From: Candidatus Borrarchaeum weybense
Lineage (GTDB): Archaea; Asgardarchaeota; Sifarchaeia; Borrarchaeales; Borrarchaeaceae
Direction: 5' to 3'
Length of the DNA: 64,000 nucleotides
NCBI GenBank assembly: GCA_019057385.1
Contig: JAHQJS010000006.1
Span: 452,938 to 516,937 of the forward strand
Part shown: piece after piece, positions 1 through 64,000 of the stretch
How the letters are laid out: every line of letters begins with the position of its first letter
Numbering within the stretch: position 1 is the stretch's first letter
The notes under the pieces: generated by a model
Database searches by the model: none
What the model saw: the letters and a program-made list of their open reading frames with translations, nothing else
Told to the model about the DNA's origin: nothing
Position numbers and translations under genes: made by a program

Positions 1-795
1 ACCTGGTGGATAGATGGCACTATAAGAACACCTGAGGATCTTGAGAAGTGGCGTTCGGAGTTTCCAAACCCAAAAGAATTCAATTGTGAAATTGTCGACC
101 TGACTATTGAAGAAGCGGAAAAAAATGATTATCCTGTTGTAGTATGGGTTCACGGTTCTATGATGTTTCCGTATCTCATGATTGGCGGCATAGATAAAAT
201 GGTACTTGCCATTTATCGACAACCTGAGTTTGCCAAAGAATTGGTGCGGATTGTAGCGAAATTAAACCTCGAAATAACAAAACAACTTTTGAATAGAGGG
301 CGAGGCTCTATAGACCTTGTAATCGAGAGTGATGACATAGCAGATGTTAAGACGCCTTTCTACCCCCCTAGGCTCTTTAGAGAGTTTTTCTTTCCGTATT
401 TTACGCGATTAATCGATGAATGTCATAGTCGAGACATACCATTTATGAAGCACTCGGATGGAAATTTGTACCCGCTTCTTGATGATTTCGTCGAAATGGA
501 TGTCGATGGATTGCATCCGATTGAACCAGGAGTCATGGATTTAGCCGATGTGAAACAGAGGTATGGTGATAAATTCGTATTACGGGGAAATGTAGACTGT
601 ACCCATGTTTTACCATATGGAAAGGAAGACGATGTCCGTAGAGATGTTAGACGATGTATTGACGCCGCGGCAGAAGGAGGGGGCTTTATTCTCGCAGACA
701 GCAACAGTCTGCATTCTTTAGTGAAAACAGAAAATATCAAATTTATGATAGACGAAGGACGAAAATACGGCCAATATCCACTTGAAAAATCATAA
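1..795 (+). CDS. UroD/MtaA-family (methylcobalamin:thiol methyltransferase-like) protein, 5'-truncated by window edge
   Basis: Frame open from base 1; motifs ESDD, KHSDGN, GLHPIEP, LRGNVD, GGFIL; adjacent corrinoid protein gene. Confidence 0.85.
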   Translation, partial: TWWIDGTIRTPEDLEKWRSEFPNPKEFNCEIVDLTIEEAEKNDYPVVVWVHGSMMFPYLMIGGIDKMVLAIYRQPEFAKELVRIVAKLNLEITKQLLNRGRGSIDLVIESDDIADVKTPFYPPRLFREFFFPYFTRLIDECHSRDIPFMKHSDGNLYPLLDDFVEMDVDGLHPIEPGVMDLADVKQRYGDKFVLRGNVDCTHVLPYGKEDDVRRDVRRCIDAAAEGGGFILADSNSLHSLVKTENIKFMIDEGRKYGQYPLEKS

Positions 796-816
796 ATTGA
801 ACAGAGGTGCGCACTT

Positions 817-1461
817 ATGGGCGAAAATAAGATGCTCAAAACAATTGCTGAAAGTTTAGCTAATTTAAATGATGAACTTCTCAAAAATACATTAAGAAAA
901 GCGATGAAAGAGATTCTACTTAAAAAAATAATTCGAGAAGGCTTAGGAAAGGGAATGGAAATTGTTGGAACACGATATGAGAGCGGGGATTATTTTCTTA
1001 GTGAATTAATTATGGCAGCCACCCTTATGAATGAAAGCATGGAGTTACTACAACCTTTGCTGAAACATGAAGCAGCAGATAAAGATGCCATTGGGAAAAC
1101 CGTGATCGGCACTGTGGAGGGCGATTTACATGATATTGGAAAAAACCTCATTGGTGCTATGCTTGAGTCAATAGGATTTGAAATCACTGATCTTGGAGTA
1201 GACGTGACTCCAGAAAAGTTTGTCGAAACAGTAAGACAAGTAAAACCTGATATTCTCTGTATGTCCACACTTTTAAGTGCAACAATGGATAAAATCGAAG
1301 AAACTATTAAAAAACTAGAAGAAAATGGGTTGCGAGATACTGTCAAAGTTCTTGTCGGTGGTAGATGTCTAAATGATCAACTTGCTCGTGACATGGGTGC
1401 CGATTCTTATGGCGACGATGCGTGGGACGCCGTAAGAAAAGCACGAATGCTTCTCTCCTAA
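817..1461 (+). CDS. Corrinoid (B12-binding) methyltransferase protein, MtaC/MtbC-like
   Basis: GDLHDIGKN (DxHxxG) motif, N-terminal cap YFLSELIMAA, LVGG. Confidence 0.92.
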   Translation: MGENKMLKTIAESLANLNDELLKNTLRKAMKEILLKKIIREGLGKGMEIVGTRYESGDYFLSELIMAATLMNESMELLQPLLKHEAADKDAIGKTVIGTVEGDLHDIGKNLIGAMLESIGFEITDLGVDVTPEKFVETVRQVKPDILCMSTLLSATMDKIEETIKKLEENGLRDTVKVLVGGRCLNDQLARDMGADSYGDDAWDAVRKARMLLS

Positions 1462-1559
1462 TTAAGTCGTCACTATGCCGGAATTTTTATATTTCCACAT
1501 CTTTGTAGAGTATTAGCTGTGGTGATGACATTCCTAAAAAGAAAAAGATGGATAGTGGG

Positions 1560-2165
1560 TTAGACGACTTCCTTCTTTCGAAGTCGGATCAGGCTATATG
1601 AGACTAAGGCAGTCACTGAAACTAAGGGAATAAACAGTGTGCCGAGGCATCCAATTGAAACGGTTGATACTGCCATATAGGCGTCAGTCGAAACCAATCT
1701 ATCGGTTATAGTACCATCAGGAGATCTGGATTCAAAGAGGATGCCTGTGTTGGTGTCTCGATAGCTTCTACTAGATTCACTATAATAGGCAGTGTAGCTG
1801 ACACCCTCGAATTCGTAATTTTGAGTGGTAAGACTTAAATCTTCTTCTAAATAGCTTTTTGGTAGTAGCCACGGTGAAACATAGGCAAGGTTAAGTTCAG
1901 TAATACTTGCGTCGGCATCGAGTATTTCAGTTTCGGTGTTACCACTTACTGTTACTTCCAGCGATATCGTCTTGCCTTCTACGTTAATCACTTTCATTTT
2001 AATAGTTCCATAGCTATTTGACTGCCATTGTATTTCATTGCCTATTGATAATGTCCCCCAGTTTGGTGTGGCAGTTACCGTTGTTGTTGATGAGGTGCTG
2101 GCGATCAAACAGACCAAGCATACAACAAGAAGTCCCATTAGAGCCTTTCTGGATGTATTCCTCAT
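1560..2165 (-). CDS. Secreted/surface protein with signal peptide and C-terminal CLGT-TM-basic anchor
   Basis: ATG 2165 preceded by GGTGAG; hydrophobic N-terminus; C-terminus GCLGTLFIPLVSVTALVSYSLIRLRKK. Confidence 0.7.
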   Translation of the reverse strand: MRNTSRKALMGLLVVCLVCLIASTSSTTTVTATPNWGTLSIGNEIQWQSNSYGTIKMKVINVEGKTISLEVTVSGNTETEILDADASITELNLAYVSPWLLPKSYLEEDLSLTTQNYEFEGVSYTAYYSESSRSYRDTNTGILFESRSPDGTITDRLVSTDAYMAVSTVSIGCLGTLFIPLVSVTALVSYSLIRLRKKEVV

Positions 2166-2426
2166 AGACTCACCATATTTAGTGTTAAAATTCAAAAACT
2201 CGTGCAGTATATTAAGGGTCTTGGTTTATAAACGTTCATGGTCTTATGGAAGGTTTTTACAGTTTTAAGGGTCTGGTAGTCATATTCAGTAGAAAAAATA
2301 AATTATCAGGTAAAAATTACTAACTGTAATAGAATTTAAACTAGCAATATGCATGCCAGACCTACACGTTAGATAATTGTGGTGATGTATAGCTTCTGGA
2401 CGGCTTTAAAAAAATGCCCATACGCA

Positions 2427-2456
2427 AGAAAATTAGCCGCTATACACAGGTTTATA
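2427..2456 (+). promoter_or_regulatory. Promoter with conserved AGCCGCTAT box 7 nt upstream of TATA box
   Basis: AGAAAATTAGCCGCTATA identical at 2427-2444 and 3204-3221, each followed by TTTAWA. Confidence 0.6.
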
Positions 2457-2503
2457 TCACTCGCATTTTCATTTATATATGAGAGACTAAGGAGATGAAC
2501 TAA

Positions 2504-3016
2504 ATGGAAAAAGCATATAATTATCCTACAATAGATAGATTTATGTGGGCTTTTGTTGCTGCAGGTGCAGGTGTAGTACTTCTTCTTCTAGGTATAGGAC
2601 TGCCCGTGTTTGTTCCACAAGAAAGGTCAATATCAGCTAATCGTTGGTTAGAAGTGTTAACGGGTCGCGCCGCAGGACAGTCAACGTTTTATACGCCGCT
2701 CACACGAGTAATCTTCGTAATCTTTGGAATTTTTGCCTTAATTAACGCAGTACTAATCTATAGAGCAGGTTCGACAATCATTAAAATCGACGATGCGACA
2801 ATAACGTATCAAAGAGGAGACAAGACGATAAATGTGCCGTGGTCTGAAGTGACTGATGTCAAAAAACGTGTGACAGTTGGAGTGCGAGCTGGAGCCACAG
2901 AAGTAGTTACGCTAGCCACAGAGACAGAACCACGCAAAATTACCTTTAATAGCAAGCTCACAGGTTATGATGAGCTAATGAAGGCTATCCAAACCCATAC
3001 AAACGTGCAATTCTAA
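2504..3016 (+). CDS. 2-TM membrane protein with C-terminal bacterial PH-like domain (paralog 1)
   Basis: Two hydrophobic helices then ITYQRG..VPWSEVTDV; paralog of next gene; SD AAGGAG. Confidence 0.7.
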   Translation: MEKAYNYPTIDRFMWAFVAAGAGVVLLLLGIGLPVFVPQERSISANRWLEVLTGRAAGQSTFYTPLTRVIFVIFGIFALINAVLIYRAGSTIIKIDDATITYQRGDKTINVPWSEVTDVKKRVTVGVRAGATEVVTLATETEPRKITFNSKLTGYDELMKAIQTHTNVQF

Positions 3017-3203
3017 ATATACTAAATCTGGTGAATCTTCATAGGAATACAAAAAATCCAGTAAGTGATTAATGGAGTTACACGGTTTATTTCCTATTTT
3101 TCTTTTAATGTGTGAGATCCAACTAAAGAGATAGTCATAATTATTCTCTTCAAGGAAAATATTTTACTTTATCTCATGTTAGAAAAGAAAATTGCAGAAA
3201 CAC

Positions 3204-3233
3204 AGAAAATTAGCCGCTATAAGTAAGTTTAAA
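3204..3233 (+). promoter_or_regulatory. Second copy of AGCCGCTAT-N7-TATA promoter
   Basis: 18-bp identity with 2427-2444. Confidence 0.6.
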
Positions 3234-3281
3234 ACCTCTCTGTCCAAAATATTTTTAGAAATTAAAAGGAGAATGAGTATA

Positions 3282-3794
3282 ATGGCACAAACTTTTCATT
3301 ATAAACTAATGGAGAGACTAGAGTGGACGCTTATCGCTGCAGGTGCGGGAATTGTTCTCCTAGTATTAGGATTTGGATCCTTTTTCTTTGCTCCACAAAG
3401 TACTCTCTCAAGTATTCGGTGGTTAGAAGTATTAACGAGTAGACCAGCAGCAGAACAACCAGTGTTCTTCACGCCGCTCTCGCAAGCAATTTTTGTGATA
3501 ATCGGAATTCTTGCTTTGATTAACGCGGTATTTATTTACAGAGTTTTTTCGGTCAACATTGAAGTAACTGATGATGCGATTACATATCACAGAGGAAGAA
3601 AAACCATCAGAGTTCCTTGGTCTGAAGTAACTGATGTCAAAAAACGTGTAGTCGCCTCGCGGTATGGAGCAGGAGAACTCGTGACTCTAGTTACAGAGAC
3701 AGATTCTTATAAAATTAGTTTTAATTCCACGATCAAAGGATATCCTGAACTATTGGAAGCGATTAAGACCCACACGAACATTAAATTCGCGTAG
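3282..3794 (+). CDS. 2-TM membrane protein with PH-like domain (paralog 2)
   Basis: Start moved to ATG 3282 by alignment to paralog 1 and SD AAGGAG; shared RWLEVLT and VPWSEVTDVKKRV. Confidence 0.7.
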   Translation: MAQTFHYKLMERLEWTLIAAGAGIVLLVLGFGSFFFAPQSTLSSIRWLEVLTSRPAAEQPVFFTPLSQAIFVIIGILALINAVFIYRVFSVNIEVTDDAITYHRGRKTIRVPWSEVTDVKKRVVASRYGAGELVTLVTETDSYKISFNSTIKGYPELLEAIKTHTNIKFA

Positions 3795-3898
3795 TCAAAC
3801 ACTTTTTTTCAAACCTTTTACTTATTTTATTTTCTAAGCTTGTTGTTTGACATTTTACGGGTTCATTTTTTTGTTTGAATGCTCTAGTTTCTTTAAAT

Positions 3899-4525
3899 TC
3901 ATTCTGGGAGAAGCAAAGTTAGTACAGATGCAATTGCGGCTTCTGTTGCCTTTTTTCGATCAGAAGCTGTGCCTACAATCAGGATATCACCCTCTTGGAG
4001 GTCAAAATTAGAAGTCAACTTATTATAAAGATCTTCATTTGATGCTTTAAGGTTCTCTATTGGTTTTGGAGGAATAAATAGCGTATTTTTCTCAAATATA
4101 ATCGTTGTAGCACCATCTGCTCCCACTTTTATTGCCTCATCTCTCAATTCTACGCCGGTTTTCACTTTTAACGCGGCATTTCTAAGTTGACAGATTGTAT
4201 CGAACTTTCCAATAGTAAGCGCCTTTAAATTTAAGTCAGTTCGTATTTCAATAAGTTCCTTTCTAATTTCTTGCATAAGATTCTTTCCTTCGTTGCTTAA
4301 CACATGTCCTTGTTTTGGGATTGCTTTTATTAATCCTATTTCCTTAAGGTGCTTAATAATGGTCCGAACGCTTGAATCACTTATCTCAAGTTCTTTTGAA
4401 AGCTTATAGCGTCCTATCGGTTCTTTTGAAGCTATATAGAGGAGAACTATTAGAATATGGGCTTTTCCAAATGAGGGATGTGGTTTACCGTTCCTGAAAA
4501 TCCTTTCAAATAATTTAGTAAGCAG
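3899..4525 (-). CDS. Winged-helix protein (DUF4443/DUF2111-like), probable CTG start
   Basis: Frame extends 74 codons upstream of the track start and encodes HTH PIGRYKLSKELEISDSSVRTIIKHLKEIGLI; SD GGAGG 7 nt before CTG at 4525; C-terminal LRDEAIKVGADGA motif. Confidence 0.75.
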   Translation of the reverse strand: MLTKLFERIFRNGKPHPSFGKAHILIVLLYIASKEPIGRYKLSKELEISDSSVRTIIKHLKEIGLIKAIPKQGHVLSNEGKNLMQEIRKELIEIRTDLNLKALTIGKFDTICQLRNAALKVKTGVELRDEAIKVGADGATTIIFEKNTLFIPPKPIENLKASNEDLYNKLTSNFDLQEGDILIVGTASDRKKATEAAIASVLTLLLPE

Positions 4526-4664
4526 AATGAAGCCTCCAAATATTCTCGCAATCTCCCCACTATTATATATATCAAATAAAAAGTAAAAGGTTTCTGGATA
4601 GTCATTTTAACTGTATAAGACGTTAAGCTTGTTTGTAGGAAAGTAATCCATTAGAAGTGTTTGA

Positions 4665-5201
4665 CTATCGCTTCTTCTTTCTTCTCTCTTCTTTTCTTTT
4701 CAGTCTTTTGTCTCTTTTCTCAGCAAGACTCACGACCCTATTTACCCAGTCTACGTAACCCTCATTGTATTTAAACAAAATTATGAACAGAAAGACAAAA
4801 ATCGATAAAAATATAACACTTAACGTCCATTCCCACATGAACCCATATGCAACATATCCCCAGATCAAGCTTGTTGCTCCCAAGAACGGGAGCCTACGCC
4901 ATTTTTGATAACCTTTGATAGGGTCTTTTTTAAATTCTACTTCAACGCCCTTGTTAGCAACGAGAATCCAGAGCAAATGGAAAATTGATGCACCAGCTAA
5001 TCCCGTAATAATTACGATTGGTTCCCAATCCCAAACCCATTTTGAAGGGTTTCTGATAAATGTATTAAGTGCGATGTATATAGCAAGTGGCACAATAAAA
5101 CTAATTATAGTGAGTATCCGCATATTCCTAGTTATGCCAGCAAGTCTCTCTTTATTCTCCAAAAGATATGTCGTCTTATACCTCATTCTTTCTTTACTCA
5201 T
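4665..5201 (-). CDS. Hypothetical 4-TM membrane protein with basic tail
   Basis: Hydrophobic segments; K/R-rich C-terminus; start uncertain (5201 or 5252). Confidence 0.55.
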   Translation of the reverse strand: MSKERMRYKTTYLLENKERLAGITRNMRILTIISFIVPLAIYIALNTFIRNPSKWVWDWEPIVIITGLAGASIFHLLWILVANKGVEVEFKKDPIKGYQKWRRLPFLGATSLIWGYVAYGFMWEWTLSVIFLSIFVFLFIILFKYNEGYVDWVNRVVSLAEKRDKRLKRKEERRKKKR

Positions 5202-5465
5202 ATTTCGCACCGCGGAGATAATATCATAGATTATATGTCCTTGTATAAACACAGTTTATATTTGGGACAAAATTCTTGCGCTAGCTTATATTTAATGGAA
5301 CTTTAGAACACATACATCTAAGTCTTTATACTTAAAACTTTCTCTGAGTGTTCCTTTTTTAAATCAAAATGCAAATTTTCTTACCTTCAATTTCAAGCAA
5401 TCTCATAGCTAATAGTTAAATAAAGTCTTTGAAAATTTATATTGGTATAATTTCATTTTAGAAGT

Positions 5466-5684
5466 TTAATTATTGATAAAGTTATAGATGAGTCTGCATT
5501 TCTCCGAGAGTTTCCAAAGCACTTCTTCCTGTTCAGGAGTCGGAAAGATCCTGATTTGCTGTGTCAGTTTCATGGGTTTCACGCAGACTCTATTATCAGA
5601 ACTTCTACCCCAAAAATACTATATAAAGCTAGCGGCTTTCATCCCCCACCTTTCGGAAGGGAACTTCCCCGCCGCATAAGTTAA
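5466..5684 (-). mobile_element. IS200/IS605-family remnant: left end plus truncated tnpB 5' fragment
   Basis: Left-end hairpin GGCGGGGAAGTTCCC..GGGGGATGAAAGCCGC resembles that at 61084-61135; 5466-5573 encodes MKLTQQIRIFPTPEQEEVLWKLSEKCRLIYNF (TnpB N-terminal HTH). Confidence 0.8.
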
Positions 5685-5825
5685 ATGAAAAAGGTTCAGA
5701 CGAATAACTAGCTCCAAATTAACCTCCAACTAGATAGATGCATAACTATATAAGAGATCAAGAGTCCTTCTACAAAAAATCAACTTGTAAGAATTCTGAA
5801 GATTTTGGTTTCGAGGTGAGAATAC

Positions 5826-6056
5826 ATGACAAAATGTCCCCAATGTGAATCTGATAGTGTTGTAAGTGGATCTTTTGGAGGTGGGTTTACAATACCGACA
5901 ATAGTTGCCTCATGTTTGAAATGTGGGCTATTTTGGCAAATTAGCGAACGGGATGGAATGGTAATTAAGCGCCTGCCTGTTATAAAAGACTTCAGAAAAA
6001 AACACCGCGAAAAAATCTTAAAAAAGCAAGGAATTGAACCAACCCAGAAAGAATGA
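5826..6056 (+). CDS. Small zinc-ribbon protein
   Basis: CPQC...CLKC; SD GAGGTGA. Confidence 0.7.
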   Translation: MTKCPQCESDSVVSGSFGGGFTIPTIVASCLKCGLFWQISERDGMVIKRLPVIKDFRKKHREKILKKQGIEPTQKE

Positions 6057-6128
6057 TTTCTCCCCTAGTTATTAACTCAATATCAAATTACTCTCGAAGA
6101 TATAATAGATTAAAATGAAGGTGATCTA

Positions 6129-6737
6129 ATGAAGTTACCTCGCAAAACTTTTGAATTTGTAGACAGTTCGCTTATTACTTACAGTCCTACAAGACTACGT
6201 ATGGAATTTTATATCTCCTTCGCGTCAGTCTGCATCCTTCTAGCGTCTTTTGTGTTTTGGAACAGCCCCGGCTGGATGTTTTATGCAGATATTGCCTATC
6301 TTCAACTTGTGTTAGGTTTGGTTTTGACTGTCGTTGCTATGACTTTCTTATGGATCGTCCTAACCTTAGAAAAGTTTGTTGTAAAAAAAATAAGAATTAA
6401 GAAATATAAGATAGAAGTAATAGCATCCTTTGTAACTTTGCCCTTTGAGTTCTTCGTGGTGTACGTCATACTAGATTTTATAGAGTATTTCAGACCAATA
6501 TCATCTGTACTCCAAGGCATTACTGCAGCCTTCATAATTGTTGCACTGCTTCTCCTCTCTCTATGGGCTGCGTTCTCTCTTGAAAGATGGCATTCTGTAA
6601 GAAAAAGCCTGTCTGGTGAAGATGAACAAATATCAGTTGAAGATTGGGTCGAAGAATACGAGAAAATAGATGAATCTGAGGAGGAGGACGAATACGTAAA
6701 AGAAAGAGAATTTGAAGAAATTGACTATTCGTCATAG
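6129..6737 (+). CDS. Hypothetical 4-TM membrane protein with acidic tail
   Basis: Hydrophobic helices; E/D-rich C-terminus; SD AGGTGA. Confidence 0.65.
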   Translation: MKLPRKTFEFVDSSLITYSPTRLRMEFYISFASVCILLASFVFWNSPGWMFYADIAYLQLVLGLVLTVVAMTFLWIVLTLEKFVVKKIRIKKYKIEVIASFVTLPFEFFVVYVILDFIEYFRPISSVLQGITAAFIIVALLLLSLWAAFSLERWHSVRKSLSGEDEQISVEDWVEEYEKIDESEEEDEYVKEREFEEIDYSS

Positions 6738-7098
6738 TGATTCCTCTCTTTTTCTATACTGTATATAACATGTAATCCACTCTTCCCTTCTTACAATGGC
6801 GTTTAAGCGCTTCTATTTTTTAATCCTTTATGCATATTCTTTTCATAGGTGCGATTCCTCTCATTCTTTCATAACTGCATATAAACTAAAGTTGATTGAA
6901 TTACAAAAAAGTGAATTTGTTGATACTACTTGAGTACTATTTTCTTAGGACTTGGCGCCTTATTGTAAACTTCATTAAAAATTGAGGTCGACGGTTAATC
7001 GGAAGTAAGCTTTATATATAACTTGTTATGGTATAGTTTTTCCAAACCTATACGTATAAACAAAAAAACCTAATTAGGTAAAAATATAGGAAATTTCG

Positions 7099-7686
7099 GT
7101 GAGCATAAAAATGCCATTTGCAGGAGCTGTTGGAGTACCCGCACCCGCTGTCGCCATTGGTATGAGCGGATTAATCTTCCCATTGTGGGCCATCGGTGCC
7201 GCCATCTTTCTCGGCTATGAATTTACCCCAGCTGAGGGTAAAGCTCTCGGTGCTACCTGTCTAGTTGGTTGCTATTCATTAAGTTTCCAGGGGCTTTGGC
7301 ACATCGTTGCTAACCCATTAGGTGGTGTCTTTAGCATCATCTTTGCCACGATTCCATTCATGTATGCCGTTACCTGGCTCGTTGGCTTCTTTGTCAACGT
7401 CTTCGGATTTGACGGTAAAGTTCTTGGACAAGTATGTCTACAAGAAATGATACCGCAAATTATAGCCTCGGTAGCATGTTGGATGGCTGGTGGAACTCAA
7501 CCAATGCTACAAATTGACTTGTGGTTCTATATCCTTGTGCTATTTGGATTCTTCCTCTTTACACACGGATACGGCGGAAAAGGCGGTGCGTACTACTGTG
7601 GGCTGTTCTGCTTCCTTTCCTGGATTGCTACCGTCCACCTACAATTCTGGTGGAGTGGAATCTTCGATCCAGGTCCCTTCTGGTAG
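7099..7686 (+). CDS. AmiS/UreI-like small-solute channel
   Basis: About 6 TM; YAVTWL..VNVFGFDGKVLG resembles the AmiS/UreI GxDGxxLG motif; oligo-T terminator downstream. Confidence 0.55.
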   Translation: MSIKMPFAGAVGVPAPAVAIGMSGLIFPLWAIGAAIFLGYEFTPAEGKALGATCLVGCYSLSFQGLWHIVANPLGGVFSIIFATIPFMYAVTWLVGFFVNVFGFDGKVLGQVCLQEMIPQIIASVACWMAGGTQPMLQIDLWFYILVLFGFFLFTHGYGGKGGAYYCGLFCFLSWIATVHLQFWWSGIFDPGPFW

Positions 7687-7852
7687 GAAGCCTGACATCT
7701 GCGTAGTAAAAGCACAAAACCCTTTTTTTTCTTTTTTTCCATTTTCTAGCTTCTCAAGTTTGTTAAGTTGTTTTCATATTCTAGATGTTTGAATGTAAAA
7801 CAGAATTATTCAAGTTTTCAAACCTGTCGAATAGCACAATGGAGAGGATAAA

Positions 7853-8383
7853 CTGACAGAAATTTCACGTAACGAAATTGAAAATGCCTTTACTGGTAGT
7901 TTCACAAAAAAGGAACTAACTGAAATAGCAAAAGAACACGATCTTAAGGGATTATCAAAACTTAAGAAACAAGAACTTATCGATTTTTTATTTAAGAATG
8001 TAGATTTAGCAACCTTATATACCTACGCAGAAGAATGTATCAAAAAACAGCGGAAGCTGAAAGCTGAAATAAAAGACTTATCATTTGAAGAACTTCTTGC
8101 CAAACTTACTGATGAAAAGAGACTAAAAAATGGCTTATCAATCCCTGACTCTGAGGTAAAACTCATAGAAGAGGGGGAAGGCACTTGGCATTTCAGAATA
8201 AAAAACTATAATTGTCAAATTGACGTGAATCGTCGGATAATTCGTCATGATTGTACTGATTGGGGTTTTCGCGGGAAAAAAGAACATATCCTATGCAAAC
8301 ACATGATCAAAGCGATCTCGAAGATTGATAATGCAGAAACTATTGTGAAACGTCTAATTTTAGATAGATGGGTCTATCTATGA
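7853..8383 (+). CDS. Rho-N/SAP-like helical domain plus SWIM zinc finger protein (absent from ORF track; probable CTG start)
   Basis: 176-codon frame: TKKELTEIAKEHDLKGLSKLKKQELIDFL ... HDCTDW..LCKH; SD GGAGAGG 5 nt before CTG; in-frame TAG at 7832 with no canonical start in between. Confidence 0.75.
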   Translation: MTEISRNEIENAFTGSFTKKELTEIAKEHDLKGLSKLKKQELIDFLFKNVDLATLYTYAEECIKKQRKLKAEIKDLSFEELLAKLTDEKRLKNGLSIPDSEVKLIEEGEGTWHFRIKNYNCQIDVNRRIIRHDCTDWGFRGKKEHILCKHMIKAISKIDNAETIVKRLILDRWVYL

Positions 8384-8566
8384 GGATCTTCAGTCGTAAT
8401 TACTTTCCAATGAAAAATCCAATGGAGCTCTTATTTATGAACTTCTAGGAGATTGTGATTCCTTTAAATGGAGTACCACGCAAGAGGTACTTGCAGCAAC
8501 AACTAGCGGACTTAATTTAATTTATAAATTTTGAAAACTATTATTCAAAATATATGGTTTAAATGA

Positions 8567-11038
8567 ATGATTATAATTATTAAACGCTTAATTCTCGGAA
8601 GTGATTATTTGAGTGAATTATTATCAGCAATAATATTTGCATTGATTTTTGGTGCATTATCTTGGATCCCTGGATTTGGAGATTTAATGTTTAGAGTTAC
8701 GGACTTAGCAGGAGTTACGGAATTAGCAGGAATCGAAATAGCGCCAGGTCACCCATTACTTATTTGGGTAGGATTTGGGTTTGCGATAGGTATAGGATGT
8801 CGTTTCCTTTTAGATGCCTATACTACTCTTATGAAATTAGGGTCTGCAGGAGTACGTGGTGCTACTGAAGGATTCTTTAGCGGAGGAGAGACGCAAAAAA
8901 GTGCTGTAACATCAATTGTGCTCTTTGGGTGCGCAATTTCCATCGTTTCACTTACAAGTTATATTACAGTCTACATAACTCCAGTTTTTGAATATCTTCA
9001 ATTAGTGGAAAATACGCTTCTTATAATCGGAGACTATTTAGCAATCACTCTTGGTGTGGTTCTCATATTTATTGGTGTTATATCTTACCGGACGGGAAGG
9101 TTCGTGAGAACTGTTGCGAGAAAACAGGTTAGTGCACCGCAATTTCTGTTTGGAGCATTCTTCTTTGGTCTGATGCAAATTGTAGATCTTAGAGTCGGAA
9201 TTTTCGCCCTGGTTATTGCATTTCTTGCAGCAGGTTTTTCTCCATCATTAGCATTGAGAATTCCGCTCTTTTTTGCAATTCCTAGTTCCTTGATGACAGC
9301 TTTTGGTTTGATTAGTCGAACTGGAGGTGTAGTTCTTACAGATTCTATAGTTATAGTATTAATTCTTGTGAGTGCACTTTCAACATTTGTAGTGCTATCG
9401 TTTGTGTTTCGATTTACTGAAAAATTGAGTTTAGGAAGTTTTAGTGGATTAATTGGAATTCTTATTTTGGTCGTAAGCAGCAGCATTCTCTTTGGATTCA
9501 GTTTAGACAAACTTGGATATTATGCTCTTTTTGGAATAGGAGCTGTTGGTGCAAGTATTTTCTCCGTTGAATTGTTCACAGAGGTTAGCAGAAGAAGCAA
9601 AGTTAAAGGTATTACTAAAGAGATTTTAGATGACACAAAAAGAGCGACAGAGCAAGCGAGAATAATCAGAGCAGTTGAAGTAAATAATCTCACGACAAGT
9701 TCTGGTGAACTTAAAGAAATAGCCGAACCGATGAATTTTGTTATAATGCAAGGGAGGATTGAACGAACAAATTCAATGGTTAAATCAGTTTCGGAGAGTG
9801 AATTACGACGAATTCAAAGTGAAATAAGTGATCCAGATCCCAAGAAACGTAAAGAAATCCAACAGAAATTGAATGACATTATGGCATCATTGCCAACATT
9901 GACACTTCAAGAGTTTTCAAAAGTTAAAGAATTGGGAACTGAACTTGAGTTAGCGCTCTCAGATGAATCTGAATGGGTGCGTTATTTTGCAGTGGATTCT
10001 TTGGCCCATCTTCTCTCAGCGTATGGAATGGTTTTGGAGAACACCCTTCCCGAATGGGTAACGGATGTCGTTGAAAAACTAAAACTTCTTCTAAATGATG
10101 TCGATCTTGATGTCCGTTATATGACTGCAAAAACAATTGGCGTTATTGGAAGCATCGACCCAGAGAAAGTGCGTTCAGTTATTCCACAATTAAGTCAACT
10201 TACTGATGATGTAAACAAGGAAGTACGCTATGTAACAATAGATTCTCTTAAGAACATCGTTTTGTTTGAAGTTATTTCTTCAGGTTTGCCACGCATAATT
10301 GACAAGTTTAATGATTCAGATAAAGATGTACGTCTGATAGCAATCCGGGCTACTTGTGAACTCTATAAGAATTTCCCAGACAAAATGGACTCAGTGATTG
10401 AACCCTTAAAGGAATTACAAAAAGATTCTGATAAAGACGTCAGGAAGGAAGCATTTGCTGCTCTCTCTGTTATTTCCGCTGAAGAAGCGAGGGCTATCCC
10501 AATAAGTGAAATAGCAGAGGATGAAATAAAGGCGGTAGCAGAGGTACCAGCAGAAAAGACAGTAAAACTACGTCCTACAATTACTACTCTGACCTCAAAT
10601 CTTAAATGGAAGCAAAAAGACTTAGGAAAAATGCTAAAAGTAATCGAAAAAGGCCCTAACATGACTTACACAGTTTCAATTGCATTTAAAAACAGTAGTG
10701 GCATAACCCTGAAAAAACTGAAGATCATTGATGAACTACCACGCTCCTTTGAAATTACTAATTTCCTGCCAAAAAAAGAGAAGCCAAAGATTAAAACTCA
10801 AGAAGATGCAAAAGAAGCAACTTGGACGCTCAAGAACTTAGATACTGATCAGATATTTACAGTGGCATATATAGCTAATGGGTCAGAATCATATTTGTCA
10901 AAACCTCCAAGAGTTGAAATTGATGGCTTTGTAGAAACAGGGACAACTACAGATGCTATGGATAAAGCGAAGAGGAAGAAATTCAGACTGCCAGTATTAC
11001 ACGCAAGACTGAGAAAACAGCAAATCGCTGAAGCATAG
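8567..11038 (+). CDS. Fusion of degenerate UppP/BacA-like membrane domain, HEAT repeats and C-terminal beta-sandwich (DUF11-like)
   Basis: AIIFALIFGALSWIPG and FGLMQIVDLRVG..AGFSPSLALRIPLFFAIP resemble BacA motifs; repeats LxDxxxxVR; VSIAFKN..IIDELP; start may be TTG 8609. Confidence 0.6.
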   Translation: MIIIIKRLILGSDYLSELLSAIIFALIFGALSWIPGFGDLMFRVTDLAGVTELAGIEIAPGHPLLIWVGFGFAIGIGCRFLLDAYTTLMKLGSAGVRGATEGFFSGGETQKSAVTSIVLFGCAISIVSLTSYITVYITPVFEYLQLVENTLLIIGDYLAITLGVVLIFIGVISYRTGRFVRTVARKQVSAPQFLFGAFFFGLMQIVDLRVGIFALVIAFLAAGFSPSLALRIPLFFAIPSSLMTAFGLISRTGGVVLTDSIVIVLILVSALSTFVVLSFVFRFTEKLSLGSFSGLIGILILVVSSSILFGFSLDKLGYYALFGIGAVGASIFSVELFTEVSRRSKVKGITKEILDDTKRATEQARIIRAVEVNNLTTSSGELKEIAEPMNFVIMQGRIERTNSMVKSVSESELRRIQSEISDPDPKKRKEIQQKLNDIMASLPTLTLQEFSKVKELGTELELALSDESEWVRYFAVDSLAHLLSAYGMVLENTLPEWVTDVVEKLKLLLNDVDLDVRYMTAKTIGVIGSIDPEKVRSVIPQLSQLTDDVNKEVRYVTIDSLKNIVLFEVISSGLPRIIDKFNDSDKDVRLIAIRATCELYKNFPDKMDSVIEPLKELQKDSDKDVRKEAFAALSVISAEEARAIPISEIAEDEIKAVAEVPAEKTVKLRPTITTLTSNLKWKQKDLGKMLKVIEKGPNMTYTVSIAFKNSSGITLKKLKIIDELPRSFEITNFLPKKEKPKIKTQEDAKEATWTLKNLDTDQIFTVAYIANGSESYLSKPPRVEIDGFVETGTTTDAMDKAKRKKFRLPVLHARLRKQQIAEA

Positions 11039-11054
11039 AATTTCCTTACAAAAG

Positions 11055-11927
11055 GTGAAGAAAATGAGATCGATTGTAAATGATGAAGCTATGATTGAGT
11101 TATTATCAAATCTATATCCTCCACTCACAGTAAAAGAGATCAAGGATGTTTTACCAGACTTTTCATCGAATAAAGACAAAGATATTAAGGATATTTTAAA
11201 TAAGCTTAGTTCTACAAGCGAAATGGCTCTTCCTTCTCTTTTTAAGAGCATTGTGCTTGAAAAAAGAGGAACATTCAAGAGTGAAATGAAGAAAAAAACA
11301 GAAAGTTATTTTCAAGATGAAGTTAGTTTAGACGCATACAAGACTGATGTTACAATTGGAAAAGGCAAGACTGTTCTAAAAATTGATATTTTAGGGAGGA
11401 AAGAGAATAACGATATTTGCTCTTTTGTCATGGAAAACTTAGATATCGAATCTTTTGAAAGTTTTAAGACAATGCTGGTCACAATTCTTTCTTATGCAAA
11501 GATTTCTCCAGTTGAAATTTATTTAGTAACTCCAAAGGAAACAGATAACAAAATTGTGGAGCATGTGAAAAAAAACAAAGCATTAAAATATGTGAAAACT
11601 TCTGGAACTGAAATTGATGCCGAGTTCAAACCAATTCTTTACGAATCAGAGATTTCTCGCACGGCAACCTTAACAATTGAAAAAGAAGATATCTTCGGAG
11701 ATACAATTCAGATTGGCAGTTTTTCAGGCAGTAGTTTTAAGGATAAAGATGAGCTAATAAAGTTACTTATAGAAAAATATAGCAAATATGGTGAAGAAAT
11801 ATTTCGTTGCAAATCGTTAGATCATTTCAATAAGAAAACCAGTAAATTCAGCTTTGATACGACAACTACATTAGCCTCGGACGTTACAGAAATCACTCAA
11901 ACCACTCGTTTTAAAGAAAATAAATAA
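11055..11927 (+). CDS. Hypothetical protein (possible degenerate PD-(D/E)XK fold)
   Basis: Long ORF directly after previous gene; KIDILGRK segment only weakly suggestive. Confidence 0.55.
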   Translation: MKKMRSIVNDEAMIELLSNLYPPLTVKEIKDVLPDFSSNKDKDIKDILNKLSSTSEMALPSLFKSIVLEKRGTFKSEMKKKTESYFQDEVSLDAYKTDVTIGKGKTVLKIDILGRKENNDICSFVMENLDIESFESFKTMLVTILSYAKISPVEIYLVTPKETDNKIVEHVKKNKALKYVKTSGTEIDAEFKPILYESEISRTATLTIEKEDIFGDTIQIGSFSGSSFKDKDELIKLLIEKYSKYGEEIFRCKSLDHFNKKTSKFSFDTTTTLASDVTEITQTTRFKENK

Positions 11928-11978
11928 AGCAGAAAAGTTTCTGAGTTGTTGTTAAACTCAAAGTATTTAAAAGAAAAA

Positions 11979-12102
11979 TGGCGGCTCCCGAGCGGATTTT
12001 CGTATTCATTTTTGAATTTTACAAATATATCGAACCGCAAGCCCTCATCGAGCTACCGGGTTTGAAGCCCGGTGCGCGAGACCACTCGTGCTTTCGGGAG
12101 CC
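11979..12102 (-). tRNA. selC: tRNA-Sec (anticodon UCA) with 32-nt BHB intron in the T-loop (intron 11997-12028)
   Basis: 9-bp acceptor GGCTCCCGA/TCGGGAGCC, G discriminator plus CCA, long D-stem, anticodon arm CCGGG-CTTCAAA-CCCGG, long variable arm, 4-bp T-stem GCGG/CCGC; BHB helix TTCG/CGAA with bulges ATA and AAT. Confidence 0.95.
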
Positions 12103-12213
12103 GACTGAACTATCTACTTAAGTATAATTCTCTATATTTGACTCTCATTATAAATGGGTCTTTTCATCTCTTAAAAAATAAGCTGTTTGTATTCTTTTTT
12201 AAGATGGTTTTCT

Positions 12214-13260
12214 TTAGTATGTGCGCTCTACAAAATACGTTGCAATATTTTCTAACATCTTTTTTGCTGATGAATCAGGAAAATTTAATAATTGTTTTCT
12301 AGCCTCTTCTTTTAACTCCTTCGCTTTTTCTTCAGCTTTTTGAGGTGCTTTAGTTGATTTTATAAGATCAATTACTTCATTTACTTCTTCATCTGTTACC
12401 TTTTCTTTTCGCAAAACATTCAAGACATATTCTCTTTGTTTACTTTCAAGTTCCTCCAAAGCATAAAGTACAGCAATATTACCCATTTTATGTTCTTTGA
12501 TGTCATGTCCGACTGGTTTCCCTAATTTTTCTGCGTCGGCAAATAAATCTAGCACATCATCTTTGGCTTGAAATGCCAATCCAGCGTTCCATCCATAAGA
12601 ACTTGCTGCTTCAATCATTTCTTTAGAACCATTGGCACATATCACGCCAACTTCACACGCTGCTTTTATCAGAACTGCTGTTTTATCTCCAACCATTTCA
12701 AAATAATCATCGAGGGTTATCGTTTTATATCTCTTTTCTAAAATATACTCTTCATCGCGACCTGCTTGTTCAAAGAGTACGTCCTTGCGTTCTCCTTCAA
12801 CCAACTGTCGTACGACGTCAGAAAAGATCTTGTTAATAGTTTCTGATGCGGGCGATTTTAAAGCAGATAAAAAAATCGCTTCTCTATAATGCATACCTGC
12901 AAGTAATGCAATTGGAAGACCAAATTTCACGAAGGTTGTGGGTCGATTCCTCCTGTAAGGCGATCTATCGATGATATCGTCCATTAACAAGGAGTAATTA
13001 TGAATTAATTCAATTCCAGCAGCTGAACTCAATGCATCCTCAGTATTGCCATTAGCTAATTCACAAAATAATAAAGTAAGCACAGGACGAAGTCTTTTTC
13101 CCCCAGAAGCAACTTGATATAATATCACTTCTTGAAAATCTTGAGTCGTATCCTCTAATAATAATTCCTCAATCTTGTTTTCAATAGGTCCGATAGTTTG
13201 CTTCAAATGTTGCTCAATCTCTTTTTTGAGTATCATTACTTCATCTGACATTGATTTCAA
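12214..13260 (-). CDS. idsA: Polyprenyl (geranylgeranyl) diphosphate synthase
   Basis: GGKRLRP, LMDDIID..RR, FQAKDDVLD, GKPVGHD. Confidence 0.9.
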   Translation of the reverse strand: MKSMSDEVMILKKEIEQHLKQTIGPIENKIEELLLEDTTQDFQEVILYQVASGGKRLRPVLTLLFCELANGNTEDALSSAAGIELIHNYSLLMDDIIDRSPYRRNRPTTFVKFGLPIALLAGMHYREAIFLSALKSPASETINKIFSDVVRQLVEGERKDVLFEQAGRDEEYILEKRYKTITLDDYFEMVGDKTAVLIKAACEVGVICANGSKEMIEAASSYGWNAGLAFQAKDDVLDLFADAEKLGKPVGHDIKEHKMGNIAVLYALEELESKQREYVLNVLRKEKVTDEEVNEVIDLIKSTKAPQKAEEKAKELKEEARKQLLNFPDSSAKKMLENIATYFVERTY

Positions 13261-13629
13261 CTGCCTTTAATCATATTACGCAATATCATTAATGATATTG
13301 AAACGATTTTATGAATGAATAATCCGCATTTTAGTATTTTAGGTTTTAAACATTTTACTTTTTTGAGTTCATTTAAAGAGAAATATGATTCTTTGAATGT
13401 TGTTCACTGGAGTATATTTCCTCAAAAACGAAACTTTTGAATGAACATAGGTCTACGTTTCACTTACGCCTTTAGCTTTACTGTTGAATTGCAGGCGGAG
13501 AATTTTACCACAATTATTTTAATAATCGAAATCGTGTCTCTCTTAATTTTCCCTCCTTTCCCATTTGGATCTTTCTCATCTTTGTGGGAATTATGATTTC
13601 AAACAATTCAAAAGCGGAAGGTGATCAAT

Positions 13630-13764
13630 GTGACATGCGATCAATATGATGCTGAAGCCGGACTTTGTAAATTGCTAAACTTTAAGTTTTATGAGGGCAT
13701 GGATAGGCCATGCGAATACGTCAAGGATCCCGCAGTCTGCCCTGTAGTTAACATGAAAGGGTAG
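13630..13764 (+). CDS. Small 44-aa four-Cys protein
   Basis: SD AGGTGA; MTCDQYDAEAGLCKLLNFKFYEGMDRPCEYVKDPAVCPVVNMKG; oligo-T terminator follows. Confidence 0.6.
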   Translation: MTCDQYDAEAGLCKLLNFKFYEGMDRPCEYVKDPAVCPVVNMKG

Positions 13765-13821
13765 TCATTTTTCTTTTTTCTATTTTTATTATCGACTAGA
13801 AATACTTTCAGTGAGCATTTT

Positions 13822-14184
13822 TTATTTAAGAGGTTCATGTCTTAATGCAGTGATTCTTGGGGGAGAATGGGCATTCAATTTCAGTAATGTTTCAGTTCCA
13901 ATAACTGTGAGCCCATGCCGCACATGAGGCGGGATTTTTATCACATAGGGGGCTTCTATATCATATATTTCTTCCTCTACAGTCAAGATTGCTTTGCCTT
14001 GTAGGATATAACTGAGTTCCTCTTCTTCGTGATCATGTATTTCGAAACTTGTACCTGGTTCAGCTTGAAGTAACGAGAGTGAAACATTTTTTCCAGAAGC
14101 TAAAAGTTTGACAAACACTCCTTCTTCTTTTTTTGATCCTTTAATTTCGTCAACTTTTAATAAAACAATTTCATCTGTTCCCAT
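13822..14184 (-). CDS. Cupin domain protein
   Basis: HDHEEEELSYILQG and IPPHVRH. Confidence 0.85.
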   Translation of the reverse strand: MGTDEIVLLKVDEIKGSKKEEGVFVKLLASGKNVSLSLLQAEPGTSFEIHDHEEEELSYILQGKAILTVEEEIYDIEAPYVIKIPPHVRHGLTVIGTETLLKLNAHSPPRITALRHEPLK

Positions 14185-14202
14185 TTATTCTTTTCTCTCC
14201 TA

Positions 14203-14811
14203 TCAAACCTTAAAAACGATCTTTTCATATCCACCTACGCGATCTCCTTTTTTGGCAGTCATAATTAGCTTATTATCGATTATCTTGAATGAAAGCAAAC
14301 TCTCAACCTCAACGATCTCAGAACCGTGAGGGAAATGATATTTAATGAGAAAATCATAAGGAGCGATCTCATCTTCCATATCGAATTCAATTATATTATT
14401 TCCTTCTTTAAGTTTACAGCGGATTAATATCATAAAATTGAGCTGGGGATATTCTGATAATCCATCTTTGAATTTAAGTTCTACTTCACTTAATTTCATG
14501 CGTTTTTCTTCATGGTTTACTAACACTTTATCCTGATCGAGATAGAACTGCATATTATCCTTTATTTTGCTCATTTCGGTATCATAGTCTTCTGAGGCAC
14601 ATAATTTCTGATAAAAATATTCTTCATCAAGGTAATTATAAACAAGTAATTCTGAAATTCCCTTTTCACTTACATAGAAGTCAGCTTCTGCGTTCAAAGG
14701 AATTTCACTTATTTCATTAAGATTGTTGGCATTTTCTAGAGGCGGCGGTTCTTCATTCATAAACTTACTTCCTTCTTTAGGATAAATCAATATGCAAAAA
14801 AATGACCTCAA
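14203..14811 (-). CDS. Conserved hypothetical archaeal protein
   Basis: Acidic globular ORF directly upstream of cupin gene; likely start ATG 14760. Confidence 0.6.
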   Translation of the reverse strand: MRSFFCILIYPKEGSKFMNEEPPPLENANNLNEISEIPLNAEADFYVSEKGISELLVYNYLDEEYFYQKLCASEDYDTEMSKIKDNMQFYLDQDKVLVNHEEKRMKLSEVELKFKDGLSEYPQLNFMILIRCKLKEGNNIIEFDMEDEIAPYDFLIKYHFPHGSEIVEVESLLSFKIIDNKLIMTAKKGDRVGGYEKIVFKV

Positions 14812-14879
14812 ATGTTCTTCGAATTAGTTCAAATAAAAAATTAGCTGTCCCACTTATGAAATGGGACTTCTCAAAGAAA

Positions 14880-16385
14880 TTATGTAAGTGATGACAAGAA
14901 TCCCTTAAAGACATCGCCAACAGATTTTAGGAAGGTATGTTTGATCTGGCTTGGATTTTCAATTTCATCTAACCGTTTAATCCTCCAACTTAGCGGTGGA
15001 TGGGGGTCTAATCTAATCCAGTCGAGGAAAGACCATGAGATCCCACCTTTACTGATCAAACGCCTGAATCCGATCTTTCTTAAGGCATTAGCAGCTACCT
15101 TTGGCTCGTTAAGATATACTGCTGCTTCCAAATCACTCTTTGCCTCAAAAAATTTTCCTACAAAAAATATTGATCCCAGAAGCACGATAAAGTAGATAAA
15201 AAAGACTCCTTGTATGATAGCTGCGATCGATGGGAAAAAGGACAACGCATAAATACGTAACATATATTCAGTTGAGAGAATGAATAAGAGAACAACAGGG
15301 TCGTGTCCTTTAAGATGACTGACTTCATGTCCGATAATCTGAAAGAGTTCGTTTTCGTCTAGTTGAACTATTGCACCTGTGGTGACAAGCATCGTTCCTC
15401 TTTTCGGGCTTAGTCCTGTTGCAGCTGCATTGGCTGCCATTTTATTGCTTACGACAATTGTAGGGATTGGTACATTAAACGTGCCACAGGCCTTACTGAC
15501 AAGATCATACAAATTTACTGTTTTGACGATGAGATTTTGTGGCGTACATGCAATTCCATATTTTGTAAAGATCGGGTGAGCGTTCTCGCATGTTATTTGT
15601 TTTCCTGTGGCTAACGTACTATCATAGATTTCTTTGCGAATTTTGGGGAGTTCTTTTCTATGTTTTTTCCTTAAAATATCCGCTTCTTGTTCTGTCAAAG
15701 TATACTGAAGTACTTTAACTTCAGGCCGGTCTTTCGTAATTCGCCAGTCAGATGTTCTGGCAATGAGCCTTCCAGAATACGCCACAACCAGCAATTGAGA
15801 TACTACGATCACAATCGGTGAGAGTAGCAAACTCAACTCCTGACCAAATACCGCATTAAATAGTGCAAATGTCCCTACGGCAACCACAATGAAGATAATA
15901 AATAAATTAACCATTGAATCTGTAAACAATTTTTCGAGTATCCCACGTCCATATTTTTGTTCAGAAATCTTTTGGCCAGGGATATATGCCAGATAAAGAG
16001 TATATTGGCGCGCATAGTCCTCGAAGAGCTGTAGTTCTAATAATATGTTCTCTTGTATGCCTTTTATTAACTCCTCAGAAATTTCTGGCGAACTACGAGA
16101 TATAATCACGTGAATTGGACGACCTCGTTCCGTAGATGCTTCTATTGTTACATCTATATGTTCGGATGATTTTGACAGATAGGCAGTAAAGACAAGATAA
16201 TATTGATTTCCGATGTTAAATCGACGTATGTTTTCTACTCTTCGAAAAGCACGAAGCACATAGTAGTTCTCCAAAAATTCGGGAAGATAACGCAGATATC
16301 CAGGCGTGGTTTCAGTAGCTACACTAAAATGAAATTCCCCTTCTGGTTGAGTGAGCGTCATAAAACTAGCCTCAGCTATAGTCAT
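14880..16385 (-). CDS. htpX: HtpX-like M48 membrane metalloprotease with N-terminal extension
   Basis: NAAATG, GHEVSH (HExxH), EAKSD, HPPLSWRI. Confidence 0.85.
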   Translation of the reverse strand: MTIAEASFMTLTQPEGEFHFSVATETTPGYLRYLPEFLENYYVLRAFRRVENIRRFNIGNQYYLVFTAYLSKSSEHIDVTIEASTERGRPIHVIISRSSPEISEELIKGIQENILLELQLFEDYARQYTLYLAYIPGQKISEQKYGRGILEKLFTDSMVNLFIIFIVVAVGTFALFNAVFGQELSLLLSPIVIVVSQLLVVAYSGRLIARTSDWRITKDRPEVKVLQYTLTEQEADILRKKHRKELPKIRKEIYDSTLATGKQITCENAHPIFTKYGIACTPQNLIVKTVNLYDLVSKACGTFNVPIPTIVVSNKMAANAAATGLSPKRGTMLVTTGAIVQLDENELFQIIGHEVSHLKGHDPVVLLFILSTEYMLRIYALSFFPSIAAIIQGVFFIYFIVLLGSIFFVGKFFEAKSDLEAAVYLNEPKVAANALRKIGFRRLISKGGISWSFLDWIRLDPHPPLSWRIKRLDEIENPSQIKHTFLKSVGDVFKGFLSSLT

Positions 16386-16574
16386 AGCTGTAGTTATTTA
16401 TAAAAGTTCCAATAGCGGCTTATGGTGTGCACTTGTGGTTTTCAATAAAATGAATCTTATGTGCCTATTTTCTTTTTAGAGACTATTTTCTCTACAGTGT
16501 TTCACTATCATGTAATAAAGTGAAGAAAACGAGTTCAATTAAAAATGAAATAAAAAAAAGAGGGCTATAAAGGG

Positions 16575-17942
16575 CTACAAATCTTTGGGCGGCATTGGTA
16601 TATAGTTTTCTTTCATTAGCAGTTGTGTCATTTCTCTTGTTTCTTTGATTATTTTAGACGCACGATCCCAGAGTTCTTGCTTGCTTAGTTTAACTCTTGC
16701 GATGCCTTGTTCCATAGCTTTCAGTGCCACAGCTACTGCTTCCCTTGGGAAAACCTCCCACTCGTCCATGTTTGGCACTATATAGCCTTCGTGTATTCCT
16801 TTGTCCTCTGCTGTTTTAGCGATCTCTAGAGCTGCGGCGATAACCATTTCATCGGTAATTGTTTTCGCCTTAACATCAAGAGTTCCTCGAAAAATTCCAG
16901 GGAAACCTAGACTATTGTTAACTTGGTTTTCGAAGTCAGATCGACCGGTACCAACTACCCTTGCCCCTGCTTCTTTGCATTCCCAGGGCCAAATTTCAGG
17001 GATTGGATTGGCACATGGAAAAACGATAGCGTCTGTAGCCATTGCTTCAATCCATTCTTTCTTAATTACGCCAGGTCCTGACTTACTCATAGCTACACAA
17101 ACGTCAGTCTCTTTCATACACGCCTGCATATCGCCTTCTCGTCCTTCAGCATTAGTATTAAGACATACCTGCCACTTATAAGGATCTTTATCTTTATTTG
17201 CTTCAAGATCTGATCGGTGCTTTCCAAGGATACCTTTGCGGTCGCAATACATCACGTTTTTAGGGTTGATTCCAGCAGCCATCATAACTCGTCCAACAGC
17301 GATGTTTGCGGCACCAGCCCCGATCATGGATACTAGAACTTCGCTCATCTTCTTACCAACAACTTTCAATGCATTTATGACTCCTGCAGTTACTATTGTT
17401 GCAGTTCCCTGTTGATCGTCATGCCAAACTGGAATTTCTATTTCTGGATCTGCTCGTAATGTATCTAAAATATAGAAGCACTTAGGCTTGGCAATATCTT
17501 CGAGGTTGATCCCGCCGAACGATGGCTGTATTAGTTTCACAACTTCTATGATTTTATCAGGATCTTTAGTATCTAGACAAAGAGGGACTGCATCAACGCC
17601 GCCTAGATACTTAAAGAGCAGGGCTTTACCTTCCATTACAGGTAATCCTGCTTTCGGACCAATATCACCAAGCCCCAAAACACGTGTTCCATCGCTTACA
17701 ACGGCGACTGTATTCCATTTATTCGTGTGTGTATACACCATTTCAGGATTTTTTTGAATGTCCTTACAAGGGGCGGCTACGCCGGGCGTGTACCAGATCG
17801 CGAAATCATTGAAATCTCTGATTACACACTTAGGAACGGTTTGTATCTTGCCTTCATAAAAAGGATGTAAAATCATAGCATCCTTAGCTGGCTTATATGC
17901 CTTTTCTAATAATTCTTCTTTAGTATATTTCTTTTCAGTCAA
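16575..17942 (-). CDS. NAD(P)-dependent malic enzyme
   Basis: YTPGVA, PVMEGKALLFK, HDDQQGTA, GAGAA, NQVNNSLGFPG. Confidence 0.95.
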   Translation of the reverse strand: MTEKKYTKEELLEKAYKPAKDAMILHPFYEGKIQTVPKCVIRDFNDFAIWYTPGVAAPCKDIQKNPEMVYTHTNKWNTVAVVSDGTRVLGLGDIGPKAGLPVMEGKALLFKYLGGVDAVPLCLDTKDPDKIIEVVKLIQPSFGGINLEDIAKPKCFYILDTLRADPEIEIPVWHDDQQGTATIVTAGVINALKVVGKKMSEVLVSMIGAGAANIAVGRVMMAAGINPKNVMYCDRKGILGKHRSDLEANKDKDPYKWQVCLNTNAEGREGDMQACMKETDVCVAMSKSGPGVIKKEWIEAMATDAIVFPCANPIPEIWPWECKEAGARVVGTGRSDFENQVNNSLGFPGIFRGTLDVKAKTITDEMVIAAALEIAKTAEDKGIHEGYIVPNMDEWEVFPREAVAVALKAMEQGIARVKLSKQELWDRASKIIKETREMTQLLMKENYIPMPPKDL

Positions 17943-18056
17943 GTTTTCACCTTCTAGAAAACTATTTGATTTCTGATATGAATAGAGGTTTTACCTATGC
18001 AAAATTTACCTTTATAAAGGTACTCTATTATTAAACCTCACATAAGCTCTAGAGTT

Positions 18057-19085
18057 GTGATTATCGTGATAACGTGTTCCGCACCTGGCAAGACACATTT
18101 AATCGGTGAACATGCTGTTGTATATGGAGAACCCGCAATAATTATTTCTGTTGGAAAGCGTGCTTATATTTCTGCTGAGAAATCGGAGAGTGTGAAAATC
18201 TATGCACAGGACATTAATCAAAGTGGAGAGTTTTCTATTTCAGAATTGAAAGAGTTTGCAGAAAAACTTCAACAACTGTGGGATAACTGCTTTGAAACAA
18301 AGGATTTCGCTCCACTTTACTCTCTCTTAAAAAATGAACATCTAGGTCACATAAAAGCTATGATCGCTAACACAATGGCAGAACTCGATATTAATGCTCC
18401 TTTCAGTTTAAAAATAAACTCAAATATTCCAATCGGATCTGGATTGGGATCTTCGGCAGCTTTAAGTGTTGCCGTTCCAAAAGTGCTTTCAGAACTCTTT
18501 AGAAAAAATCTGACGTTGGAGGAAATAAATCAAATTGCCTATAAAATAGAAAGCCTTGCTCATGGAACACCAAGCGGGGGCGATAATTCGATTTGTTGTT
18601 ACGGCGGTGCGCTTTGGTTCAAAAAAGGAACTCCAAATGTAATCGAGCCGTTACATTTAGACTTTACAATGAAAAACTTTGTTTTAGTGTTTACAGGTAT
18701 TCCCAAGTTGACTACTGGAGAACTTGTTTCTAACGTACGCTCTTTAGATCCTGAATATAGAGACATGCGTATAAAACAGCTAGGTGCGTATACTTATGAA
18801 ATGAGGGATTGTTTGACTGAACAAAATTTCACGAGAATAAAAGAATTGATGAATTTGGCACAAGAACTGCTTGCAGAACTGGGTGTGTCTATTGAAGCAA
18901 TTGATGAAATTCATAACGCAGTAAAGTCTATAGGCGGTGGGGCGAAATTATCTGGTGCCGGTGGAGGCGGTTATATGGTTTGTTATCATGAAGATCTGCA
19001 ATTACTCAAAAAATTCATAAAGGAATTAGGATACGTGCCCGAACAAGTCGAATTAGGTGTTGAAGGAGTGCGGGTCGAAAAATAA
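18057..19085 (+). CDS. mvk: Mevalonate kinase
   Basis: APGK..GEHAVVYG, PIGSGLGSSAA, HGTPSGGD, KLSGAGGGG. Confidence 0.92.
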   Translation: MIIVITCSAPGKTHLIGEHAVVYGEPAIIISVGKRAYISAEKSESVKIYAQDINQSGEFSISELKEFAEKLQQLWDNCFETKDFAPLYSLLKNEHLGHIKAMIANTMAELDINAPFSLKINSNIPIGSGLGSSAALSVAVPKVLSELFRKNLTLEEINQIAYKIESLAHGTPSGGDNSICCYGGALWFKKGTPNVIEPLHLDFTMKNFVLVFTGIPKLTTGELVSNVRSLDPEYRDMRIKQLGAYTYEMRDCLTEQNFTRIKELMNLAQELLAELGVSIEAIDEIHNAVKSIGGGAKLSGAGGGGYMVCYHEDLQLLKKFIKELGYVPEQVELGVEGVRVEK

Positions 19086-19280
19086 ACTTTGAGCGATATC
19101 TGTTGCTGATAAGTTATGGTTTTGTTGTAGTTTAACGAGGTCCTATTTACTTGATGTTTATATACTCTTGTTTTTTATATCTCTTATTAATTGTATTTTG
19201 TAATGTTTCGTGAAGTACGATTAGTCATTTCTTAATCTCAAAAATGTAAATCATTTGCCTTTACTTGGAGATGTGCATTC

Positions 19281-20642
19281 ATGCGACATAAACTTGTAAC
19301 TTTCCTAAAAGAGCATAAATATCCATTAATTGAAATCAAAGATCTTGCCATAAGAATTTTAAAATGGCTGGTATTAGCTAGTATTATTGGTTTTTCTGTT
19401 GGCCTAGTTACGGTACTTTTCCAAATTGGCTTAGTTGAAGCCATCTCAAATCTTACCTCGATAAAATTAATATGGCTACTTTTTTTTCTTCCTCCCTTAG
19501 GATTGTTTCTTAGTGGACTTTTGACAGGATACATCGCACCAGAAGCGAGAGGTCATGGAACAGATGCCATTATTGGGGCTTATCACGAACAGACAATAAC
19601 TCGACTTAGAGTTATCTTCGCAAAACTTATTGCGAGTATAATTACCATCGCTTTTGGTGGCTCAGCAGGACGCGAAGGTCCAGCGATCCAAATGGGGGGT
19701 GGAGTCAGTACGAATACAGGGAAAGCAATGGGTGTCAGTTTTGCTGATAGGAAAATCCTTACCCTATGTGGTATGAGCGCTGCGTTTTCAAGCGTTTTTA
19801 TTTCTCCTCTTTCAGGCGCGCTTTTCTCATGTGAAGTTGTGTTTAGAGATGACATCGAATATCATGGTTTACTCCCTGCAGCAGTTTCAAGTATTGTCGG
19901 TTTCCTTACGTATCAAGCGCTACTTCCAGAACAATTAAGTGAGGAATTGATCTTTGTGAGGATTCCAGCGTATACTTTTGAGCCATTCCATATTCTTTAT
20001 TTTTTGGTGTTAGCAGTATGCTGCGGCCTTGTAGGTTTTTTGCATATCAAAGTTTTATATTTTCTTGATGAACTATTTTTAAAGTGGGATCGTCCCGAAT
20101 ATATGAGAACTATGGTAGGTGGTGTATTAACAAGCCTTATAGCCTTAGCGTTGTGTATAGCAAGTATACTCCTCAATCTCGATTTTTCTGAGGGCTTTCG
20201 TATTTATGGCCTTGGCTGGAGTACCGTGAACTTACTAATAGACTCTCCATTTTTTTTCCCGCTCCTATTCTTGATATTCTTGTTAATTGCAAAAATGTTA
20301 GCCACAGCATCTACCATTGGTTCTGGTGGGTCAGGAGGTATTGTCTCTCCATCTCTATTTATCGGTGCGATTCTAGGTCTAATAATTGGTCTTATGTTGA
20401 ATTTTAATCCTCAGGTTATGGCTATTATAGGTGCTGTATGCCTTTTCGCTGCTATTGCACATATTCCCATCACTGGAGCCCTCCTGTGTGGTGAATTATT
20501 TAGTTTTCAATATGTGATTCCTGCTATCCTCGTAGGTGTTATAGGCTCATGGATTGCTTCAGAGGACAGCATTTACAGAAGTACTCTCATTAGCAGAAGA
20601 AAACCTTTAAAAGTCGCTCATAAATATCGCATAATCAAGTGA
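19281..20642 (+). CDS. CLC-family chloride channel/antiporter
   Basis: GHGTD, GSAGREGP, GGSGGIVSPSLFIGA. Confidence 0.92.
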   Translation: MRHKLVTFLKEHKYPLIEIKDLAIRILKWLVLASIIGFSVGLVTVLFQIGLVEAISNLTSIKLIWLLFFLPPLGLFLSGLLTGYIAPEARGHGTDAIIGAYHEQTITRLRVIFAKLIASIITIAFGGSAGREGPAIQMGGGVSTNTGKAMGVSFADRKILTLCGMSAAFSSVFISPLSGALFSCEVVFRDDIEYHGLLPAAVSSIVGFLTYQALLPEQLSEELIFVRIPAYTFEPFHILYFLVLAVCCGLVGFLHIKVLYFLDELFLKWDRPEYMRTMVGGVLTSLIALALCIASILLNLDFSEGFRIYGLGWSTVNLLIDSPFFFPLLFLIFLLIAKMLATASTIGSGGSGGIVSPSLFIGAILGLIIGLMLNFNPQVMAIIGAVCLFAAIAHIPITGALLCGELFSFQYVIPAILVGVIGSWIASEDSIYRSTLISRRKPLKVAHKYRIIK

Positions 20643-20727
20643 TTCTCATAGAAAACAATTTAGGATTTGATGGGCTGAGAAAGGAGTTACAACTGATATA
20701 ACCACATTAGACAATGGAGGGTCTGAA

Positions 20728-21360
20728 ATTAAGGTGTTAATAGTTGGAGGAGGGAGAGTTGGAGAAGAAACTGCTAAATTACTCACAGAAGGAAAAAAGC
20801 ATAAAGTAACTCTCATAGATTGCGATTTAGGACGTTGTGAAGCTCTCTCTGAGGGTCTGGGACACGAAATATTTTGCGGCGATGGAACGTTGCCTCATAC
20901 TCTAGAAGAGGTAGGTGTACAAGACACACAATTTTTTTTAGCGTTAGCTGATGACGATAAAACTAACGTTTTATGTGCAATGTTAGCACAGTCGTATAAT
21001 GTTCCCTCCATTTATGCACGAATAAAAGATCCCAAGTGGATTGAAGCGTGTGAGCGACTTGGCATTGATGTTATCGATCCTGCACAAATAATGGCCTATA
21101 ATATTGATGCAAGGATTAGAGGTGATACCTTTCTAGAATTTCTTGAGGAAGTTACCCGGGATGCTGACTTTAAAATGATTCGAATATCTCCTGATACAAA
21201 AAAAGAGCAGAATATCGTTGGTTTTGAAAAAAAACGCCATATTCATGTTATTGGAATACTGAGAAAAGGTACTTTTATTGTACCTACCACTGAAGAAAAA
21301 ATTAAACCAAATGACACGGTAGCCTATATGACCCGGCGAAAAAACCTGCATCTTTTCTAA
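20728..21360 (+). CDS. TrkA-family RCK protein (N+C domains); probable ATT start giving MKVLIVGGG
   Basis: GGGRVG Rossmann motif, GDGT, DDKTN; SD GGAGG 7 nt before ATT 20728 (GTG 20734 is the alternative). Confidence 0.85.
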   Translation: MKVLIVGGGRVGEETAKLLTEGKKHKVTLIDCDLGRCEALSEGLGHEIFCGDGTLPHTLEEVGVQDTQFFLALADDDKTNVLCAMLAQSYNVPSIYARIKDPKWIEACERLGIDVIDPAQIMAYNIDARIRGDTFLEFLEEVTRDADFKMIRISPDTKKEQNIVGFEKKRHIHVIGILRKGTFIVPTTEEKIKPNDTVAYMTRRKNLHLF

Positions 21361-21556
21361 TGACCAATCATTATTTAGCAAATTTTTCTTTTTATTTCAG
21401 AAATTTTTTGATATCATGATGGAATATTTGCTTTTTCTTTGAAAGTAAAGACGAAAAGGTCGCCTTTCAAATAGCTTGATTACAAATATTTCCCTTAGAT
21501 CATTATCGTACTTCTACAAACGAAAAACAATATAATAGAAATCTCTCTTATTTATA

Positions 21557-21826
21557 ATGGCATATAATATTGATGCACGCATTCGAGGAAATACTTTTCT
21601 TGAGTTTTTAGAGGAAATGACCAAAGATGCAGAATTTAAAATGATTAGAATACATTCCGATTCGTCAAATGAACAAAATATCATAGATTTTGAAAGGAAA
21701 CGGCACCTTCATGTTGTTGGAGTTATGAGAAGTGGTGCTTTTATCGTGCCTACTCCAGAAACGTCACTAAAGCCAAATGATACAGTAGCTTGTTTAAACA
21801 AGAAAAAGGGTTTAAATCTTTTTTAA
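21557..21826 (+). CDS. Stand-alone TrkA-C (RCK-C) paralog
   Basis: Aligns to the C-terminal 89 aa of the preceding gene from its internal Met (MAYNIDARIRG). Confidence 0.7.
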   Translation: MAYNIDARIRGNTFLEFLEEMTKDAEFKMIRIHSDSSNEQNIIDFERKRHLHVVGVMRSGAFIVPTPETSLKPNDTVACLNKKKGLNLF

Positions 21827-22464
21827 TTAGTATCTTTTTTTGTATGTGTTCCTTCTTTTGTTTCATTGTGTTCCTCTAAAATGGATGAATCGATCGCTTT
21901 AACACACTTTTCTACCTGTTTGAAATTCACATCAGTATTATAGCAACCTTCTTTCGTCAAAAGTACACTTTGCGTAACTACTCCATGTTTTTCACAGACA
22001 AGATTACCTAAAAAAACCTCTTTATTACATGCGACTCCAATTACGGCTTTTGGATTGAACTCTGCAAATATCTTCTCGATTACTGATCCTCCTCTGACGA
22101 TGAACAGCGCCGCATATCCTAACTCTTTAGCAAGGTTTTTTATTCTACTAATTCCGCATCTTCCACAGTCTACACATTTGTATCCCCATTCATCTTGTTT
22201 AGCCTCACAATCGGGATTTCGAAGACATTGGGGGAAAAGGATTATTCTTTCGTTGTAGGGTGTAGAGAGAAATGTGTCTTTATATGCTTCATTCTTCATT
22301 TGATTAAAAAGAGCTAAGATTTCCGTTTCATCTACTCCAAATCTAGTAGCCAGTTTTTCTAAACTAATAGTTAGTACTTGCGCCTGTTTTTGTTGGCTTA
22401 GCTTTCGCAGAAACCCCATAAGTATTGTATTCTTTGATGGATTTCCTTTCGAATCCTCGCTCAT
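21823..22464 (-). CDS. DUF116-family Cys-rich protein
   Basis: PQCLR..C..CVDCGRC, GGS, GVAC, GC. Confidence 0.8.
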   Translation of the reverse strand: MSEDSKGNPSKNTILMGFLRKLSQQKQAQVLTISLEKLATRFGVDETEILALFNQMKNEAYKDTFLSTPYNERIILFPQCLRNPDCEAKQDEWGYKCVDCGRCGISRIKNLAKELGYAALFIVRGGSVIEKIFAEFNPKAVIGVACNKEVFLGNLVCEKHGVVTQSVLLTKEGCYNTDVNFKQVEKCVKAIDSSILEEHNETKEGTHTKKDTN

Positions 22465-22782
22465 TAATTTCCCAGCTCTCTATTTGTACAAATGCGTTTG
22501 CAGAAGTCTATGTTATAATTCAATAGATAATTAATTGAAAAATCTTCCCTTAGATTCAACAAAGTTTGCCAGAAACACATCTTTGACTTCACTTTTTTGT
22601 TTTACGCAGAATATCTTGCATGTTAACATTTTTTTCTTTTCAAGATTATTTAATTTTTGAATTTCGCTAAACTTTAGTTTCCATCGATCATTTAATTGCA
22701 TAAATCGTAAAAGCATTTAACTAGTTAGTATTTTTCATAATTCTATACGAAATCTTTGTATGAATGAAGTTCATTTTAAGAT

Positions 22783-23355
22783 GTGGATATCTTGTCCGAG
22801 GCTCCAAAATTCATATTCGAGTGCCAAAAGACTGGCAGATGTTGTTATTTAAGAGATCCTATCAAAATATACGATATCGACTTAGCTCGATGGTGGACCG
22901 ATGGATCGTTTGGTACTGTTTTTCCTCATTTAAAACTTCATCTAACAGAGGCTCTAGTCCCAAATGAAATAAAAATAGAGAAGACAATCCTTCAGGAAAA
23001 TGAAAAAAGGCCTGATGAAGACAAATTTGATTCAGTCTGTCCATTATTAAACCGTGATACAAAAGAATGCACTATTTATTCAACACGTCCCATTACGTGT
23101 AAAGCTTTTCCGTTAGGATACAATGGAGAGAATTTTATTATTAGGGATTTAGAATGTCCTGGCATCGATAAAGGTATTATGACCACTGAACGTCTAAAAA
23201 CCGTACGTACTGCAGCAAAAAGAGAATACACTTCCAATAATAGAACTATGACTTTATTACCCGCCATTCATAGTCTGATAATGAAAGAGTTAACCGAATT
23301 GGCCATGAAAGAAGCCGAAGCTCAAAAAAGAACTGATATATCTGATTCTGAATAA
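22783..23355 (+). CDS. YkgJ-family (CxxCxxCC) cluster protein
   Basis: FECQKTGRCC, CPLL..CTIYSTRPITCKAFP, CPG. Confidence 0.85.
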   Translation: MDILSEAPKFIFECQKTGRCCYLRDPIKIYDIDLARWWTDGSFGTVFPHLKLHLTEALVPNEIKIEKTILQENEKRPDEDKFDSVCPLLNRDTKECTIYSTRPITCKAFPLGYNGENFIIRDLECPGIDKGIMTTERLKTVRTAAKREYTSNNRTMTLLPAIHSLIMKELTELAMKEAEAQKRTDISDSE

Positions 23356-23367
23356 CTATTTTTAATT

Positions 23368-26300
23368 TCACTCGATTTCAAGTAGTTGTTTAACATCCAT
23401 CCCTAATTCCATGGCACGTAATGTGATTTCTCTTTCGTCTAAATGAAGAATCAAGTTTTGCAAAGGAAAGTTTGCGTTAAGTTGTTTGAGAACAAAGATA
23501 CATCTTTTTAGGACTTTCACTGCACGATCAAAATCATCAAAAGCTAATTGATCTGAGAGATTTTCAAACACTCTAGTCATGCCGATAAAGTCCTCAAAAC
23601 TGCGGAAGTGATCAGCGGCCTTATAAGCGTATTCTACCATTAAATCTTGACTGAATTCTTGAACTAGAAATGAAAATTTCTCGTATAATTTTGCACTTAT
23701 TCGTGCTCTGTTTTCTACTTGTAATGTCTGTATAACTTCCTCAAAAACTGCCCTAGCCGCCTCAATAAATTCCGCACTTGTGAATTCTTCAGAAAGGCTT
23801 AAAAGAAGGTTCTCTAAAGTTTTAAGATCTTTAACTTCAGAGACTAATGTTTGAACAAACTTTTGTGCAGCTCTAACACCTTCTGTTTTCAATAGTTTTT
23901 GGATAGCTTGCTTTGCATATTCTTCAGCGGCATCAGGATTCTTAATTGTGTAATATATCTTTATAATTTCAAGCGTAAATTGAGCACTATCTTCATATCT
24001 TCCTAAAGTATCAAGTTTGTCTATATATTTCTGCGCAATATCAATAGCCTTAGTTGGATCGTGAGCTTTAGTGATCTCAATTGCAGTTAACATCATTGTA
24101 TTTGCCAGTTCAATATTTTGAGTTTCTGCGGCTAGCAGTTTTTTAACAAATCGAATGCAAAGTGCTGCGGCGTTTGTCCATTCTTCCGTCTTCGCTTTCA
24201 ATTCAGCCAGGGTTTTGATTATTTCAGCTTGATCAGTTATTTTGAATTGATCATTTGTTTCAAAGGACTCAACAAGTTCCTGTAAAAAATTAATTGCATC
24301 ATCATGTTTTTCTGATTTGAAGAAGTGGTGAGCCGCTGTCTTAGCATGCTTAACAGCACGATTGCACTGATTTAAAGAAATCAATTGTTCACAGAATTCT
24401 CTACTGATTATAGCTGCAATCGTCTCTCTATGTTCAGCGAGATTCATCTCAACAATAAACTCAATTAATTTTTCAGCCCATCCAATATCTCCAGTTTCAA
24501 CTATCTGATCTTTATATTGTGTAAGCAGCACAGTCCCTTTCCCTATGCCTTTAGATGCTTTAAAAAACTCCCTAAGTTGTGTGATGTATTCATATGCAGT
24601 TTCATAGTTTTTCTGCTGAATCAAAAATTCAATAAATGGCTTTAAAATATCTATTCCTGCGTTATAATCGTGATCAACATTAATTGCCCGGTTTAAAAGT
24701 TGTTCAGTCAATTTCTTTGCTAAACTTAAGTCTTTGTCTTGTAAAATCTCTCTGTGTTCCGCTAATATAGTATATGCACTATCTATGTCTGCCATTTCTT
24801 CATAAAGTGTCGCTACCTGAGTGATGTATTCTAAGCAACTCGCGTAGACTTCGTTTTTAATTAGAATATCAATTGTATTCTCTAAGATTGGAATAAGCAA
24901 TCTGAGTAAACGCTTTTCTTGATAATAATCAGTGATGTATGAAATAACTTTGAAGCCTTCTTCTGATTTCGAATTGACAAATATCTCATACGTGTCTAAA
25001 TAAACTTTAATCGCTGTATAGGTATCTCCAGATGCTTCATAGGACTCATAAGCTTTTTCTAGATATTCTAAAGCAAGGCTATAGTTCTCGGTTTTAAGAA
25101 TCGCTTTTGCAAATGAAAAATTAAATTCAGCAACTCGTTTTGGTGCATTTGGTCCTCCAAGTTGTGAGATATATTCACTAACCTGATTAATAAACTCTGT
25201 AGCTAGATGCAAATCATCATCTTTGCATAACATCGGAAGCGCTTTTTCGTTATAAATTTTAAGTGCTTCATCGATATCTTCAGTATATTCTATTAATGTG
25301 AATAAACGATCAATGACTTCCTTAGCTTCACCAATTTCCTTCATTTTAGCTGCTGAACTTAGTGTTATTTCAGCTGTTTTATCAAAATCATCTTCATAAG
25401 ATTGTATGGCGAAATCTGTAAATGTAATCAGATATTCACGTGCTTCACTCATCTGGTTGATCTTGATCAGGTCATCAACGGTTTCAAAGCCAAACTTAAC
25501 GATTTTTTCAAATTCCTTTTGTTCAATGAAAATCTTTATGACAGCATTTACAAACTCTAAAGCTATAAGATATTTCTTTTCTTCTTCTTTCATTAGTCTT
25601 TTTGAAAGAGTAGATGCAAGTTCAAGTACTAGATCATCTTTACCTTCCTCTTGGAAATACTTAAAGCCCCTTTGCGAGAGTATAACTGCTTCTTCTTCCA
25701 ATCTTTCATTTTCTGAAAGTAAATTGATAGCTTTTTCAGCAGTCTCCAGTAGATCAAATCGATCTTCTAACGTTTCATAAAAATTAAGTGCTGATGTAAA
25801 GAATTCAACAATCTCTTCTTTAACTAAATTGTTCAATTCGTGATCATCTTCCGATACCTGGTCAAAATTGTTTAACAGGAATTCCCCGTATTCAACCGAA
25901 TACTCCGCAAGTGTTCTCATTAGATCGGCTTTTTGTAATACTTCAACCGTTCTCTTCATATATTGAATAATTACACGTAAATCAACTCGATATTCTGAAT
26001 AACGTTTTATCAATGCATCTACTAGCATACTACAAAGTTTTGAAGCATCTAATAGCTGCCCTCGCTCAATTAATTTATTGATACTTTCATCCGCAAACTC
26101 AATGAAGAGATCAATATCTAATTCTAATAACTGCTCTGTAATATTCATTCTTAGTTTATTGGCATCAGAATATTTTTCTCGCATATCAAGCAATGAAATT
26201 GCTTTTGAACCGAATTTTATTACGCCTAGTGAGTTCTTCAACTCACCGAATTTCCTTAATAACTCAATTGAAAGTTCTGTCGCTTTTTCAATATCTTTAT

Positions 26301-27528
26301 TTTCTTGAACAACCTGTAAGAAATGTTCAACTGCTTGATTGATAACAAGTTCCTCTTGAGGCCTTTGTCGGAGTTCCTGTATTACCTGTAGTACTTTTTC
26401 TGCCGCTAACAAAGCAGCTGATAAAGAAATTTGCGGAATTCCTTGATTCAATACTCTTGCTATGTCTTCGTCAGTGAGTTCATTAATTTGTAACGTTTTT
26501 GACAAACTCTCTCCTGTATTAGTCGAAGAAAATGAGAGAAGCCATTTGTCCGCTCCACGTCGATAAATATGTCCAGTTACGTCTTCCACATGTGCGATCC
26601 GGATGTCTTTTAGAAAGGCCATTCTTTCCTCGTCTTTCACACTGTCTTTCATCAACTCAATATAACGATCAACATCTTTAGCAGTTCTTAATTCTTTTAC
26701 GATTTCTTCCAGTGAAGGCATTTCTTCGATAGATATCTCATCACCACTTGATACTGAAACCTCTTCTTTCGGAAAATATTCTTCGATGTTGTTTAAGACG
26801 TCAACAAGTTTTTCTGCAGCATCATATGCTCCTGAAAAGGAAAAAAATTCTAACTGCTCATTTAACTTATCTGCAACATCATCTACAACTGTTGATGAAA
26901 TATTTATTGCGAATGGGCTCTCTGATCGTCCATGAATTGCCATTATTTGCCATTCATTTGGACTTCTCGCATGAATTTGAAGTGTGGTTTTTCCGCCCTC
27001 TACTACTATCTCTTTTATTAACAGTTCGGGCTTTTCTTCTGAGATTTCGCTTATGGGTGTTTCAATAGTTTCTGAAAGTGGTGTTTCTGTTTCTTTAATT
27101 TCTTCAACTTCAACAAGAGTCTCTTTTGTTTCTTCAGTTTCACTAATATCGGTAAGAGGAATTTCTTCTTCTTCTTCAATTTCTGCTACGTCTTCAGGTG
27201 TCTTATTCAGAACATCCATGTCATCTCTGTTCTGCCATGTGTAATTATCTGGGTTTTCTATGACATCTAAAACCTTATTAACAGCGGCTTTCAATCCTGA
27301 GATCCCATATGATGAGAAATAATCAGCCATATTCTCTGTAATTGATTCAATAAGTTTGTCTTGATCAGGGTTGAGAATATTTCCCTTAAATAATACTGCT
27401 GATCCGTCTTTAACAAATGTAAAAGACCATAAGTACTTTCCTTTTTTTTCGATATAGCAAGCTACACTTTCTGTATATGGTAACTCTATTACAGCGACAT
27501 TTTCTTCTGTTGACATTAGACAACCCAT
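23368..27528 (-). CDS. Large alpha-solenoid (TPR-like) protein with three N-terminal repeated modules
   Basis: About 950 aa of amphipathic helical repeats (e.g. ALEYLEKAYESYEASGD); repeated W-containing modules in the N-terminal 390 aa. Confidence 0.7.
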   Translation of the reverse strand: MGCLMSTEENVAVIELPYTESVACYIEKKGKYLWSFTFVKDGSAVLFKGNILNPDQDKLIESITENMADYFSSYGISGLKAAVNKVLDVIENPDNYTWQNRDDMDVLNKTPEDVAEIEEEEEIPLTDISETEETKETLVEVEEIKETETPLSETIETPISEISEEKPELLIKEIVVEGGKTTLQIHARSPNEWQIMAIHGRSESPFAINISSTVVDDVADKLNEQLEFFSFSGAYDAAEKLVDVLNNIEEYFPKEEVSVSSGDEISIEEMPSLEEIVKELRTAKDVDRYIELMKDSVKDEERMAFLKDIRIAHVEDVTGHIYRRGADKWLLSFSSTNTGESLSKTLQINELTDEDIARVLNQGIPQISLSAALLAAEKVLQVIQELRQRPQEELVINQAVEHFLQVVQENKDIEKATELSIELLRKFGELKNSLGVIKFGSKAISLLDMREKYSDANKLRMNITEQLLELDIDLFIEFADESINKLIERGQLLDASKLCSMLVDALIKRYSEYRVDLRVIIQYMKRTVEVLQKADLMRTLAEYSVEYGEFLLNNFDQVSEDDHELNNLVKEEIVEFFTSALNFYETLEDRFDLLETAEKAINLLSENERLEEEAVILSQRGFKYFQEEGKDDLVLELASTLSKRLMKEEEKKYLIALEFVNAVIKIFIEQKEFEKIVKFGFETVDDLIKINQMSEAREYLITFTDFAIQSYEDDFDKTAEITLSSAAKMKEIGEAKEVIDRLFTLIEYTEDIDEALKIYNEKALPMLCKDDDLHLATEFINQVSEYISQLGGPNAPKRVAEFNFSFAKAILKTENYSLALEYLEKAYESYEASGDTYTAIKVYLDTYEIFVNSKSEEGFKVISYITDYYQEKRLLRLLIPILENTIDILIKNEVYASCLEYITQVATLYEEMADIDSAYTILAEHREILQDKDLSLAKKLTEQLLNRAINVDHDYNAGIDILKPFIEFLIQQKNYETAYEYITQLREFFKASKGIGKGTVLLTQYKDQIVETGDIGWAEKLIEFIVEMNLAEHRETIAAIISREFCEQLISLNQCNRAVKHAKTAAHHFFKSEKHDDAINFLQELVESFETNDQFKITDQAEIIKTLAELKAKTEEWTNAAALCIRFVKKLLAAETQNIELANTMMLTAIEITKAHDPTKAIDIAQKYIDKLDTLGRYEDSAQFTLEIIKIYYTIKNPDAAEEYAKQAIQKLLKTEGVRAAQKFVQTLVSEVKDLKTLENLLLSLSEEFTSAEFIEAARAVFEEVIQTLQVENRARISAKLYEKFSFLVQEFSQDLMVEYAYKAADHFRSFEDFIGMTRVFENLSDQLAFDDFDRAVKVLKRCIFVLKQLNANFPLQNLILHLDEREITLRAMELGMDVKQLLEIE

Positions 27529-27912
27529 TCTATTGACATTTGTTGTTATTTAGATTTTTAACTAACTTTACGTGAATTTCTGGTGATTATAAACATCCCT
27601 GTTCGTGAATAAGCTCATTCAGCAGATCAATATAATTCTCATCTACACAAAATATATTTCTTCCGATGTTTATTAAATCAGTGCTTGGGTTTAGATGGAG
27701 CAGAAAAACGCTATACTGTGAATTAATGTGTAGATGTTGTTTCTAACGAGATTAACGAAATTATTAATCAGCATTTTACAATAAAGACATCTATCTTCCC
27801 ATCTCTTAGTTTAGTTTGTTCTAATGATGAAGATTTATGTTAATTCAAAAAATCTTTAAGGTAAAAGCAGTATTGTGGATAGGCAAGAAAACGTTCAATA
27901 TTGGGGATTTAT

Positions 27913-30900
27913 ATGGCCACAGATGCTATACAACAGGTTCTGATCATTGGAGGAGGAGTAGCAGGCATACAGGCAGCATTAGATCTGGCTTCACAGGGCG
28001 TCAATGTATATTTAGTAGAAAAAGAACCAAGTATTGGTGGAAAGATGGCCCAATTGGATAAGACCTTTCCGACGAATGATTGTTCTATGTGTATTTTAAG
28101 CCCAAAGATGGTAGAATGTTCCCGACATCCAAATATCAGACTTTGGACTTACAGTGAAGTACTAGACGTTCAAAGGACTGACCAAGGTCATTTTAAAGCT
28201 AAAATCTTGAGAAAACCACGATATGTTGATGAGGAGAAATGTACTGGTTGTGGAATATGTGCAATGAACTGTCCGGTAAAAAGTATAAATGAATTCAATG
28301 TTGGATTGGATAAACGAGCAGCCACTTATGTTCCTTTTCCTCAGGCCGTTCCTCTTATATATACGATTGATGAAAACCATTGTCTTAACTTCACTTATGG
28401 GATATGTGAAACCTGCAGAAACATGTGTCCTGCTGGAGCTGTTGATTTTACCCAAGAGCCTATTGAAACGATTATAGATGTTGCAGCTATCATTGTCGCT
28501 ACTGGATTTGAACTTCTAGATCCCTCTCCATTTACTCGTTATGGTTATCTGCAGTATAAAAACGTCTTAAGTTCGTTAGAGTTTGAACGCCTTCTTAGTG
28601 CGTCTGGACCGACTGGAGGTCATGTGCTCTGCCCATCAAATGGAAAAGAGCCGAAAACTATCGCCTTTATTGCATGTGTTGGATCACGGGATTGTGTTCA
28701 CGTCAATGCTCGCCCATACTGCTCTAAAATCTGTTGTACTTACGCAACCAAACAGGCTATAATTGCACGCGAGCATGACCCGCATATAGATGCATATATT
28801 CTTTACAATGATCTTCGGACATTTGGCAAGGGATTTGAAGAATATATCAATAAAGCAGAAGAGACTTATGACATAAAATACCTTAAATCTTTGCCAGGAG
28901 AGATAATGGAAGATCATCAGACTGGAGAATTGCTTATAGGCTATGGAGATTTTTCAACGCTCGAAAAACAGATACTAAAAACGGATTTAGTAATTTTATG
29001 CCCTGCAATGATTCCTTCTAGTGGCAACGACAAATTATCAAAAATTTTAGACGTTGAACTTGATGAATATGGTTTCTTTAAAGCAAAGGATGCAACAGAT
29101 CCTGTAACTACTAATATTCCAGGTGTTTTTCTCGCTGGCGCATGTGAAGGTGTAAAGGATATACCTTTATCTGTAGCCCAAGCTAGTGCTGCAGCAGCGA
29201 AATCAGTTCTTAGGACTGAGGTAGAAATAGTAAAACCAGAGAAAGTAATAGAGGAAGACCTAACACTAGAGGAAGAACCCAGAATAGGTGCATTCATTTG
29301 TCATTGTGGTATCAATATCGGCGGCGTTGTTAACGTCCCTGAAGTAGTTGACTACGCAAAAACCCTGCCCAATGTCGTTTATGCTACTGACAATCTATAT
29401 ACGTGTTCTTCTGATACCCAGGAATTGATAAAGGAAAAAATAAAGGAACATCGATTGAATAGAGTTCTTGTAGCTTCTTGTACTCCCCGAACCCATGAAC
29501 CCTTATTTCGAAGTACCATTGAAGAGGCTGGACTAAACCCATACCTATTTGAATTGGCAAATATTCGAGAACAGTGCAGTTGGATTCATATGCGCGAGCC
29601 TGAGGATGCTACCAAAAAAGCAAAAGATTTAGTGCGGATGGCGGTAGCTAGAACATCACTTTTAGAACCACAAGCAATCATTACGAAAGATGTAATTCCC
29701 GCTGCACTAGTAATTGGTGCAGGTGTCTCTGGTATGAGTAGTGCAAAAACAATAGCTGATAAGGGGTTCAAAGTATACTTAGTTGAAAGAGACAGTTCGG
29801 TTGGTGGCTTTATTAAACATCTTAAAAGCATTCGTACCTATGGAAATTATGAACGCGATACTAAAGAGGTTATTAGCGACCTAGAAAAAAGTATACGCTC
29901 CCATGAAAATATAGAACTGATGCTTGCAACGGAAATAAAAGAAGTTACTGGCTCAATTGGAGATTTTTCAATCATTTTACAGGGTGATACTGAAAAAACT
30001 GTAAATGTCGGAACAATAATTGTAGCAACTGGTGGTACCGAATTAAAACCGGTTGGCTATTATGGCTATGGTGAAATTGAAAATGTTTGTACACAGACAG
30101 AACTGGAAGAATTAATACATGACGACAAAATAGACGAAGGCGGCACATTTGTGATGATAAACTGTGTGGGTGCAAGAGAAAAAGAAGGTCGTACTTATTG
30201 TTCTGCTATCTGCTGTGGTGAGTCACTTAAAAACGCAAAAGTCCTTAAGGAAAGGTATCCAAACAGTACTATATTTGTTCTTTATCGCGATTTGAGGGTA
30301 TTTGGAGCAGGAGAAGAATATTATCATGATGTTAGAGATAGCGGAGTACGCTTTTTGAGATACGATCCCGACAATCCCCCAGAAGTATCTCAGCTTGCGG
30401 ATGGTAAGGTACAGGTGAAGATTACTGATACACTTCTAGAAACTACATTTGCTCTTCCCGCAGACAAAGTGATTCTATCCGCACCGTTAATTGCTCATGA
30501 TAATAAAGCCTTAGCAGAAATGCTAAAAGTACCGACAGATTCACACGGATTCTTTTTGGAGGCTCATGTGAAACTACGACCTGTTGAGTTCGCAACTGAT
30601 GGGATTTATCTGGCTGGAACTGCGCAGGGGCCAAAAAATGTTGAAGAAAGCGTAGCCCATGCACAAGCTGCTGCCGCTAAAGCACTAATCCCGTTAGTAC
30701 TTGGATATGTGGAATCTGAGCCAATAGTTGGAGTCGTCGATCCAGATGTTTGTGTTGGCTGTGAGTTCTGCATTGATGTTTGCCAGTTCGGCGCAATTGA
30801 AATGGAGGAAGTAGAAAACAAAGAATTGAAATTCTTGAAGGAATTAAAAGCCAAAATTAATCCTGCCTTATGTAAGGGATGCGGAACCTGTTCATCTGAA

Positions 30901-31419
30901 TGTCAAGTTGGTGCAATTCGTATGAGGCATTTCACGGATGATCAGATTTTGGCAATGGTTCATGCAGCTCTTGAAAAGCCACCTACCTCTCCAGAACCTT
31001 TTATCGTTGCCTTCCTATGTAATTGGTGCTCTTATGCAGGAGCTGATAATGCAGGAGTTTCCAGATTTCAACAGCCTACTAATGTAAGGAATGTGAGAGT
31101 CATGTGCACAGGAAGGATCGACATGATTCACATCCTTGAAGCGCTAGCTGGCGGCGCTGACGGTGTTCTAGTCATGGGTTGCCACCCAGGTGATTGCCAC
31201 TATATTGCAGGCAATCTCCGCGCAGAAATCCGCATAAAATTCCTGATAAGTGTGTTAGACGCAATTGGTTTAGAACCTGAACGCCTAAGACTTGAATGGG
31301 TATCTGCATCTGAAGGCAAGAAGTTTGAAGAAGTTGTTAGGGAGTTTGTAGAAACTATTAGAACACTAGGACCAAGCCCTCACAGAAAGATCCCATTGGC
31401 AAAAACAATTAGCGAGTAA
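27913..31419 (+). CDS. hdrA: Tandem HdrA-HdrA-MvhD fusion (heterodisulfide reductase subunit A-like)
   Basis: Two GxGxxG FAD sites, DKTFPTNDCSMC, ferredoxin motifs, C-terminal CNWCSYAGAD..GCHPGDCHY. Confidence 0.92.
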   Translation: MATDAIQQVLIIGGGVAGIQAALDLASQGVNVYLVEKEPSIGGKMAQLDKTFPTNDCSMCILSPKMVECSRHPNIRLWTYSEVLDVQRTDQGHFKAKILRKPRYVDEEKCTGCGICAMNCPVKSINEFNVGLDKRAATYVPFPQAVPLIYTIDENHCLNFTYGICETCRNMCPAGAVDFTQEPIETIIDVAAIIVATGFELLDPSPFTRYGYLQYKNVLSSLEFERLLSASGPTGGHVLCPSNGKEPKTIAFIACVGSRDCVHVNARPYCSKICCTYATKQAIIAREHDPHIDAYILYNDLRTFGKGFEEYINKAEETYDIKYLKSLPGEIMEDHQTGELLIGYGDFSTLEKQILKTDLVILCPAMIPSSGNDKLSKILDVELDEYGFFKAKDATDPVTTNIPGVFLAGACEGVKDIPLSVAQASAAAAKSVLRTEVEIVKPEKVIEEDLTLEEEPRIGAFICHCGINIGGVVNVPEVVDYAKTLPNVVYATDNLYTCSSDTQELIKEKIKEHRLNRVLVASCTPRTHEPLFRSTIEEAGLNPYLFELANIREQCSWIHMREPEDATKKAKDLVRMAVARTSLLEPQAIITKDVIPAALVIGAGVSGMSSAKTIADKGFKVYLVERDSSVGGFIKHLKSIRTYGNYERDTKEVISDLEKSIRSHENIELMLATEIKEVTGSIGDFSIILQGDTEKTVNVGTIIVATGGTELKPVGYYGYGEIENVCTQTELEELIHDDKIDEGGTFVMINCVGAREKEGRTYCSAICCGESLKNAKVLKERYPNSTIFVLYRDLRVFGAGEEYYHDVRDSGVRFLRYDPDNPPEVSQLADGKVQVKITDTLLETTFALPADKVILSAPLIAHDNKALAEMLKVPTDSHGFFLEAHVKLRPVEFATDGIYLAGTAQGPKNVEESVAHAQAAAAKALIPLVLGYVESEPIVGVVDPDVCVGCEFCIDVCQFGAIEMEEVENKELKFLKELKAKINPALCKGCGTCSSECQVGAIRMRHFTDDQILAMVHAALEKPPTSPEPFIVAFLCNWCSYAGADNAGVSRFQQPTNVRNVRVMCTGRIDMIHILEALAGGADGVLVMGCHPGDCHYIAGNLRAEIRIKFLISVLDAIGLEPERLRLEWVSASEGKKFEEVVREFVETIRTLGPSPHRKIPLAKTISE

Positions 31420-31420
31420 G

Positions 31421-31954
31421 GTGAGAAAAATGGACGATCCCAAACAGATTGTGGATTTTTCACAACTTGATTTAGAGTTTTCAAATTATGTCAAACACAA
31501 TACTAGCGCAAATCCTTTCGTATGCTTTACATGTAGAACTTGTGCGTCATTATGTACTTCAGGAAAAGTTAATGTATTAAATATAGCTAAGATTATTAGG
31601 AAAGTCGCACTTGGACTTAAGGATAGCGTCCTAAATAGTAAAGAAATATGGACGTGTGCGACCTGCATGAAATGCCAAGAATTTTGCCCTCAGGGTGTGA
31701 ACCCTTTAGATATGATCTATTTCCTACAAAACAAAGCTGTTGAGGCAGGAACGCCTACAATTCCAACGGCTTACGTTGAAATGGTTAAAAACATCATCAA
31801 GATCGGTTTAATTCAACCTCCTCAAGAGATAATCTCACTAGATTTCGATGAGTTCGATAGGGAAGAGTTAGGACTCCCAGATTTATCTATGCCAGACACT
31901 GATAAATTAAAGCTGAACTTACTGAAAACTGGATTTCGTCATGTCATAAAATAG
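31421..31954 (+). CDS. hdrC: Heterodisulfide reductase subunit C
   Basis: CFTCRTC..C and WTCATCMKC..CP. Confidence 0.85.
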   Translation: MRKMDDPKQIVDFSQLDLEFSNYVKHNTSANPFVCFTCRTCASLCTSGKVNVLNIAKIIRKVALGLKDSVLNSKEIWTCATCMKCQEFCPQGVNPLDMIYFLQNKAVEAGTPTIPTAYVEMVKNIIKIGLIQPPQEIISLDFDEFDREELGLPDLSMPDTDKLKLNLLKTGFRHVIK

Positions 31955-32851
31955 GTGGAATTTATGAACGTTGTTTTATACCTTGGTTGCACAATTCCTA
32001 CACAAGAGTATGCTTACGAATTATCTGCAAGAGAGGTTTTACCTCGCTTTGACGTGAACCTAATTGACTTACAAAATGCGGCTTGTTGCGGGCAACCATT
32101 GAAAGGGATTGATAATTTAGGTTGGTTGTATTTAGCCTCTCGAATAATTGCTTTGGCTGAGCAACAGAATGCTGAAACCCTTCTAGTACTCTGTAACGGC
32201 TGTCATGTTTCAATCTGTGAAGCAAAACACATAATTGAATCAGATGAACATCTGCGAAAAAAAATTGCAGAAATGTTAGCTGAGGAAGACCTTGAAATAA
32301 AGGGTCACATTCGAATTAGACATCTTTTAGATTTCCTTCATGATGATATAGGGCCACAGAAAATCAAACAAGTATTAGAACATAGTCAAGACTTTAAACC
32401 TTTGGAAGACCTTAAACTAGCTGCGCACTATGGATGTCATATTATCAGACCCAGTTCTATAGAGCGACCAGATGAGCTAGATGACCCTAGTAAGTTAGAG
32501 GCTTTGATTGAGGTTACAGGTGCAAGTACGGCAAAATATCCTGAAAGATTAGAGTGCTGTGGGGCACCCATGCTAGCTACAGTTGATAAAGAATCTTTTC
32601 AAATCTCTGGAAACAAACTGATGGCTATTCAAAATCGAGGTTTCGATGGTGTCATTACTGTATGTCCTTTTTGCGAGAGAATGCTTGAACGTCAAGAGGC
32701 GATCTCAAGAGTTACTGGGCTAGATGTCACTGGTATATTCAGCATGTATTATACGCAGCTGCTTGGGTTGGCAATGGGAATTGAAAGTGAGCAATTGGGT
32801 CTTCAGCTTAACATGAGCTCTATTGAAAAAATGCTAAATAAGATCTCTTGA
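31955..32851 (+). CDS. hdrB: Heterodisulfide reductase subunit B
   Basis: Two CCG domains, HYGCH, CPFC, YYTQLLGLAMG; likely start ATG 31964. Confidence 0.9.
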   Translation: MEFMNVVLYLGCTIPTQEYAYELSAREVLPRFDVNLIDLQNAACCGQPLKGIDNLGWLYLASRIIALAEQQNAETLLVLCNGCHVSICEAKHIIESDEHLRKKIAEMLAEEDLEIKGHIRIRHLLDFLHDDIGPQKIKQVLEHSQDFKPLEDLKLAAHYGCHIIRPSSIERPDELDDPSKLEALIEVTGASTAKYPERLECCGAPMLATVDKESFQISGNKLMAIQNRGFDGVITVCPFCERMLERQEAISRVTGLDVTGIFSMYYTQLLGLAMGIESEQLGLQLNMSSIEKMLNKIS

Positions 32852-32999
32852 AACTCTGTAAAGTTCATGTTAAGTAATGATTTAACCTAAAAACTAGTGA
32901 ATAATTTTGTCACAAATTTTAAATTTGATTTTTGATGGAATTCTATTGAGCACTAGATTACCAAAAAATGCTCTCAGTAAGTTATTCTGGTGATATTTA

Positions 33000-33434
33000 T
33001 TGCAAGTTCACGATAGTAGGTTATCTGATCTCCTCTCAGAGGTAATCTCCGATTCGTCCGAAATTAATGTTAGCCTACTTTGTTCACATGAAGGATTTCC
33101 AATAGCATTTGCAATGAACTCAGACACAGAGGAAGACATCGTACTTCTGAGCGCTATGACATCCTCTGTTCATTCCATTTCGAATCAGGCGGTTTCGCAA
33201 TTAAATACAGGACCCCTTTTGACAACGACGATCGAAGCAGCCAAAGGAACTCTGCTATTGAGAGATTTAGGGGAATATGTCTTTGTTGCGCATGTTCCCA
33301 AAACAAAAAAAGATAGGGGTCAAGGCGCAAGGGTGAGGAGTTATCATATAGGTATTGCCCTAAATGCAATGGAAAAAAGTGCTGAAAAAATTATGCGCTA
33401 TTTAGTTAACTTAGAAAAAGAGTCTTCTGAATGA
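33000..33434 (+). CDS. Roadblock/LC7 domain protein
   Basis: LLCSHEGFPIA..LSAMTSS..IEAAKG; SD GGTGA plus TTG. Confidence 0.85.
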   Translation: MQVHDSRLSDLLSEVISDSSEINVSLLCSHEGFPIAFAMNSDTEEDIVLLSAMTSSVHSISNQAVSQLNTGPLLTTTIEAAKGTLLLRDLGEYVFVAHVPKTKKDRGQGARVRSYHIGIALNAMEKSAEKIMRYLVNLEKESSE

Positions 33435-33582
33435 TCATTTCTAACTGTTACTAGAAATTCTTATTTTTCTGTGCATGTTTTTCTCAGAAAAAATAAAAGT
33501 TATGTTTGAGATTTTTTAATAGGCAGCATATGCAGCAACGGATAGAGGAATCATAAAACAACAATCTAGTGGTGATGCCTTT

Positions 33583-34011
33583 TTGCTTGTTCACGATAGT
33601 AGACTATCAGATATTCTCGCTGAAATAGTATCTTCATCTGACATCAATGTTAGTTTACTATGTACCATTGATGGTTTTCCAATAGCGTTTTCTGTAGAAT
33701 CATCCTCAGCAGAGGATGTTGCACTTCTGACTGCCGCCATGACTGCTGCAGTTCATTCGATTTCTAATCAAGCCGTAGCAGAATTAGAAAAGACTGGCAA
33801 ATTTCAAACCACAATTATTGAGAGTGATAAAGGTAATTTCTTCGTCAAGGAATTAACTAAGAAGGTTCTTTTTTGCTGCCATGTTAGGAAAACCTCTGAA
33901 ACATTAGGCGCCCGTGTTCGAAGTTATATGCTTGGTATTGCCCTAAGCACAATGGAAAACAGTATTACAAAAATTAAGAAATATTTAGGTAGCATAGACG
34001 AAGATTACTAA
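33583..34011 (+). CDS. Roadblock/LC7 domain protein (tandem paralog)
   Basis: LLCTIDGFPIA..AAMTAA..IESDKG; shared HDSRLSD and GARVRSY. Confidence 0.85.
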   Translation: MLVHDSRLSDILAEIVSSSDINVSLLCTIDGFPIAFSVESSSAEDVALLTAAMTAAVHSISNQAVAELEKTGKFQTTIIESDKGNFFVKELTKKVLFCCHVRKTSETLGARVRSYMLGIALSTMENSITKIKKYLGSIDEDY

Positions 34012-34142
34012 GCACGAACAACTTAACACATTATTGAAATCAGTTAATCAAGTTTGAACTAGTTTTTATTGTTTTTCCTTAGATCTTGGTGTTATTCAAA
34101 AGAAAAATAAGAGTCGAAGTGGTTCTTTCATTAGGTGATTAT

Positions 34143-35747
34143 ATGAATGAATTAGACTGCCCAATTGTTGAGGTGACTGTTTATCGCTCCGAAGCGGATA
34201 TTAAGAGAACGGGAAAGATACATCTCCCTTCGAGTGGGCTTCAAAAGGTGATAATCCCCAATGTCAGTTCAAAAATAAACCAAGACTCAATACGTGTGAA
34301 TGGTAGAGGCCTTGGATCTATAATATCAACTGATATAAAATCGAAACTGGGTGAAAGAACACCTTTACCTGAAATAACTTCCTTGCTAGATGAACTAGAA
34401 CAACTTTATTTAGAAAAGGCAAAACTTGAGGCTGAAAAAGCGGCTCTGGCACAGCAACAAGAAGGTTTATTGAGCCTATGGAACAAAACAACTCATGAAG
34501 AACATTTCCTTAGACGATGGGCTATGGGTAAAATTGACATTGAAAAATTAAAAACTCTCGAAGCCTATGTATTCCAAGATTTTTCCACCAAATTGCTTGA
34601 CCTTGATCTAAAACTTAAGAAATTACAGGAAAAGATAGATGATAAAAATGCGCAACTAGAAATGTTAAATGCACAATTTAGGGAGCAAACTGAGCGACTT
34701 TATGATATTGTAGTTAACGTCGATGTTGACCAAGAATCTGATTTTGAATTAGATGTTACTTACCGTATCTATGATTCATATTGGCATCCTACTTATGACA
34801 TTACTCTTGAGTCAGAGTCAGCCAAGGTAGAGCAATTTGTATTAGTCAGGAATTCTACATTCGAACCATGGAATAATGCGTACTTAACACTAAGCACCGT
34901 TTCGACAAGTGTCACAAGTATTCAAGAACCAGAACCATACTATATCTATCTGGGGACCCCCTACGTAGCAAAGCCCAGGAGTGCGGCAAGAAGAGATATG
35001 TTTGAAGCTGAAAAGAAAATGGCTGAAATAGAAGAAATGGATGAAGATCTTGCTGGTGCACCTTATGAGGAAGAACCTGCCCTAATGCCTCCACCTGCGC
35101 CAGATCTGAAAGTTGTAGAAGCTGAACTGCGTTCAGAAGGCGAAGTTCAGGTGTTCAAATTACCCGAGAAAGTTACGATTCCCCCTGATGGAGAACCACA
35201 TGGCTTTTTAGCACAAACGTACAAGTTGCAATTCAAACGTGAGTTTTATTGGGATGCCTATCTCGGCAATGAAGTTATTGAACTTTTAAAAATTACAAAC
35301 GGTGATGTGACGCTTCTCCCAGGCCGAGCAAAAGTATTTGAAGGTCAGGATTTTATTGGAGCAACGAATTTACCAAAAATCGCACCAAGCGAAGAATTCG
35401 ACGCTGGAGCTAGAGTAAGTCCAACGATCAAAGCGGAAAAGAAACTCATGGAGCGTGAGGCTGAAAAAACTGGGCTTGTCGGTAAGAAATCAACTAGATC
35501 TTATAAGTATCAACTTAAGATCGAAAACCTTCGAGAAGATTCCCTCATAACAGTTTATGACAGAATACCAAAGTCACAAAGTGAAGAGGTTGAGGTCGAA
35601 ATAAAATCCATGAAACCAGAGCCTAAAGAAACGCGAATTGGTATTTATAAATGGGAAGTAGAAGTACCGGCTAAAAGCGAATTCTTTATTGAATATGAAT
35701 TTGTCATAGAGTTTCCAAGGGGACAGAACGTATATCCTTTACCTTAA
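34143..35747 (+). CDS. DUF4140/DUF4139 (MuiA-like) protein
   Basis: IVEVTVY..A, DSIRV, coiled coil, WHPTYD, LLPGRAKVF, VYDRIP. Confidence 0.85.
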   Translation: MNELDCPIVEVTVYRSEADIKRTGKIHLPSSGLQKVIIPNVSSKINQDSIRVNGRGLGSIISTDIKSKLGERTPLPEITSLLDELEQLYLEKAKLEAEKAALAQQQEGLLSLWNKTTHEEHFLRRWAMGKIDIEKLKTLEAYVFQDFSTKLLDLDLKLKKLQEKIDDKNAQLEMLNAQFREQTERLYDIVVNVDVDQESDFELDVTYRIYDSYWHPTYDITLESESAKVEQFVLVRNSTFEPWNNAYLTLSTVSTSVTSIQEPEPYYIYLGTPYVAKPRSAARRDMFEAEKKMAEIEEMDEDLAGAPYEEEPALMPPPAPDLKVVEAELRSEGEVQVFKLPEKVTIPPDGEPHGFLAQTYKLQFKREFYWDAYLGNEVIELLKITNGDVTLLPGRAKVFEGQDFIGATNLPKIAPSEEFDAGARVSPTIKAEKKLMEREAEKTGLVGKKSTRSYKYQLKIENLREDSLITVYDRIPKSQSEEVEVEIKSMKPEPKETRIGIYKWEVEVPAKSEFFIEYEFVIEFPRGQNVYPLP

Positions 35748-35881
35748 ACTAACAAAAATCCTTTCTTTTTTCTCTAGAACGCTTAAACTTAAAATTTATT
35801 TTGTTTTTCTTATTGAAATTGAGTTATTTGAAAAAGCAATTCGGTTAATTTAAAAAAAGAGAGATTAGAAGTTTAATCGAG

Positions 35882-36184
35882 TTAGGCGGATGTTTCCGAA
35901 GTTTCAGACTCATCACTAGTCGTGAAGGTCTCCCAGAGTTCATCAGTTTTTGGGCAGTAAAGAATAAACTGATAAAATAAGTTGTTAACAGGAACTACAT
36001 AGATTTCTCCGTGTTCTGGATGTATGATTGATTCACAGGGCTGAAATATATGCGGCTTTTTTAGACAAGTATGAATTTTAGGATACTTGTTAGCTAATTC
36101 AGACCAACTGATCTTTCTTAGTGAACTGTCTTTTCCTACAAATTTTCCTTTGAATTTGTTAAAGTCCTTAGCAATATCATCCAT
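35882..36184 (-). CDS. Hypothetical protein
   Basis: Globular-looking 100 aa from ATG 36184; upstream track extension resembles promoter DNA. Confidence 0.5.
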   Translation of the reverse strand: MDDIAKDFNKFKGKFVGKDSSLRKISWSELANKYPKIHTCLKKPHIFQPCESIIHPEHGEIYVVPVNNLFYQFILYCPKTDELWETFTTSDESETSETSA

Positions 36185-36499
36185 CGACAAAATTCCTATT
36201 GATGTCTCTACTTTTACGAAACATGAAACCTTAAATGTCTCTCGATATCTCGAGCGAAATAAATTTGTGACTCTCTCTATCAAAGAGATTAAAGTTAAAA
36301 TTTTGGTTTCTCGCCAAGTTTTATTTTTTCTTAAGAGTTTTAAATAAAACATTGCTGAGTATCGCAGTAATCATCATCAACAAATGGGGAATGAAAAAAT
36401 AACATTCCGCCTGCAAATTGAAAAAAGTTGAGCTCAATGAAAGATAGTTTTTCTTAGCCTAGAATTAATAAAATTTCAGTAATAACTTCACAACAAGGT

Positions 36500-37030
36500 T
36501 TAGTAATCCTTTAGTTTGTAGACATTCTTTCGTAGTTTTTCAAGAGTTTCATCAACATTCTCAACCAAAATGCGGGAACCACTTAAAATCTCCATGAAAC
36601 CTATGTCTCCGTTATAACGGGGAACTATCTGAATATGAAAATGGTCAATACTAGCGCCAGCAGCGTTGCCCTCATTGAATCCAATGTTAAAGCCATGTGG
36701 GTGGTAGAGTTCTTCTAATAGTCTAACGAACTTTTGAGCCAACCGAAAGACATTGAATATTTCTTCTTCTGTGAGTTCACTAAAATGCTCTTTATGAGAT
36801 AGTGGGATAACGAGACAGTGACCGGGGTTATATGGATAAAGATTGAGTGCTACAAGGGCTACATCATTTCTATATACTTCATTCGAAACTACGTCCGGGT
36901 CTCTATCTACGAGTTTGCAGAATACGCATTCTCCTGCTTTTAGTTTTGGTTTTCCATTCCTATTTTGTACATATGCGTTTTTCCAAGGAACATGTAAGTG
37001 TTGTGTAAATAAAGGGCGGTCTTCTTTCAT
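36500..37030 (-). CDS. HIT-family protein (Ap4A phosphorylase-like, HxHxQ)
   Basis: CVFC, NLYPYNPGH, AGASIDHFHIQIVPR. Confidence 0.88.
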   Translation of the reverse strand: MKEDRPLFTQHLHVPWKNAYVQNRNGKPKLKAGECVFCKLVDRDPDVVSNEVYRNDVALVALNLYPYNPGHCLVIPLSHKEHFSELTEEEIFNVFRLAQKFVRLLEELYHPHGFNIGFNEGNAAGASIDHFHIQIVPRYNGDIGFMEILSGSRILVENVDETLEKLRKNVYKLKDY

Positions 37031-37267
37031 TAGTTCATTGTCCTCCGATGAGGTAATTTTTGAACTTCATGTCTTCTCATAGCTTACAGCAAGACTATTA
37101 TTTAATTAGATTTTGGTTAGGTAAAGTTGCCTATATTCATCTTAATAGAAATCGATAGAATTAGTACCCAGAGTTGTCGTTATAATAGACAGAATTGGTC
37201 GTATCTATAAAATATTGTTTTAAAAGTTCAATAGCAAACTATGTATCTACTATTGAAAAAGATGCTT

Positions 37268-38407
37268 TTAAATGATATCATTTTGGAGAAGTTGTATTCC
37301 CAAAAGTATTCTGTCTTCTACTTCGGGGAGCACTTTTTCGTCGCCCTGTGCCTTTCTTATTAATTCCCTTGCACCCAGGAACAGGTTGTATGCCATGTGG
37401 AACCCAATCGGAACACCATGAGGGTATAAATCCGCTAAATCTTTCCTCGCGATTAATTTTAGAACCTGATTATAACCTAACAGAAAGGTCAGAATATCCT
37501 TTCTAGTCTCATTTATGGTTCCAAATTGTCTAAACTCCTGTAAACATTGATAGGCAAAAAAAGTTCCAATATCTTCGAAACGATCACTATCTCCGGGGTA
37601 CATGTATTCTGGATCAATGATGTAAACGTTTTGTTTGTACACTGCAGACATGTCTTTAAGAACTGAGTAATCCAGATCGTCATGCTTAATACTCTGGCCG
37701 AAAATTACATTATCCATATGAAAGTCTGCAAAAATAAGGCTACCACCAATTGAATTTCTCATTTTGCTGAGATGGAAGTCGACTGCGAGAGCGATGTCCC
37801 TCTTATGCTGATCAGTGAGCGGCAAATCAAGCAATATTAACCCCATCAAACCCTTGTACTTATCCACATCGATCCGGTCTGTCTGTGATCCATGGATTGC
37901 CGCAAGGAGTTTTCCCACAGTTTTGGCTTTAAAGGTTCTCTCTATCTTCGTTTCTGTATACGTTTGTCCAAAGATACCCTCATAGATAAGTAGACGAGAT
38001 TCTGGATCACTGTGGATTAATTTAGGCGTCTTTAGATAATCAAAATCAGCAGGAAGTTGTTCTAGTCTCTGTGTTAACATCTGAGAGTTCTCTGCTTCTT
38101 GAATGACCTTCTTAGGGCTTGAAGAGATTTTTAGTGCAATCATTGTTGTAAAGCAACCAGCATCCGTACCGAGATTGACTGAAACAAGATGTATTTTTCC
38201 TGTACGACCCATTTTTCTAATGCTCGTTATATCATTGATGGTTATAAAACGGGGGCGTAATTGTGTGACTTTCTCGACTGCTGTTTTCAAATGATCTTCA
38301 AAACAACTGATAATTCTTGTTAGCAGCTCTGTATATCGCATTTTCTCTCTAATTTCGTTTGCCTTGCCATTCCACGCTTCGTCTTGCCTTGTCATCTCCT
38401 TATCCAT
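37268..38407 (-). CDS. Aminoglycoside-phosphotransferase/protein-kinase-like fold protein
   Basis: IALK, LAAIH, FADFHMDNV, IIDPE, EDIG. Confidence 0.7.
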   Translation of the reverse strand: MDKEMTRQDEAWNGKANEIREKMRYTELLTRIISCFEDHLKTAVEKVTQLRPRFITINDITSIRKMGRTGKIHLVSVNLGTDAGCFTTMIALKISSSPKKVIQEAENSQMLTQRLEQLPADFDYLKTPKLIHSDPESRLLIYEGIFGQTYTETKIERTFKAKTVGKLLAAIHGSQTDRIDVDKYKGLMGLILLDLPLTDQHKRDIALAVDFHLSKMRNSIGGSLIFADFHMDNVIFGQSIKHDDLDYSVLKDMSAVYKQNVYIIDPEYMYPGDSDRFEDIGTFFAYQCLQEFRQFGTINETRKDILTFLLGYNQVLKLIARKDLADLYPHGVPIGFHMAYNLFLGARELIRKAQGDEKVLPEVEDRILLGIQLLQNDII

Positions 38408-38575
38408 ATGAGTCCACCGAGATAGCTATTGGTCTCTTATGAAAACCCACAATCATTTTTAAAAAATCTATCGCTGGGAAGTACTGAAAAAACGTTTTAA
38501 AAAACGATTTATATTGATTGAGAGCACTCTATTAAGTTCAGAAGAAAAGTGCTTTGGATATTAGACAGAACTAAC

Positions 38576-39448
38576 CTAAAAACTTAGATATGTTATATTA
38601 CCTTCTGAATCAATTTGAGCACCTGCATGTCGATCCGCCCAGCAACTGAAGACAATTCCAACAGGTAAACTTGCAGGATGCCTTCCAGCAACTTCGATAT
38701 GGACTGATAAAACAGTTGGACCCTCACCCAGTCCCATAACACCTATTTTCAATTCATTTAGCGCTTTAAGTAGTTCCTTTTCTAATTCTGCGATCTTTAA
38801 GTTTGGATTATGTGAACCAACAGAACGAAGCAAGGCTTTTTTCGCCAAATTCATTGCTATATCTTCTCCTCCTCCTATCCCTATCCCTAAGAAGTAAGGA
38901 GGGCATCCTTTTGCTCCAGCATCAACTACTGAATCAACAATAAATCTTTTTATCCCCTTTAGCCCCTCTCCTGGTTTCAATAATCCAAGTTTTGAGACGT
39001 TTGTACTCCCTCCACCTTTTGGAAATGCAACGAGTTCTAATACATTACTGTTAGGAACAATCTCCCAATAAATCCATGGGATGTAATCTGCTACATTGTT
39101 GCCAGTATTTCCCTTGAAAAGATCAACAGTATTTGGTCTTAAGGGAATATCCCGTGTAGCTTTAATAGTAGCCTTTCTTAGTATGTTTAGTAATTCTGCA
39201 ATAATCGGAAATTGTTCTCCCACCTTAACGAAAAAGGAAACGACTCCTGTGTCTTGGCACATGGGACGTACTGAAGTTTTTGCAGTTATGAAATTATCTA
39301 CAATAGCTTGTAACTGTGTTTTGGCAATTGCAGTTTTGCTCTCCTCTAAAGCTTTAAGTAGTGTGTTCTCAATACTATCTGGAAGTTTAGTAACTGCTGA
39401 TCTCAGGAGTTCTATAGCAACAGTCTCAATGATTTCATCAAGTTCCAT
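38576..39448 (-). CDS. Class I fumarate/tartrate hydratase alpha subunit
   Basis: PMCQDTG, PKGGGS, GCPP, HPASLPV, CWADR. Confidence 0.92.
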   Translation of the reverse strand: MELDEIIETVAIELLRSAVTKLPDSIENTLLKALEESKTAIAKTQLQAIVDNFITAKTSVRPMCQDTGVVSFFVKVGEQFPIIAELLNILRKATIKATRDIPLRPNTVDLFKGNTGNNVADYIPWIYWEIVPNSNVLELVAFPKGGGSTNVSKLGLLKPGEGLKGIKRFIVDSVVDAGAKGCPPYFLGIGIGGGEDIAMNLAKKALLRSVGSHNPNLKIAELEKELLKALNELKIGVMGLGEGPTVLSVHIEVAGRHPASLPVGIVFSCWADRHAGAQIDSEGNITYLSF

Positions 39449-39463
39449 TTTTAAGCCTCCAAG

Positions 39464-40072
39464 TTAAATTATATTTAACTGTTTGTAAACTTCTGTTACG
39501 TTTTCTCTAACATGGCTATTTACTTCCGCAAAGAGATTGTTCCCATGTGAATCTATAGCGACAACTAATGGACCAAAATCTTTTACTTCGTAAACCCAAA
39601 GGCATTCAGGCATGCCTAATTCCTCCAACCAAAACACATCTTTTACGTTTATAATTCGATTTGCTGCAAGAAGTGCTGCACCTCCAGTAAATGCTCCGTA
39701 CACACATGCCTCTTCTTGACAGACTTTTGTTGTTCTCGAACCCATTCCACCTTTTCCAATTATAATTCTGGGATGAAACGCTTTGATGAATTTATCCTCG
39801 AAAATCTCCATACGAGCTGAAGTTGTAGGACCTGCAGCAACAACAGTCCATTCGCCAGTTTCACTTTGTTTCATCACAGGGCCACAGTGGAAAACTCCTA
39901 TGCCTTCAAGATTAACAGGCAGTGTTTTGCCTTCATCATACAATTCTAAAGCTTTCAAATGCGCTTCATCTCTTGCAGTTACAATAGTGCCTGAGACATA
40001 TAGTGAATCTGCAACTTTAAGTCGTCGTACCGCTTCTTCAGTTATTGGCATTGTTAAGTAGAATTCACCCAT
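39464..40072 (-). CDS. Class I fumarate/tartrate hydratase beta subunit
   Basis: TARDEAH, HCGP, GPTTSARM, IGKGGM, IDSHGN. Confidence 0.92.
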   Translation of the reverse strand: MGEFYLTMPITEEAVRRLKVADSLYVSGTIVTARDEAHLKALELYDEGKTLPVNLEGIGVFHCGPVMKQSETGEWTVVAAGPTTSARMEIFEDKFIKAFHPRIIIGKGGMGSRTTKVCQEEACVYGAFTGGAALLAANRIINVKDVFWLEELGMPECLWVYEVKDFGPLVVAIDSHGNNLFAEVNSHVRENVTEVYKQLNII

Positions 40073-40202
40073 ATTGATCACCTTTTAAGGAAGAATTTAA
40101 TGGTGACTGACATGCAATCAACTTAAATATTTTAATGATAATACAGAAGCCTATCGTTTCTATCTATATCTATCTATGCTTATAATAGAGGAGGTGTTAT
40201 AG

Positions 40203-40502
40203 ATAACTTTAATCGCCTCAGGTACTCTTGGTCACGGAGAGACCAAAGATTTCAGAGTCGAATTACGAAGTGGGATAAAATATTCTATCTATGTTAATCC
40301 AATTGAACCACACACTGATTTTGATCTCTATATCTATGACGAGAATGGCAATTTGATTGAATATGATAGCTCAACTGATAGTGATGCGTACTGCTTCGTT
40401 ATTCCTAAATACACAGGGCCTTTTCGCTTACTGATTAAATCAGAGTCAGGTTTTAGTAAATACTATGTTCGAATAGTACAAGAACGAAAACTAGACTATT
40501 GA
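40203..40502 (+). CDS. Stand-alone PPC (pre-peptidase C-terminal-like) beta-sandwich protein, probable ATA start (absent from ORF track)
   Basis: 99 aa TLIASGTLGHGETKDFRV..DFDLYIYDENGNLI..TGPFRL; SD GGAGGTG 6 nt before ATA. Confidence 0.7.
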   Translation: MTLIASGTLGHGETKDFRVELRSGIKYSIYVNPIEPHTDFDLYIYDENGNLIEYDSSTDSDAYCFVIPKYTGPFRLLIKSESGFSKYYVRIVQERKLDY

Positions 40503-40884
40503 AGTTTTAGTAAATATTGTATCTATGTTACCAAAAAAGGCTATGAAATATCTAATAAAATTGAAGTTAATAACAACCAGGAATTTGTGTGATACTGCTA
40601 TGAAGGAATTCAAAGAAAAAACGGTAAATCAATTAATTACTTCTCTTCTTTATTTTTAACATATTTATTACTTCTACTATTCTTTCTTGAATAAAAACGC
40701 GTTGAATTGTGAATTAGGAAAGATAAGGCACTTTAACAAAACCTAGTGTTTATATATGAAACTTTAAAAATCTAGATACTTAAAGCATATTGACAAACGT
40801 AAAATTTAAATAATTTGTAACAACGGACAAGTAGCATCGTGTTTCCGTATATTAAACTTGTAGAACTCCCTATGGTGATTTGAA

Positions 40885-41295
40885 ATGTCTAAAACGATCA
40901 GATTAGATTCACCGGAAGCAACGAAATTTGCTGCAAAGATCCAAGAGAGAAGTGGCGAGCCAATCGATATGTGCTTCCAATGTGGAGAATGTTCTTCTGC
41001 GTGCCCTGTATCCTCAGATATGGATCTAATGCCTTCTACATTGGTTCGATTTGCTCAACTGGGACTGAAAGATGAATTAATCAATTCAAAGACCATCTGG
41101 GTGTGCGCGTCTTGTTTTAATTGTGTAGCTAGGTGTCCAAAAGGCATTGATATAGCGAAAGTAGCTGAAGCCATTCGACAAGAACTACTAAGAGCTCAAT
41201 TAGACTATGTTGAGGTTAGAGACCTTTCAATGAAAGAAAGGCAAGAAATTCCACAAATTGCCATTATTTCGAACCTGCGCAAATTTAGTAGATAA
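40885..41295 (+). CDS. hdrC: Heterodisulfide reductase subunit C-like
   Basis: CFQCGECSSACP, WVCASCFNC..CP. Confidence 0.88.
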   Translation: MSKTIRLDSPEATKFAAKIQERSGEPIDMCFQCGECSSACPVSSDMDLMPSTLVRFAQLGLKDELINSKTIWVCASCFNCVARCPKGIDIAKVAEAIRQELLRAQLDYVEVRDLSMKERQEIPQIAIISNLRKFSR

Positions 41296-41308
41296 GCTGG
41301 TGTAAGTT

Positions 41309-42214
41309 ATGAAAATTCCATATTTTCCTGGGTGCTCCCTCAAAACTATAGGAGAAGGATTCGAAAAATCGGCTATAGCGTCAGCTGCGGTTTTAGACAT
41401 TGAACTAGAAGAACTTCCCCGGTGGGTCTGTTGTGGTACGGTTAGTTCTCTTACTACTGATGATTTGATGCACCATCTTGCTCCAGTACGTAATCTTATT
41501 CGTGTTGAAGACATAAATGAAACCCGGTTAGTTACTTTATGTTCAGTGTGCTATAGCACGCTTAAGCGGTCCAATGCGCTCGTGAAGAACGATCCTGAAA
41601 AACTAAAAACTATAAATCAATTCATGTACAGAGAAAATGACTATCAAGGCAACGTGAAAGTATTACATTTCCTTGAACTATTGAGGGAGATGGGCTTTGA
41701 TAAAATAAAAGAGAAGGTAATAAAGCCTCTCAAGGGATTAACGCTTTCACCGTATTATGGTTGCTTGCTAGTAAGACCGAAAGAATTCGGCATTGATGAT
41801 CCAGAAAATCCTACAATATTACAAAACTTGGTTAAGGCTTTAGGAGCAGACGTAATTGATAATCCATATCAGCTCAAATGTTGTGGGAGTTACCATACTG
41901 TCGACAAGCCAAATCTAGTCGCCGATTTGGCCTACAAAATATTGACCTATGCGAGGAATTCAGGGGCGGATGCCTTAGTTTTAAGTTGTCCTCTTTGTGC
42001 ATTCAATCTGGATAATAGACAACGAGAGATAAAACGTCAATATCCTGACTTTATTGAGATTCCGATATTTTATTTTACTCAGTTAATGGCTCTAGCGTTT
42101 GGTCTAGACGAAGATCTTGGTCTGGAACTAAATTATATTGATCCTATGCCCTTACTTAAAGAGAAATTACTAATCGACCCTACATCTTTGATTAAAGAAC
42201 TAAAAATTGAATGA
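41309..42214 (+). CDS. hdrB: Heterodisulfide reductase subunit B-like
   Basis: YFPGC, CCG x2, YYGC, SCPLC..NLD. Confidence 0.9.
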   Translation: MKIPYFPGCSLKTIGEGFEKSAIASAAVLDIELEELPRWVCCGTVSSLTTDDLMHHLAPVRNLIRVEDINETRLVTLCSVCYSTLKRSNALVKNDPEKLKTINQFMYRENDYQGNVKVLHFLELLREMGFDKIKEKVIKPLKGLTLSPYYGCLLVRPKEFGIDDPENPTILQNLVKALGADVIDNPYQLKCCGSYHTVDKPNLVADLAYKILTYARNSGADALVLSCPLCAFNLDNRQREIKRQYPDFIEIPIFYFTQLMALAFGLDEDLGLELNYIDPMPLLKEKLLIDPTSLIKELKIE

Positions 42215-42930
42215 GAGGGGTTAATTTGGAAGAAAAAACAGAAACGGAGAAAATGGTAAGAGTATATATCATGGGACGCGAGTTTGAAGTCCCTGCCACT
42301 CTAAATATTGTAAAAGCATTCGAATATGCTGGTTATAGGTTTATTCGAGGAATCGGCTGTAGGGGCGGATACTGCGGAGCATGCGCCACAGTTTACCGAT
42401 TTAAAGATGACTACAGGCTTAATTTCACATTAGCTTGCCAAAAGGCAGTGGAAGACGGCATGTACTTGACTATTTTGCCATTTGTGCCTGCTGAGAAGGC
42501 AAAATATGACCTGGACAAACTAAAACCAAGAGGAACCGTATTGCTTGAACTTTATCCAGAAATTGCTCGATGTGTGGCGTGTAATACGTGTACTAAGGCA
42601 TGCCCACAGGAGTTAGAGGTTATGGATTACGTTCAAGCAGCAATTCGTGGTGACATAGAAGAAGTTGCTAATTTGAGTTTTGACTGTATTCAGTGTGGTT
42701 TGTGTGCCATGAGATGCCCCGCAGAGATCGTGCCTTATAATGTTGGGCAACTTGCACGGCGATTATATGGAAAATATATCGCCCCACAAGCAAAACTTAC
42801 GCATGAAAGAGTGGAAGAAATCCATGCGTGCGTGTTTGACGAAGAACTTGACAATTATATCGAGTTAGCAAAAGAGGATATTGAACAACTAAAGAAAATC
42901 TATGTGGAGCGAGAAATTAAGGTGGGTTAA
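42211..42930 (+). CDS. Fe-S subunit ([2Fe-2S] plus 2[4Fe-4S]), SdhB/TfrB-like
   Basis: GCRGGYCGAC..LAC, CVACNTC..CP, CIQCGLC..CP. Confidence 0.85.
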   Translation: MRGVNLEEKTETEKMVRVYIMGREFEVPATLNIVKAFEYAGYRFIRGIGCRGGYCGACATVYRFKDDYRLNFTLACQKAVEDGMYLTILPFVPAEKAKYDLDKLKPRGTVLLELYPEIARCVACNTCTKACPQELEVMDYVQAAIRGDIEEVANLSFDCIQCGLCAMRCPAEIVPYNVGQLARRLYGKYIAPQAKLTHERVEEIHACVFDEELDNYIELAKEDIEQLKKIYVEREIKVG

Positions 42931-42934
42931 TTAT

Positions 42935-44575
42935 ATGGAACGTGGTTATCCCAATTACATGTTGGAGTCTATTGAGCTTGTAAAACGAACGCGAGAGAAA
43001 CGATTAAAAGAAATTCCTCCACTTATGTCACTTGAGGAAAGAGAGCAAATCTTAAGGAAATACCATCCCGATTATCGAGAGGATAGCAAACGTGCAGTAA
43101 AAGTTGGTGTAAACGCTAGAGAACTCATGCCAAATGAAGTTGCAGATTTAATCGAATCTTATCCTCTTATCCAACCAGAACAAATCGATTTGTCGACTAT
43201 TGATTATGATGCAGATATTTTAATCATTGGTGCTGGTGGAGCTGGATTAACAGCCGCTTTATGGGCGATTTATTCTGGTGCTGATGTCGATAGAATCTTG
43301 ATCGTCACAAAGCTGCGCTTGGGTGATTCGAACTCCAAGATGAGTCAGGGCGGTATTCAGGCTGCTGATTGTGAGGATGATAGTCCATCTCTTCATTATC
43401 TTGATGTATTGGGAGGTGGACATTTCACAAACGATCCTGAATTAGTTAAGTGGCTGGTGCGCGAAGCTCCTATGATTATCAAATGGCACGAAGAGTTAGG
43501 CGTCATGTATGACAAAGATGAGGAAGGGTGCATGGTTGTCGCCCCAGGTGGGGGGACTTGTAGAAAGAGAATGCATTCTGCAAAAGATTACACTGGCATG
43601 GAGATTGTGCGCGTCCTGATGGACGAGGTTCGCAATTTGGAGATACCTGTGCTGGAATTCAACAGCGCTATTGAGTTGCTTATGGATGATGCAGGTAAAG
43701 TTGCAGGTGCAGTTCTTTGGGATATGGAAAAGGAAGATTATAGCATTGCACGAGCAAAAGCAACATTAATGGCGACTGGAGGGTTTGGGCGACTTCATGT
43801 GCAGGGATTTGCGACCACAAATCATTATGGCGCAACAGCTGACGGTTTAGTCATGGCTAATCGAGTTGGAGCGAGAATTATTGATATGGATAGTGTCCAA
43901 TATCATCCCACTGGAAGTTCTTATCCCGAACAAATTCTCGGCTTGCTGTGTACTGAAAAACTACGAGGGCGAGGAGCGCAACCAGTAAATAAATATGGTG
44001 AAGAGTTTGTATATCCCTTAGAACCTAGAGACGTCGAAGCAGCATCTTTAATTAGAGAATGTGCTAGAGGAAATGGGCTTGTAACGCCGACTGGAATGCC
44101 TGGGGTATGGTTGGACACTCCGTTGATCGATATTCTTCATGGCGAAGGCACCATCGAAAAGGAATTTTCGGCGATGTTTCTAAAGTACAAACGGTTTGAC
44201 ATTGATATGACACAGGATCCTATCCTTGTATATCCGACGCTCCACTTTCAGAATGGCGGAATCGTAATTAACGAACATGCTGGAGTTGTAGGTGTTCCAG
44301 GACTCTTTGCTGCTGGTGAAACCACTGGCGGTGTTCACGGTAAGAATCGACTGATGGGTAACTCTATTTTAGATTATTGTGTGTATGGCAGACGCATGGG
44401 TATTTACTCAGCAGACTATGTCCAAAATGCCAATGTAGGCAAATTAAGCCTAGATCATGTAACTAAATATGTGAACTTATTAGAGGACGCGGGTATCCCT
44501 AATAGAAAAGCACCTATTCTACTTCCTGAATATAGAGGCGAAAGGACTCTATCCCATACTTTGGATTTGCTTTAA
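42935..44575 (+). CDS. Fumarate reductase/SdhA-family flavoprotein (TfrA-like)
   Basis: GAGGAG, QGGI, QYHPT, EKLRG, PRD, HFQNGG, HGKNRLMGNS; lacks covalent-FAD His. Confidence 0.88.
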   Translation: MERGYPNYMLESIELVKRTREKRLKEIPPLMSLEEREQILRKYHPDYREDSKRAVKVGVNARELMPNEVADLIESYPLIQPEQIDLSTIDYDADILIIGAGGAGLTAALWAIYSGADVDRILIVTKLRLGDSNSKMSQGGIQAADCEDDSPSLHYLDVLGGGHFTNDPELVKWLVREAPMIIKWHEELGVMYDKDEEGCMVVAPGGGTCRKRMHSAKDYTGMEIVRVLMDEVRNLEIPVLEFNSAIELLMDDAGKVAGAVLWDMEKEDYSIARAKATLMATGGFGRLHVQGFATTNHYGATADGLVMANRVGARIIDMDSVQYHPTGSSYPEQILGLLCTEKLRGRGAQPVNKYGEEFVYPLEPRDVEAASLIRECARGNGLVTPTGMPGVWLDTPLIDILHGEGTIEKEFSAMFLKYKRFDIDMTQDPILVYPTLHFQNGGIVINEHAGVVGVPGLFAAGETTGGVHGKNRLMGNSILDYCVYGRRMGIYSADYVQNANVGKLSLDHVTKYVNLLEDAGIPNRKAPILLPEYRGERTLSHTLDLL

Positions 44576-44603
44576 TGATAATTAAAGAGAGAGGCTAAAA
44601 CAA

Positions 44604-47030
44604 ATGGGTAAAAAAACGGGCGTATATCTCTGTCAATGTGGAGGGAACATTTCTGATGTCGTTGATGTGGATAAAGTAGCTGAGCTACTTGAAAATGAGG
44701 ATACAGAACTAATAGAAATACAGCGGTATTTGTGTAGCGAACCTTCAATAGAGACCATGAAAAGAGCTATTGAAGAGAAAGGACTTGATAGACTTGTATT
44801 AGCTTGCTGTACTCCGAAAATGCACTTGAAGAAATTTCAGAGAGTACTCAAAGAAGCTGGTATAAATCCAGCACTTGTTGATGTTGTGAATGTTAGAGAA
44901 CATTGTAGTTGGGTTCATGAGCACGATCCTGAGGGTGCAACGTTAAAAGCCACTGATCTTGTTCGCGGAGGAATTAAAAGAATTGAAAAATCAGTGCCTC
45001 TCGAAACAAAAGAAATCGATGTTACTCCAAAAGTTTTAGTCATTGGAGGAGGAATAGCAGGAATTATAGCCTCTCTTCGTGTGGCAGAGAATGGAATTGA
45101 TGTATATCTAGTCGAAAAAGAGCCCAGCATTGGAGGACATATGATACAATACCCCAAAGTGTTTCCGACTTTAGATTGCTCGCAGTGTATCTTAACTCCC
45201 AAGTTAGGGGATGTAAACGATCAAGAACTTGTTCAACTATTAACATTGGCAGAATTGAAGGATATCTCGGGATATACTGGAAATTTAAAGGCAACAATTA
45301 GGCAAAACCCTCGCTATATTAATGTTGATAAGTGTACTGCATGTGGGGACTGCGCTAGCGTATGTCCTATTTTACTCCCTAGTGAATTCAACCTAGGTTT
45401 GGGAAAAAGAAAAGCCGCTTATCGACCTTTCCTACAGGCGGTCCCGCAAGCTTTTACAATCGATGAAAATAATTGTCTCTATTTTAAGTACGGAATTTGT
45501 CGTACCTGTGAAAAACTATGCCCTGCTGAAGCAGTCGAGTTTAATCAAGAACCTCTTGAAAAGACCTTAGAAGTCGGCGCTATAATCTTAGCAACAGGCT
45601 ATGATCTATATGACCCAAGTGCTTTGGGAAGATACCTCTACGGCAAACATCCAAACATCCTTACGTCACTACAAATGGAACGAATGTTGGATATCACAGG
45701 ACCAACAACCAGCCGAGTTGTTCGTCCGAGCGATGGAAAAAGTGTAAAAAAGGTTGCTTTCGTGCTTTGCGCCGGATCACGAAATAATGAAGCAGGTGCA
45801 AATAAAGATGAAGGAGTTCCATATTGCTCTACTGTATGCTGTCTCTATGCTCAGAAACAAGCTATACTTCTGCGAAAACTCGGTATTGATGTATGGATTC
45901 ACTACATCGACATTCGATCACCAGGAACAAAATATGAAGACTTTTATCATCACACTCAAGAATTAGGAGTCAAATTCGTTAAAGGCAAGGTATCTGAAGT
46001 TATGCCGACTCCCAATAATGATGGAAGACTCATAGTCCGTGCCGAAGACATGCTTATTAATAGGATGATAGAAAATGAAGTAGACCTTGTAGTGCTGTGT
46101 CCGCCAATTTTACCAAGCAAAGGTACGGAGGAGTTGGCACAGAAATTAAAGATTCCACTAAATGAGTATAAATTCATTTTAGAAAGCCATCCGAAACTTG
46201 ATCCTTTAGCAACCAAACGGGAGGGGATTTACGCAGCAGGAATAGCAACAGGTCCAAAAGATATACAGACCACAGTTTCTGAAGCCGAAGGAGCAGCCAT
46301 GAAGGCTGTGAATTTTGTAAGCGCGAAAAAGGAAATCGATCCCAATAAAGCGTATGTTATACCTGAAATATGCACTGGCTGTAGAGAATGTATTGAAATT
46401 TGTCCAGAAGAGGCGATTACAATTATAGACGAAAAAGCAACGATCAATGATCTTGCTTGTACAGGTTGTGGACTATGTATTCCAATATGTCCAGAGAATG
46501 CTATTGATATGCAATCATATTCTGAGGAACAATTACTCGCGCAGATTAAAGGGACACTAGTAGGTTCAAAGGCTGAACTGAAAATCTTGGTGTTCGTGGA
46601 AAAAGAACTTGTATATACGGCGGCAGACATTGCAGGTGTTTCTAGACTAACATATCCTAGCAGTACTAGGTTCATAACACTTCCAAGTAATGCGCGACTG
46701 AAACTTTCATATATCCTCTACGCTTTCGCGAATGGAGCAGATGGTATTATGTTTTTAGAGGCGCCTGAAGAAGAAGGACCTGTTCCAGAAGCACATAAGG
46801 CTGCAGAAAAAATAATTGAGGAATATCAAGAAGTACTTGAGGACGACTATGATCTTGATAGCTCGAGACTATGGTTTAGTCGAATTTTTGTTCCTGATTG
46901 GCGAAAACTTGCAACTGTTTTTGATTCGTTCCATCAAATGATCGAGGATCTCGGTCCTCTAACTGAAGAAGAACGTGGAAAATTAATGCAGGCTTGGTCT
47001 AAGGGGAAGAAATTACCCCAAGTTCAATGA
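44604..47030 (+). CDS. hdrA: HdrA with C-terminal Cys-less MvhD-like domain
   Basis: CQCG, CCTP, REHCSWVH, FPTLDCSQC, ferredoxin motifs; tail YTAADIAGVSRLTYP..AFANGADG. Confidence 0.9.
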   Translation: MGKKTGVYLCQCGGNISDVVDVDKVAELLENEDTELIEIQRYLCSEPSIETMKRAIEEKGLDRLVLACCTPKMHLKKFQRVLKEAGINPALVDVVNVREHCSWVHEHDPEGATLKATDLVRGGIKRIEKSVPLETKEIDVTPKVLVIGGGIAGIIASLRVAENGIDVYLVEKEPSIGGHMIQYPKVFPTLDCSQCILTPKLGDVNDQELVQLLTLAELKDISGYTGNLKATIRQNPRYINVDKCTACGDCASVCPILLPSEFNLGLGKRKAAYRPFLQAVPQAFTIDENNCLYFKYGICRTCEKLCPAEAVEFNQEPLEKTLEVGAIILATGYDLYDPSALGRYLYGKHPNILTSLQMERMLDITGPTTSRVVRPSDGKSVKKVAFVLCAGSRNNEAGANKDEGVPYCSTVCCLYAQKQAILLRKLGIDVWIHYIDIRSPGTKYEDFYHHTQELGVKFVKGKVSEVMPTPNNDGRLIVRAEDMLINRMIENEVDLVVLCPPILPSKGTEELAQKLKIPLNEYKFILESHPKLDPLATKREGIYAAGIATGPKDIQTTVSEAEGAAMKAVNFVSAKKEIDPNKAYVIPEICTGCRECIEICPEEAITIIDEKATINDLACTGCGLCIPICPENAIDMQSYSEEQLLAQIKGTLVGSKAELKILVFVEKELVYTAADIAGVSRLTYPSSTRFITLPSNARLKLSYILYAFANGADGIMFLEAPEEEGPVPEAHKAAEKIIEEYQEVLEDDYDLDSSRLWFSRIFVPDWRKLATVFDSFHQMIEDLGPLTEEERGKLMQAWSKGKKLPQVQ

Positions 47031-48262
47031 AATGCAGTTTCTTCATCAGCGATTTTGAAATCTACTGTTTCATCAGCGCTTATAGAGAATAATAGCAGGC
47101 CAGCGAAGGGTAGAATAGCCATAATAAACATCATCATAGCGAGACCAAGAAGTTCAGCAAGGAATCCAGCTATAAGTGGTCCAATCGTAGCACCAATTCC
47201 TAAACTCGTCATAATAAGCCCCATTCCTTCTCCTCTCTTCTCTCTCGGGGCAACATCTGCAACAATGGTTGTAGCGGAGACCATAACTGATGCATAACCG
47301 AAAGCAACAAGAACCTGAGATGGGATTAATGCAACAGGTGTGGTTGAGAGCCCAAACCAAATCGCACTAAGTCCACTAGCCAAAAGCCCCATTATCATTA
47401 CTGGTCTTCGTCCAATTCGGTCGCAACCGAGTCCCATCACGAACATGAATATCGCTTGTGTCCCCATATTGAGTGCATAAAGTAATCCAACCTGTGCTGG
47501 TGTCCCGCCCACAGCGATTACATACAAAGGGAATAAACTATACAGACCCAGCAGTCCTCCATGGCGGAGTATGAGCGTAATATAAACAGTTGATAGTCCA
47601 CGTTTTCGAACAAATTCATCCTTTTTAAACATCACTGTAAATCTTCGCTTCAGATCATTAACTACCTTTTTAAGGTTTGCAGGTTCATTACTGGGATTTG
47701 CTTGTGTTTCTAAGGCCTTGAAATCTGAAAAAACAAAGATAACAATACATGCTGCAAGAAATGTAACAAAAGCAGCTGCAATGAAAGGAAACGATAAAGA
47801 AAACAATTCAACCAGAAAACCGCTTGCAAGGGCGCCAACAAACCATCCTGATGAGAGTGCGGCGTTCATTATGCCCATGCCACTGCCTCTCTTTTTACCA
47901 TTTAGGTTTGAAGCGATAGCCAATGCTATAGGAGTAAAAGCACCAAATGCTATACCTCTGATTAAACTCAGACCAATAAGTTCGTATACATTTCTTGAGA
48001 AGAAATAGCCTACAAGTGTAAATCCTGAAGCAAAAAGACCGCCCATCAAGAAAGGTCTTCTTTTTCGAAGAGTATCGCTAAGAGATCCCCATATTACAGT
48101 GAATAAGAGATAAGTAAGAAAAAATGACGAAAACAAAATGCTAATTTCGATAAGATTAGCCCCTAACTGTTCCGCGTACAAAGGAAGCACCGGCGGGACA
48201 ATCATATACGCAAAATAAGCAAAAAAGGCAGTAAAGTAAAGCGGTATCAGTTCTCTTCTCAT
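47024..48262 (-). CDS. MFS transporter
   Basis: 12 TM; GSLSDTLRKRRP and GCDRIGRRP motif A. Confidence 0.9.
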   Translation of the reverse strand: MRRELIPLYFTAFFAYFAYMIVPPVLPLYAEQLGANLIEISILFSSFFLTYLLFTVIWGSLSDTLRKRRPFLMGGLFASGFTLVGYFFSRNVYELIGLSLIRGIAFGAFTPIALAIASNLNGKKRGSGMGIMNAALSSGWFVGALASGFLVELFSLSFPFIAAAFVTFLAACIVIFVFSDFKALETQANPSNEPANLKKVVNDLKRRFTVMFKKDEFVRKRGLSTVYITLILRHGGLLGLYSLFPLYVIAVGGTPAQVGLLYALNMGTQAIFMFVMGLGCDRIGRRPVMIMGLLASGLSAIWFGLSTTPVALIPSQVLVAFGYASVMVSATTIVADVAPREKRGEGMGLIMTSLGIGATIGPLIAGFLAELLGLAMMMFIMAILPFAGLLLFSISADETVDFKIADEETAFH

Positions 48263-48532
48263 AATACTACCTTTCCTGAAATCGATAGAATCAATATTTG
48301 TTAAAGATTGCCAGTTAAAACATATTAGGCTGTTTAGAGCTCTAAAACAAGAAAACAATAAGAAATCGAGTTCCTATCTAATTTCTTTTGTGGTCTCTTG
48401 GAGTGAGAAATAGAACAATACTTTTAAGTGTATTGAATTGGGATCTAGAATGTGTTTTCCGATAATAAAAAAAGAAAAGAAAATGAGCGGACAAACCTGC
48501 ATGGCAATCAATAATTTGTTAACGCCATATCT

Positions 48533-49294
48533 TCATTTTGGTGGTCTTTCTCGCATGATAGCATATAATGAAGGCGGTTTAGGCGTACATTCAAGTTCTA
48601 CACGAATTGGATACGTTGAACCAACGGCATGACTTTTTTCAAGTCCATCCATGATTTCGTCAATTTTCTCTGTCGGAATGCCGAAAATAAGTTCGCTGTC
48701 CGCAGCCATGCCAAATCTTCTCGTTCCGTAGCAAGGAAACGCAATATTCACATCATTTCTAAGATAAGTATCAGCTATCCCTTCGGCACAGGTTCCGCCC
48801 TCTGCAGCAGTGGTAAATGACAGCCTTTCACCAGTTTTCCAGGTAGCGGCATGAATCAATCTTGTCATTTGGGCAGGATTGGCAAATAATAAAATTAGAT
48901 CTGGCTCAAGAGGTGTTTTCGCTAATGGTGCGGTAACAATAGCTTCGAAAGAGCCCGTTCCAATTTTTGGAATATTCCCTATAAGGTTAGATGAGGCTTC
49001 TATGTCTTCTACTCTAGCTCCAGCACGCCTTTCTCCAGATATCATATCTTCTGGCCAATCTGCGAATCCTAATACTGACTGCGCATAAGAACAGATTATT
49101 TCCTCCATTCCGCCAGCTATTACTCTTTCGTGAATTCGTGAAAGGGCAACCATTTGACAGACTGTAAGACGGATTTTCGGCCGTTCAACTTCTGCAGGGA
49201 TTTCATCCTTATTTTTCAATAATTTTACAGCAACTGGTGTTGTTCTCAATCTTAAAAGTCGGATTACTCGTTCCTGAATACCTTCACAATCCAT
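48533..49294 (-). CDS. DUF169-family protein
   Basis: PVAVK, CQMV..R, C..A..LG, PD, GTC, PCYGTR. Confidence 0.8.
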   Translation of the reverse strand: MDCEGIQERVIRLLRLRTTPVAVKLLKNKDEIPAEVERPKIRLTVCQMVALSRIHERVIAGGMEEIICSYAQSVLGFADWPEDMISGERRAGARVEDIEASSNLIGNIPKIGTGSFEAIVTAPLAKTPLEPDLILLFANPAQMTRLIHAATWKTGERLSFTTAAEGGTCAEGIADTYLRNDVNIAFPCYGTRRFGMAADSELIFGIPTEKIDEIMDGLEKSHAVGSTYPIRVELECTPKPPSLYAIMRERPPK

Positions 49295-49436
49295 ATTTTC
49301 ACCTCAATTAATGAGCAGATGTAGGTCTATAAAGAGAACTAATTGGGTGAAACACCTTCAAGAATAAAAATGTAATATATCAAAAAGTAGCAGTTAATAT
49401 CATCAAGATTTTATAAAAGGGGCGCATCCCCCTTCG

Positions 49437-49472
49437 TCACTTTCCTACAAGGTGTTTATAAGGAAAGATCAT
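49437..49472 (-). ncRNA. Eukaryote-like SECIS element (3' UTR of HesB-like selenoprotein gene)
   Basis: ATGA-TCTTTCCTTAT-AAA-CACCTTGT-AGGAAAG-TGA; stem CTTTCCT/AGGAAAG. Confidence 0.85.
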
Positions 49473-49508
49473 TCGTTTTTAATCATTTAAATCAGAAATG
49501 GCTTTAGT

Positions 49509-49844
49509 CTATTTTTGGATGTATAATTGTTTCGTCAAACCGCGGACATCGACTATAACCTTTTCAGGAAGGAATGCCTGCACTTTAGGATCCATATAGA
49601 TGGAAAGTTTGCTGACTTTTCCAATAAGAGAAAGTCGATTATTTGTTTTTGTATCCTTTTCTGGAACAAGGGCAACTTCTGGGGTGGCTGTACAGGTTTT
49701 AGATCACTTTCCCGAGACATTGAGCCAGAATACCAATGCAAGGTTACCGCTTTTCCGCAGTTTGTCTGAGAGCCATTTTCTAGCCTTCTGAGACAGACTT
49801 ATCTTTAAGGAAACCACCTCTTCTTTTTTACGTTTCAGTTTCAT
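49509..49844 (-). CDS. HesB-like / CC-Se-motif-like selenoprotein (Sec codon 47 at 49704-49706)
   Basis: 111-aa frame with one internal TGA: KISLSQKARKWL..VSGK-U-SKTCTATPEV..SIYMDPKV; downstream SECIS; tRNA-Sec in window. Confidence 0.75.
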
Positions 49845-49983
49845 AATCGTCCTTAACTTAAATGCTGCTTATTCTAACTATATAAATATTGACGACACGT
49901 GCAAATCACTAAAAATTTGAACTTAGTTGTTAGTGAACCACCCTTTTATTATTGAATTGAGTTTAAAAGATTAGGGATTTGTC

Positions 49984-51402
49984 ATGCAATCACCTCTGAT
50001 TCTTGTGGATTACTTAGACAGGCACACTAGGTGGATTTCAACTCTTGTCGTGGATGATAGTTTTCTTTATACAGGATCTGAGGATGAAACAATCAGAATT
50101 TGGGACAAAAAGCGATTAGAAGCAATTGCTGTGCTTAAGAGTCATAATAGTACTATATGGGGTGTTTTCGTTGATGACCAATTTATTTATTCGGCTTCTG
50201 GTGATGCAACTATTCATATTTGGAACAAACAGGATCTTAGTCGCGTTCATGTATTGAAGGGCCATGAACTATGGATAAATACTGTTTTTGTAGATGACAA
50301 GTACATTTATTCTGGCTCAGGGGATAATACAATCAGAATATGGGAAAAAAAAGATTATGAGTTAGTTGCTGTCTTGGAGGATCATGACACTGTAGTTAAT
50401 AGCATAACTGGTGATCATAAATGGATTTATTCAGGAGCTGAGGACGATATTATTATCTGGAATAAAAGAACTCTTAAACCAATTAAGAGAATTTCAGGAG
50501 ATTTAAAGGTAATTTTTAGACTACACCTAGATGACAAATTCTTGTATGCTGCTTGTCAAAATGAGAAGGTGCATATTTGGGACAAAAAAACTCTTCAACT
50601 CATAGGAACTCTCGAAGGTCATATGAAGCCAGTCACGGATGTTGCTACAGACGATAATTACATCTATTCCTGTTCTTCAGACGAGACGGTTCGTATTTGG
50701 AATAAGCAAACGTTAGAGCAAGTTCACGTTGAGAAAGTTCGTGGATGGGTTCATGGTGTTGCAATTGACGATAATCATATCTATTTTGGAGCTGATTCAA
50801 AACTTTATGTTTTGGACAAAAAGACATTTCGCTTGAAAAAGGACCATAAACAATTCTATGGCGATTCCTATTTTAGCTACAGAGTTTTTGCAGATCATCA
50901 GTACATCTATTCAGCCCAGTGTATTAAAGAAGAATCAATTATGCGTATTTGGGATAGAAATTCTTTGGAATTTGTTGATAATACTTCTGTATGGGATGCC
51001 TGGGTTAGTGACGCATTTTCAGATGAAAAGTTTGTTTATTTTGTTGCCAACTCGTTTTTCGATAAATTTGATATTAAAAACTTAAGTATGATTGAAAGGA
51101 AATCTGTCTACGATTTAAACATTGAAGAATTCAAAAAAACCCTACTAAAAGATAAGACTATTTTGTCTGCTTTTCCAGTAGGAGCAAGCAAAATCGTAGT
51201 TGCTCGGTTTACTAAAAAAGAGTTACAAACTCTCCATGAAAAGTCATTAATTTTTTCCCAGGGAGTTGTTATCGAAGATCAAGAGGCTGACGTTGTCATC
51301 ATTGTTCCTGCACAATCTTTGGACGAAAAAATCATAAAACAACTTCCGCAAAGTTGGTTAAAACGGATAAAAAAAGCAAAAGAGAACGTCCGTCCAAAAT
51401 GA
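49984..51402 (+). CDS. WD40-repeat protein
   Basis: Repeated GH..V..DD..IYSGSxDxTIRIW. Confidence 0.92.
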   Translation: MQSPLILVDYLDRHTRWISTLVVDDSFLYTGSEDETIRIWDKKRLEAIAVLKSHNSTIWGVFVDDQFIYSASGDATIHIWNKQDLSRVHVLKGHELWINTVFVDDKYIYSGSGDNTIRIWEKKDYELVAVLEDHDTVVNSITGDHKWIYSGAEDDIIIWNKRTLKPIKRISGDLKVIFRLHLDDKFLYAACQNEKVHIWDKKTLQLIGTLEGHMKPVTDVATDDNYIYSCSSDETVRIWNKQTLEQVHVEKVRGWVHGVAIDDNHIYFGADSKLYVLDKKTFRLKKDHKQFYGDSYFSYRVFADHQYIYSAQCIKEESIMRIWDRNSLEFVDNTSVWDAWVSDAFSDEKFVYFVANSFFDKFDIKNLSMIERKSVYDLNIEEFKKTLLKDKTILSAFPVGASKIVVARFTKKELQTLHEKSLIFSQGVVIEDQEADVVIIVPAQSLDEKIIKQLPQSWLKRIKKAKENVRPK

Positions 51403-51554
51403 AGAAATATTGAACATTTAAAATTCAGAAGGTCTTCTCTAAAATGTCTAACGCTATATTAATTTTTCTAATAAGTCTTATTAGAAAAACTTATATTTAT
51501 TCTTCTCATAGTTCACGCGTATGATTTACAGATTCTATATCAATGGTGTAAATA

Positions 51555-52838
51555 ATGTCTGATAAAAAACGACAAATGTGGCAGGATCTTGACATGGATT
51601 TAGAAACGCATGACATGTTGTTAGATGCATTGCCAGGGCTTTATGAAAAAATCTACTTATCTCAATCGAACAGACCTGAAGGGATGGGATTCTATGATTT
51701 AGTTGTCTCAGATATTCATGGAATTCGTCCTAAAGAACTTGTAGATGCGAAAAAAGCGGGTAATAAAATCATAGGAGCGTTTTGTGTCTATGTTCCTGAA
51801 GAAATTGTCTTGGCATTGGATGCAATCCTAGTAGGTCTTTGTGGAGGTACAGAGTTTTCTATGCCCGCTGCTGAGGAATATCTACCTCGAAACTTGTGTG
51901 CCCTCATCAAGTCATCATTGGGATTCAAGGTACAAAAGACGTGTGCATACTACCAAGTCTGCGATTTAATCATTGGAGAAACAACTTGCGAGGGTAAGAA
52001 GAAAATGTTCGAAATTCTTGAAGAACACACACCCATGTACGTCATACAAATGCCTCCAAAGCCAGATCAAGCCAATTCCAAAGAATTTTGGTTGCAAGAA
52101 ATGAAAAACTTAATCGTAAAACTCGAAGAAATAACAGGTAATGAACTCACAGCCGAAAAATTAAAGGAAGGCATAAGACTTGTGAATGAAAAGAGAACGG
52201 CATTGCAAAGGATTGCTGAGACGCGAAAGGAGCATCCACCACCAATTAGCGGTAAAGATGCACTTTTAGTGACACAAGTTGCATTTTACGATGATGTGGC
52301 GAGAGCAACTCAAAAAGCAACAGAACTTTACGAAGAACTTCAGGACAGGATTAAAAATGGAGTATCTGGCGTTGATCCAAGTGCAAAGCGAATAATGATT
52401 TCTGGGACTCCCATGGCGATTCCAAACTGGAAAATGCACGATATCGTTGAAACAAGTGGTGGTGTGGTTGTCATCGAGGAAAATTGTACAGGAGCAAGAT
52501 ATTATAGTAAAATCATGGATGTTGATAGTTTGCCAGATGATCTTAATGAACTCATTACAGCTCTTGCAGATAGATATCTAGACCTTGATTGTGCCTGTTT
52601 CACACCTAACGATCCACGATTAGAAAACATTCTAAAATATGCTGAAGAATTCAAGGTAGATGGAGTTATCTATTATTGCCTTCAAAACTGTCTTACGTAT
52701 AGTATTGAAGTATACAAAGCAGAACGAGCGTTGAAGGAAAAAGGTATTCCATTTCTAAAGATTGAGACGGATTATGGCACCGAAGACGTCGGCCAGCTTT
52801 ACACAAGAGTTGAAGCCTTTATTGAAATGCTTAAATAA
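51555..52838 (+). CDS. Double-cubane cluster protein (DCCP; 2-hydroxyacyl-CoA dehydratase family)
   Basis: NRPEGM..DIHGIR, FCVYVPEE, LCGG, RNLC, ETTCEGK, ENCTG, CACF, KIETDY. Confidence 0.88.
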   Translation: MSDKKRQMWQDLDMDLETHDMLLDALPGLYEKIYLSQSNRPEGMGFYDLVVSDIHGIRPKELVDAKKAGNKIIGAFCVYVPEEIVLALDAILVGLCGGTEFSMPAAEEYLPRNLCALIKSSLGFKVQKTCAYYQVCDLIIGETTCEGKKKMFEILEEHTPMYVIQMPPKPDQANSKEFWLQEMKNLIVKLEEITGNELTAEKLKEGIRLVNEKRTALQRIAETRKEHPPPISGKDALLVTQVAFYDDVARATQKATELYEELQDRIKNGVSGVDPSAKRIMISGTPMAIPNWKMHDIVETSGGVVVIEENCTGARYYSKIMDVDSLPDDLNELITALADRYLDLDCACFTPNDPRLENILKYAEEFKVDGVIYYCLQNCLTYSIEVYKAERALKEKGIPFLKIETDYGTEDVGQLYTRVEAFIEMLK

Positions 52839-52889
52839 TAGACTATCTCCATTTTTTTCTAATAAGTCAATCTACTTATCTCCATTCGG

Positions 52890-53687
52890 GTGATATACGT
52901 GGTGCTGACGATCGGCATAGACATAGGATCTATAAGTACAAAAGGCGTTTTATTAAATGGTGACATAATAATTGCCAAAGAACTTACCAAATCAGGTGCA
53001 AATCCAAAAGTAATTGCAGAAGATCTCATATATCGATTAATAGAGCATGATGGAATATCAAAAAAGGATATAGGCTATATCCTAGCCACAGGTTATGGTC
53101 GATTATCTGCGGATTTTGCTGATAAGACAATTACAGAAATTACATGTCATGCAAAAGGCGCCTTTGCTTTGAATCGAGATATTCGGACGGTTATTGATAT
53201 CGGAGGACAGGATTCCAAAGTAATTAAAGTTGATGAATTCGGAAATGTAGTTGACTTTGAGATGAATGACAAATGTGCGGCAGGTAGCGGTAGATTTCTC
53301 GAAGTCATGGCAGGCGCACTAGAAATTGATTTGCACGAGATGGGTAAAATATCCTTAAAGAGCAACAATCCATCATCAATTTCAGCCATGTGCACTGTTT
53401 TTGCTGAATCTGAAGTGATCTCTCTCCTCGCGAAGGGCGAAAAGGTGGAGGACATTGTAGCAGGAATTCATGATTCGATTACTAAAAGAATCTTAGGCAT
53501 GGTTCGAAGACTTAAACTAGAGAAAGCAGTTATTTTTTGCGGAGGCGTCGCAAAAAATGATGGAATGGTTTATTCTCTTAAAAAAGTATTAAAAACAGAT
53601 CTTTTTGTTCCAGATAATCCTCAATTTGCTGGAGCATACGGTGCTGCAATTTTAGCAAGAGAGTTCTATAATAATGGTAAATCTTAG
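52890..53687 (+). CDS. ATP-dependent activase/reductase (ASKHA; DCCP-R/HgdC-like)
   Basis: GIDIGS, TGYGR, DIGGQD, MNDKCAAGSG, CTVFAESE. Confidence 0.92.
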   Translation: MIYVVLTIGIDIGSISTKGVLLNGDIIIAKELTKSGANPKVIAEDLIYRLIEHDGISKKDIGYILATGYGRLSADFADKTITEITCHAKGAFALNRDIRTVIDIGGQDSKVIKVDEFGNVVDFEMNDKCAAGSGRFLEVMAGALEIDLHEMGKISLKSNNPSSISAMCTVFAESEVISLLAKGEKVEDIVAGIHDSITKRILGMVRRLKLEKAVIFCGGVAKNDGMVYSLKKVLKTDLFVPDNPQFAGAYGAAILAREFYNNGKS

Positions 53688-53781
53688 AATTTTGCAAATA
53701 AAAGTAATTTTATAATCTAACTCCAGTTATCCGAATATGACTTTCTGTAGAATTTTCTGATAGAGCGTATTTGGGGTTTGT

Positions 53782-54453
53782 ATGCAGAGGAAAAAATGGG
53801 CCAAAGAAATCGCTGAGCGACTGATAAAAGAATACGGACAGAATAGAAAGGAATCTTTGGAACCTTTTGACGAACTAATCCGAACTATTCTATCTCAAAA
53901 CACTTCTGATGTGAACTCAGAACGAAGTTATAAACAACTAGCAGAGAAATTTTCGACCGTTAAGGCATTGGCTACTGCTTCTCTTAATGAAATTGAAGAA
54001 GCAATCAAAATAGGTGGTTTATATCGTCAGAAGGCAAAACGAATTAAGAGTATTGCTCAATTGGTCTTAGAGAAATATATATCCCTCTCTTTTTTGAAAG
54101 ATATGAATACTGATGAGGTTCGGAAATTTCTAAACAATATAGATGGGGTTGGGGCAAAAACAGCAGACTGTGTATTATTATTTTCTTTAAAGCGCCCGGT
54201 AATTCCAGTTGACACTCATGTTTGGAGAGTCTCAAAAAGATTAGGACTTGTTAAGGACAAGAAAAGCAAAAAAGTCACAAGAGAGATGGCAGGACGTGTT
54301 CTTGAGAAATTAATCGAATCAGATCTCCGATATGACTTTCATGTTGACTTAATTCTTCATGGGCGAAAGATTTGCAAAGCTCAAATCCCCTTGTGTAAAA
54401 AATGTATTTTGGAAGATTTGTGCGAAAAAAATGGAGTCAAAAACAAAGGATAA
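53782..54453 (+). CDS. nth: Endonuclease III (HhH-GPD, 4Fe-4S)
   Basis: LSQNTSD, GVGAKTA, PVDTHV, C-x6-C-x2-C-x5-C. Confidence 0.9.
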   Translation: MQRKKWAKEIAERLIKEYGQNRKESLEPFDELIRTILSQNTSDVNSERSYKQLAEKFSTVKALATASLNEIEEAIKIGGLYRQKAKRIKSIAQLVLEKYISLSFLKDMNTDEVRKFLNNIDGVGAKTADCVLLFSLKRPVIPVDTHVWRVSKRLGLVKDKKSKKVTREMAGRVLEKLIESDLRYDFHVDLILHGRKICKAQIPLCKKCILEDLCEKNGVKNKG

Positions 54454-54506
54454 GCGCAAAAGTTGTCATAACAAGAAAGAAGGTAAAAGGGGGCGGCCCT
54501 TTTTTT

Positions 54507-54543
54507 TCAGCTATACTACCCATGCGTTTCAGTATAGCCTCAT
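54507..54543 (-). ncRNA. Eukaryote-like SECIS element overlapping the stop codon of the PDO selenoprotein gene
   Basis: ATGA-GGCTATACTG-AAA-CGCATGGG-TAGTATAGC-TGA; 9-bp stem GCTATACTG/TAGTATAGC. Confidence 0.88.
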
Positions 54544-55220
54544 TCTTTACCTTCTGATAACAGTTTATTCACGAATTTGTCTAAGTTTGGTACGCCCACA
54601 AATGTCCTTTCTTCATTAATGACTGTAGCAGGGACACCGGACACGCCGTATTTTCTAGCGAGATCTTGATGTTCGTAGGCTTCGATTGTATCGGAGATGA
54701 CTTTTCCTTCGGACTCTATGGATATCTGGTTTGCTAGTAGTACAGAAGCTGGACAGAATGGTCAATCCCCCACAAGTGAGGAATAATCTTCTTCACATGT
54801 TGTAGGTGTGACCACTGTCCGAACTACCACTGGTTTCTGGATCTCTATCAGTTTTTCTTTTAAATGTCCTAAATCTGTGGTTTGAGTTGAAACCATTACA
54901 AGTGTTTGAATAAATGCCGCAAATTCTCCTCCGGCGGGTATGCCTGTGTATCGTATTCCAGTCAATTCTCCTCCTGATTCTATACGAATAGTGGGAGGGT
55001 ATTCAACTTCGTATTTTGCTGCTAACTCCTTTTGAGTGTCGAGCGAGATCTCTTCAACTGTAATTTTGTCAGTAAGTTCAGTGAGTGTCTTACAGATTTC
55101 AATGGTATCGGCACATGCTGGGCAGTGGATATCTGATGTGAAAACCTTTAGCGAAATAGGGTTTTCTAGTTTCTCTAATTCCCGTCTGAGTTGAGACCTT
55201 CCAGAAGGTGAGATCAACAA
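54540..55220 (-). CDS. Protein-disulfide oxidoreductase (double thioredoxin fold) selenoprotein with CPAC and UPFC active sites
   Basis: Frame continues 73 aa past TGA 54762-54764 (PFCPASVLLANQISIES..GVPATVIN..FVGVP), colinear with paralog 57003-57635 in which CPHC aligns to UPFC; SECIS downstream. Confidence 0.88.
54766..54801 (-). other. 36-nt in-frame insert, candidate BHB/BHL mRNA intron
   Basis: Absent from the paralog; flanked by GTGGTCA/TGACCAT helix, 3-nt bulges ACA and GAT, internal hairpin; removal gives VTPT-U-PFC. Confidence 0.5.
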
Positions 55221-55254
55221 AATTCTCTCCTTTATGGATTTATAATACTCTCTG

Positions 55255-56615
55255 CAAGAAGACCCCCAACTTGTTGGGGGGATGAATTGAGTATTTTACG
55301 TTTTTCACTTTCACAGTAGTGTCCCCCAGCTTTAAATAGGTTTTTGCGTATAGTAACTCTCGTGATATGAATTTTCAGGGGAACACAGGGATACGTATGA
55401 TGACACGGACGTACAAATATCGCTTGTATCCAACCACACAACAGGCAACTACGTTAACGCAATGGCTGACCACCTGTCGTTGGTTGTACAATACCTCGCT
55501 TGCTGAACGCCGAGATGCTTGGCATACTCACCAACACTCAGTCAGCTATTATGAGCAAGCCACCCAACTACAAGTCGTAAAAAAGACTAATCCGTTTTTG
55601 AAGGCGGTGCATTCTCAGGTGCTCCAAGATACACTTAGAAGACTGGATAAGACCTTCCAGAACTTTTTTAGGCGTCTTAAGAAGGGGGAAAAACCAGGTT
55701 ACCCACGCTTTAAAGGGCAATACCGATATGATTCCTTCACTTACCCGCAAAGTGGGTTCTCACTGGAAAAGAACAACAAGAAACTCCGGCTCTCGAAAAT
55801 TGGACGTATCACCATTACACTCCACCGTCCGATACCTACTGAAGGCGTGATCAAGACCTGTACCATTACACGCGATGTCGACCACTGGCATGCCTGTTTT
55901 GTAGTAGAACTGCCTGATCCCGCTCTTCACACTCAGAAAAGAGCCATAAAGAAGGCGATAGGGGTGGATGTCGGGCTTAAGAGTTTACTGACGTGTAATA
56001 ACGGAGATACCATCGCTAACCCCCGTTGGTTAAGACACTCGGAGAAGAAAGTAGCCAAAGAACAGAGAAGAAAAGATAGAAAGGTTAAGGGCTCAAATAA
56101 CCGTCACAAGCAGAACAGGAAGGTAGCACGGTTACACCGGAAGATACGTAACCAACGGAAGGACTTTCATCACAAGCTTAGTCGAACACTGGTCGATACT
56201 TATGACCTAATAGTGTATGAAAACTTAACGATTACCAACATGGTGAAGAACCATCATGTAGCCAAGTCGATTAGTGATGCGGGCTGGGGACAACTGATGT
56301 GTTTTACCGAGTACAAAGCGGAGGAAGCTGGTACTCTGGTAGAATATGTGAGTGCCTATAATACCACACAATTGTGTAGTAGGTGTGGGAGGATTGTGCC
56401 GAAAACACTGGCAACCCGCATCCACCGCTGTCCTTACTGTGGTCTTGATGTAGCACGAGATCATAACTCGGCCATCACGATTTTACACCGATCACGCAAC
56501 TATGTAGCATCACGATCATCATCAGGGCAGGAACTGCCCGTAGAGCCTGTTTGACATGTCCCGTTGGGGAATGGATGATTCAGGAAGCCAGCCTACTTGT
56601 AGGGTGGTAGTTCAC
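55255..56615 (+). mobile_element. IS200/IS605-family element carrying tnpB only (IS1341-like)
   Basis: Left end CAAGAAGACCCCCAACTTGTTGGGGGGATGAATTG; right end CAGGAAGCC..GGTAGTTCAC; no tnpA; exact left boundary uncertain by a few nt. Confidence 0.9.
55397..56554 (+). CDS. tnpB: RNA-guided endonuclease TnpB
   Basis: TYKYRLYP HTH, GYPRFK, RuvC D (GVDVG), E (YENL), Zn finger CSRC/CPYC, D (RDHNSA) all intact. Confidence 0.95.
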   Translation: MMTRTYKYRLYPTTQQATTLTQWLTTCRWLYNTSLAERRDAWHTHQHSVSYYEQATQLQVVKKTNPFLKAVHSQVLQDTLRRLDKTFQNFFRRLKKGEKPGYPRFKGQYRYDSFTYPQSGFSLEKNNKKLRLSKIGRITITLHRPIPTEGVIKTCTITRDVDHWHACFVVELPDPALHTQKRAIKKAIGVDVGLKSLLTCNNGDTIANPRWLRHSEKKVAKEQRRKDRKVKGSNNRHKQNRKVARLHRKIRNQRKDFHHKLSRTLVDTYDLIVYENLTITNMVKNHHVAKSISDAGWGQLMCFTEYKAEEAGTLVEYVSAYNTTQLCSRCGRIVPKTLATRIHRCPYCGLDVARDHNSAITILHRSRNYVASRSSSGQELPVEPV

Positions 56616-56635
56616 GTTAGTGACTTGAACATCAT
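56520..56635 (+). ncRNA. Putative TnpB reRNA/omegaRNA scaffold plus guide (guide starts 56616, GTTAGTGACTTGAACA)
   Basis: GGGCAGGAACTGCCC hairpin overlapping tnpB 3' end through the right-end hairpin; boundaries approximate. Confidence 0.65.
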
Positions 56636-56646
56636 GCTGTCAAAGA

Positions 56647-56905
56647 GTGAACTAGCCTACAACACGTTAAATAATCTTCATATGGAGGATATATAGAATT
56701 GCAGCCAACTCTAATAGACTCTTAGCATGTTGAAATTAGACTAACTTACCTAAAACTAAGCAAGAAAGCAACAAAGCTTCAGCGTGAGGTAGTCCACCTA
56801 AAACTAATTAAAGTCTTATGAGTTAGTTATCAGGTATCTTGAATCAAGGTTCTTGAAGTTTTCTAGCAAAAAAGAAAATGGAATATTTTTAGGATAGTAG
56901 TTCAC
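56647..56905. mobile_element. Cluster of degenerate IS200/IS605 end remnants
   Basis: GTGAACTAG (56647, inverted), CAAGAAAGC..GTAGTCCAC (56761-56797), GTAGTTCAC (56897-56905). Confidence 0.5.
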
Positions 56906-57002
56906 TTCTACCTAAACCGGAGATAACGAGAAAGTCCAAATTGTCCTAAAATTGGCTTTGAGACCATCTTTTGTCTATATCTTCTATTCTTTTAGTGTAA
57001 TC

Positions 57003-57635
57003 TCATTTTCTACCTACCGTAATCAATTTATCGACGAATTTTCCAACGTTTGGAACGCCCACGAATTCTTTCTGTCCATTTATGATCGTTGCAGGTACTC
57101 CAGTCACTTCGTATTTCATAGGTATTTCCTGATTTTGATATCCCTCTACTATATCTGAAATAACTACGCCATCGGATTCAATTGATATTTGGTTTGCCAT
57201 TAGAACTGATATTGGGCAGTGTGGACAACGTGATGTGACGATGGTTTTGACAACTATAGGTTTCTTAATCTCCTTTATTTTTGCCTTTAAATGGGCCAAT
57301 TCCGTTTGTCCGGTTGAAATCATTACGAGTGTTCTAATAAATGGAGCGAATTCGCCACCAGCCGGAATACCAGTATAGCGTACCCCACATCCTTCAATAA
57401 TAATTGTAGGCAACCATTTAACCTTGTATTTTGCTACTAACTCCTTCTGAGTGTCGAAAGATATCTCTTCATATGAGATTTTTCCATTTGAAAGTTCAGT
57501 GAGGATCTTACAGAGTTTAACAGTATCCGCAGCTGTGGGGCAGTTATTTTTTGATGTGAAAACTTTTAAAGAAATTGGTTTTTCGAGGTTATCAAATTCC
57601 TGTTTCACTATCTCTTTAACTGAATCAGACATCAT
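57003..57635 (-). CDS. Protein-disulfide oxidoreductase, Cys paralog (CPTA / CPHC)
   Basis: RYTGIPAGGEF, VTSRCPHC, GVPATIING. Confidence 0.9.
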   Translation of the reverse strand: MMSDSVKEIVKQEFDNLEKPISLKVFTSKNNCPTAADTVKLCKILTELSNGKISYEEISFDTQKELVAKYKVKWLPTIIIEGCGVRYTGIPAGGEFAPFIRTLVMISTGQTELAHLKAKIKEIKKPIVVKTIVTSRCPHCPISVLMANQISIESDGVVISDIVEGYQNQEIPMKYEVTGVPATIINGQKEFVGVPNVGKFVDKLITVGRK

Positions 57636-57869
57636 CCATTTCTCTCTCCTGCAAATTTTTTTGGGTCTGAATTATTCTTATGGCATATTTATTTAGTTTA
57701 TGTGGTGGATATGTGCATGTATATCGTAGAAATTGTTGTTCAAAGGAATTTTTAATTCTCTATTAAGATATTCTATTATAACATTGTATTATTATGTTTA
57801 AATTAAATTATCTTACAGCAGATTAAAACCTTAGAGAACATAAGAGGATGTGTCTAAGCTGAAAGATTA

Positions 57870-58667
57870 TTACATTATTCTCTTTTTATGAGAATAAACG
57901 TTCATTCTTTTTCCACGCACAAAGCAAACAAGTGTGACGCCTGTTTTTTCAGCTAATATAATACCTGAATTTATTGGGCCTGAAATGGATGCAATTATAG
58001 GAATCCCCACTCTAGCAGCTTTAAGTACCATGTCGGCAGGTTGACGACCCGTGCTCGCAAGAACTAGCTTCGAAAAATCTAAACCGTTAAGTGCAGCAAA
58101 TCCAATAACTTTGTCGATTGCATTATGTCTTCCAACATCTTCAAATATACATAACGCCTTTCCATTTGACGGATCAAATAAACCGGCTGCATGTGTTCCC
58201 CCTGTCTTTTTAAAAACCTTACATTGACTATTTAGATTTCTAATTATTTCTGTGATCTCATAAGGTGAAATTGAAGTTTTAGAAGAAACAAATATTTGCG
58301 TACGATCAAGAAGTTTTATATAATCATTTGTAGAAATGCACGCTGTTGTAGTTAACTTATGAATTGTAACTCTTCTGAAATCGCATTCTGACCTTGTCTC
58401 AATATTAATATTGTTTTCTGAGATTTCAACTCTGATAATTTCATCAGACGACTTTACAATGCCTTCTGAGAGGAGATACCCTATCCCCAACTCTTTCATA
58501 CTATCTGGTGAAGCTAAAAGCGTTATACAATGTTTCTTATTAATGATGATGTTGAATGGGGTCTCTACAGCGACATCGTCCTCTATAATGTGACTTTCAC
58601 TTAGGTGATCATTTTTGAGTTTGATACGTAAAGTCGTAACAGATGTTGTCATTTTCATTTCATTCAC
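57870..58667 (-). CDS. fdhD: Formate dehydrogenase accessory sulfurtransferase FdhD
   Basis: VAVE, GYLLSEG, TGGTHAA, EDVGRHNAIDK, TGR, CFVR. Confidence 0.9.
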   Translation of the reverse strand: MNEMKMTTSVTTLRIKLKNDHLSESHIIEDDVAVETPFNIIINKKHCITLLASPDSMKELGIGYLLSEGIVKSSDEIIRVEISENNINIETRSECDFRRVTIHKLTTTACISTNDYIKLLDRTQIFVSSKTSISPYEITEIIRNLNSQCKVFKKTGGTHAAGLFDPSNGKALCIFEDVGRHNAIDKVIGFAALNGLDFSKLVLASTGRQPADMVLKAARVGIPIIASISGPINSGIILAEKTGVTLVCFVRGKRMNVYSHKKRIM

Positions 58668-58733
58668 AACTTCAAGTTTTTAAAGCAAAATAACTTTCTT
58701 CTTTCAAAATTAACTCAAATACATAATTAGAGA

Positions 58734-59330
58734 GTGAAATTCTTGTTAAAATCATCGCTCCTCGCACAAGTGATTTCAATCATTTATTTGCCTCCACTAG
58801 TTTCACTTTGGTTATTCATTGTTTTTGCATTGTATTCACCAGCTGAAATCGGTAATCCGTCCCTATTCTTTGTTTTCGTGGGAATCACTTTTTTCACGAT
58901 CCTGCCGCTTCTAACCTTGATTTTGCTGGCAAGAGATCATGGACCCACGTTTGCTGTTCCACGCGCTTCACGAAATTTGAGCTACGCCGTTGTCTTTCTC
59001 GAATATATTGTTGGAACGTTGATCTTCTATCTTGGCAATGTAATAATCCTTTTCATTATTGGTCTAATTTACATCGCGATAATTACTGCTTTGATGGTTA
59101 TCAATCGCTTTTGGAAAATTAGTGTTCATGCTGCTGGAATTTCTGGTCCAGCTACATTCTGTTTATACATTTTTGGCCCGTTTACACTTTGGACGGTTCC
59201 GCTGCTACTGTTCGTTATTCTTGTTATATGGGCTCGTTATCAACTCAAAGCTCATACCGTTTATCAACTTGCTGGAGGCACATTATTAGCAAGCGTTATA
59301 ACTCTTATCATAGCGTATCTATCATTTTAA
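58734..59330 (+). CDS. PAP2-like membrane protein
   Basis: WKISVHAAG and WARYQLKAHT. Confidence 0.65.
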   Translation: MKFLLKSSLLAQVISIIYLPPLVSLWLFIVFALYSPAEIGNPSLFFVFVGITFFTILPLLTLILLARDHGPTFAVPRASRNLSYAVVFLEYIVGTLIFYLGNVIILFIIGLIYIAIITALMVINRFWKISVHAAGISGPATFCLYIFGPFTLWTVPLLLFVILVIWARYQLKAHTVYQLAGGTLLASVITLIIAYLSF

Positions 59331-59451
59331 TATCTGAGAAGTGCAGTTTAGTTTGTATTAATTAAAAAAAGAGAAAGGGACGTCTCCTTCGTTGATTTTG
59401 ACCAAAATACTACTCTATAGGATCTTTCATAAGAGAAAAAGTTACAATATT

Positions 59452-60060
59452 TCAAGACAGATTTTGTCTGTTTGCAGCCTTTCCAAAACTCTCCTCTACC
59501 TCATCCTCTTCAAATTTTAGTGCTTCATCCAATTCAAATTCTGTTTTTTCTGCTTTAAATTTCTCTAAATCCTTTGCTTCTTCTTTCGCGATTTCTTCCG
59601 CTATTTTTGCTGCAAGTCTATGTCTTCTTACAATCTCTCCTAATTTAGGATATTCATAAGTCATGTCAGCTTCTGATTTCAATTCTATATTCTGCTTTCG
59701 CACAAATCTCTTAACACTTTCTGAAAATCCACTTCTACTAATTAATATCAATTTCAAGTCATCAATCTCAATATTTTCATTTTTTAGAAGTCCTTTTAGT
59801 CGTTCTACTTGATAACACTGGTTAACTCCAACAACTCTCCCCCAGTCCTTTATGAGTAAAATTGCAGATGGATTATCCTTGGAGTCCTTCAGGAGTAAAA
59901 CATCGCTTTTCTTATTTGTTGTACAAAGCTTTCTCTTAATTGATGGTATCTTGTAGGGTAGCCAATGGGAAATATCGAGGGGTACGAATCCTTTTTTTTT
60001 GTAGTATTTCACAGTTAGCCATCGGAGGTTAAATAGTGTTGATTGTGCCGTTTTTCTCAC
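59452..60060 (-). CDS. Mrr-like restriction-endonuclease-fold protein (catalytically degenerate) with acidic tail
   Basis: SDVLL..LLIKDWGRVVGVN..ILISRSGFSES..NIEL. Confidence 0.55.
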   Translation of the reverse strand: MRKTAQSTLFNLRWLTVKYYKKKGFVPLDISHWLPYKIPSIKRKLCTTNKKSDVLLLKDSKDNPSAILLIKDWGRVVGVNQCYQVERLKGLLKNENIEIDDLKLILISRSGFSESVKRFVRKQNIELKSEADMTYEYPKLGEIVRRHRLAAKIAEEIAKEEAKDLEKFKAEKTEFELDEALKFEEDEVEESFGKAANRQNLS

Positions 60061-60740
60061 GCCTCCCGTATTTAGGTTGCATTTATTTATTCGATAGATC
60101 GGAATAGAATTGTATGATGGTGGATACTATCTTCGAATAGCACGGCGTAAGTATATTAGTGGGAAACACCACCATCTCATTATGCTTCGAAATGACATTG
60201 GAATTCATGCCTAATGCCATCAAACAAACTCATGTTCCAACATTAATCCCGACAAAACTAATTTATATTTGTTTTGCTATTTAAATCGGTAATTAGGTCT
60301 GTGCGAGCGCGAAAGCGCGCTTTTCGAAATTGAGCATTTATAAAGGTATTTAAAGGATATTCAAATCTTATACTTCACTATAAGGCAAATAAAACAATTT
60401 ATGCAGACATACATCCTCGGCTATATGTAATTGAGTATATTCTTCATCGTCATAATGCCGTGGATGCATTCTTCCTTAGAACTAACATTTATGATGCTTT
60501 CGAAAACTGCTCAATTTTAGTTTGAATAAGTTTTTTAGATTGAGGCTCTTTTTTTTCCTTCAAATTCCACAGCTTTTTTAGAAAAAATAGAAAAATATCT
60601 CAAGACCATTGCCCTCATGTTCTGTGATGAAGTGATAGGAGAACGCATTCAATTAGGGTGTCTCTCCATTTATTTAACTTCGCAATGTCGAAGACTATTG
60701 CTTTTTTTTGACTTATAATTATATTGAGGGGAGTCTATTT

Positions 60741-61135
60741 GTGAACTACTCCACCTAGCGGATGGAGTTTCCTGCGAGTCCTCCCAACCCTTACGGGAAA
60801 CTTTCGTTTTACGTTCGGCTGTGTGTCGCAATTCATCCTCATACAGGGATGGCCCGTCCACTTGGCATTCTGTGATAGCAACCCTTAAGGCTTCACAATC
60901 ACCCTATAACGGTTCGTCAAATTCTATTGTCCTTTTACCGTTGTGGTTACCCACGTCGGTTAGAAACTGTACGAACCTAACTCACAGGGACTCCTCTTCA
61001 GCTATCTTATCGAGAGTCTTGTATCCCTGCGTTCCTCTCGATAGTCATCTGAACATCTTCGTGCAAAAAGCTATAAAAACCTTGCGGCTTTCATCTCCCA
61101 GCTGTCGCAAGTAGACTTCCCGCCAATAAAGTTAA
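60741..61135 (-). mobile_element. Non-autonomous IS200/IS605 derivative (MITE/PATE-like) with non-coding structured interior
   Basis: Left end TTAACTT..GGCGGGAAG..GGGAGATGAAAGCCGC; right end CAGGAAACTCCATCCGCTAGGTGGAGTAGTTCAC; no transposase ORF. Confidence 0.8.
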
Positions 61136-61255
61136 AAGAGGTGACTGTGTATATTTGCTTAAAGTAAATTTGCACAATGTCGATTATTTCTACCAAAAAT
61201 CTCTTCTCAGTAACTAGCAGGGAATCACCGACACTTTTCAGGTTGAGGCATATAA

Positions 61256-62368
61256 ATGAGGCGAACTGGAATTGTAAATCTACCACTACATGGTGGTAAA
61301 GCTCCAAGATGGCTATTTAACAGAATGGTAAAGTTAGCTAAAGGGATTACTCTTTTCCTAATAGAGGAATTTGGAGGAACAGAGGAATTCATTAAAAGGA
61401 TATCGGATCCTTACTGGTTTCAAGCCCTGTCATGCGTTTTAGGTTTCGATTGGCACAGTAGCGGGACAACAACTACAACATGTGGAGCATTAAAATCAGC
61501 AATTCTTCCCGAGAGTGGGATAGCTGTTACTGGAGGAAAAGGACGATTTTCAAAGCTTACGTTATCTGAAATTGAGATGATAGGTGATATCTTTTCCTTA
61601 TCTACTCAGAAGATCGAGGAATTAAAATATGCAAGTAAACTAAGTGCAAAAGTGGATAATAACTGCATTCAGGATGAGTATCAGTTGTATCATCATTCTT
61701 TCTTTTTTACTGAAGAAGGTGATTGGGCTGTTGTTCAACAAGGGTTGAACAGTTCAAATCGTTATGCACGACGGTATCATTGGTCTTCTGGCATTATAGT
61801 TTCTTTTGTAAACGAACCTCATACCGGCATTGCATGTGATAAGGTAGAAAAACGCGTTTTGGATTTAACGGCAAAACAAAGTTCTGAGACACGACAGATA
61901 AGCCTTGATTTAATAAAAGACAACCCGAAACATTTACAGAAATATCTACACTCATCAGATCAACGACGAATTACCGATTATTCTAATGCGGTTGAAACTT
62001 ACACCATGCCATCTCGTCACCCAATTCTACTACCGATTGATTTGAATAGAAAAGACTGGGAAGTCCTGCAAACGGCTTATAATATTCAACCTAAGAATTA
62101 TGAAGAACTAGTTGCGATTAAAGGCATGGGTGCAAAGAAAATACGAGCACTTGCACTTATTTCAGATCTCATTTTCGGAACAAAAGCAAGTTGGAAAGAT
62201 CCTGTCAAATACAGTTTTGCCCATGGAGGGAAGGATGGGTACCCTTTTCCTGTAGACAAAGAAGTATATGATAATTCAATTCAAATCTTGAAAGATGCCG
62301 TTGACAATCTTGCAAGTAATAAAGAGAAATATTCCGCGGTAAAAAGGCTTGAGTCTTTTTTGAGATGA
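61256..62368 (+). CDS. DUF763-family protein
   Basis: LPLHGGKAPRWL, GFDWHSSGTTT, LYHH, VVQQG, ARRYHW, FAHGGKDG. Confidence 0.9.
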   Translation: MRRTGIVNLPLHGGKAPRWLFNRMVKLAKGITLFLIEEFGGTEEFIKRISDPYWFQALSCVLGFDWHSSGTTTTTCGALKSAILPESGIAVTGGKGRFSKLTLSEIEMIGDIFSLSTQKIEELKYASKLSAKVDNNCIQDEYQLYHHSFFFTEEGDWAVVQQGLNSSNRYARRYHWSSGIIVSFVNEPHTGIACDKVEKRVLDLTAKQSSETRQISLDLIKDNPKHLQKYLHSSDQRRITDYSNAVETYTMPSRHPILLPIDLNRKDWEVLQTAYNIQPKNYEELVAIKGMGAKKIRALALISDLIFGTKASWKDPVKYSFAHGGKDGYPFPVDKEVYDNSIQILKDAVDNLASNKEKYSAVKRLESFLR

Positions 62369-62423
62369 TTACTAAAACGTATCGAAAACACTACTTAAGA
62401 TTTATACACTGAAACGGTTTTTT

Positions 62424-63815
62424 CTAAACCCAATCTCCTGAATGAATCTTGTTTGGGAGATAGAAATTAGTCATAAATTGAATATCTTCATGTGCAAGGG
62501 CTTGAATCTCAGCTTTCACACCAGTTGAAAGCATAAGCTCAATTTCTTCTACCCATCTTGGTCTTGCTTGTACAAATTCTTCTTTAATCATGTCTTCTCC
62601 ACGTTTTTTGTCCCTAGGTGACATTGGGATACGAGCATTGTTTGGGATCCCATACTCATCGAGATCGCTTGGAAGAAGTCCCAACCATTTAATATCTGAA
62701 ACCGCCATCTCATTAGTCTCAAAAGATAATGCTTTTGATCCAATCGTATAAACTCGTAGAATGTCTAAGCCATACGGATCAGCATCCATCAACCCAAGAA
62801 CTGGTAAGTTGAGTTCTTTTCGTATTAGTTTAACAAACATTCTGGTTGCCATATCAGGTTGTCCCTTGCCTGTTATAATAATGCATGGCACATAGTCATA
62901 GAATCTGTCTTCAGCTAACCTCATAAACGCTGCTTCTTTCTCAACAACTAATATAAACTCCGCATCTGAATCCAAATTTGTTATTTGGTCGATCATGGGA
63001 GTAATTGCTTTTCCACCCACTCCCATTTTAGTGCAATCAATTAAATCTCCGCTTTCTTTGAAATTAATTCGACCAACTACTATACCCTTTGTTGACGCAA
63101 CAACATTCAACGACGCCCTCGTCACACCTAGCATAACGGCTAAATCTTCTATTAGATTGTCGCTTATTGATTGATCACGGAAAATATTCACATCGCGATA
63201 AAAAACGTCCCTTTTGGTTGTATGTAGATTCTTATTTAATTGTTCGTCAATTAACTTCATTAGGCGTGCCATTTGAGCCACAGAAAGCACTGATGACAGG
63301 CTTCTATATGCGCGAATCATCTGTTGATTTCCAAGGAGAACCATTTTTGTGTTATCATCGTATCCGATATTTTCACTTGCTCGAGATGGTATTTTAAAGG
63401 CTGCATTCTTTGGATCTTGCACAGTTTGAACAACAAAATCAGCCGCAGTTTCAATCAAACGCCTACGTGTCAATTCTGCAGGTTTATTTTCTACGATTAT
63501 GACACCGTAAGGAAAATCGGTTTCTGAGGGGAGATAAAGCTCTTTCTTTATCTGCTTAATATTTTTTAAATTTACTTTAAGTTTGATTTCTATTTCTGCA
63601 TTCTTTGGAAATTTTAATTCTGCTGGAGTTTTTTTCTCATCTAAAACTTTCTTATTGAAAAGAAAAACAAAGCGGTTTTTTTTGGGAATACTAAACTCCT
63701 CGTACAGTTTCTCTTTGATTGTGGCAAGAGGACTTTTAGAGTCAATTTTTAGAGTCGTGGTTGTATCTTTTATATCCAATTTATTTTTAATAAGCAATGA
63801 TATCATATTTGACAT
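62424..63815 (-). CDS. top6A: DNA topoisomerase VI subunit A (Spo11 family) with N-terminal ubiquitin/SUMO-like domain
   Basis: TTKRDVFY (catalytic Tyr), VVEKEA, TGKGQPD, DADPYG, KAEIQAL; extra N-terminal beta-grasp-like 80 aa. Confidence 0.92.
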   Translation of the reverse strand: MSNMISLLIKNKLDIKDTTTTLKIDSKSPLATIKEKLYEEFSIPKKNRFVFLFNKKVLDEKKTPAELKFPKNAEIEIKLKVNLKNIKQIKKELYLPSETDFPYGVIIVENKPAELTRRRLIETAADFVVQTVQDPKNAAFKIPSRASENIGYDDNTKMVLLGNQQMIRAYRSLSSVLSVAQMARLMKLIDEQLNKNLHTTKRDVFYRDVNIFRDQSISDNLIEDLAVMLGVTRASLNVVASTKGIVVGRINFKESGDLIDCTKMGVGGKAITPMIDQITNLDSDAEFILVVEKEAAFMRLAEDRFYDYVPCIIITGKGQPDMATRMFVKLIRKELNLPVLGLMDADPYGLDILRVYTIGSKALSFETNEMAVSDIKWLGLLPSDLDEYGIPNNARIPMSPRDKKRGEDMIKEEFVQARPRWVEEIELMLSTGVKAEIQALAHEDIQFMTNFYLPNKIHSGDWV

Positions 63816-63887
63816 TTTGCTTTCACGATTCCTAAAAATTATCCTTTAAAACTATCATATATTTGTATTTGATCAGGTAACAAGAGG

Positions 63888-64000
63888 TTAACGGGAAGTT
63901 TTTCTCTTATTTTTGGTTTTCTTGGTAGTTGTTTTTTTACCAGTTGTTTTCTTGGTAGTTGTTTTTTTACCAGTTGTTTTCTTGGTAGTTGTTTTTTTAC
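63888..64000 (-). CDS. 3' end of upstream gene (possibly top6B) with Lys/Thr-rich repeat tail
   Basis: (KKTTTKKTTG)2-KKTTTKKTKNKRKTSR-stop; identity inferred from position only. Confidence 0.5.
   Translation of the reverse strand, partial: KKTTTKKTTGKKTTTKKTTGKKTTTKKTKNKRKTSR
63916..64000. repeat. 30-bp perfect tandem repeat (at least 2.8 copies, runs off window)
   Basis: Unit CAGTTGTTTTCTTGGTAGTTGTTTTTTTAC. Confidence 0.9.

Follow-up and report, generated by a model that had tools for sequence, protein, structure and literature searches.

We analysed a 64-kb window, meaning the whole 64,000-nt stretch of DNA, from the genome of Candidatus Borrarchaeum (Sifarchaeia, Asgard). This genome (G000) spans 4.18 Mb and is rated 100% complete with 7% contamination. 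The minus strand of the window, read from 12102 to 11979, holds a locus that gives a 92-nt tRNA with the anticodon UCA once 32 bases are removed (Table 1). The acceptor stem pairs GGCUCCCGA with UCGGGAGCC in nine perfect pairs (12094-12102 with 11983-11991), and a two-base linker separates it from the D arm. The D stem, GCACGAG/CUCGCGC, has seven positions, comprising six Watson-Crick pairs and one A.C mismatch at the third pair, and it is closed by the loop UGGU. The anticodon arm has a 6-bp stem (ACCGGG/CCCGGU) and a 7-nt loop (CUUCAAA) in which UCA occupies 12063-12065, the variable arm has a 5-nt loop on a 5-bp stem, and the T stem pairs GCGG with CCGC (4 bp). The discriminator is a G at 11982, and CCA is encoded at 11979-11981. 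Removal of the intron restores the T-loop UUCGAUU, with the splice junction falling between GGUUCGAU and UCCGC. The locus shows the features of archaeal tRNA-Sec, namely UCA in a 7-nt loop on a 6-bp stem, a 9/4 fold (13 pairs) with G73, and a long D stem combined with a 4-nt D-loop and a long variable arm. The minimum-energy structure of the spliced RNA was exactly the 9/4 cloverleaf, at -49.7 kcal/mol. An earlier note on this DNA had described an intron-containing gene with anticodon UCA, a 9/4 fold, an encoded CCA and a restored T-loop UUCGAUU; every listed item was present at the locus, and the coordinates, the junction and the intron length of 32 nt were all exact, the strand being minus.

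Table 1. Coordinates of the tRNA-Sec locus and of the other features discussed. Plain numbers are window positions; other locations carry a genome, contig or locus name.
Feature	Location	Strand	Remarks
Exon 1 of tRNA-Sec	12029..12102	-	5' acceptor strand, D arm, anticodon arm, variable arm, 5' T-stem strand, T-loop bases 54-59 (UUCGAU)
32-nt BHB intron, T-loop position 59/60	11997..12028	-	Fold, junction and R1 alignment
Exon 2 of tRNA-Sec	11979..11996	-	U60, CCGC (3' T-stem strand), UCGGGAGCC (3' acceptor strand), discriminator G, CCA
TATA-like box AATTATAC	12122..12129	-	20-27 nt 5' of tRNA base 1; putative promoter element (sequence reading)
T-rich run TTTTTCTTTT	11969..11978	-	Directly 3' of CCA; putative archaeal termination signal (sequence reading)
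111-codon frame	49509-49844	-	One in-frame TGA (GKUSKTC)
PSTK-like gene and EFsec/SelB, adjacent	G000:C7:282080-283794	+	PSTK-like gene directly upstream of EFsec, 186 bits (below the NCBIfam equivalog cut-off of 290.5); EFsec/SelB 286 bits
SepSecS	G000		490 bits
SelD	G000		One in-frame TGA
EndA, two genes	G000		PF01974, 99 and 77 bits
RtcB	G000		PF01139, 582 bits
tRNA genes with 59/60 intron (examples)	G000 C3:98852-99025, C4:332411-332545, C4:332584-332718		
tRNA genes with 59/60 intron (further examples)	G000 C5:184757-184954, C5:191572-191705, C8:121901-122036		
Peroxiredoxin gene	L160:9097-9661 = G000:C4 ~583596-584160	-	In-frame TGA at the peroxidatic Cys (FYPADFTFIUPTE)
Decayed tRNA-Sec copy	G000:C4:584461-584607 = L160:9962-10108	+	Outside the window
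Fur/PerR-family gene	L160:10152-10628		Starts 44 nt downstream of the decayed copy
tRNA, anticodon CUA	G000:C7:143743-143811	-	tRNA-Pyl-like

The motif GAATTAT was also found upstream of tRNA-Sec in two other genomes (G004 and G002) and upstream of a decayed copy on contig C4. Pfam searches of the ten flanking ORFs identified a HEAT-repeat protein, a polyprenyl synthetase, a cupin, an M48 peptidase, a malic enzyme and a GHMP kinase, and did not place EFsec near the tRNA-Sec gene. Neither of the two genes that flank it contained a nuclease-like Pfam domain.

The structure that the earlier note had called a perfect BHB in the T-loop proved to be a strict motif, with two 3-nt bulges, a 4-bp central helix and both flanking helices. 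The T stem serves as the outer helix, the central helix pairs UUCG with CGAA (12031-12034 with 11999-12002), and the inner helix has 7 bp including two G.U pairs (12021-12027 with 12003-12009). The 5' bulge, AUA (12028-12030), separates the central helix from the intron-internal helix, the 3' bulge, AAU (11996-11998), separates it from the T stem, and in each the cut site follows the second base. The BHB conformer had an energy of -52.0 kcal/mol and the predicted minimum-energy fold of the precursor -52.7 kcal/mol, 0.7 kcal/mol apart. The precursor fold gave z = -4.99, and none of 200 shuffles was equally stable. As modelled, the insert is a strict canonical hBHBh' intron. A box C/D RNA within the intron was rejected: at 32 nt the intron is too small for one, and neither a C box (RUGAUGA) nor a D box (CUGA) was seen by eye.

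Ordinary searches overlook the gene. ARAGORN returned 0 genes for the whole window and no tRNA on the unspliced locus in intron mode or with lowered thresholds, and Rfam at the gathering threshold returned 0 matches for the whole window. On the unspliced locus the Rfam tRNA-Sec model (RF01852) reached 23.6 bits, against a gathering threshold of 47, with a wrong alignment. With the intron removed, ARAGORN reported tRNA-SeC(tca). Exon 1 alone gave a 3'-truncated match to RF01852 covering model positions 1-77 (31.7 bits, E 2.9e-5). We also built a covariance model, R1, on 32 distinct tRNA-Sec genes that lack introns and belong to other Asgard lineages, none of them from the Borrarchaeum genus. 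The R1 alignment showed covariation along the 9/4 cloverleaf, with 18 pairs changed on both sides and 96.4% of cells paired, compared with 32-57% when the partners were slid. R1 matched 11979-12102 over its full length (77.7 bits, E 5.6e-15), placing a single insertion of 33 nt in the T-loop, and this was the sole match in the 64-kb window and in the whole 4.18-Mb genome. Intron-free orthologues of another family scored 60-64 bits on the Rfam tRNA-Sec model and aligned with the window gene column for column except for the insert. These results bore out both the tRNA-Sec identity given in the earlier note and its remark that standard tRNA finders often miss such genes.

We compared the gene with its orthologues in genomes of the same genus. 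The exons were identical at 92 of 92 positions in G004 and G001, whereas the intron was 87.5% and 65.6% identical, respectively, and the 150-nt flanks 57-98%. An identical exon 1 was present at a contig end in a fourth same-genus genome. Because the exons are identical in these genomes while the insert and flanks vary, selection acts on the exons and the BHB and not on the sequence of the insert. The orthologous intron in G001 has 31 nt (L011:1501-1623); its central helix and 3' bulge are unchanged, and its 5' bulge can be drawn either with 2 nt or with 3 nt that face an unpaired A. Since this is not a clean 3-nt bulge, the strict BHB is not universally kept. The G004 copy was identical to the sequence from Candidatus Borrarchaeum yapensis, and tRNA-Sec was not found in G003 and G005, which are 69% and 80% complete. 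An exact-pattern scan of public genomes gave at least 78 (approximately) Asgard tRNA-Sec genes, some rows being redundant and the counts being those of a sample. Among the matches listed, at least 48 were intron-free and at least 22 had an intron at the same 59/60 site, many of the latter with a D-arm intron as well. CCA is encoded in the window gene and in nearly all Asgard tRNA-Sec genes among the matches listed. Three findings uphold the intron reading: a strict BHB, a drifting intron between invariant exons, and the same junction in intron-free orthologues.

A search of G000 for TTCRA combined with a T stem and an acceptor stem, with no BHB required, showed that about 17 further tRNA genes carry an insert of 26-32 nt at 59/60. 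They have the same BHB design as tRNA-Sec, most of them carry further introns, and the genes are 102-225 nt long. The base opposite position 57 covaries, G57 being matched by C in 5 genes and A57 by U in 11. As about 17 other tRNA genes are interrupted at this site, the tRNA-Sec intron is one of a genome-wide class. Position 59/60 is a routine intron site in G000, common to about 18 tRNA genes, and the tRNA-Sec intron appears to need no special handling. ARAGORN found 17 intron-free tRNAs in G000 and Rfam gave 26 tRNA matches; so few tRNAs seen by these programs in a 100%-complete genome is in keeping with the high intron load reported from other Asgard classes (PMC11291895).

Two side observations concern the tRNAs of this genome. 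Contig C1 (179 kb) has a GC content of 39.0%, against 36.1-37.9% for the other contigs, and carries 13 of the 26 Rfam tRNA matches. Its tRNAs are mostly about 70-83 nt and intron-free, several of them standing in tight arrays (19435-19896, 74513-74748 and 161784-161929), and it also has a second RtcB, matched in two pieces. This contig may represent viral, mobile or contaminating DNA. On contig C7, the tRNA with anticodon CUA has the compact build of tRNA-Pyl, its anticodon stem being 6 bp long, its variable loop 3 nt and its D-loop small; it fits the pyrrolysine system published for Sifarchaeia (PMC9723677).

The extra 32 nt could also be retained, giving a mature tRNA-Sec with an enlarged T-loop, that is, an 'unusual insertion' in the sense of Sun et al. 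2021 (PMC9723677). That study reports a 6-bp D stem, 'unusual insertions and deletions' in all Sifarchaeia tRNA-Sec and lengths of 86-142 nt for Asgard tRNA-Sec, and its main text does not contain the word intron. The extra bases of the window gene, however, lie exactly between the two 3-nt bulges of a strict BHB, and their removal restores the invariant 7-nt T-loop of the 32 distinct intron-free orthologues. The insert changes between genomes in which the exons do not, some 17 ordinary tRNA genes of G000 share the arrangement with a covarying central helix, and EndA and RtcB are both encoded. We consider retention extremely improbable, and excision of the insert as an intron is the reading that we prefer.

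For this excision, G000 encodes two EndA paralogues, at C4:663429-664055 and C5:195817-196488, and RtcB (Table 1). Inspection by eye showed that one paralogue retains the Tyr/His/Lys triad and the other is without the His, and the pairing of one intact with one His-less sequence suggests a heteromeric EndA. Heteromeric enzymes of this kind are known to accept non-canonical and relaxed motifs. The earlier note held that EndA handles non-canonical intron positions here, which is supported by the two paralogues, RtcB and the roughly 17 further tRNA introns at 59/60. Components for Sec synthesis and delivery were also identified, the PSTK-like gene being the weakest of the four.

We propose the following pathway. 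The gene would be transcribed into a precursor of about 124 nt, in which U54-G57 would pair with CGAA close to the intron's 3' end and, together with the T stem and the intron-internal helix, form the strict BHB predicted in silico. EndA would cut both 3-nt bulges, and RtcB would join the halves and so restore the T-loop. The mature 9/4 tRNA would first receive Ser, PSTK would phosphorylate it and SepSecS would then carry out the conversion with selenophosphate from SelD, and EFsec would deliver the Sec-tRNA to UGA codons of selenoprotein mRNAs. Intron excision, the mature 5' and 3' ends and the charging of tRNA-Sec are steps that we infer from the sequence and from known pathways.

G000 also contains the decayed tRNA-Sec copy on contig C4. 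Similarity reaches about 35 nt upstream of this copy; within it, the 5' acceptor strand and the D arm are 94% identical, and both the variable arm and the T-loop intron are still present. The core of its anticodon stem-loop has been replaced by 42 nt, 6 of the 9 acceptor pairs are left and the T stem is broken. Because the intron is retained, the duplication took place at the DNA level. A second functional tRNA-Sec with another intron layout was rejected for this site, as its acceptor and T stems are broken, it has no anticodon arm, R1 does not match it and its fold gives z = +0.60. When the C4 copy was used as a query in four same-genus genomes, matches were found only at the true tRNA-Sec locus (none in G003).

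The C4 copy shows that tRNA-Sec duplicates do decay in this genome, and the genome estimate includes 7% contamination; both speak for a reading in which the window locus is itself a non-functional pseudogene, Sec decoding being carried out by another gene or lost. The locus is nevertheless the only R1 match in the whole genome, all of its stems are intact, and three to four genomes of the genus have identical exons. Such a tRNA is required by the complete Sec machinery and by the SelD and peroxiredoxin genes with their UGA codons, and the true pseudogene on C4, with its damaged acceptor and T stems, replaced anticodon arm, missing R1 match and positive z, looks quite different. That the locus is a pseudogene is scarcely credible. 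We conclude with high confidence that, in the Candidatus Borrarchaeum genome, it alone is a functional tRNA-Sec(UCA) gene, with an intron that EndA and RtcB would splice as proposed above.

The surroundings of the C4 copy raise a separate point. A Fur/PerR-family gene begins just downstream of it, and the peroxiredoxin gene is divergent from it. The syntenic site was not found in G004, where the Fur homologue (55% identity) stands in a different context. The copy might have been captured as a promoter or leader of the Fur/PerR-family regulator and not be inert debris, which we regard as very unlikely; if true, such promoter capture would tie a peroxide-stress unit to tRNA-Sec transcription signals. 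As for the window gene itself, nothing suggests more than an ordinary intron-bearing tRNA-Sec.

The earlier note took the tRNA as an anchor for UGA recoding across the whole window. This holds with one caveat: the tRNA and the machinery make recoding possible, but individual in-frame TGAs are not thereby validated. The HdrA-like frame at 44586-47297 (+) was rejected as a selenoprotein, since the tail after its TGA at 47028 resembles non-coding, low-complexity sequence, so that this TGA looks like a plain stop. The peroxiredoxin gene on C4, with its TGA at the peroxidatic Cys, is likely to encode a Sec-peroxiredoxin. A further frame with one in-frame TGA (GKUSKTC) was noted on the minus strand of the window (Table 1).

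The value of finding the tRNA-Sec gene is mainly practical, and it opens no new question. Because ARAGORN and Rfam both miss the gene, the genome would appear to be without tRNA-Sec. If the gene is not recognised, the UGA-containing SelD and peroxiredoxin genes and the candidates in the window would be annotated as truncated.

A tRNA-Sec with a T-loop intron is of a kind known from publications on related archaea, and in G000 it is nothing out of the ordinary. A 31-nt T-loop intron was described in Lokiarchaeota tRNA-Sec (Mariotti et al. 2016, PMC4989117), which confirms the earlier note's statement that T-arm introns are reported there; the same intron is cited as the sole archaeal example by Santesmasses et al. 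2017 (PMC5330540) and by a 2022 review. The Lokiarchaeota and Borrarchaeum tRNAs are alike in the UCA anticodon, G discriminator, 9/4 fold, 4-nt D-loop, long variable arm and single T-loop intron of about 31 nt, and both genes escape ordinary tRNA finders. They differ in that Borrarchaeum belongs to another Asgard class (Sifarchaeia), its intron has 32 nt and its D stem has only 6 Watson-Crick pairs, owing to the A.C mismatch. EFsec lies about 6 kb from tRNA-Sec in Lokiarchaeota, whereas in Borrarchaeum it is on another contig beside PSTK.

Non-canonical BHB introns are known from Thermoproteales and from Atabeyarchaeia and Freyarchaeia (Valentin-Alvarado et al. 2024, PMC11291895); that paper puts the share of interrupted tRNA genes in some Asgard genomes at 92-95%. 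These introns are short, lie outside 37/38 and are recognised by structure and not by position, as in Borrarchaeum, which adds one lineage to those with such introns, and nothing essential is different. A published gene from Sifarchaeia is that of Sun et al. 2021 (PMC9723677), who treat Borrarchaeota as synonymous with Sifarchaeia, detected tRNA-Sec in this class and drew one from a Ca. Borrarchaeum MAG (their Fig. 3c). By a note in that paper, and by the match of G004 to Ca. Borrarchaeum yapensis, that tRNA comes from the same genus as the window gene; compared by description, it likewise has a 6-bp D stem and extra sequence. Sun et al. speak of 'unusual insertions' and unusually long tRNAs, whereas the extra 32 nt of the window gene are a strict BHB intron at 59/60. 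Our results make a small addition to that account, in that the 'insertion' of Borrarchaeum tRNA-Sec is explained as a standard BHB intron at 59/60, which replaces the description 'unusual insertions' for Sifarchaeia.

Follow-up and report, generated by a model that had tools for sequence, protein, structure and literature searches.

The window, that is, the whole 64,000-nt stretch of DNA that was analysed, corresponds to C6:452938-516937 of a 4.18-Mb genome (8 contigs, 37% GC) of a Borrarchaeum-type Asgard archaeon. The part of it considered here carries the following features, given in the order of their coordinates.

48533..49294, minus strand: DUF169 (COG2043) gene (Pfam PF02596, E 2e-57), downstream of the selenoprotein gene and on the same strand.
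49415..49432, minus strand: G/C hairpin GGGGG-AUGCG-CCCC with a U run, 4 nt past the SECIS element.
49437..49472, minus strand: predicted SECIS element, Asgard type I ('lokiSECIS'), assigned from the sequence, from covariation among homologs and from a covariance-model match.
49509..49844, minus strand: predicted selenoprotein coding sequence, 111 codons and a TAG stop.
49692..49694, minus strand: codon for Cys51 (U-x-x-x-C), the candidate partner of Sec47, kept in three group-1 orthologs.
49704..49706, minus strand: in-frame TGA, codon 47, predicted to be read as Sec.
49879..49886, minus strand: TTTATATA, a putative TATA-like box read from the sequence, some 38 nt ahead of the ATG.

The frame 49844..49509 has a single internal TGA, found in the residue context V-S-G-K-U-S-K-T-C, and Cys51 is the sole other chalcogen residue of the 111-residue product. 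A Shine-Dalgarno-like AAGGA can be read 6-10 nt ahead of the ATG, and an alternative GTG start (49817-49815, minus strand) serves those orthologs that do not have the ATG; residues 1-11 of the target are unconserved and have pLDDT <50 in the AlphaFold2 model. Upstream of the gene lies a divergent WD40 gene, and downstream, behind the hairpin and the U run, the DUF169 gene has its own GAGGTG before its ATG. An earlier note, made from the letters of the window, had described a 111-codon minus-strand frame with one internal TGA, missed by the list of open reading frames, situated upstream of a same-strand DUF169 gene and followed 36 nt past its TAG by an ATGA element with a paired stem. This description was borne out in full, down to the element itself, which reads ATGA (49472-49469), N11, AAA and a stem paired onto T-GA (49439-49437).

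Standard ORF calling yields the first 46 codons of the frame only, and the following alternatives were considered: codon 47 could be read as selenocysteine; the locus could be a pseudogene, where an IscA-like gene has acquired a nonsense mutation and the hairpin merely terminates the transcript, a reading to which the 46-codon fragment returned by gene callers lends some support; or UGA47 could be read without selenium, by near-cognate insertion of Trp or Cys or under a reassigned code, or else the two halves of the frame could be two separate small peptides.

The same genome has a paralog at C4:174546-174875, with 50% identity to the target, and the closest named relative, Candidatus Borrarchaeum yapensis, has orthologs of both copies. 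In these four sequences (the target, the paralog and the two B. yapensis orthologs) the TGA column is identical in 4/4, and 23 columns past the TGA are invariant. Further family members, all of them with the TGA, were found on metagenome contigs. A profile search detected the family in 14 of the 400 genomes of the phylum, from five GTDB families, and nearly all members have one TGA in the same alignment column, which across these five families makes about 20 homologs that share it. The codon changes past the TGA (64 codons) between the target and two orthologs are mostly synonymous, 11 synonymous and 2 non-synonymous in one comparison, 13 and 3 in the other; thus, the frame past the TGA is under purifying selection. 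The earlier note had considered that homologs might end at the TGA; coding conservation instead runs past it. The shared TGA column and the selection past it argue against the pseudogene, and since the first start codon in the conserved segment past the TGA is that of Met84, the two halves are hardly two separate peptides.

In the public databases, members of the family are represented by N-terminal fragments ending at the TGA, by C-terminal fragments past the TGA or by full-length proteins with W, with few others. The calls with W at the equivalent of codon 47 (P0002, P0011) are what speaks for a reading without selenium; they come from a code-4 style translation, where TGA is Trp. A search with a single sequence for close homologs returned one near-identical match only, and the profile search with all representatives returned TGA-split fragments and one full-length distant member only. 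Three fragments of the Asgard family have a precomputed Pfam tag, PF28096; a literature search on PF28096 found nothing, and a search on NF041239, a family considered below, found one review.

Two homologs do not have the TGA. At L070:1477-1818 a Cys occupies exactly the Sec column, and at L074:1501-1863 a Cys lies one column from it; neither gene has a TGA or a SECIS element. The earlier note had proposed to look for homologs with Cys at codon 47, and the first of these is such a case in the exact column, the second one column off. SECIS elements that stand only behind the Sec forms, together with the Sec/Cys pairing, are what classically marks a true selenoprotein family, and the Cys homologs without SECIS also count against the pseudogene.

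The exact-column Cys homolog belongs to a set of three tandem paralogs at L070 (G175:C334) 935-2311 (minus strand), in the order Sec-Cys-Sec: a Sec form with UxxxxC and a SECIS element at 1889-1930, the Cys form, and a second Sec form at 989-1396 with a SECIS element at 935-977. The locus thus offers a natural set for comparing Sec and Cys forms side by side.

The putative SECIS element of the window begins 36 nt past the TAG stop and 232 nt past the UGA. On the minus strand it is composed of AUGA (49472-49469), an unpaired U in the N position (49468), the 5' stem (49467-49460), the loop (49459-49448), the 3' stem (49447-49440), a U (49439) and GA (49438-49437). The 8-nt arms are CUUUCCUU on the 5' side and the complementary UAGGAAAG on the 3' side. 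The stem, CTTTCCTT / TAGGAAAG, forms 7/8 pairs in the window copy, with one U-U mismatch at its top, and 8/8 in the orthologs; for the family as a whole it comprises 8 Watson-Crick or GU pairs and an N-N pair. The A-rich loop, AUAAACACCUUG, is 12 nt long in the window copy vs 11 nt in most homologs. Among the homologs the 5' core is AUGA or GUGA, with one ACGA, and some of the genes end in a TGA that is at the same time the UGA of the AUGA core.

The two sides of the stem change together. In a gap-free alignment of 10 homologous elements from four GTDB families, the window being excluded, standard pairs occupy 100% of the stem cells, and double-sided changes are found in 8/8 pairs. None of 500 shuffles matched this covariation, and sliding the 3' partner by 1-3 columns left 54-61% of the cells paired. 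Thus, the element, whose absence from orthologous UTRs the earlier note had named as a counter-indication, is present there with compensatory changes, and in the paralogous UTRs as well; its covariation is a further argument against the pseudogene.

A covariance model (R1), constructed from the 3'UTR elements of the homologs only, again with the window excluded, matches the 64 kb of the window significantly at one place only, 49433-49475 (minus strand; 39.5 bits, E 4e-7). The same model gives no score to the SECIS elements of the peroxiredoxin (Prx), VhuD or AhpF-N-like genes of the same genome, and one MAFFT alignment of SECIS elements across different protein families was unusable. A loose SECIS descriptor has 84 matches in the genome vs 52 in the reversed genome and hence is unspecific, so the weight is placed on the conjunction of the element with a conserved TGA-containing frame. 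A scan of the window with Rfam at the gathering threshold returned no match; thus, no Rfam SECIS model covers the element at 49437..49472.

The SECIS elements described in Lokiarchaeota (PMC4989117) and the type I eSECIS-like elements of Asgard archaea (PMC11227280) have AUGA ahead of a stem of some 9 bp, then a loop, about 11 nt long, which opens A-rich and closes with G, and GA (or AA) behind the stem; they lie just past the stop. The target element is like those of the published genes (Mariotti 2016, PMC4989117; Huang 2024, PMC11227280) in core, stem, loop, GA and position, the difference being in the protein family, which is outside the seven published Asgard families.

Two elements of the family depart from this layout. 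At L065:1870-1911 (plus strand; G274) the core is ACGA in place of AUGA or GUGA, with an unaltered stem, loop and GA; this variant is not mentioned in the two papers on Asgard SECIS elements (PMC4989117, PMC11227280). At L067:1693-1790 (plus strand; G127) the 3'UTR does not have the AUGA/GA core. Here a UAAAAAC... loop is closed by a stem of 10 bp that lies within an outer stem, and GAAA stands on the 5' side; the arrangement recalls the GAA_A type of methanogens.

Behind the SECIS element a second structure is conserved. We compared the window with the equivalent position in L002, L026-L034 and L060-L070, and in every Sec-encoding member of the family a G/C hairpin was observed 4-8 nt past the SECIS element; its stem covaries, its [U/A]GC[G/A] loop is kept, and a U run comes next. 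Like hairpins stand behind the SECIS elements of the Prx, VhuD and AhpF-N-like genes of the same genome. Genome-wide there are 351 hairpins of such kind, only 3 of them directly behind a match to the SECIS descriptor. A scan for bacterial-type terminators did not call the hairpin at 49415..49432. The hairpin and its U run probably mark the end of the transcript, and the hairpin is possibly an accessory part of the recoding signal.

Of the machinery needed to read UGA47 as Sec, three components were found in the genome, all above their cut-offs: SepSecS, at 410 bits, SelD, which carries an in-frame TGA of its own, and a factor like SelB/EFSec, at 286 bits. A tRNA-Sec was not located in the assembly, matches to Rfam RF01852 being below the threshold and ARAGORN with default settings giving none; six candidates obtained with ARAGORN at low stringency all failed Rfam (6/6). 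Only 32 tRNAs were called in this assembly in total. The missing tRNA-Sec is the second point in favour of the pseudogene. TGA-containing genes with the same SECIS architecture are found elsewhere in the genome, namely, those of a peroxiredoxin, several VhuD/MvhD proteins and an AhpF-N-terminal-like protein. TGA is an ordinary stop elsewhere in the genome as well; the VhuD and AhpF-N-like genes, among others, terminate with it. This, along with the dedicated SECIS element and the Sec machinery, argues against a reading of UGA47 without selenium. SBP2 was not found in Asgard archaea (PMC4989117).

One of these genes lies in the window itself: a second selenoprotein gene, AhpF-N-terminal-like, with a thioredoxin fold and a U-P-F-C motif, is located at 54516-55220 (minus strand). 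In its SECIS element, at 54503-54545 (minus strand), the UGA within AUGA doubles as the stop codon of the gene. At 56946-57635 (minus strand) there is a Cys paralog, with C-P-H-C. The family has already been published for Sifarchaeia/Borrarchaeales.

Taking the evidence together, we assign a probability of about 0.88 to the interpretation that 49509-49844 (minus strand) is a genuine, unannotated selenoprotein gene, with UGA47 as Sec, a SECIS element in the 3'UTR and a product of the IscA/HesB fold. A reading of UGA47 without selenium, or as the border of two peptides, is very improbable, and the pseudogene slightly more so. In the favoured interpretation, UGA47 would be decoded by Sec-tRNA delivered by EFSec and directed by the type I SECIS element in the 3'UTR, Sec would be supplied by the SepSecS / SelD / EFSec pathway of the organism, and the transcript would end at the hairpin and U run at 49415..49432.

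The fold was assigned from an AlphaFold2 model (pLDDT 79, pTM 0.69), for which 11 aligned sequences served as the input. The best 12 Foldseek matches are, without exception (12/12), structures of IscA, SufA, DsrR or 'putative Fe-S biosynthesis' proteins, all of the IscA/SufA/HesB fold, and so are the best 10 matches of VIA-align, which places the model on E. coli IscA with Z 8.2 and rmsd 3.4 A over 89 residues, the first unrelated fold having Z 3.7. The 111-residue product is thus predicted to have the IscA/HesB alpha-beta fold, and, considering the coding evidence above, the gene very probably encodes a selenocysteine protein of this type.

At the level of sequence the relationship is distant. 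The target scores 16.9 bits (E 0.0077) against PF01521 (Fe-S_biosyn), whose gathering threshold is 26.3 bits; in four close members all matches to this family are weak (best E 0.0012), and weak full-length matches occur in three divergent subgroups. Against NF041239, the CC/Se motif family, the target has 15 bits vs the cut-off of 40, and 12 of the 21 members match, at 13-25 bits (best 25.4). TIGR01911, with a cut-off of 66.35 bits, has no match at E <= 10 in the four close members and scores 14.9 bits in one distant member. In the reverse direction, no protein over the TIGR01911 cut-off was found in five Asgard genomes, a search of genomes with NF041239 yielded nothing over the cut-off, and PF01521 detected no canonical member, either in this genome or in five further Asgard genomes with the family. 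Sequence searches of the PDB with the profiles A1 and A6 produced noise only. The earlier note had likened the protein to the HesB/CC-Se-like selenoproteins. The part of this proposal that concerns fold and remote similarity holds, with weak matches to PF01521 or NF041239 in most members and only IscA/SufA/HesB structures among the structural matches; formal membership does not, as no family cut-off is reached.

An hhalign comparison of the family with E. coli IscA/SufA/ErpA has a probability of 10% and puts the Sec column onto Cys35 of IscA. In this register the helix start, the segment S-U-S-G on G-C35-S-G and the G-x-x-I-Y-I-D strand are all consistent; hence Sec47 would most probably be situated in the beta2-beta3 loop of the model, at the place of the first cluster-ligand Cys (Cys35) of A-type carriers. 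With scores below the cut-offs and an hhalign probability of 10%, the Cys35 equivalence and the function rest on fold and register, not on significant homology. The three cysteines of IscA (Cys35 ... Cys99-Gly-Cys101) are not reproduced as a set: C-G-C is absent, and the protein ends at residue 111.

Comparison with the named families gives the same picture. With the A-type carriers IscA/SufA/ErpA (PF01521) the target shares the fold, the N-terminal 'hydrophobic-x-L-T/S-x-x-A' helix start, a chalcogen in the beta2-beta3 loop and the register of the 'G-hydrophobic-x-I-Y-hydrophobic-D' strand; it differs in having Sec for the first Cys, in the absence of the C-terminal C-G-C ligands and in its sub-threshold PF01521 score. 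The HesB-like selenoprotein of Methanococcus (TIGR01911), which was labelled with 75Se in M. maripaludis (PMC11097638, PMC13188914), is likewise a small archaeal protein of about 100 residues with a single Sec and a distant relation to IscA, but it has the motif UxGP and a methanogen GAA_A SECIS element, whereas the target has U-S-K-T-C and a eukaryote-like AUGA/GA element. The CC/Se family NF041239, a predicted bacterial family first noted in Moorella thermoacetica, has the motif CxxU (PMC13188914). It is the best-scoring named family, with weak full-length alignments, and also consists of small selenoproteins; in contrast to its CxxU and bacterial SECIS context, the sequence of the target is S-G-K-U, and position -3 is not a Cys. 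As the target is below the thresholds of PF01521, TIGR01911 and NF041239 and does not have their listed motifs, we consider it a representative of an IscA-fold selenoprotein family distinct from all three.

What the protein does is a matter of graded preference. If Sec47 and Cys51 together hold a ligand, the protein would be a small carrier for an Fe-S cluster or for a metal, sulfur or selenium species, which it would bind through these two residues and then hand on, probably as a dimer, like A-type carriers. Vice versa, if Sec47 attacks a substrate and Cys51 resolves the resulting selenenylsulfide, the same selenoprotein would act as a selenol/thiol oxidoreductase, with no Fe-S cluster or metal involved, and in other subgroups the resolving Cys would be at +1, +5 or at the C-terminus.

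The position of the second Cys bears on this choice. It forms UxxxC in the group of the target, UxxxxC in one large GTDB family, UC in one genome and a C-terminal G-x-C in the paralog group and three other lineages. The spacing in the target, which the earlier note had called atypical, is indeed so, the partner Cys being placed differently in each subgroup. Such wandering is typical of a resolving Cys and unusual for metal ligands, and it favours the oxidoreductase, as do the missing C-G-C motif of A-type carriers and the fact that prokaryotic selenoproteins are mostly redox proteins (PMC13188914). On the other hand, the fold is that of Fe-S carriers and not of thioredoxin, Sec is in the column that hhalign puts on the ligand Cys35 of IscA, and no conserved oxidoreductase partner is encoded nearby. 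We prefer the carrier, with a likelihood somewhat short of even, and regard the oxidoreductase as nearly as likely.

The gene neighbourhood has no partner common to the lineages and lends no support to any particular function; DUF169 is adjacent in Borrarchaeum only. In the two other Borrarchaeum-type loci, L026 and L028, open frames of 253 and 286 codons at the position of the DUF169 gene were likened to it by length and place.

In one GTDB family only (L060, L064, L065, L070) a gene for a P-type cation ATPase (Cation_ATPase_N and E1-E2_ATPase) adjoins the selenoprotein gene. For L060 and L064 the ATPase was identified by a Pfam scan (opposite strand) and for L070 by reading the N-terminus; for L065 it was assumed from an ORF of the same size in the same position. 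This adjacency may be inherited synteny or may point to a functional link to metal handling.

Returning to the carrier, we also considered a more far-reaching form of it, where the Sec-containing IscA-fold family would take the place of A-type Fe-S carriers in Asgard archaea, with Sec as a ligand of a cluster or metal, and where the SECIS element would be bipartite, the conserved second hairpin with its [U/A]GC[G/A] loop serving as an accessory site for protein binding and not just as a terminator. The setting of this suggestion is the lack of a canonical IscA/HesB gene in the lineages concerned, as judged from six genomes, where none was detected; we regard it as speculative and rather unlikely.

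Asgard archaea are the closest known relatives of eukaryotes. To our knowledge, their selenoprotein genes have the sole prokaryotic SECIS elements of eukaryotic look. Such elements have been known since 2016 (PMC4989117). Seven selenoprotein families of Asgard archaea are named in a survey of 2024 and a review of 2026, namely, SelD, FrhA/VhuU, HdrA, FrhD/VhuD, PrxL, AhpF-N-like and DsbA-like (PMC11227280, PMC13188914). The target family is missing from these published catalogues, and the words 'HesB' and 'IscA' are absent from those parts of the text and supplements of the 2024 survey that were available (PMC11227280). The new addition is an Asgard selenoprotein family of the IscA rather than the thioredoxin fold, with clear Sec/Cys pairs. 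It would connect Asgard archaea with the HesB-like selenoproteins known in methanogens and in bacteria, and it provides about 20 more natural variants of the SECIS element for modelling, one with an ACGA core among them. Annotation pipelines still cut such genes into two 'hypothetical' fragments.

Two further observations were made in the vicinity of the family or in the same genome. ORFs similar to IS605 OrfB/TnpB are located near both paralogs, at 55367-56602 (plus strand) in the window and at L002:3-1127 (minus strand), the former with two in-frame TGA near its end.

On contig C5 of the same genome (G000), at about 171400-171580 (plus strand; L085:800-980; L095), there is an ORF of about 41 codons that begins with a conserved GTG and has the sequence ..ILSKE-x-ESCS-x-x-G-TGA-G-x-SPWTW ahead of a hydrophobic tail. 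An element with AUGA, an 8-bp stem, an A-rich loop and GA lies about 40 nt past its stop, along with a GC hairpin whose loop is UGCA. Four Borrarchaeum genomes keep the SECIS element, the frame and its TGA, the changes being mostly conservative, and this ORF is a candidate for a tail-anchored mini-selenoprotein.

Follow-up and report, generated by a model that had tools for sequence, protein, structure and literature searches.

This locus in Candidatus Borrarchaeum weybense raises the question of whether an in-frame TGA ends a thioredoxin-like protein or is read as selenocysteine (Sec), and of which residues surround that position in the mature product. The window, by which we mean the whole 64,000-nt stretch of DNA that was analysed, carries the gene on its reverse strand. 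Under translation table 11, the open reading frame that begins at TTG 55220-55218 stops at TGA 54764-54762 after 152 codons, and the NCBI and Logan entries for the gene consist of this 152-aa truncated product only. Reading past the TGA adds 73 further codons, up to a second TGA at 54542-54540, and yields a 226-codon frame from 55220 to 54540 (-) with a single in-frame TGA, at 54764-54762. The first-pass annotation had taken the gene for a UxxC selenoprotein, a protein disulfide oxidoreductase (PDO) with two thioredoxin folds and Sec at the attacking position, from three observations: that the annotated track stops at TGA 54762 with an open frame beyond it, that this frame is colinear with a Cys-containing paralog 1.8 kb away, and that the TGA stands opposite the first Cys of a C-terminal CxxC. 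All three observations held, and the reading built on them was supported in every test that we ran.

The 226-residue read-through product aligned with the 210-aa Cys paralog colinearly and over the full length (56% identity, E 9e-90), with the TGA opposite the first Cys of the paralog’s CPHC motif and of the CPYC motif of solved PDOs. The 5′ part of the gene (54802..55220, -) holds an N-terminal thioredoxin fold with a CPAC redox motif and ends at a Thr codon that is split by a 36-nt insert, considered below. The UGA codon (54762..54764, -) supplies the U of UPFC, the motif with which the first helix of the second fold begins, and the 3′ part of the coding sequence (54540..54761, -) comprises the 73 codons of that second thioredoxin fold, supported by dN/dS and Pfam, together with the terminating UGA. 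Pfam placed thioredoxin-type domains in both halves, with Thioredoxin_3 covering residues 152-219, and the NCBIfam model TIGR02187 (PDO_seleno_TRX, protein disulfide oxidoreductase) scored the product at 199.9 bits and the Cys paralog at 187.6, both above its cut-off of 185. The solved PDOs 1J08, 1A8L and 2HLS matched over the full length (E 1e-33 to 1e-26); in sequence comparison, residues 8-222 correspond to residues 9-223 of 1J08 (E 9e-33) and residues 2-222 match 1A8L (E 2e-31). Judged by sequence, the product has the two consecutive thioredoxin folds within about 210-230 residues that characterise a PDO. It shares with the archaeal PDOs of P. furiosus (1A8L), P. horikoshii (1J08) and A. 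pernix (2HLS) the two folds, full-length colinearity, the alignment columns of the N-terminal CxxC and C-terminal CPxC motifs, and membership of the TIGR02187 equivalog. It differs from them in carrying Sec where they carry Cys at the attacking position, in an identity of only ~30-35%, and in a 12-codon insert and a 4-residue SGGE(L) insert that they lack.

The first-pass annotation had also claimed a tRNA-Sec in the window and a SECIS element about 220 nt downstream of the TGA, and both were found. The tRNA-Sec gene lies at 11979..12102 (-), has the anticodon UCA and an encoded CCA, and is interrupted in its T-loop by a 32-nt intron (12028-11997). Because of this intron, it was missed in the window both by ARAGORN, run on the unspliced sequence, and by Rfam at the gathering score, a weak match to RF01852 (23.6 bits) emerging at a relaxed threshold. 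With the intron removed, ARAGORN called tRNA-SeC(tca) for 12102..11979, with a 9/4 cloverleaf formed by a 9-bp acceptor and a 4-bp T stem. By inspection, the intron boundaries form a canonical hBHBh′ motif, with helices GCGG/CCGC and UUCG/CGAA and bulges AU|A and AA|U, and a comparable 31-nt T-loop intron is on record for the tRNA-Sec of Lokiarchaeota (PMC4989117). A search of the genome for the remaining Sec machinery recovered SepSecS (489.9 bits), EFSec (286.5 bits) and a Sec-containing SelD, whose gene carries an in-frame TGA of its own. Directly adjoining EFSec is a PSTK-like gene, whose score of 185.8 bits is below the strict equivalog cut-off of 290.5 bits.

The SECIS element occupies 54478..54555 (-), and its hairpin begins 219 nt past the Sec codon. 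Its lower stem pairs 54555-54546 with 54487-54478, and its kink-turn core consists of AUGA at 54543-54540 and the closing GA at 54508-54507. The UGA of the core is itself the stop codon of the gene. Above the core, a 9-bp upper stem pairs 54539-54531 with 54517-54509 and carries a 13-nt apical loop that begins GAAA, and a small GC hairpin (54500-54488) separates the core from the 3′ strand of the lower stem. The hairpin was far more stable than its shuffles (z-score -4.0) and folding 106 nt downstream of the stop gave no gain over shuffled sequence (z -0.12), such that the signal lies in the hairpin proper and in the comparative fold. For the latter, an RNAalifold prediction on a MAFFT alignment of three sequences, which proved partly misaligned, was replaced with single-sequence minimum free energy folds of eight distinct variants from relatives, all of which gave the identical three-helix layout. 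Among these variants, one position of the upper stem exchanges A-U, G.U and G-C pairs. The lower stem contains several compensated changes; its 5′ strand is formed by the last codons of the gene, and synonymous changes in this coding strand are matched downstream.

The element agrees with the published description of type I eSECIS-like elements, which have a GA_[G/A]A core, a stem of 7-15 bp and a loop of 8-20 nt (PMC11227280). It resembles the eukaryote-like SECIS elements described for Asgard archaea, Lokiarchaeota included (Mariotti et al., 2016, PMC4989117; PMC11227280), in its AUGA...GA core, 9-bp upper stem, 13-nt loop with a leading A-run and location at the 3′ end of the gene. It differs from them in its small GC hairpin and in that most variants of the PDO element use the stop codon of the gene as the core UGA, or have the core right after the stop. 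Downstream of the VhuD selenoprotein gene of the same genome this layout recurs, there too with a stop codon that forms part of AUGA. A strict SECIS descriptor matched 12 sites in the genome and 2 in a shuffle; only three of the genomic matches come after a reading frame that contains a TGA, namely those of the PDO gene, VhuD and a CC/Se-like candidate, and the scan is therefore no census of the selenoproteome.

If the TGA were instead a nonsense mutation, the locus would hold a pseudogene, or else a shortened thioredoxin with one domain, and the Cys paralog would fill its role. The 152-aa N-terminal product called by annotation pipelines and the nearness of a full-length Cys copy are what such a history would leave behind, but the pattern of conservation argues strongly against it. 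The same TGA is present in the orthologs of Ca. Borrarchaeum yapensis (G004) and Ca. Sifarchaeum marinoarchaea (G001) and in nine more metagenome or Logan contigs at 74-98% protein identity. It was kept across species and many samples in every relative that we fetched, and Cys occupies its column in the paralog and in the solved PDOs, which is the Sec/Cys pairing that the first-pass annotation had proposed to look for. Nor was there any sign of the relaxed selection behind the TGA that the same annotation had named as evidence against Sec: between species, dN/dS was 0.04-0.05 downstream of the TGA and 0.09-0.13 upstream of it, so that the 73 codons after the TGA evolve more slowly than the front part and are under strong purifying selection. 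The compensatory changes in the SECIS element are likewise at odds with a decaying gene, and a close Cys paralog that could cover for the Sec gene had no match in the B. yapensis and S. marinoarchaea genomes (the latter only 69% complete), both of which carry the Sec gene. A pseudogene is thus very improbable.

Even less credible is a changed genetic code in which TGA is a sense codon throughout the genome, or an arrangement in which the two halves are separate genes. Both would account for the open frame and for nothing further, while TGA acts as an ordinary stop elsewhere in the window, ending both the PDO gene itself and the adjoining TnpB gene (56552-56554), and the neighbouring table-11 reading frames have full-length Pfam matches. 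As a separate gene, the part behind the TGA would have no ATG, GTG or TTG near its start and would begin inside the CxxC motif, and neither alternative fits the presence of a dedicated Sec machinery. On the grounds of TGA conservation, dN/dS and the ordinary TGA stops in the window, we reject the pseudogene, the split gene and the changed code. Comparative sequence evidence strongly supports UGA 54764-54762 as a Sec codon, and we hold it to be highly probable that 55220..54540 (-) encodes a Sec-containing PDO decoded by means of tRNA-Sec and SECIS, with the function and the origin of the locus proposed below.

Decoding would follow the archaeal/eukaryotic-type route, with the PSTK-like kinase, SepSecS, the Sec-containing SelD, EFSec and the intron-containing tRNA-Sec. 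The 3′ kink-turn SECIS would bring EFSec and Sec-tRNA-Sec to the UGA that lies 219 nt upstream of it, and the second UGA would terminate translation because it lies inside the SECIS itself. By analogy with characterised PDOs and AhpF, the protein would act as a disulfide reductase or isomerase whose C-terminal UxxC, with Sec as the attacking nucleophile, accepts electrons, probably from thioredoxin reductase. These electrons might then pass to disulfide or peroxiredoxin-type substrates, as distant homologs hint. Homology to the N-terminal domain of AhpF extends over both folds (1ZYN and 1HYU, E 3e-6 to 5e-5; TIGR03140, 57 bits) and suggests an electron shuttle to peroxiredoxin. Since the TIGR03140 score is far below the AhpF cut-off, the protein is not an AhpF, and in contrast to AhpF the PDO is free-standing rather than fused to a thioredoxin-reductase-like module. 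In bacterial members of the UxxC group, the SECIS hairpin lies directly behind the UGA and decoding relies on SelA and SelB. The PDO gene differs from them in its 3′ kink-turn SECIS 219 nt away and its PSTK/SepSecS/EFSec route, and has TIGR02187 and the position of Sec in common with the bacterial AhpF-N-terminal-domain-like (Grx-like) UxxC selenoproteins (PMC13188914).

The Cys paralog (57003..57635, -; CPTA ... CPHC), which was recognised by its reading frame, alignment and TIGR02187, bears on the history of the locus. Its 3′ end still aligns to the SECIS through AUGAG, the A-run and part of the 3′ arm, and lacks the closing GA and several SECIS pairs. These remnants suggest that the paralog is a duplicate of the Sec gene: it looks like a copy that reverted from Sec to Cys and whose SECIS then decayed. 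Our tree does not decide for or against a sister relationship between the Cys paralog and the Sec clade. Gene order differs among relatives. B. yapensis has FdhD, the Sec gene and then a convergent nth; a further relative (L070) has FdhD, the Cys paralog and the Sec gene in tandem without an insertion sequence. In the window, the Cys paralog and an IS200/IS605-type TnpB gene (55367..56554, +; Pfam OrfB_IS605, Cas12f1-like_TNB and HTH_OrfB_IS605) sit between FdhD and the Sec gene, the TnpB gene lying between the two paralogs and being absent at this place in both B. yapensis and L070. Among the best matches listed from a search of 400 genomes of the phylum, ranked above 293 weaker ones, the in-frame TGA was limited to this genus. 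The Sec gene probably arose from Cys-containing PDO genes inside the Sifarchaeum/Borrarchaeum genus.

The first-pass annotation had further supposed that a PDO may extend the known set of archaeal selenoproteins, and this part did not stand. The selenoprotein is not new, because the identical sequence was published as one in 2024: the entry ‘Sifarchaeia_GCA_019057385_U’ in the supplement of Huang et al. (2024) equals, compared by eye, the read-through translation of 55220..54543 letter for letter, and the other three published entries are orthologs found in our analysis. Huang et al. (2024) also reported eSECIS-like elements for these selenoproteins, a 2026 review lists the family (TIGR02187, UxxC) among archaeal selenoproteins, including those of Asgard archaea (PMC13188914), and the very name of the NCBI model, PDO_seleno_TRX, anticipates the assignment. 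Everything in the explanation that we favour, except the history of the paralog, is already in print for the same sequence. As a selenoprotein, the gene therefore gains nothing from our work, its family and SECIS type having been published in 2024 for the same genome; what we contribute in this respect is independent confirmation of the published call from selection, covariation, the machinery and the intron-containing tRNA-Sec. The text and supplements of Huang et al. were searched for discussion of the 36-nt insert, the stop codon in the SECIS core and the decayed SECIS of the paralog, and the supplements for the SECIS sequence itself, and none of these was found. Separately, the window contains a candidate for a second small selenoprotein family, one that the 2024 survey does not count among its seven.

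The 36-nt insert (54766..54801, -), which is in frame, free of stops and placed immediately upstream of the Sec codon, makes it uncertain which residues exactly flank Sec in the mature protein. Its translation would put 12 more residues between VTPT and UPFC, and the model of Huang et al. (2024) counts these residues as protein. The insert is present in the window gene and in a subset of its relatives, where all nine distinct products on record for the insert-bearing clade carry it, and it is absent from the sister species, the Cys paralog and all PDO homologs, including the solved structures. A repeated mobile element was ruled out, as the insert has no second copy in the 4.18-Mb genome. The region folds better than its shuffles (z-score -3.3), and its layout is that of a candidate bulge-helix-bulge (BHB) intron of the kind found in archaeal tRNAs.

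Contigs from four public sequencing runs were placed on 54480-55300. One 248-nt contig from run X17, ~98% identical to the window, joins 54765 to 54802 and lacks exactly 54766-54801, and the joint is unambiguous, corresponding to cuts AC|A and GA|U on the mRNA strand. A 552-nt contig of the DNA run X4 keeps the insert, as do all assemblies of the clade, and runs X19 and X20 gave contigs on parts of the gene only and do not demonstrate transcription, nor do the stretches that their contigs leave uncovered carry any information. The joined X17 contig retains the flank of insert-bearing alleles, where the DNA alleles that lack the insert have other codons. The flanking codons GUG GUC ACA are limited to insert-bearing alleles and pair with UGA CCA, which includes the Sec codon, to form an outer exon helix; with the codons of the insert-less alleles, this helix cannot form.

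We incline towards reading 54801-54766 as a BHB-type intron that the tRNA splicing endonuclease excises from the mRNA, against its translation as in the published model. The mature selenoprotein would then have 214 aa, with VTPT joined to UPFC in the peptide VTPT-U-PFCPASVLLANQ, and the 12 additional residues of the published 226-aa model would not be made; what this contests is the assumed protein sequence and not the selenoprotein reading. BHB introns are cut between the second and third nucleotides of each bulge (PMC2738675), and the cuts implied by the X17 contig obey this rule, flanking a short central helix and an 8-bp inner hairpin. The 5′ bulge, ACA, is clean, the inner helix has 7-8 bp and the outer exon helix has 6+6 bp including the UGA, but the motif as a whole belongs to the relaxed class: the central helix (CCU/GGG) has three of four pairs, one extra C precedes it, and the 3′ cut falls in a 2x4 internal loop. 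A recent preprint warns that such relaxed motifs often occur by chance (bioRxiv 10.64898/2026.10.13.758758). The same preprint reports many non-canonical tRNA introns for this lineage, the window's own tRNA-Sec contains a canonical BHB intron, and the genome encodes two EndA (PF01974) genes (99.1 and 76.8 bits), whose coordinates are C4:663774-664019 and C5:195898-196158.

Sequence variation in the insert points in the same direction. Over 25 codons, namely the insert and the 13 codons upstream of it, we counted 0 synonymous changes where 9.9-11.9 were expected (P 1e-4 or less) in a comparison of insert-bearing genes as distant as 79% protein identity, though a recent gene conversion could also explain this. 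Two bases of the insert vary: the change at one replaces a U.U mismatch in the inner hairpin with an A-U pair, and the other lies in the loop. Translation of the insert, on the other hand, would account directly for its length in a multiple of three and its freedom from stops, a combination that has about a 1 in 5 chance of arising otherwise. The evidence for removal also comes from a single contig of depth 7.6, whose library type is ambiguous: X17 lists its source as METATRANSCRIPTOMIC and its strategy as WGS, and because of the latter field it is marked ‘RNA? (probably DNA)’. Even if the contig derives from DNA, the exact loss at the BHB positions together with the retention of an insert-type flank is more readily explained by an intron than by an ordinary indel.

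BHB introns in coding sequences are, in the literature that we searched, documented essentially for cbf5 only. Like the BHB intron in the cbf5 pre-mRNA of Crenarchaeota (PMC2738675), the PDO insert is a short insert in a protein-coding gene that forms a hairpin, with cuts between the second and third bulge nucleotides in a genome with two EndA genes. It differs from the cbf5 intron in its relaxed motif, in being in frame and stop-free, and in that the case for its splicing comes from one contig of an ambiguously labelled library. Such an intron, in frame and stop-free, would escape annotation and would have entered the published model as protein. On balance, we think it somewhat probable that it is an mRNA intron spliced by the endonuclease, with an exon helix that pairs the Sec UGA, and that, together with its flank, it spread or was conserved as a unit in Sifarchaeum/Borrarchaeum.

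What may be new at this locus is thus not the selenoprotein but the 36 nt before its Sec codon, as a possible tRNA-type intron. If this is true, the published protein model is wrong at the active site, a selenoprotein gene of an Asgard archaeon contains an mRNA intron, and Asgard mRNA splicing by the tRNA endonuclease reaches a recoded gene.

Besides the gene for the selenoprotein protein-disulfide oxidoreductase (Sec-PDO), the window holds a 111-codon frame on the minus strand (49509-49844) that is interrupted by a single in-frame TGA, within the motif GK-U-SK, and ends in a TAG stop. Downstream of this frame, on the same strand, lies a SECIS-like AUGA...UGA hairpin (49472-49437) accompanied by a GC hairpin (49432-49419), and together they reproduce the three-helix layout of the PDO SECIS. 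A paralog elsewhere in the genome (G000:C4:174498-174878) carries the motif SSS-U-SG and a SECIS of the same type, and Ca. Borrarchaeum yapensis has two homologs, both with the TGA, one of them about 2.5 kb from its own Sec-PDO gene. A Pfam search with the frame returned no match, and the match to NF041239 (‘CC/Se motif family (seleno)protein’) was weak, at 22.5 bits against a cut-off of 40. The family is absent from the seven Asgard families in Huang et al. 2024, and we regard the frame as a candidate second selenoprotein of the window.

The tRNA-Sec gene of the window was missed by ARAGORN and by Rfam at the gathering score because of a 32-nt intron in its T-loop (11997-12028, minus strand), bounded by a canonical hBHBh' motif. 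The genome encodes splicing endonuclease (PF01974) in two separate genes, at G000:C4:663774-664019 and G000:C5:195898-196158, which would fit a broad-specificity enzyme built from two subunits.

In the Sec-PDO gene itself, the SECIS core AUGA (54543-54540) includes the stop codon, which supplies its UGA. The stop likewise lies inside the AUGA core in VhuD, another selenoprotein gene of this genome (G000:C4:638607), as it does in the Sec-PDO genes of Ca. B. yapensis and several relatives. In L062, a contig from a relative, the core is immediately preceded by a UAA stop, and in Ca. Sifarchaeum marinoarchaea and contig L069 a GUGA core is placed after a UGA stop. Between the window and L062 (94.7% nucleotide identity), all 20 synonymous differences in the gene fall outside 54670-54860; the absence of any in these ~190 nt, which surround the Sec codon and the insert preceding it, suggests that the sequence around the UGA is constrained at the RNA level or has been exchanged recently.

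Within 55221-56700, between the Sec-PDO gene and its Cys paralog, an IS200/IS605-type TnpB element (gene 55367-56554) has been inserted, which is not present at the corresponding place in Ca. B. yapensis or in the metagenome relative L070. Over 55243-55300, the DNA run X4 showed raised depth and loose ends, as expected for the end of a repeated element. At its 3′ end (56935-57005, minus strand) the Cys paralog can be aligned to the SECIS of the Sec-PDO gene, but the closing GA is gone, as are several pairs of the stems, and the stretch looks like a fossil SECIS. This resemblance suggests that the paralog was converted from Sec to Cys after duplication.

What the first reader, a model, noticed from the sequence alone, without database searches (positions are those of the whole stretch)
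54758..54815. Candidate BHB-type mRNA intron directly in front of a selenocysteine codon
Seen: relative to its paralog (VTSR-CPHC) and the usual PDO motif VTPT-CPxC, this gene has 12 extra codons before the TGA (VTPT-TCEEDYSSLVGD-U-PFC). The mRNA can fold as an exon helix GUGGUCA/UGACCAU that sequesters the UGA, a 3-nt bulge GAU, a central helix ACCU/GGGG, a 3-nt bulge ACA, and an inner hairpin ACAUGUGAAGAA/UUCCUCACUUGU. Established: archaeal EndA cuts BHB motifs between bulge nt 2 and 3, RtcB ligates, and the crenarchaeal cbf5 mRNA intron is the classic protein-coding example. Applying that rule removes exactly 36 nt (54766-54801) and gives CCU-ACU-UGA-CCA-UUC-UGU = P-T-U-P-F-C, the canonical spacing. 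The bulges (ACA/GAU) resemble those of the tRNA-Sec intron in this window (AUA/AAU). Inference: splicing gates maturation of a selenoenzyme active site, so both tRNA-Sec and a selenoprotein mRNA would depend on the same endonuclease. Caveats: the central helix has an A.G mismatch and an extra unpaired C (relaxed BHL-type motif), and the insert resembles the nearby IS left end (AAGAAGA..CC.C.ACTTGT.GGGGGAT), so it may be IS-derived, spliced or not.
Basis: partly seen in the sequence, partly recalled or inferred. Interest (0 to 1): 0.92.

Follow-up and report, generated by a model that had tools for sequence, protein, structure and literature searches.

The report
Mini-intron beside a selenocysteine codon
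A 36-base hairpin one base upstream of the selenocysteine codon of a redox enzyme gene in an Asgard archaeon is very probably a tRNA-type intron cut out of the messenger RNA, one of several such mRNA introns in this genome.

Summary
The minus-strand gene 54540-55217 encodes a two-thioredoxin-fold (PDO / AhpF-N-like) selenoprotein. Compared with nine orthologous alleles it carries exactly 36 extra bases (54766-54801), one base upstream of the conserved UGA.

The intron reading is supported (confidence about 0.85):
- **Geometry.** The insert has the same relaxed bulge-helix-bulge geometry as a 30-nt, stop-containing intron in secY of this genome: outer helix, one extra C, 4-position central helix, two 3-nt bulges.
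- **Phyletic pattern.** The secY intron is also precisely absent from the same two sister species.
- **Other mRNA introns.** I confirmed interruptions by stop codons or frame shifts in RFC-S, rrp41 and TBP.
- **Enzymes.** The genome encodes a catalytic and a His-less EndA paralogue, plus RtcB.
- **Joined form.** Contigs of two runs labelled metatranscriptomic, from two haplotypes, skip exactly 54766-54801 and give the predicted junction CACACCTAC|TTGACCATTC. No DNA-derived allele of this clade lacks the insert.

Open points:
- The run-search tool guesses those two libraries are "probably DNA".
- One RNA-Seq contig keeps the insert.
- The insert is in frame and has no stop codon.
- "Gating" of Sec-enzyme maturation is untested, and an IS origin is not supported.

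First readers of this scan flagged the same kind of intron in other windows of this genome.

The parts
54540..55217 (-). Gene for a two-thioredoxin-fold (PDO / AhpF N-terminal-domain-like) selenoprotein. It has an N-terminal CPAC site and a C-terminal U-PFC site. The likely start is the TTG at 55217, which aligns with the ATG of the orthologues. The stop is TGA at 54540-54542.
   Evidence: ORF and translation; Pfam Thioredoxin_3 and Thioredoxin; orthologue alignments; JGI name 'AhpF'; the family is reported as a Sifarchaeia/Borrarchaeales selenoprotein in PMC11227280.
54766..54801 (-). The 36-nt intron: AACAUGUGAAGAAGAUUAUUCCUCACUUGUGGGGGA in RNA sense.
   Evidence: Precisely absent from nine orthologous alleles. 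Skipped exactly in contigs of runs X25 and X26, with no microhomology at the joint. Recovered by the blind geometry scan. Unique in the genome by sequence.
54762..54764 (-). Selenocysteine codon UGA. It starts one base after the 3' splice site and lies inside the exon-exon (outer) helix.
   Evidence: TGA is conserved at this position in all orthologues with the frame open beyond it. It aligns with the first Cys of CPHC in the paralogue.
54809..54820 (-). 5' strand of the outer (exon-exon) helix, GGACAGUGGUCA. Base C at 54808 is the extra unpaired base.
   Evidence: Fold. The synonymous positions that create this complementarity are specific to intron-bearing alleles.
54751..54764 (-). 3' strand of the outer helix, UGACCA-UU-CUGUCC. 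It includes the UGA.
   Evidence: Fold.
54804..54807 (-). 5' strand of the central helix, ACCU (exon). It pairs with GGGG at 54768-54771 (intron): one A.G, two C-G and one U.G.
   Evidence: The run of five G allows alternative registers.
54801..54803 (-). 5' bulge ACA, cut AC|A. The last exon base is 54802.
   Evidence: Junction. The RFC-S intron of this genome has the same AC|A bulge.
54765..54767 (-). 3' bulge GAU, cut GA|U. The first base of exon 2 is 54765.
   Evidence: Junction.
54772..54800 (-). Inner intron hairpin, ACAUGUGAAGAA / UUCCUCACUUGU. In L035, L044 and L042 the U.U mismatch is an A-U pair and the loop-closing pair is lost.
54505..54543 (-). SECIS-like hairpin in the 3' UTR. 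Its AUGA contains the stop codon's UGA. It has an 8-bp stem, an A-rich apical loop and a 3' (U)GA.
   Evidence: Conserved in nine alleles, with one compensated pair and several G-U changes. The AUGA_GA core of Asgard eSECIS-like elements is described in PMC11227280.
11979..12102 (-). tRNA-Sec gene (anticodon UCA). By my hand reading it carries an intron of about 32 nt in the T-loop (about 11997-12028), with central helix UUCG/CGAA and bulges AU|A and AA|U.
   Evidence: Rfam tRNA-Sec match of 23.6 bits, truncated and below threshold. Sequence read by eye. The boundaries are inferred, not tested.

Best explanation
The 36 bases at 54766-54801 are an archaeal bulge-helix-bulge (tRNA-type) intron inside the mRNA of a PDO / AhpF-N-like selenoprotein.

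Proposed mechanism:
- The pre-mRNA folds so that the two exon flanks pair. This outer helix contains the UGA.
- A 4-position central helix (ACCU/GGGG) and an intron hairpin present two 3-nt bulges, ACA and GAU.
- The splicing endonuclease cuts after the second base of each bulge. In this genome EndA is most likely a two-subunit (alpha-beta)2 enzyme.
- RtcB joins the exons to CCU-ACU-UGA-CCA-UUC-UGU (P-T-U-P-F-C), the sequence that intron-less orthologues encode directly.
- The UGA is then read as selenocysteine with the help of a SECIS-like hairpin that overlaps the stop codon.

Shown here: the exact insert, its fold, its identity of geometry with obligatory introns of the same genome, the enzymes, and molecules with the exact joined sequence.

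Inferred: that those molecules are RNA, that EndA and RtcB are the enzymes acting here, and how efficient splicing is.

The intron is one member of a genome-wide set of 30-40-nt mRNA introns. It has probably spread between alleles by recombination together with its flanking exon sequence.
For: 1. **Exact presence/absence.** Nine orthologous alleles lack precisely these 36 nt.
2. **Positive controls in the same genome.**
   - secY carries a 30-nt insert with an in-frame TAG inside DPF|FWMR. Its architecture is identical: outer helix, extra C, CCGU/GCGG, bulges UU|A and AA|U.
   - That insert is present in G000, G001 and G002 and precisely absent in G003 and G004. G003 and G004 are the same species that lack the PDO insert.
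   - RFC-S GPPGT[..**..]GKT is interrupted by 30 nt with two stops.
   - rrp41 has a 31-nt frame-shifting insert.
   - TBP is split over three frames by inserts, including after both KLVCT motifs.
3. **Blind scan.** One geometry rule, with a chance rate of about 3e-5 per site and length, returns both the secY intron and this unit with the right boundaries.
4. **Joined molecules.** Contigs in X25 (depth 13.3) and X26 (depth 3.7) have library source METATRANSCRIPTOMIC. They represent two haplotypes 96-97% identical to the window.
   - They skip exactly 54766-54801 with zero ambiguity.
   - They keep the clade-specific flanks, and X26 keeps the 12-nt ESGG insertion.
5. **No DNA-derived empty allele.** Every DNA-derived allele with these flanks has the insert: seven cluster members plus L044 and L042. 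No insert-less allele of this clade turned up in the protein collection.
6. **Flank co-variation.** The synonymous sites of the 5' flank (CGG ACA GUG GUC) build a 12-bp exon-exon helix only in insert-bearing alleles.
7. **Accessible fold.** BHB-compatible folds lie 1.5-1.9 kcal/mol above the minimum, or are the minimum in the L035 type.
8. **Enzymes and lineage.**
   - The genome has an EndA paralogue with Y/H/K and one without the His, and RtcB.
   - Many tRNA genes carry non-canonical introns.
Against: - The run-search tool labels X25 and X26 'RNA? (probably DNA)' because their strategy field says WGS. If they are DNA, the joined contigs show only an intron-less allele.
- A contig of a true RNA-Seq run (X27, depth 2, L035-like) retains 34 of the 36 nt. 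Unspliced RNA or carried-over DNA therefore exists.
- The insert is a multiple of three with no stop codon. This is required of a translated insertion and expected by chance for only about one intron in five.
- The motif is not a strict hBHBh': there is an A.G in the central helix and one extra C.
- Its minimum-energy fold in this allele pairs the ACA bulge.
- Insert-bearing alleles show only two variable positions and no compensatory pair.
Confidence: 0.85

Rival explanations
1. The 36 nt are an ordinary in-frame insertion that is translated as a 12-residue loop (TCEEDYSSLVGD) in front of the Sec. The joined contigs come from strains, or DNA libraries, that never had the insertion.
For: - The insert is in frame and stop-free in both variants.
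- The tool guesses X25 and X26 are DNA.
- The X27 RNA-Seq contig retains the insert.
- Alleles of this gene are mosaic, so insert-less relatives are plausible.
Against: - It would be a coincidence of about 1e-4 that the indel boundaries fall exactly on the cut sites of a BHB-like geometry shared with the obligatory secY intron.
- Flank-specific synonymous changes build the exon helix.
- No DNA-derived allele of this clade lacks the insert.
- The insertion sits directly at the active-site U-x-x-C, between the beta strand and the catalytic residue.
Confidence: 0.1
2. The intron is real but optional. Because it is in frame and open, both spliced and unspliced mRNAs are translated, giving two isoforms of the selenoprotein. 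This overlaps the main explanation rather than excluding it.
For: - Both the joined form and the insert-retaining form occur in libraries labelled as RNA, though in different strains and studies.
- The insert is open in both variants.
- The first TBP insert (30 nt) is also in frame and open.
Against: - An open frame of 12 codons is expected by chance in roughly one in five introns.
- The two changes between variants are both non-synonymous, so there is no sign of protein-level constraint.
- The X27 contig has depth 2 and may be DNA carry-over.
Confidence: 0.2
3. The insert is a remnant of the left end of the neighbouring IS200/IS605-type element, and the gene is a decaying pseudogene.
For: Local similarity ACTTGT..GGGGGAT to the IS left end at about 55255-55285. 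The IS family has 50 or more copies in the genome.
Against: - The similarity is reached by 56 of 2000 shuffles.
- blastn-short finds no hit of the insert to any of the 50 or more IS ends.
- The gene is intact, with a conserved frame, SECIS-like element and Sec codon, in several diverged insert-bearing alleles.
Confidence: 0.02

Closest known systems
BHB intron in the cbf5 pre-mRNA of Crenarchaeota (Watanabe 2002; Yokobori 2009, PMC2738675)
   Same: - A short intron in a protein-coding mRNA with a bulge-helix-bulge-type motif.
- Presumed EndA cleavage and ligation.
- Gained and lost among close relatives.
- Found in lineages with a two-subunit EndA.
   Different: - The host is an Asgard archaeon (Sifarchaeia/Borrarchaeaceae relatives), not a crenarchaeote.
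- The gene is a selenoprotein, and the 3' splice site lies one base before the UGA.
- The intron is in frame and open.
- It is one of several mRNA introns in this genome rather than a lone case.
- The motif has an extra unpaired C and an A.G.
Non-canonical tRNA and rRNA BHB/BHL introns of archaea with (alpha-beta)2 or epsilon2 EndA (PMC5829648; PMC12397907; preprint 10.64898/2026.10.13.758758)
   Same: - Same size range and same bulge rule.
- Same tolerance of relaxed motifs.
- The same genome holds many such introns, including one in its tRNA-Sec.
   Different: The substrate is an mRNA, so splicing must precede or compete with translation. The exon helix is made of coding sequence and appears to constrain synonymous sites.
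Unconventional cytoplasmic splicing of HAC1/XBP1 mRNA (IRE1 endonuclease plus tRNA ligase/RtcB). Stated from my own knowledge.
   Same: A very short mRNA intron (26 nt in XBP1) is removed by a stem-loop-specific endonuclease and a tRNA-type ligase, and this changes the protein made.
   Different: - The endonuclease (IRE1) and the twin-hairpin motif are different.
- That system is stress-regulated and frame-shifting.
- No regulation has been shown here, and the frame is kept.
AhpF N-terminal-domain-like selenoproteins of Sifarchaeia/Borrarchaeales (Huang et al. 2024, PMC11227280)
   Same: Same protein family and same lineage. Sec replaces the first Cys of the second CxxC. The 3' element is eSECIS-like with an AUGA_GA core.
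   Different: That paper does not mention introns: the word does not occur in its text. The allele here carries one next to the Sec codon.

Membership tests
Archaeal BHB (EndA/RtcB-type) intron | [quoted passage not shown] | tested here: inconclusive
   Both 3-nt bulges (ACA, GAU) and both flanking helices are present. The central helix has three pairs plus an A.G, and one extra C offsets the outer helix. The strict form is not met. The relaxed (BHL-like) form is met.
Archaeal BHB (EndA/RtcB-type) intron | Same geometry as introns that must be spliced in the same organism | tested here: met
   The stop-containing 30-nt secY intron has the same architecture: outer helix, extra C, 4-bp helix, 3-nt bulges. 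The same blind rule recovers it. The RFC-S intron has the same AC|A bulge and a G.A at the same helix position.
Archaeal BHB (EndA/RtcB-type) intron | Cutting after the second base of each bulge restores the conserved uninterrupted sequence | tested here: met
   The junction CCUAC|UUGACC equals the sequence of intron-less orthologues and of the joined contigs.
Archaeal BHB (EndA/RtcB-type) intron | The host encodes the splicing endonuclease (a broad-specificity architecture for relaxed motifs) and an RNA ligase | tested here: met
   There are two PF01974 paralogues: one with Tyr/His/Lys and one lacking the His. RtcB scores 582 bits. The subunit architecture is inferred from sequence only.
Archaeal BHB (EndA/RtcB-type) intron | Spliced RNA observed while the DNA keeps the intron | tested here: inconclusive
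   The joined form is seen in two runs whose source field says METATRANSCRIPTOMIC but whose strategy field says WGS. The tool guesses DNA.
Archaeal BHB (EndA/RtcB-type) intron | Excised intron as a circle or linear piece with a 2',3'-cyclic phosphate; cleavage by purified EndA | not testable with these tools
   Needs small-RNA or circRNA reads, or biochemistry.
Selenoprotein gene (archaeal/Asgard type) | In-frame UGA at a catalytic Cys position, conserved, with the frame open downstream | tested here: met
Selenoprotein gene (archaeal/Asgard type) | SECIS element in the 3' UTR | tested here: met
   A conserved 8-bp hairpin is flanked by AUGA and (U)GA, with one compensated pair and four pairs with one-sided changes to or from G-U. 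Identity with the published eSECIS-like class is judged by motif only.
IS200/IS605 end-derived element | Significant sequence similarity to the IS left end or its many genomic copies | tested here: not met
   Local alignment score is 19, against shuffles of 14 +/- 2; 56 of 2000 shuffles reach it. There are no blastn-short hits to IS ends.

The most novel reading that the evidence does not exclude
Splicing state and selenocysteine decoding are coupled. The intron is in frame and open, and the UGA lies inside the exon-exon helix that the endonuclease needs. The cell could therefore make two isoforms, with or without a 12-residue loop at the active site. Alternatively, it could hold back Sec decoding until EndA/RtcB have acted. 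The same enzyme pair also matures the intron-bearing tRNA-Sec. This would be a form of regulated alternative mRNA splicing in an Asgard archaeon.
Probability: 0.12. Interest if true: 0.9.

Novelty: new member of a known kind. Interest (0 to 1): 0.75.

Why it matters
Splicing of protein-coding mRNAs by the tRNA endonuclease has so far been documented essentially for one gene, cbf5, in Crenarchaeota. My four literature searches found no report of it in Asgard archaea.

This case has three useful properties:
- It has exact intron-less orthologues and molecules carrying the predicted junction.
- It sits among at least four other interrupted mRNAs that I verified in the same genome: secY, RFC-S, rrp41 and TBP.

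Consequences:
- It makes testable how an archaeon with coupled transcription and translation copes with mRNA introns.
- Gene callers will mis-annotate such genes.
- Selenoprotein surveys that ignore introns will mis-read active sites.

The polymorphism between strains, and the mosaic allele in which the intron travels with about 110 nt of flanking exon, give a handle on how these introns spread.

Tried and rejected
- **tRNA and Rfam scans.** ARAGORN and Rfam at gathering thresholds found no tRNA in the window. The tRNA-Sec appeared only as a sub-threshold Rfam hit through the genome search and by eye.
- **Repeat search.** The insert has no other copy in the genome by blastn-short, so it is not a sequence-defined repeat or MITE.
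- **IS origin.** The left-end similarity is not significant.
- **Partial joined proteins.** A search for short partial proteins of the joined form found nothing, so I could not trace the joined contigs to named samples.
- **Covariation in the intron.** Only two variable positions exist among four insert-bearing alleles. One repairs a U.U mismatch, the other opens the loop-closing pair, and there is no compensatory pair.
- **Synonymous versus non-synonymous changes.** There are 0 synonymous and 2 non-synonymous changes in the insert, against 20 and 12 in the exons. This is uninformative.
- **Strict scanner.** My first strict BHB scanner missed the RFC-S and rrp41 introns and gave many false hits on tRNA loci. 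A first genome-wide scan timed out and was rewritten.
- **Mis-aimed query.** One secY comparison used the wrong end of the gene and was repeated.
- **Gaps in read coverage.** Parts of the laid stretch have no contig cover in X25, X26, X19 and X27. These are not evidence of anything.
- **Structure prediction.** I did not model the unspliced protein, because a low-confidence loop would not decide between the readings.

Full report
**What is there**

The minus strand of 54540-55217 encodes a protein of two thioredoxin folds (Pfam Thioredoxin_3 and Thioredoxin). It has CPAC in the first unit and U-PFC in the second, the U being TGA at 54762-54764. A paralogue 2 kb away reads CPHC at the same place.

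The named relatives are Candidatus Sifarchaeum and Candidatus Borrarchaeum, which are Asgard archaea. JGI calls homologues 'AhpF'. An AhpF-N-terminal-domain-like selenoprotein has been reported from exactly this lineage (PMC11227280).

The Sec reading is sound:
- The TGA and the frame beyond it are conserved in all orthologues.
- The 3' UTR begins with a conserved hairpin whose AUGA includes the stop codon. It has an (U)GA on the 3' side, one compensated pair and several G-U changes.
- A tRNA-Sec gene (anticodon loop CUUCAAA) lies at 11979-12102 and itself carries a T-loop insert.

**The observation**

Relative to nine orthologous alleles (G003/L033, G004/L034, L036-L039, L043), the window has exactly 36 extra bases, 54766-54801. 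The orthologues read CC(A/T)A(C/A)|(T/C)TGACC.

The insert is present in three further, independent DNA assemblies: L035 from JGI, L044 from JGI and L042 from a Logan assembly. It also occurs in all seven members of the window's 90% protein cluster. It is therefore neither an assembly artefact nor private to one MAG. It has no second copy in the genome.

The 91-nt region folds at -34.9 kcal/mol, z = -3.5. Its BHB-compatible fold lies 1.9 kcal/mol above the minimum in this allele. In the commoner allele (U to A at the U.U mismatch) the minimum-energy fold itself shows the ACA bulge.

**What turned the case: the rest of the genome**

Notes of other first readers claimed tRNA-type introns in several mRNAs of this genome. 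I checked four of them myself.
- RFC small subunit reads GPPGT[RSLF**NLPK]GKT. That is 30 nt with two stops inside the Walker A motif. Cutting GGGGAC|A...AAA|AGGU restores GPPGTGKT.
- rrp41 is split between two frames by 31 nt. The helices are well formed (UCUUUC/GAAAGA, CAGU/GCUG, bulges AG|A and AA|A), and splicing gives FSV|DERKSPAPSRRE.
- secY reads DPF[RELSLR*LAE]FWMR, a 30-nt insert with a TAG.
- TBP is spread over three frames, with inserts after both KLVCT motifs. The first of these is 30 nt, in frame and open.

These are essential genes, so these inserts must be removed from the RNA.

The secY intron has the same unusual architecture as the PDO insert: outer helix, one extra C on the 5' strand, 4-bp central helix, then 3-nt bulges on both strands.

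I encoded that geometry as a blind rule: at least three central pairs, at least three inner pairs, and at least six outer pairs with a 0- or 1-nt offset. Its chance rate is about 3e-5 per site and length, with 12,802 hits in the real genome against 10,567 in the shuffled one. This rule returns the secY intron and the PDO unit, each with exactly the right length and boundaries.

The secY intron is present in G000, G001 and G002 and precisely absent from G003 and G004. Those are the two species that also lack the PDO insert. Its 5' exon flank likewise differs at synonymous sites between intron-bearing and intron-less alleles.

**Enzymes**

The genome has two EndA paralogues. One carries the Tyr/His/Lys residues. 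The other lacks the His, as structural beta subunits do. The genome also has RtcB.

[quoted passage not shown] Many tRNA genes here carry introns at non-canonical positions. [quoted passage not shown]

**Molecules with the joined sequence**

I laid four runs on 54450-55300.
- X25 (depth 13.3) and X26 (depth 3.7) each hold a contig that skips exactly 54766-54801, with no base shared between the two sides of the joint. Their sequence across the joint is the predicted ...CACACCTAC|TTGACCATTC....
- The two contigs are different haplotypes (they differ at 54843, 54851 and 54897). Both are 96-97% identical to the window, both keep the clade-specific flank, and X26 keeps the clade-specific 12-nt ESGG insertion.
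- Among DNA-derived sequences, every allele with this flank has the insert. No insert-less allele of this clade appeared in a search of the large protein collection.
- The caveat: these libraries have source METATRANSCRIPTOMIC but strategy WGS, and the tool guesses 'probably DNA'.
- A 151-nt contig of a true RNA-Seq run (X27, depth 2, L035-like) retains 34 of the 36 nt. This is either unspliced RNA or DNA carry-over.

**Population picture**

L042 is mosaic. Over most of the gene it resembles the intron-less clade. Over about 110 nt around the insert it is nearly identical to L044 (39/40, 40/40 and 35/40 matches in successive 40-column windows). About 16 nt past the insert it switches back. L043 is mosaic the other way.

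The intron has thus moved between diverged alleles together with its exon flank, by recombination. The 5' flank (CGG ACA GUG GUC) forms a 12-bp exon-exon helix only in insert-bearing alleles.

**Weighing**

Against the intron reading:
- the insert is in frame and open;
- the motif is relaxed;
- there is no compensatory change in the intron;
- the RNA nature of X25 and X26 is unproven;
- one RNA-Seq contig retains the insert.

For it:
- the indel boundaries coincide with the cut sites of a geometry shared with an obligatory intron of the same genome, a coincidence of order 1e-4 otherwise;
- the phyletic pattern matches that of the secY intron;
- the flanks co-vary with the insert;
- the enzymes are present;
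- the joined form occurs in two haplotypes and has no DNA-derived counterpart.

I put the intron at about 0.85 and a purely translated insertion at about 0.10.

That splicing 'gates' Sec-enzyme maturation is an inference without evidence. With several introns in housekeeping mRNAs, the position next to UGA may be chance. The IS-derived origin is not supported.

**Novelty**

The mechanism class is known from cbf5 in Crenarchaeota (PMC2738675). The selenoprotein family is known (PMC11227280), but the word 'intron' does not occur in that paper's text. My literature searches found no report of BHB introns in Asgard mRNAs. The library is incomplete, so this is absence of evidence only.

I file it as a new member of a known kind. 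It lies in a new lineage and a new gene, and it is part of a genome-wide set that first readers of this scan had already flagged in other windows.

Noticed in passing
G000 C5:281845-281874 (-), outside the window: secY mRNA carries a 30-nt intron with an in-frame TAG inside DPF|FWMR. Its architecture matches the PDO intron. It is present in G000, G001 and G002 and precisely absent in G003 and G004. Differences among the three intron-bearing genomes fall in or at the edge of the apical loop, not in the main stems.
   Followed up: yes
G000 C3:113720-113776 (-) and C3:140650-140700 (+), outside the window: The RFC small-subunit Walker A motif is split by 30 nt with two stop codons. rrp41 is split by a 31-nt frame-shifting insert with a well-formed BHB.
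   Followed up: yes
G000 C6, about 542600-543300 (+), 25.7 kb beyond the window end: The TBP gene is spread over three reading frames, with inserts after both KLVCT motifs. The first insert is 30 nt, in frame and open, like the PDO intron. A further frame break lies between the two motifs. I did not fold or map the boundaries.
   Followed up: partly
window 11979-12102 (-): tRNA-Sec gene (anticodon UCA) with an insert of about 32 nt in the T-loop (about 11997-12028). ARAGORN and Rfam at gathering score miss it. Sec decoding here therefore depends on the splicing endonuclease in any case.
   Followed up: partly
window 54505-54543 (-): The SECIS-like hairpin starts inside the stop codon: the AUGA of the kink-turn-like core contains the terminating UGA. 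The same UGA triplet would thus serve as stop and as part of the Sec-insertion signal.
   Followed up: partly
window 55230-56620 (+): An IS200/IS605-type element with a TnpB-like ORF (55367-56602) lies between the two PDO paralogues. Read by the standard code, this ORF contains two in-frame TGA near its 3' end. Its left end has 50 or more diverged copies across the genome.
   Followed up: partly
L042 (Logan contig) and L043 (JGI contig): Alleles of this selenoprotein gene are mosaics of the intron-bearing and intron-less clades. In L042 only about 110 nt around the intron are of the intron-bearing type. This suggests transfer of the intron with co-conversion of its flanks.
   Followed up: yes
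window 54962-54981 (-): A second, 12-nt in-frame insertion (ESGG in IRIESGGELTG) is specific to the same clade. The X26 contig retains it while skipping the 36 nt, so it behaves as ordinary coding sequence.
   Followed up: partly
G000 contig C1: C1 (GC 0.39, against 0.36-0.38 elsewhere) holds tight clusters of intron-less tRNA genes, for example 19435-19896, and a second RtcB split in two. It may be the source of the 7% contamination estimate, or a different replicon.
   Followed up: no
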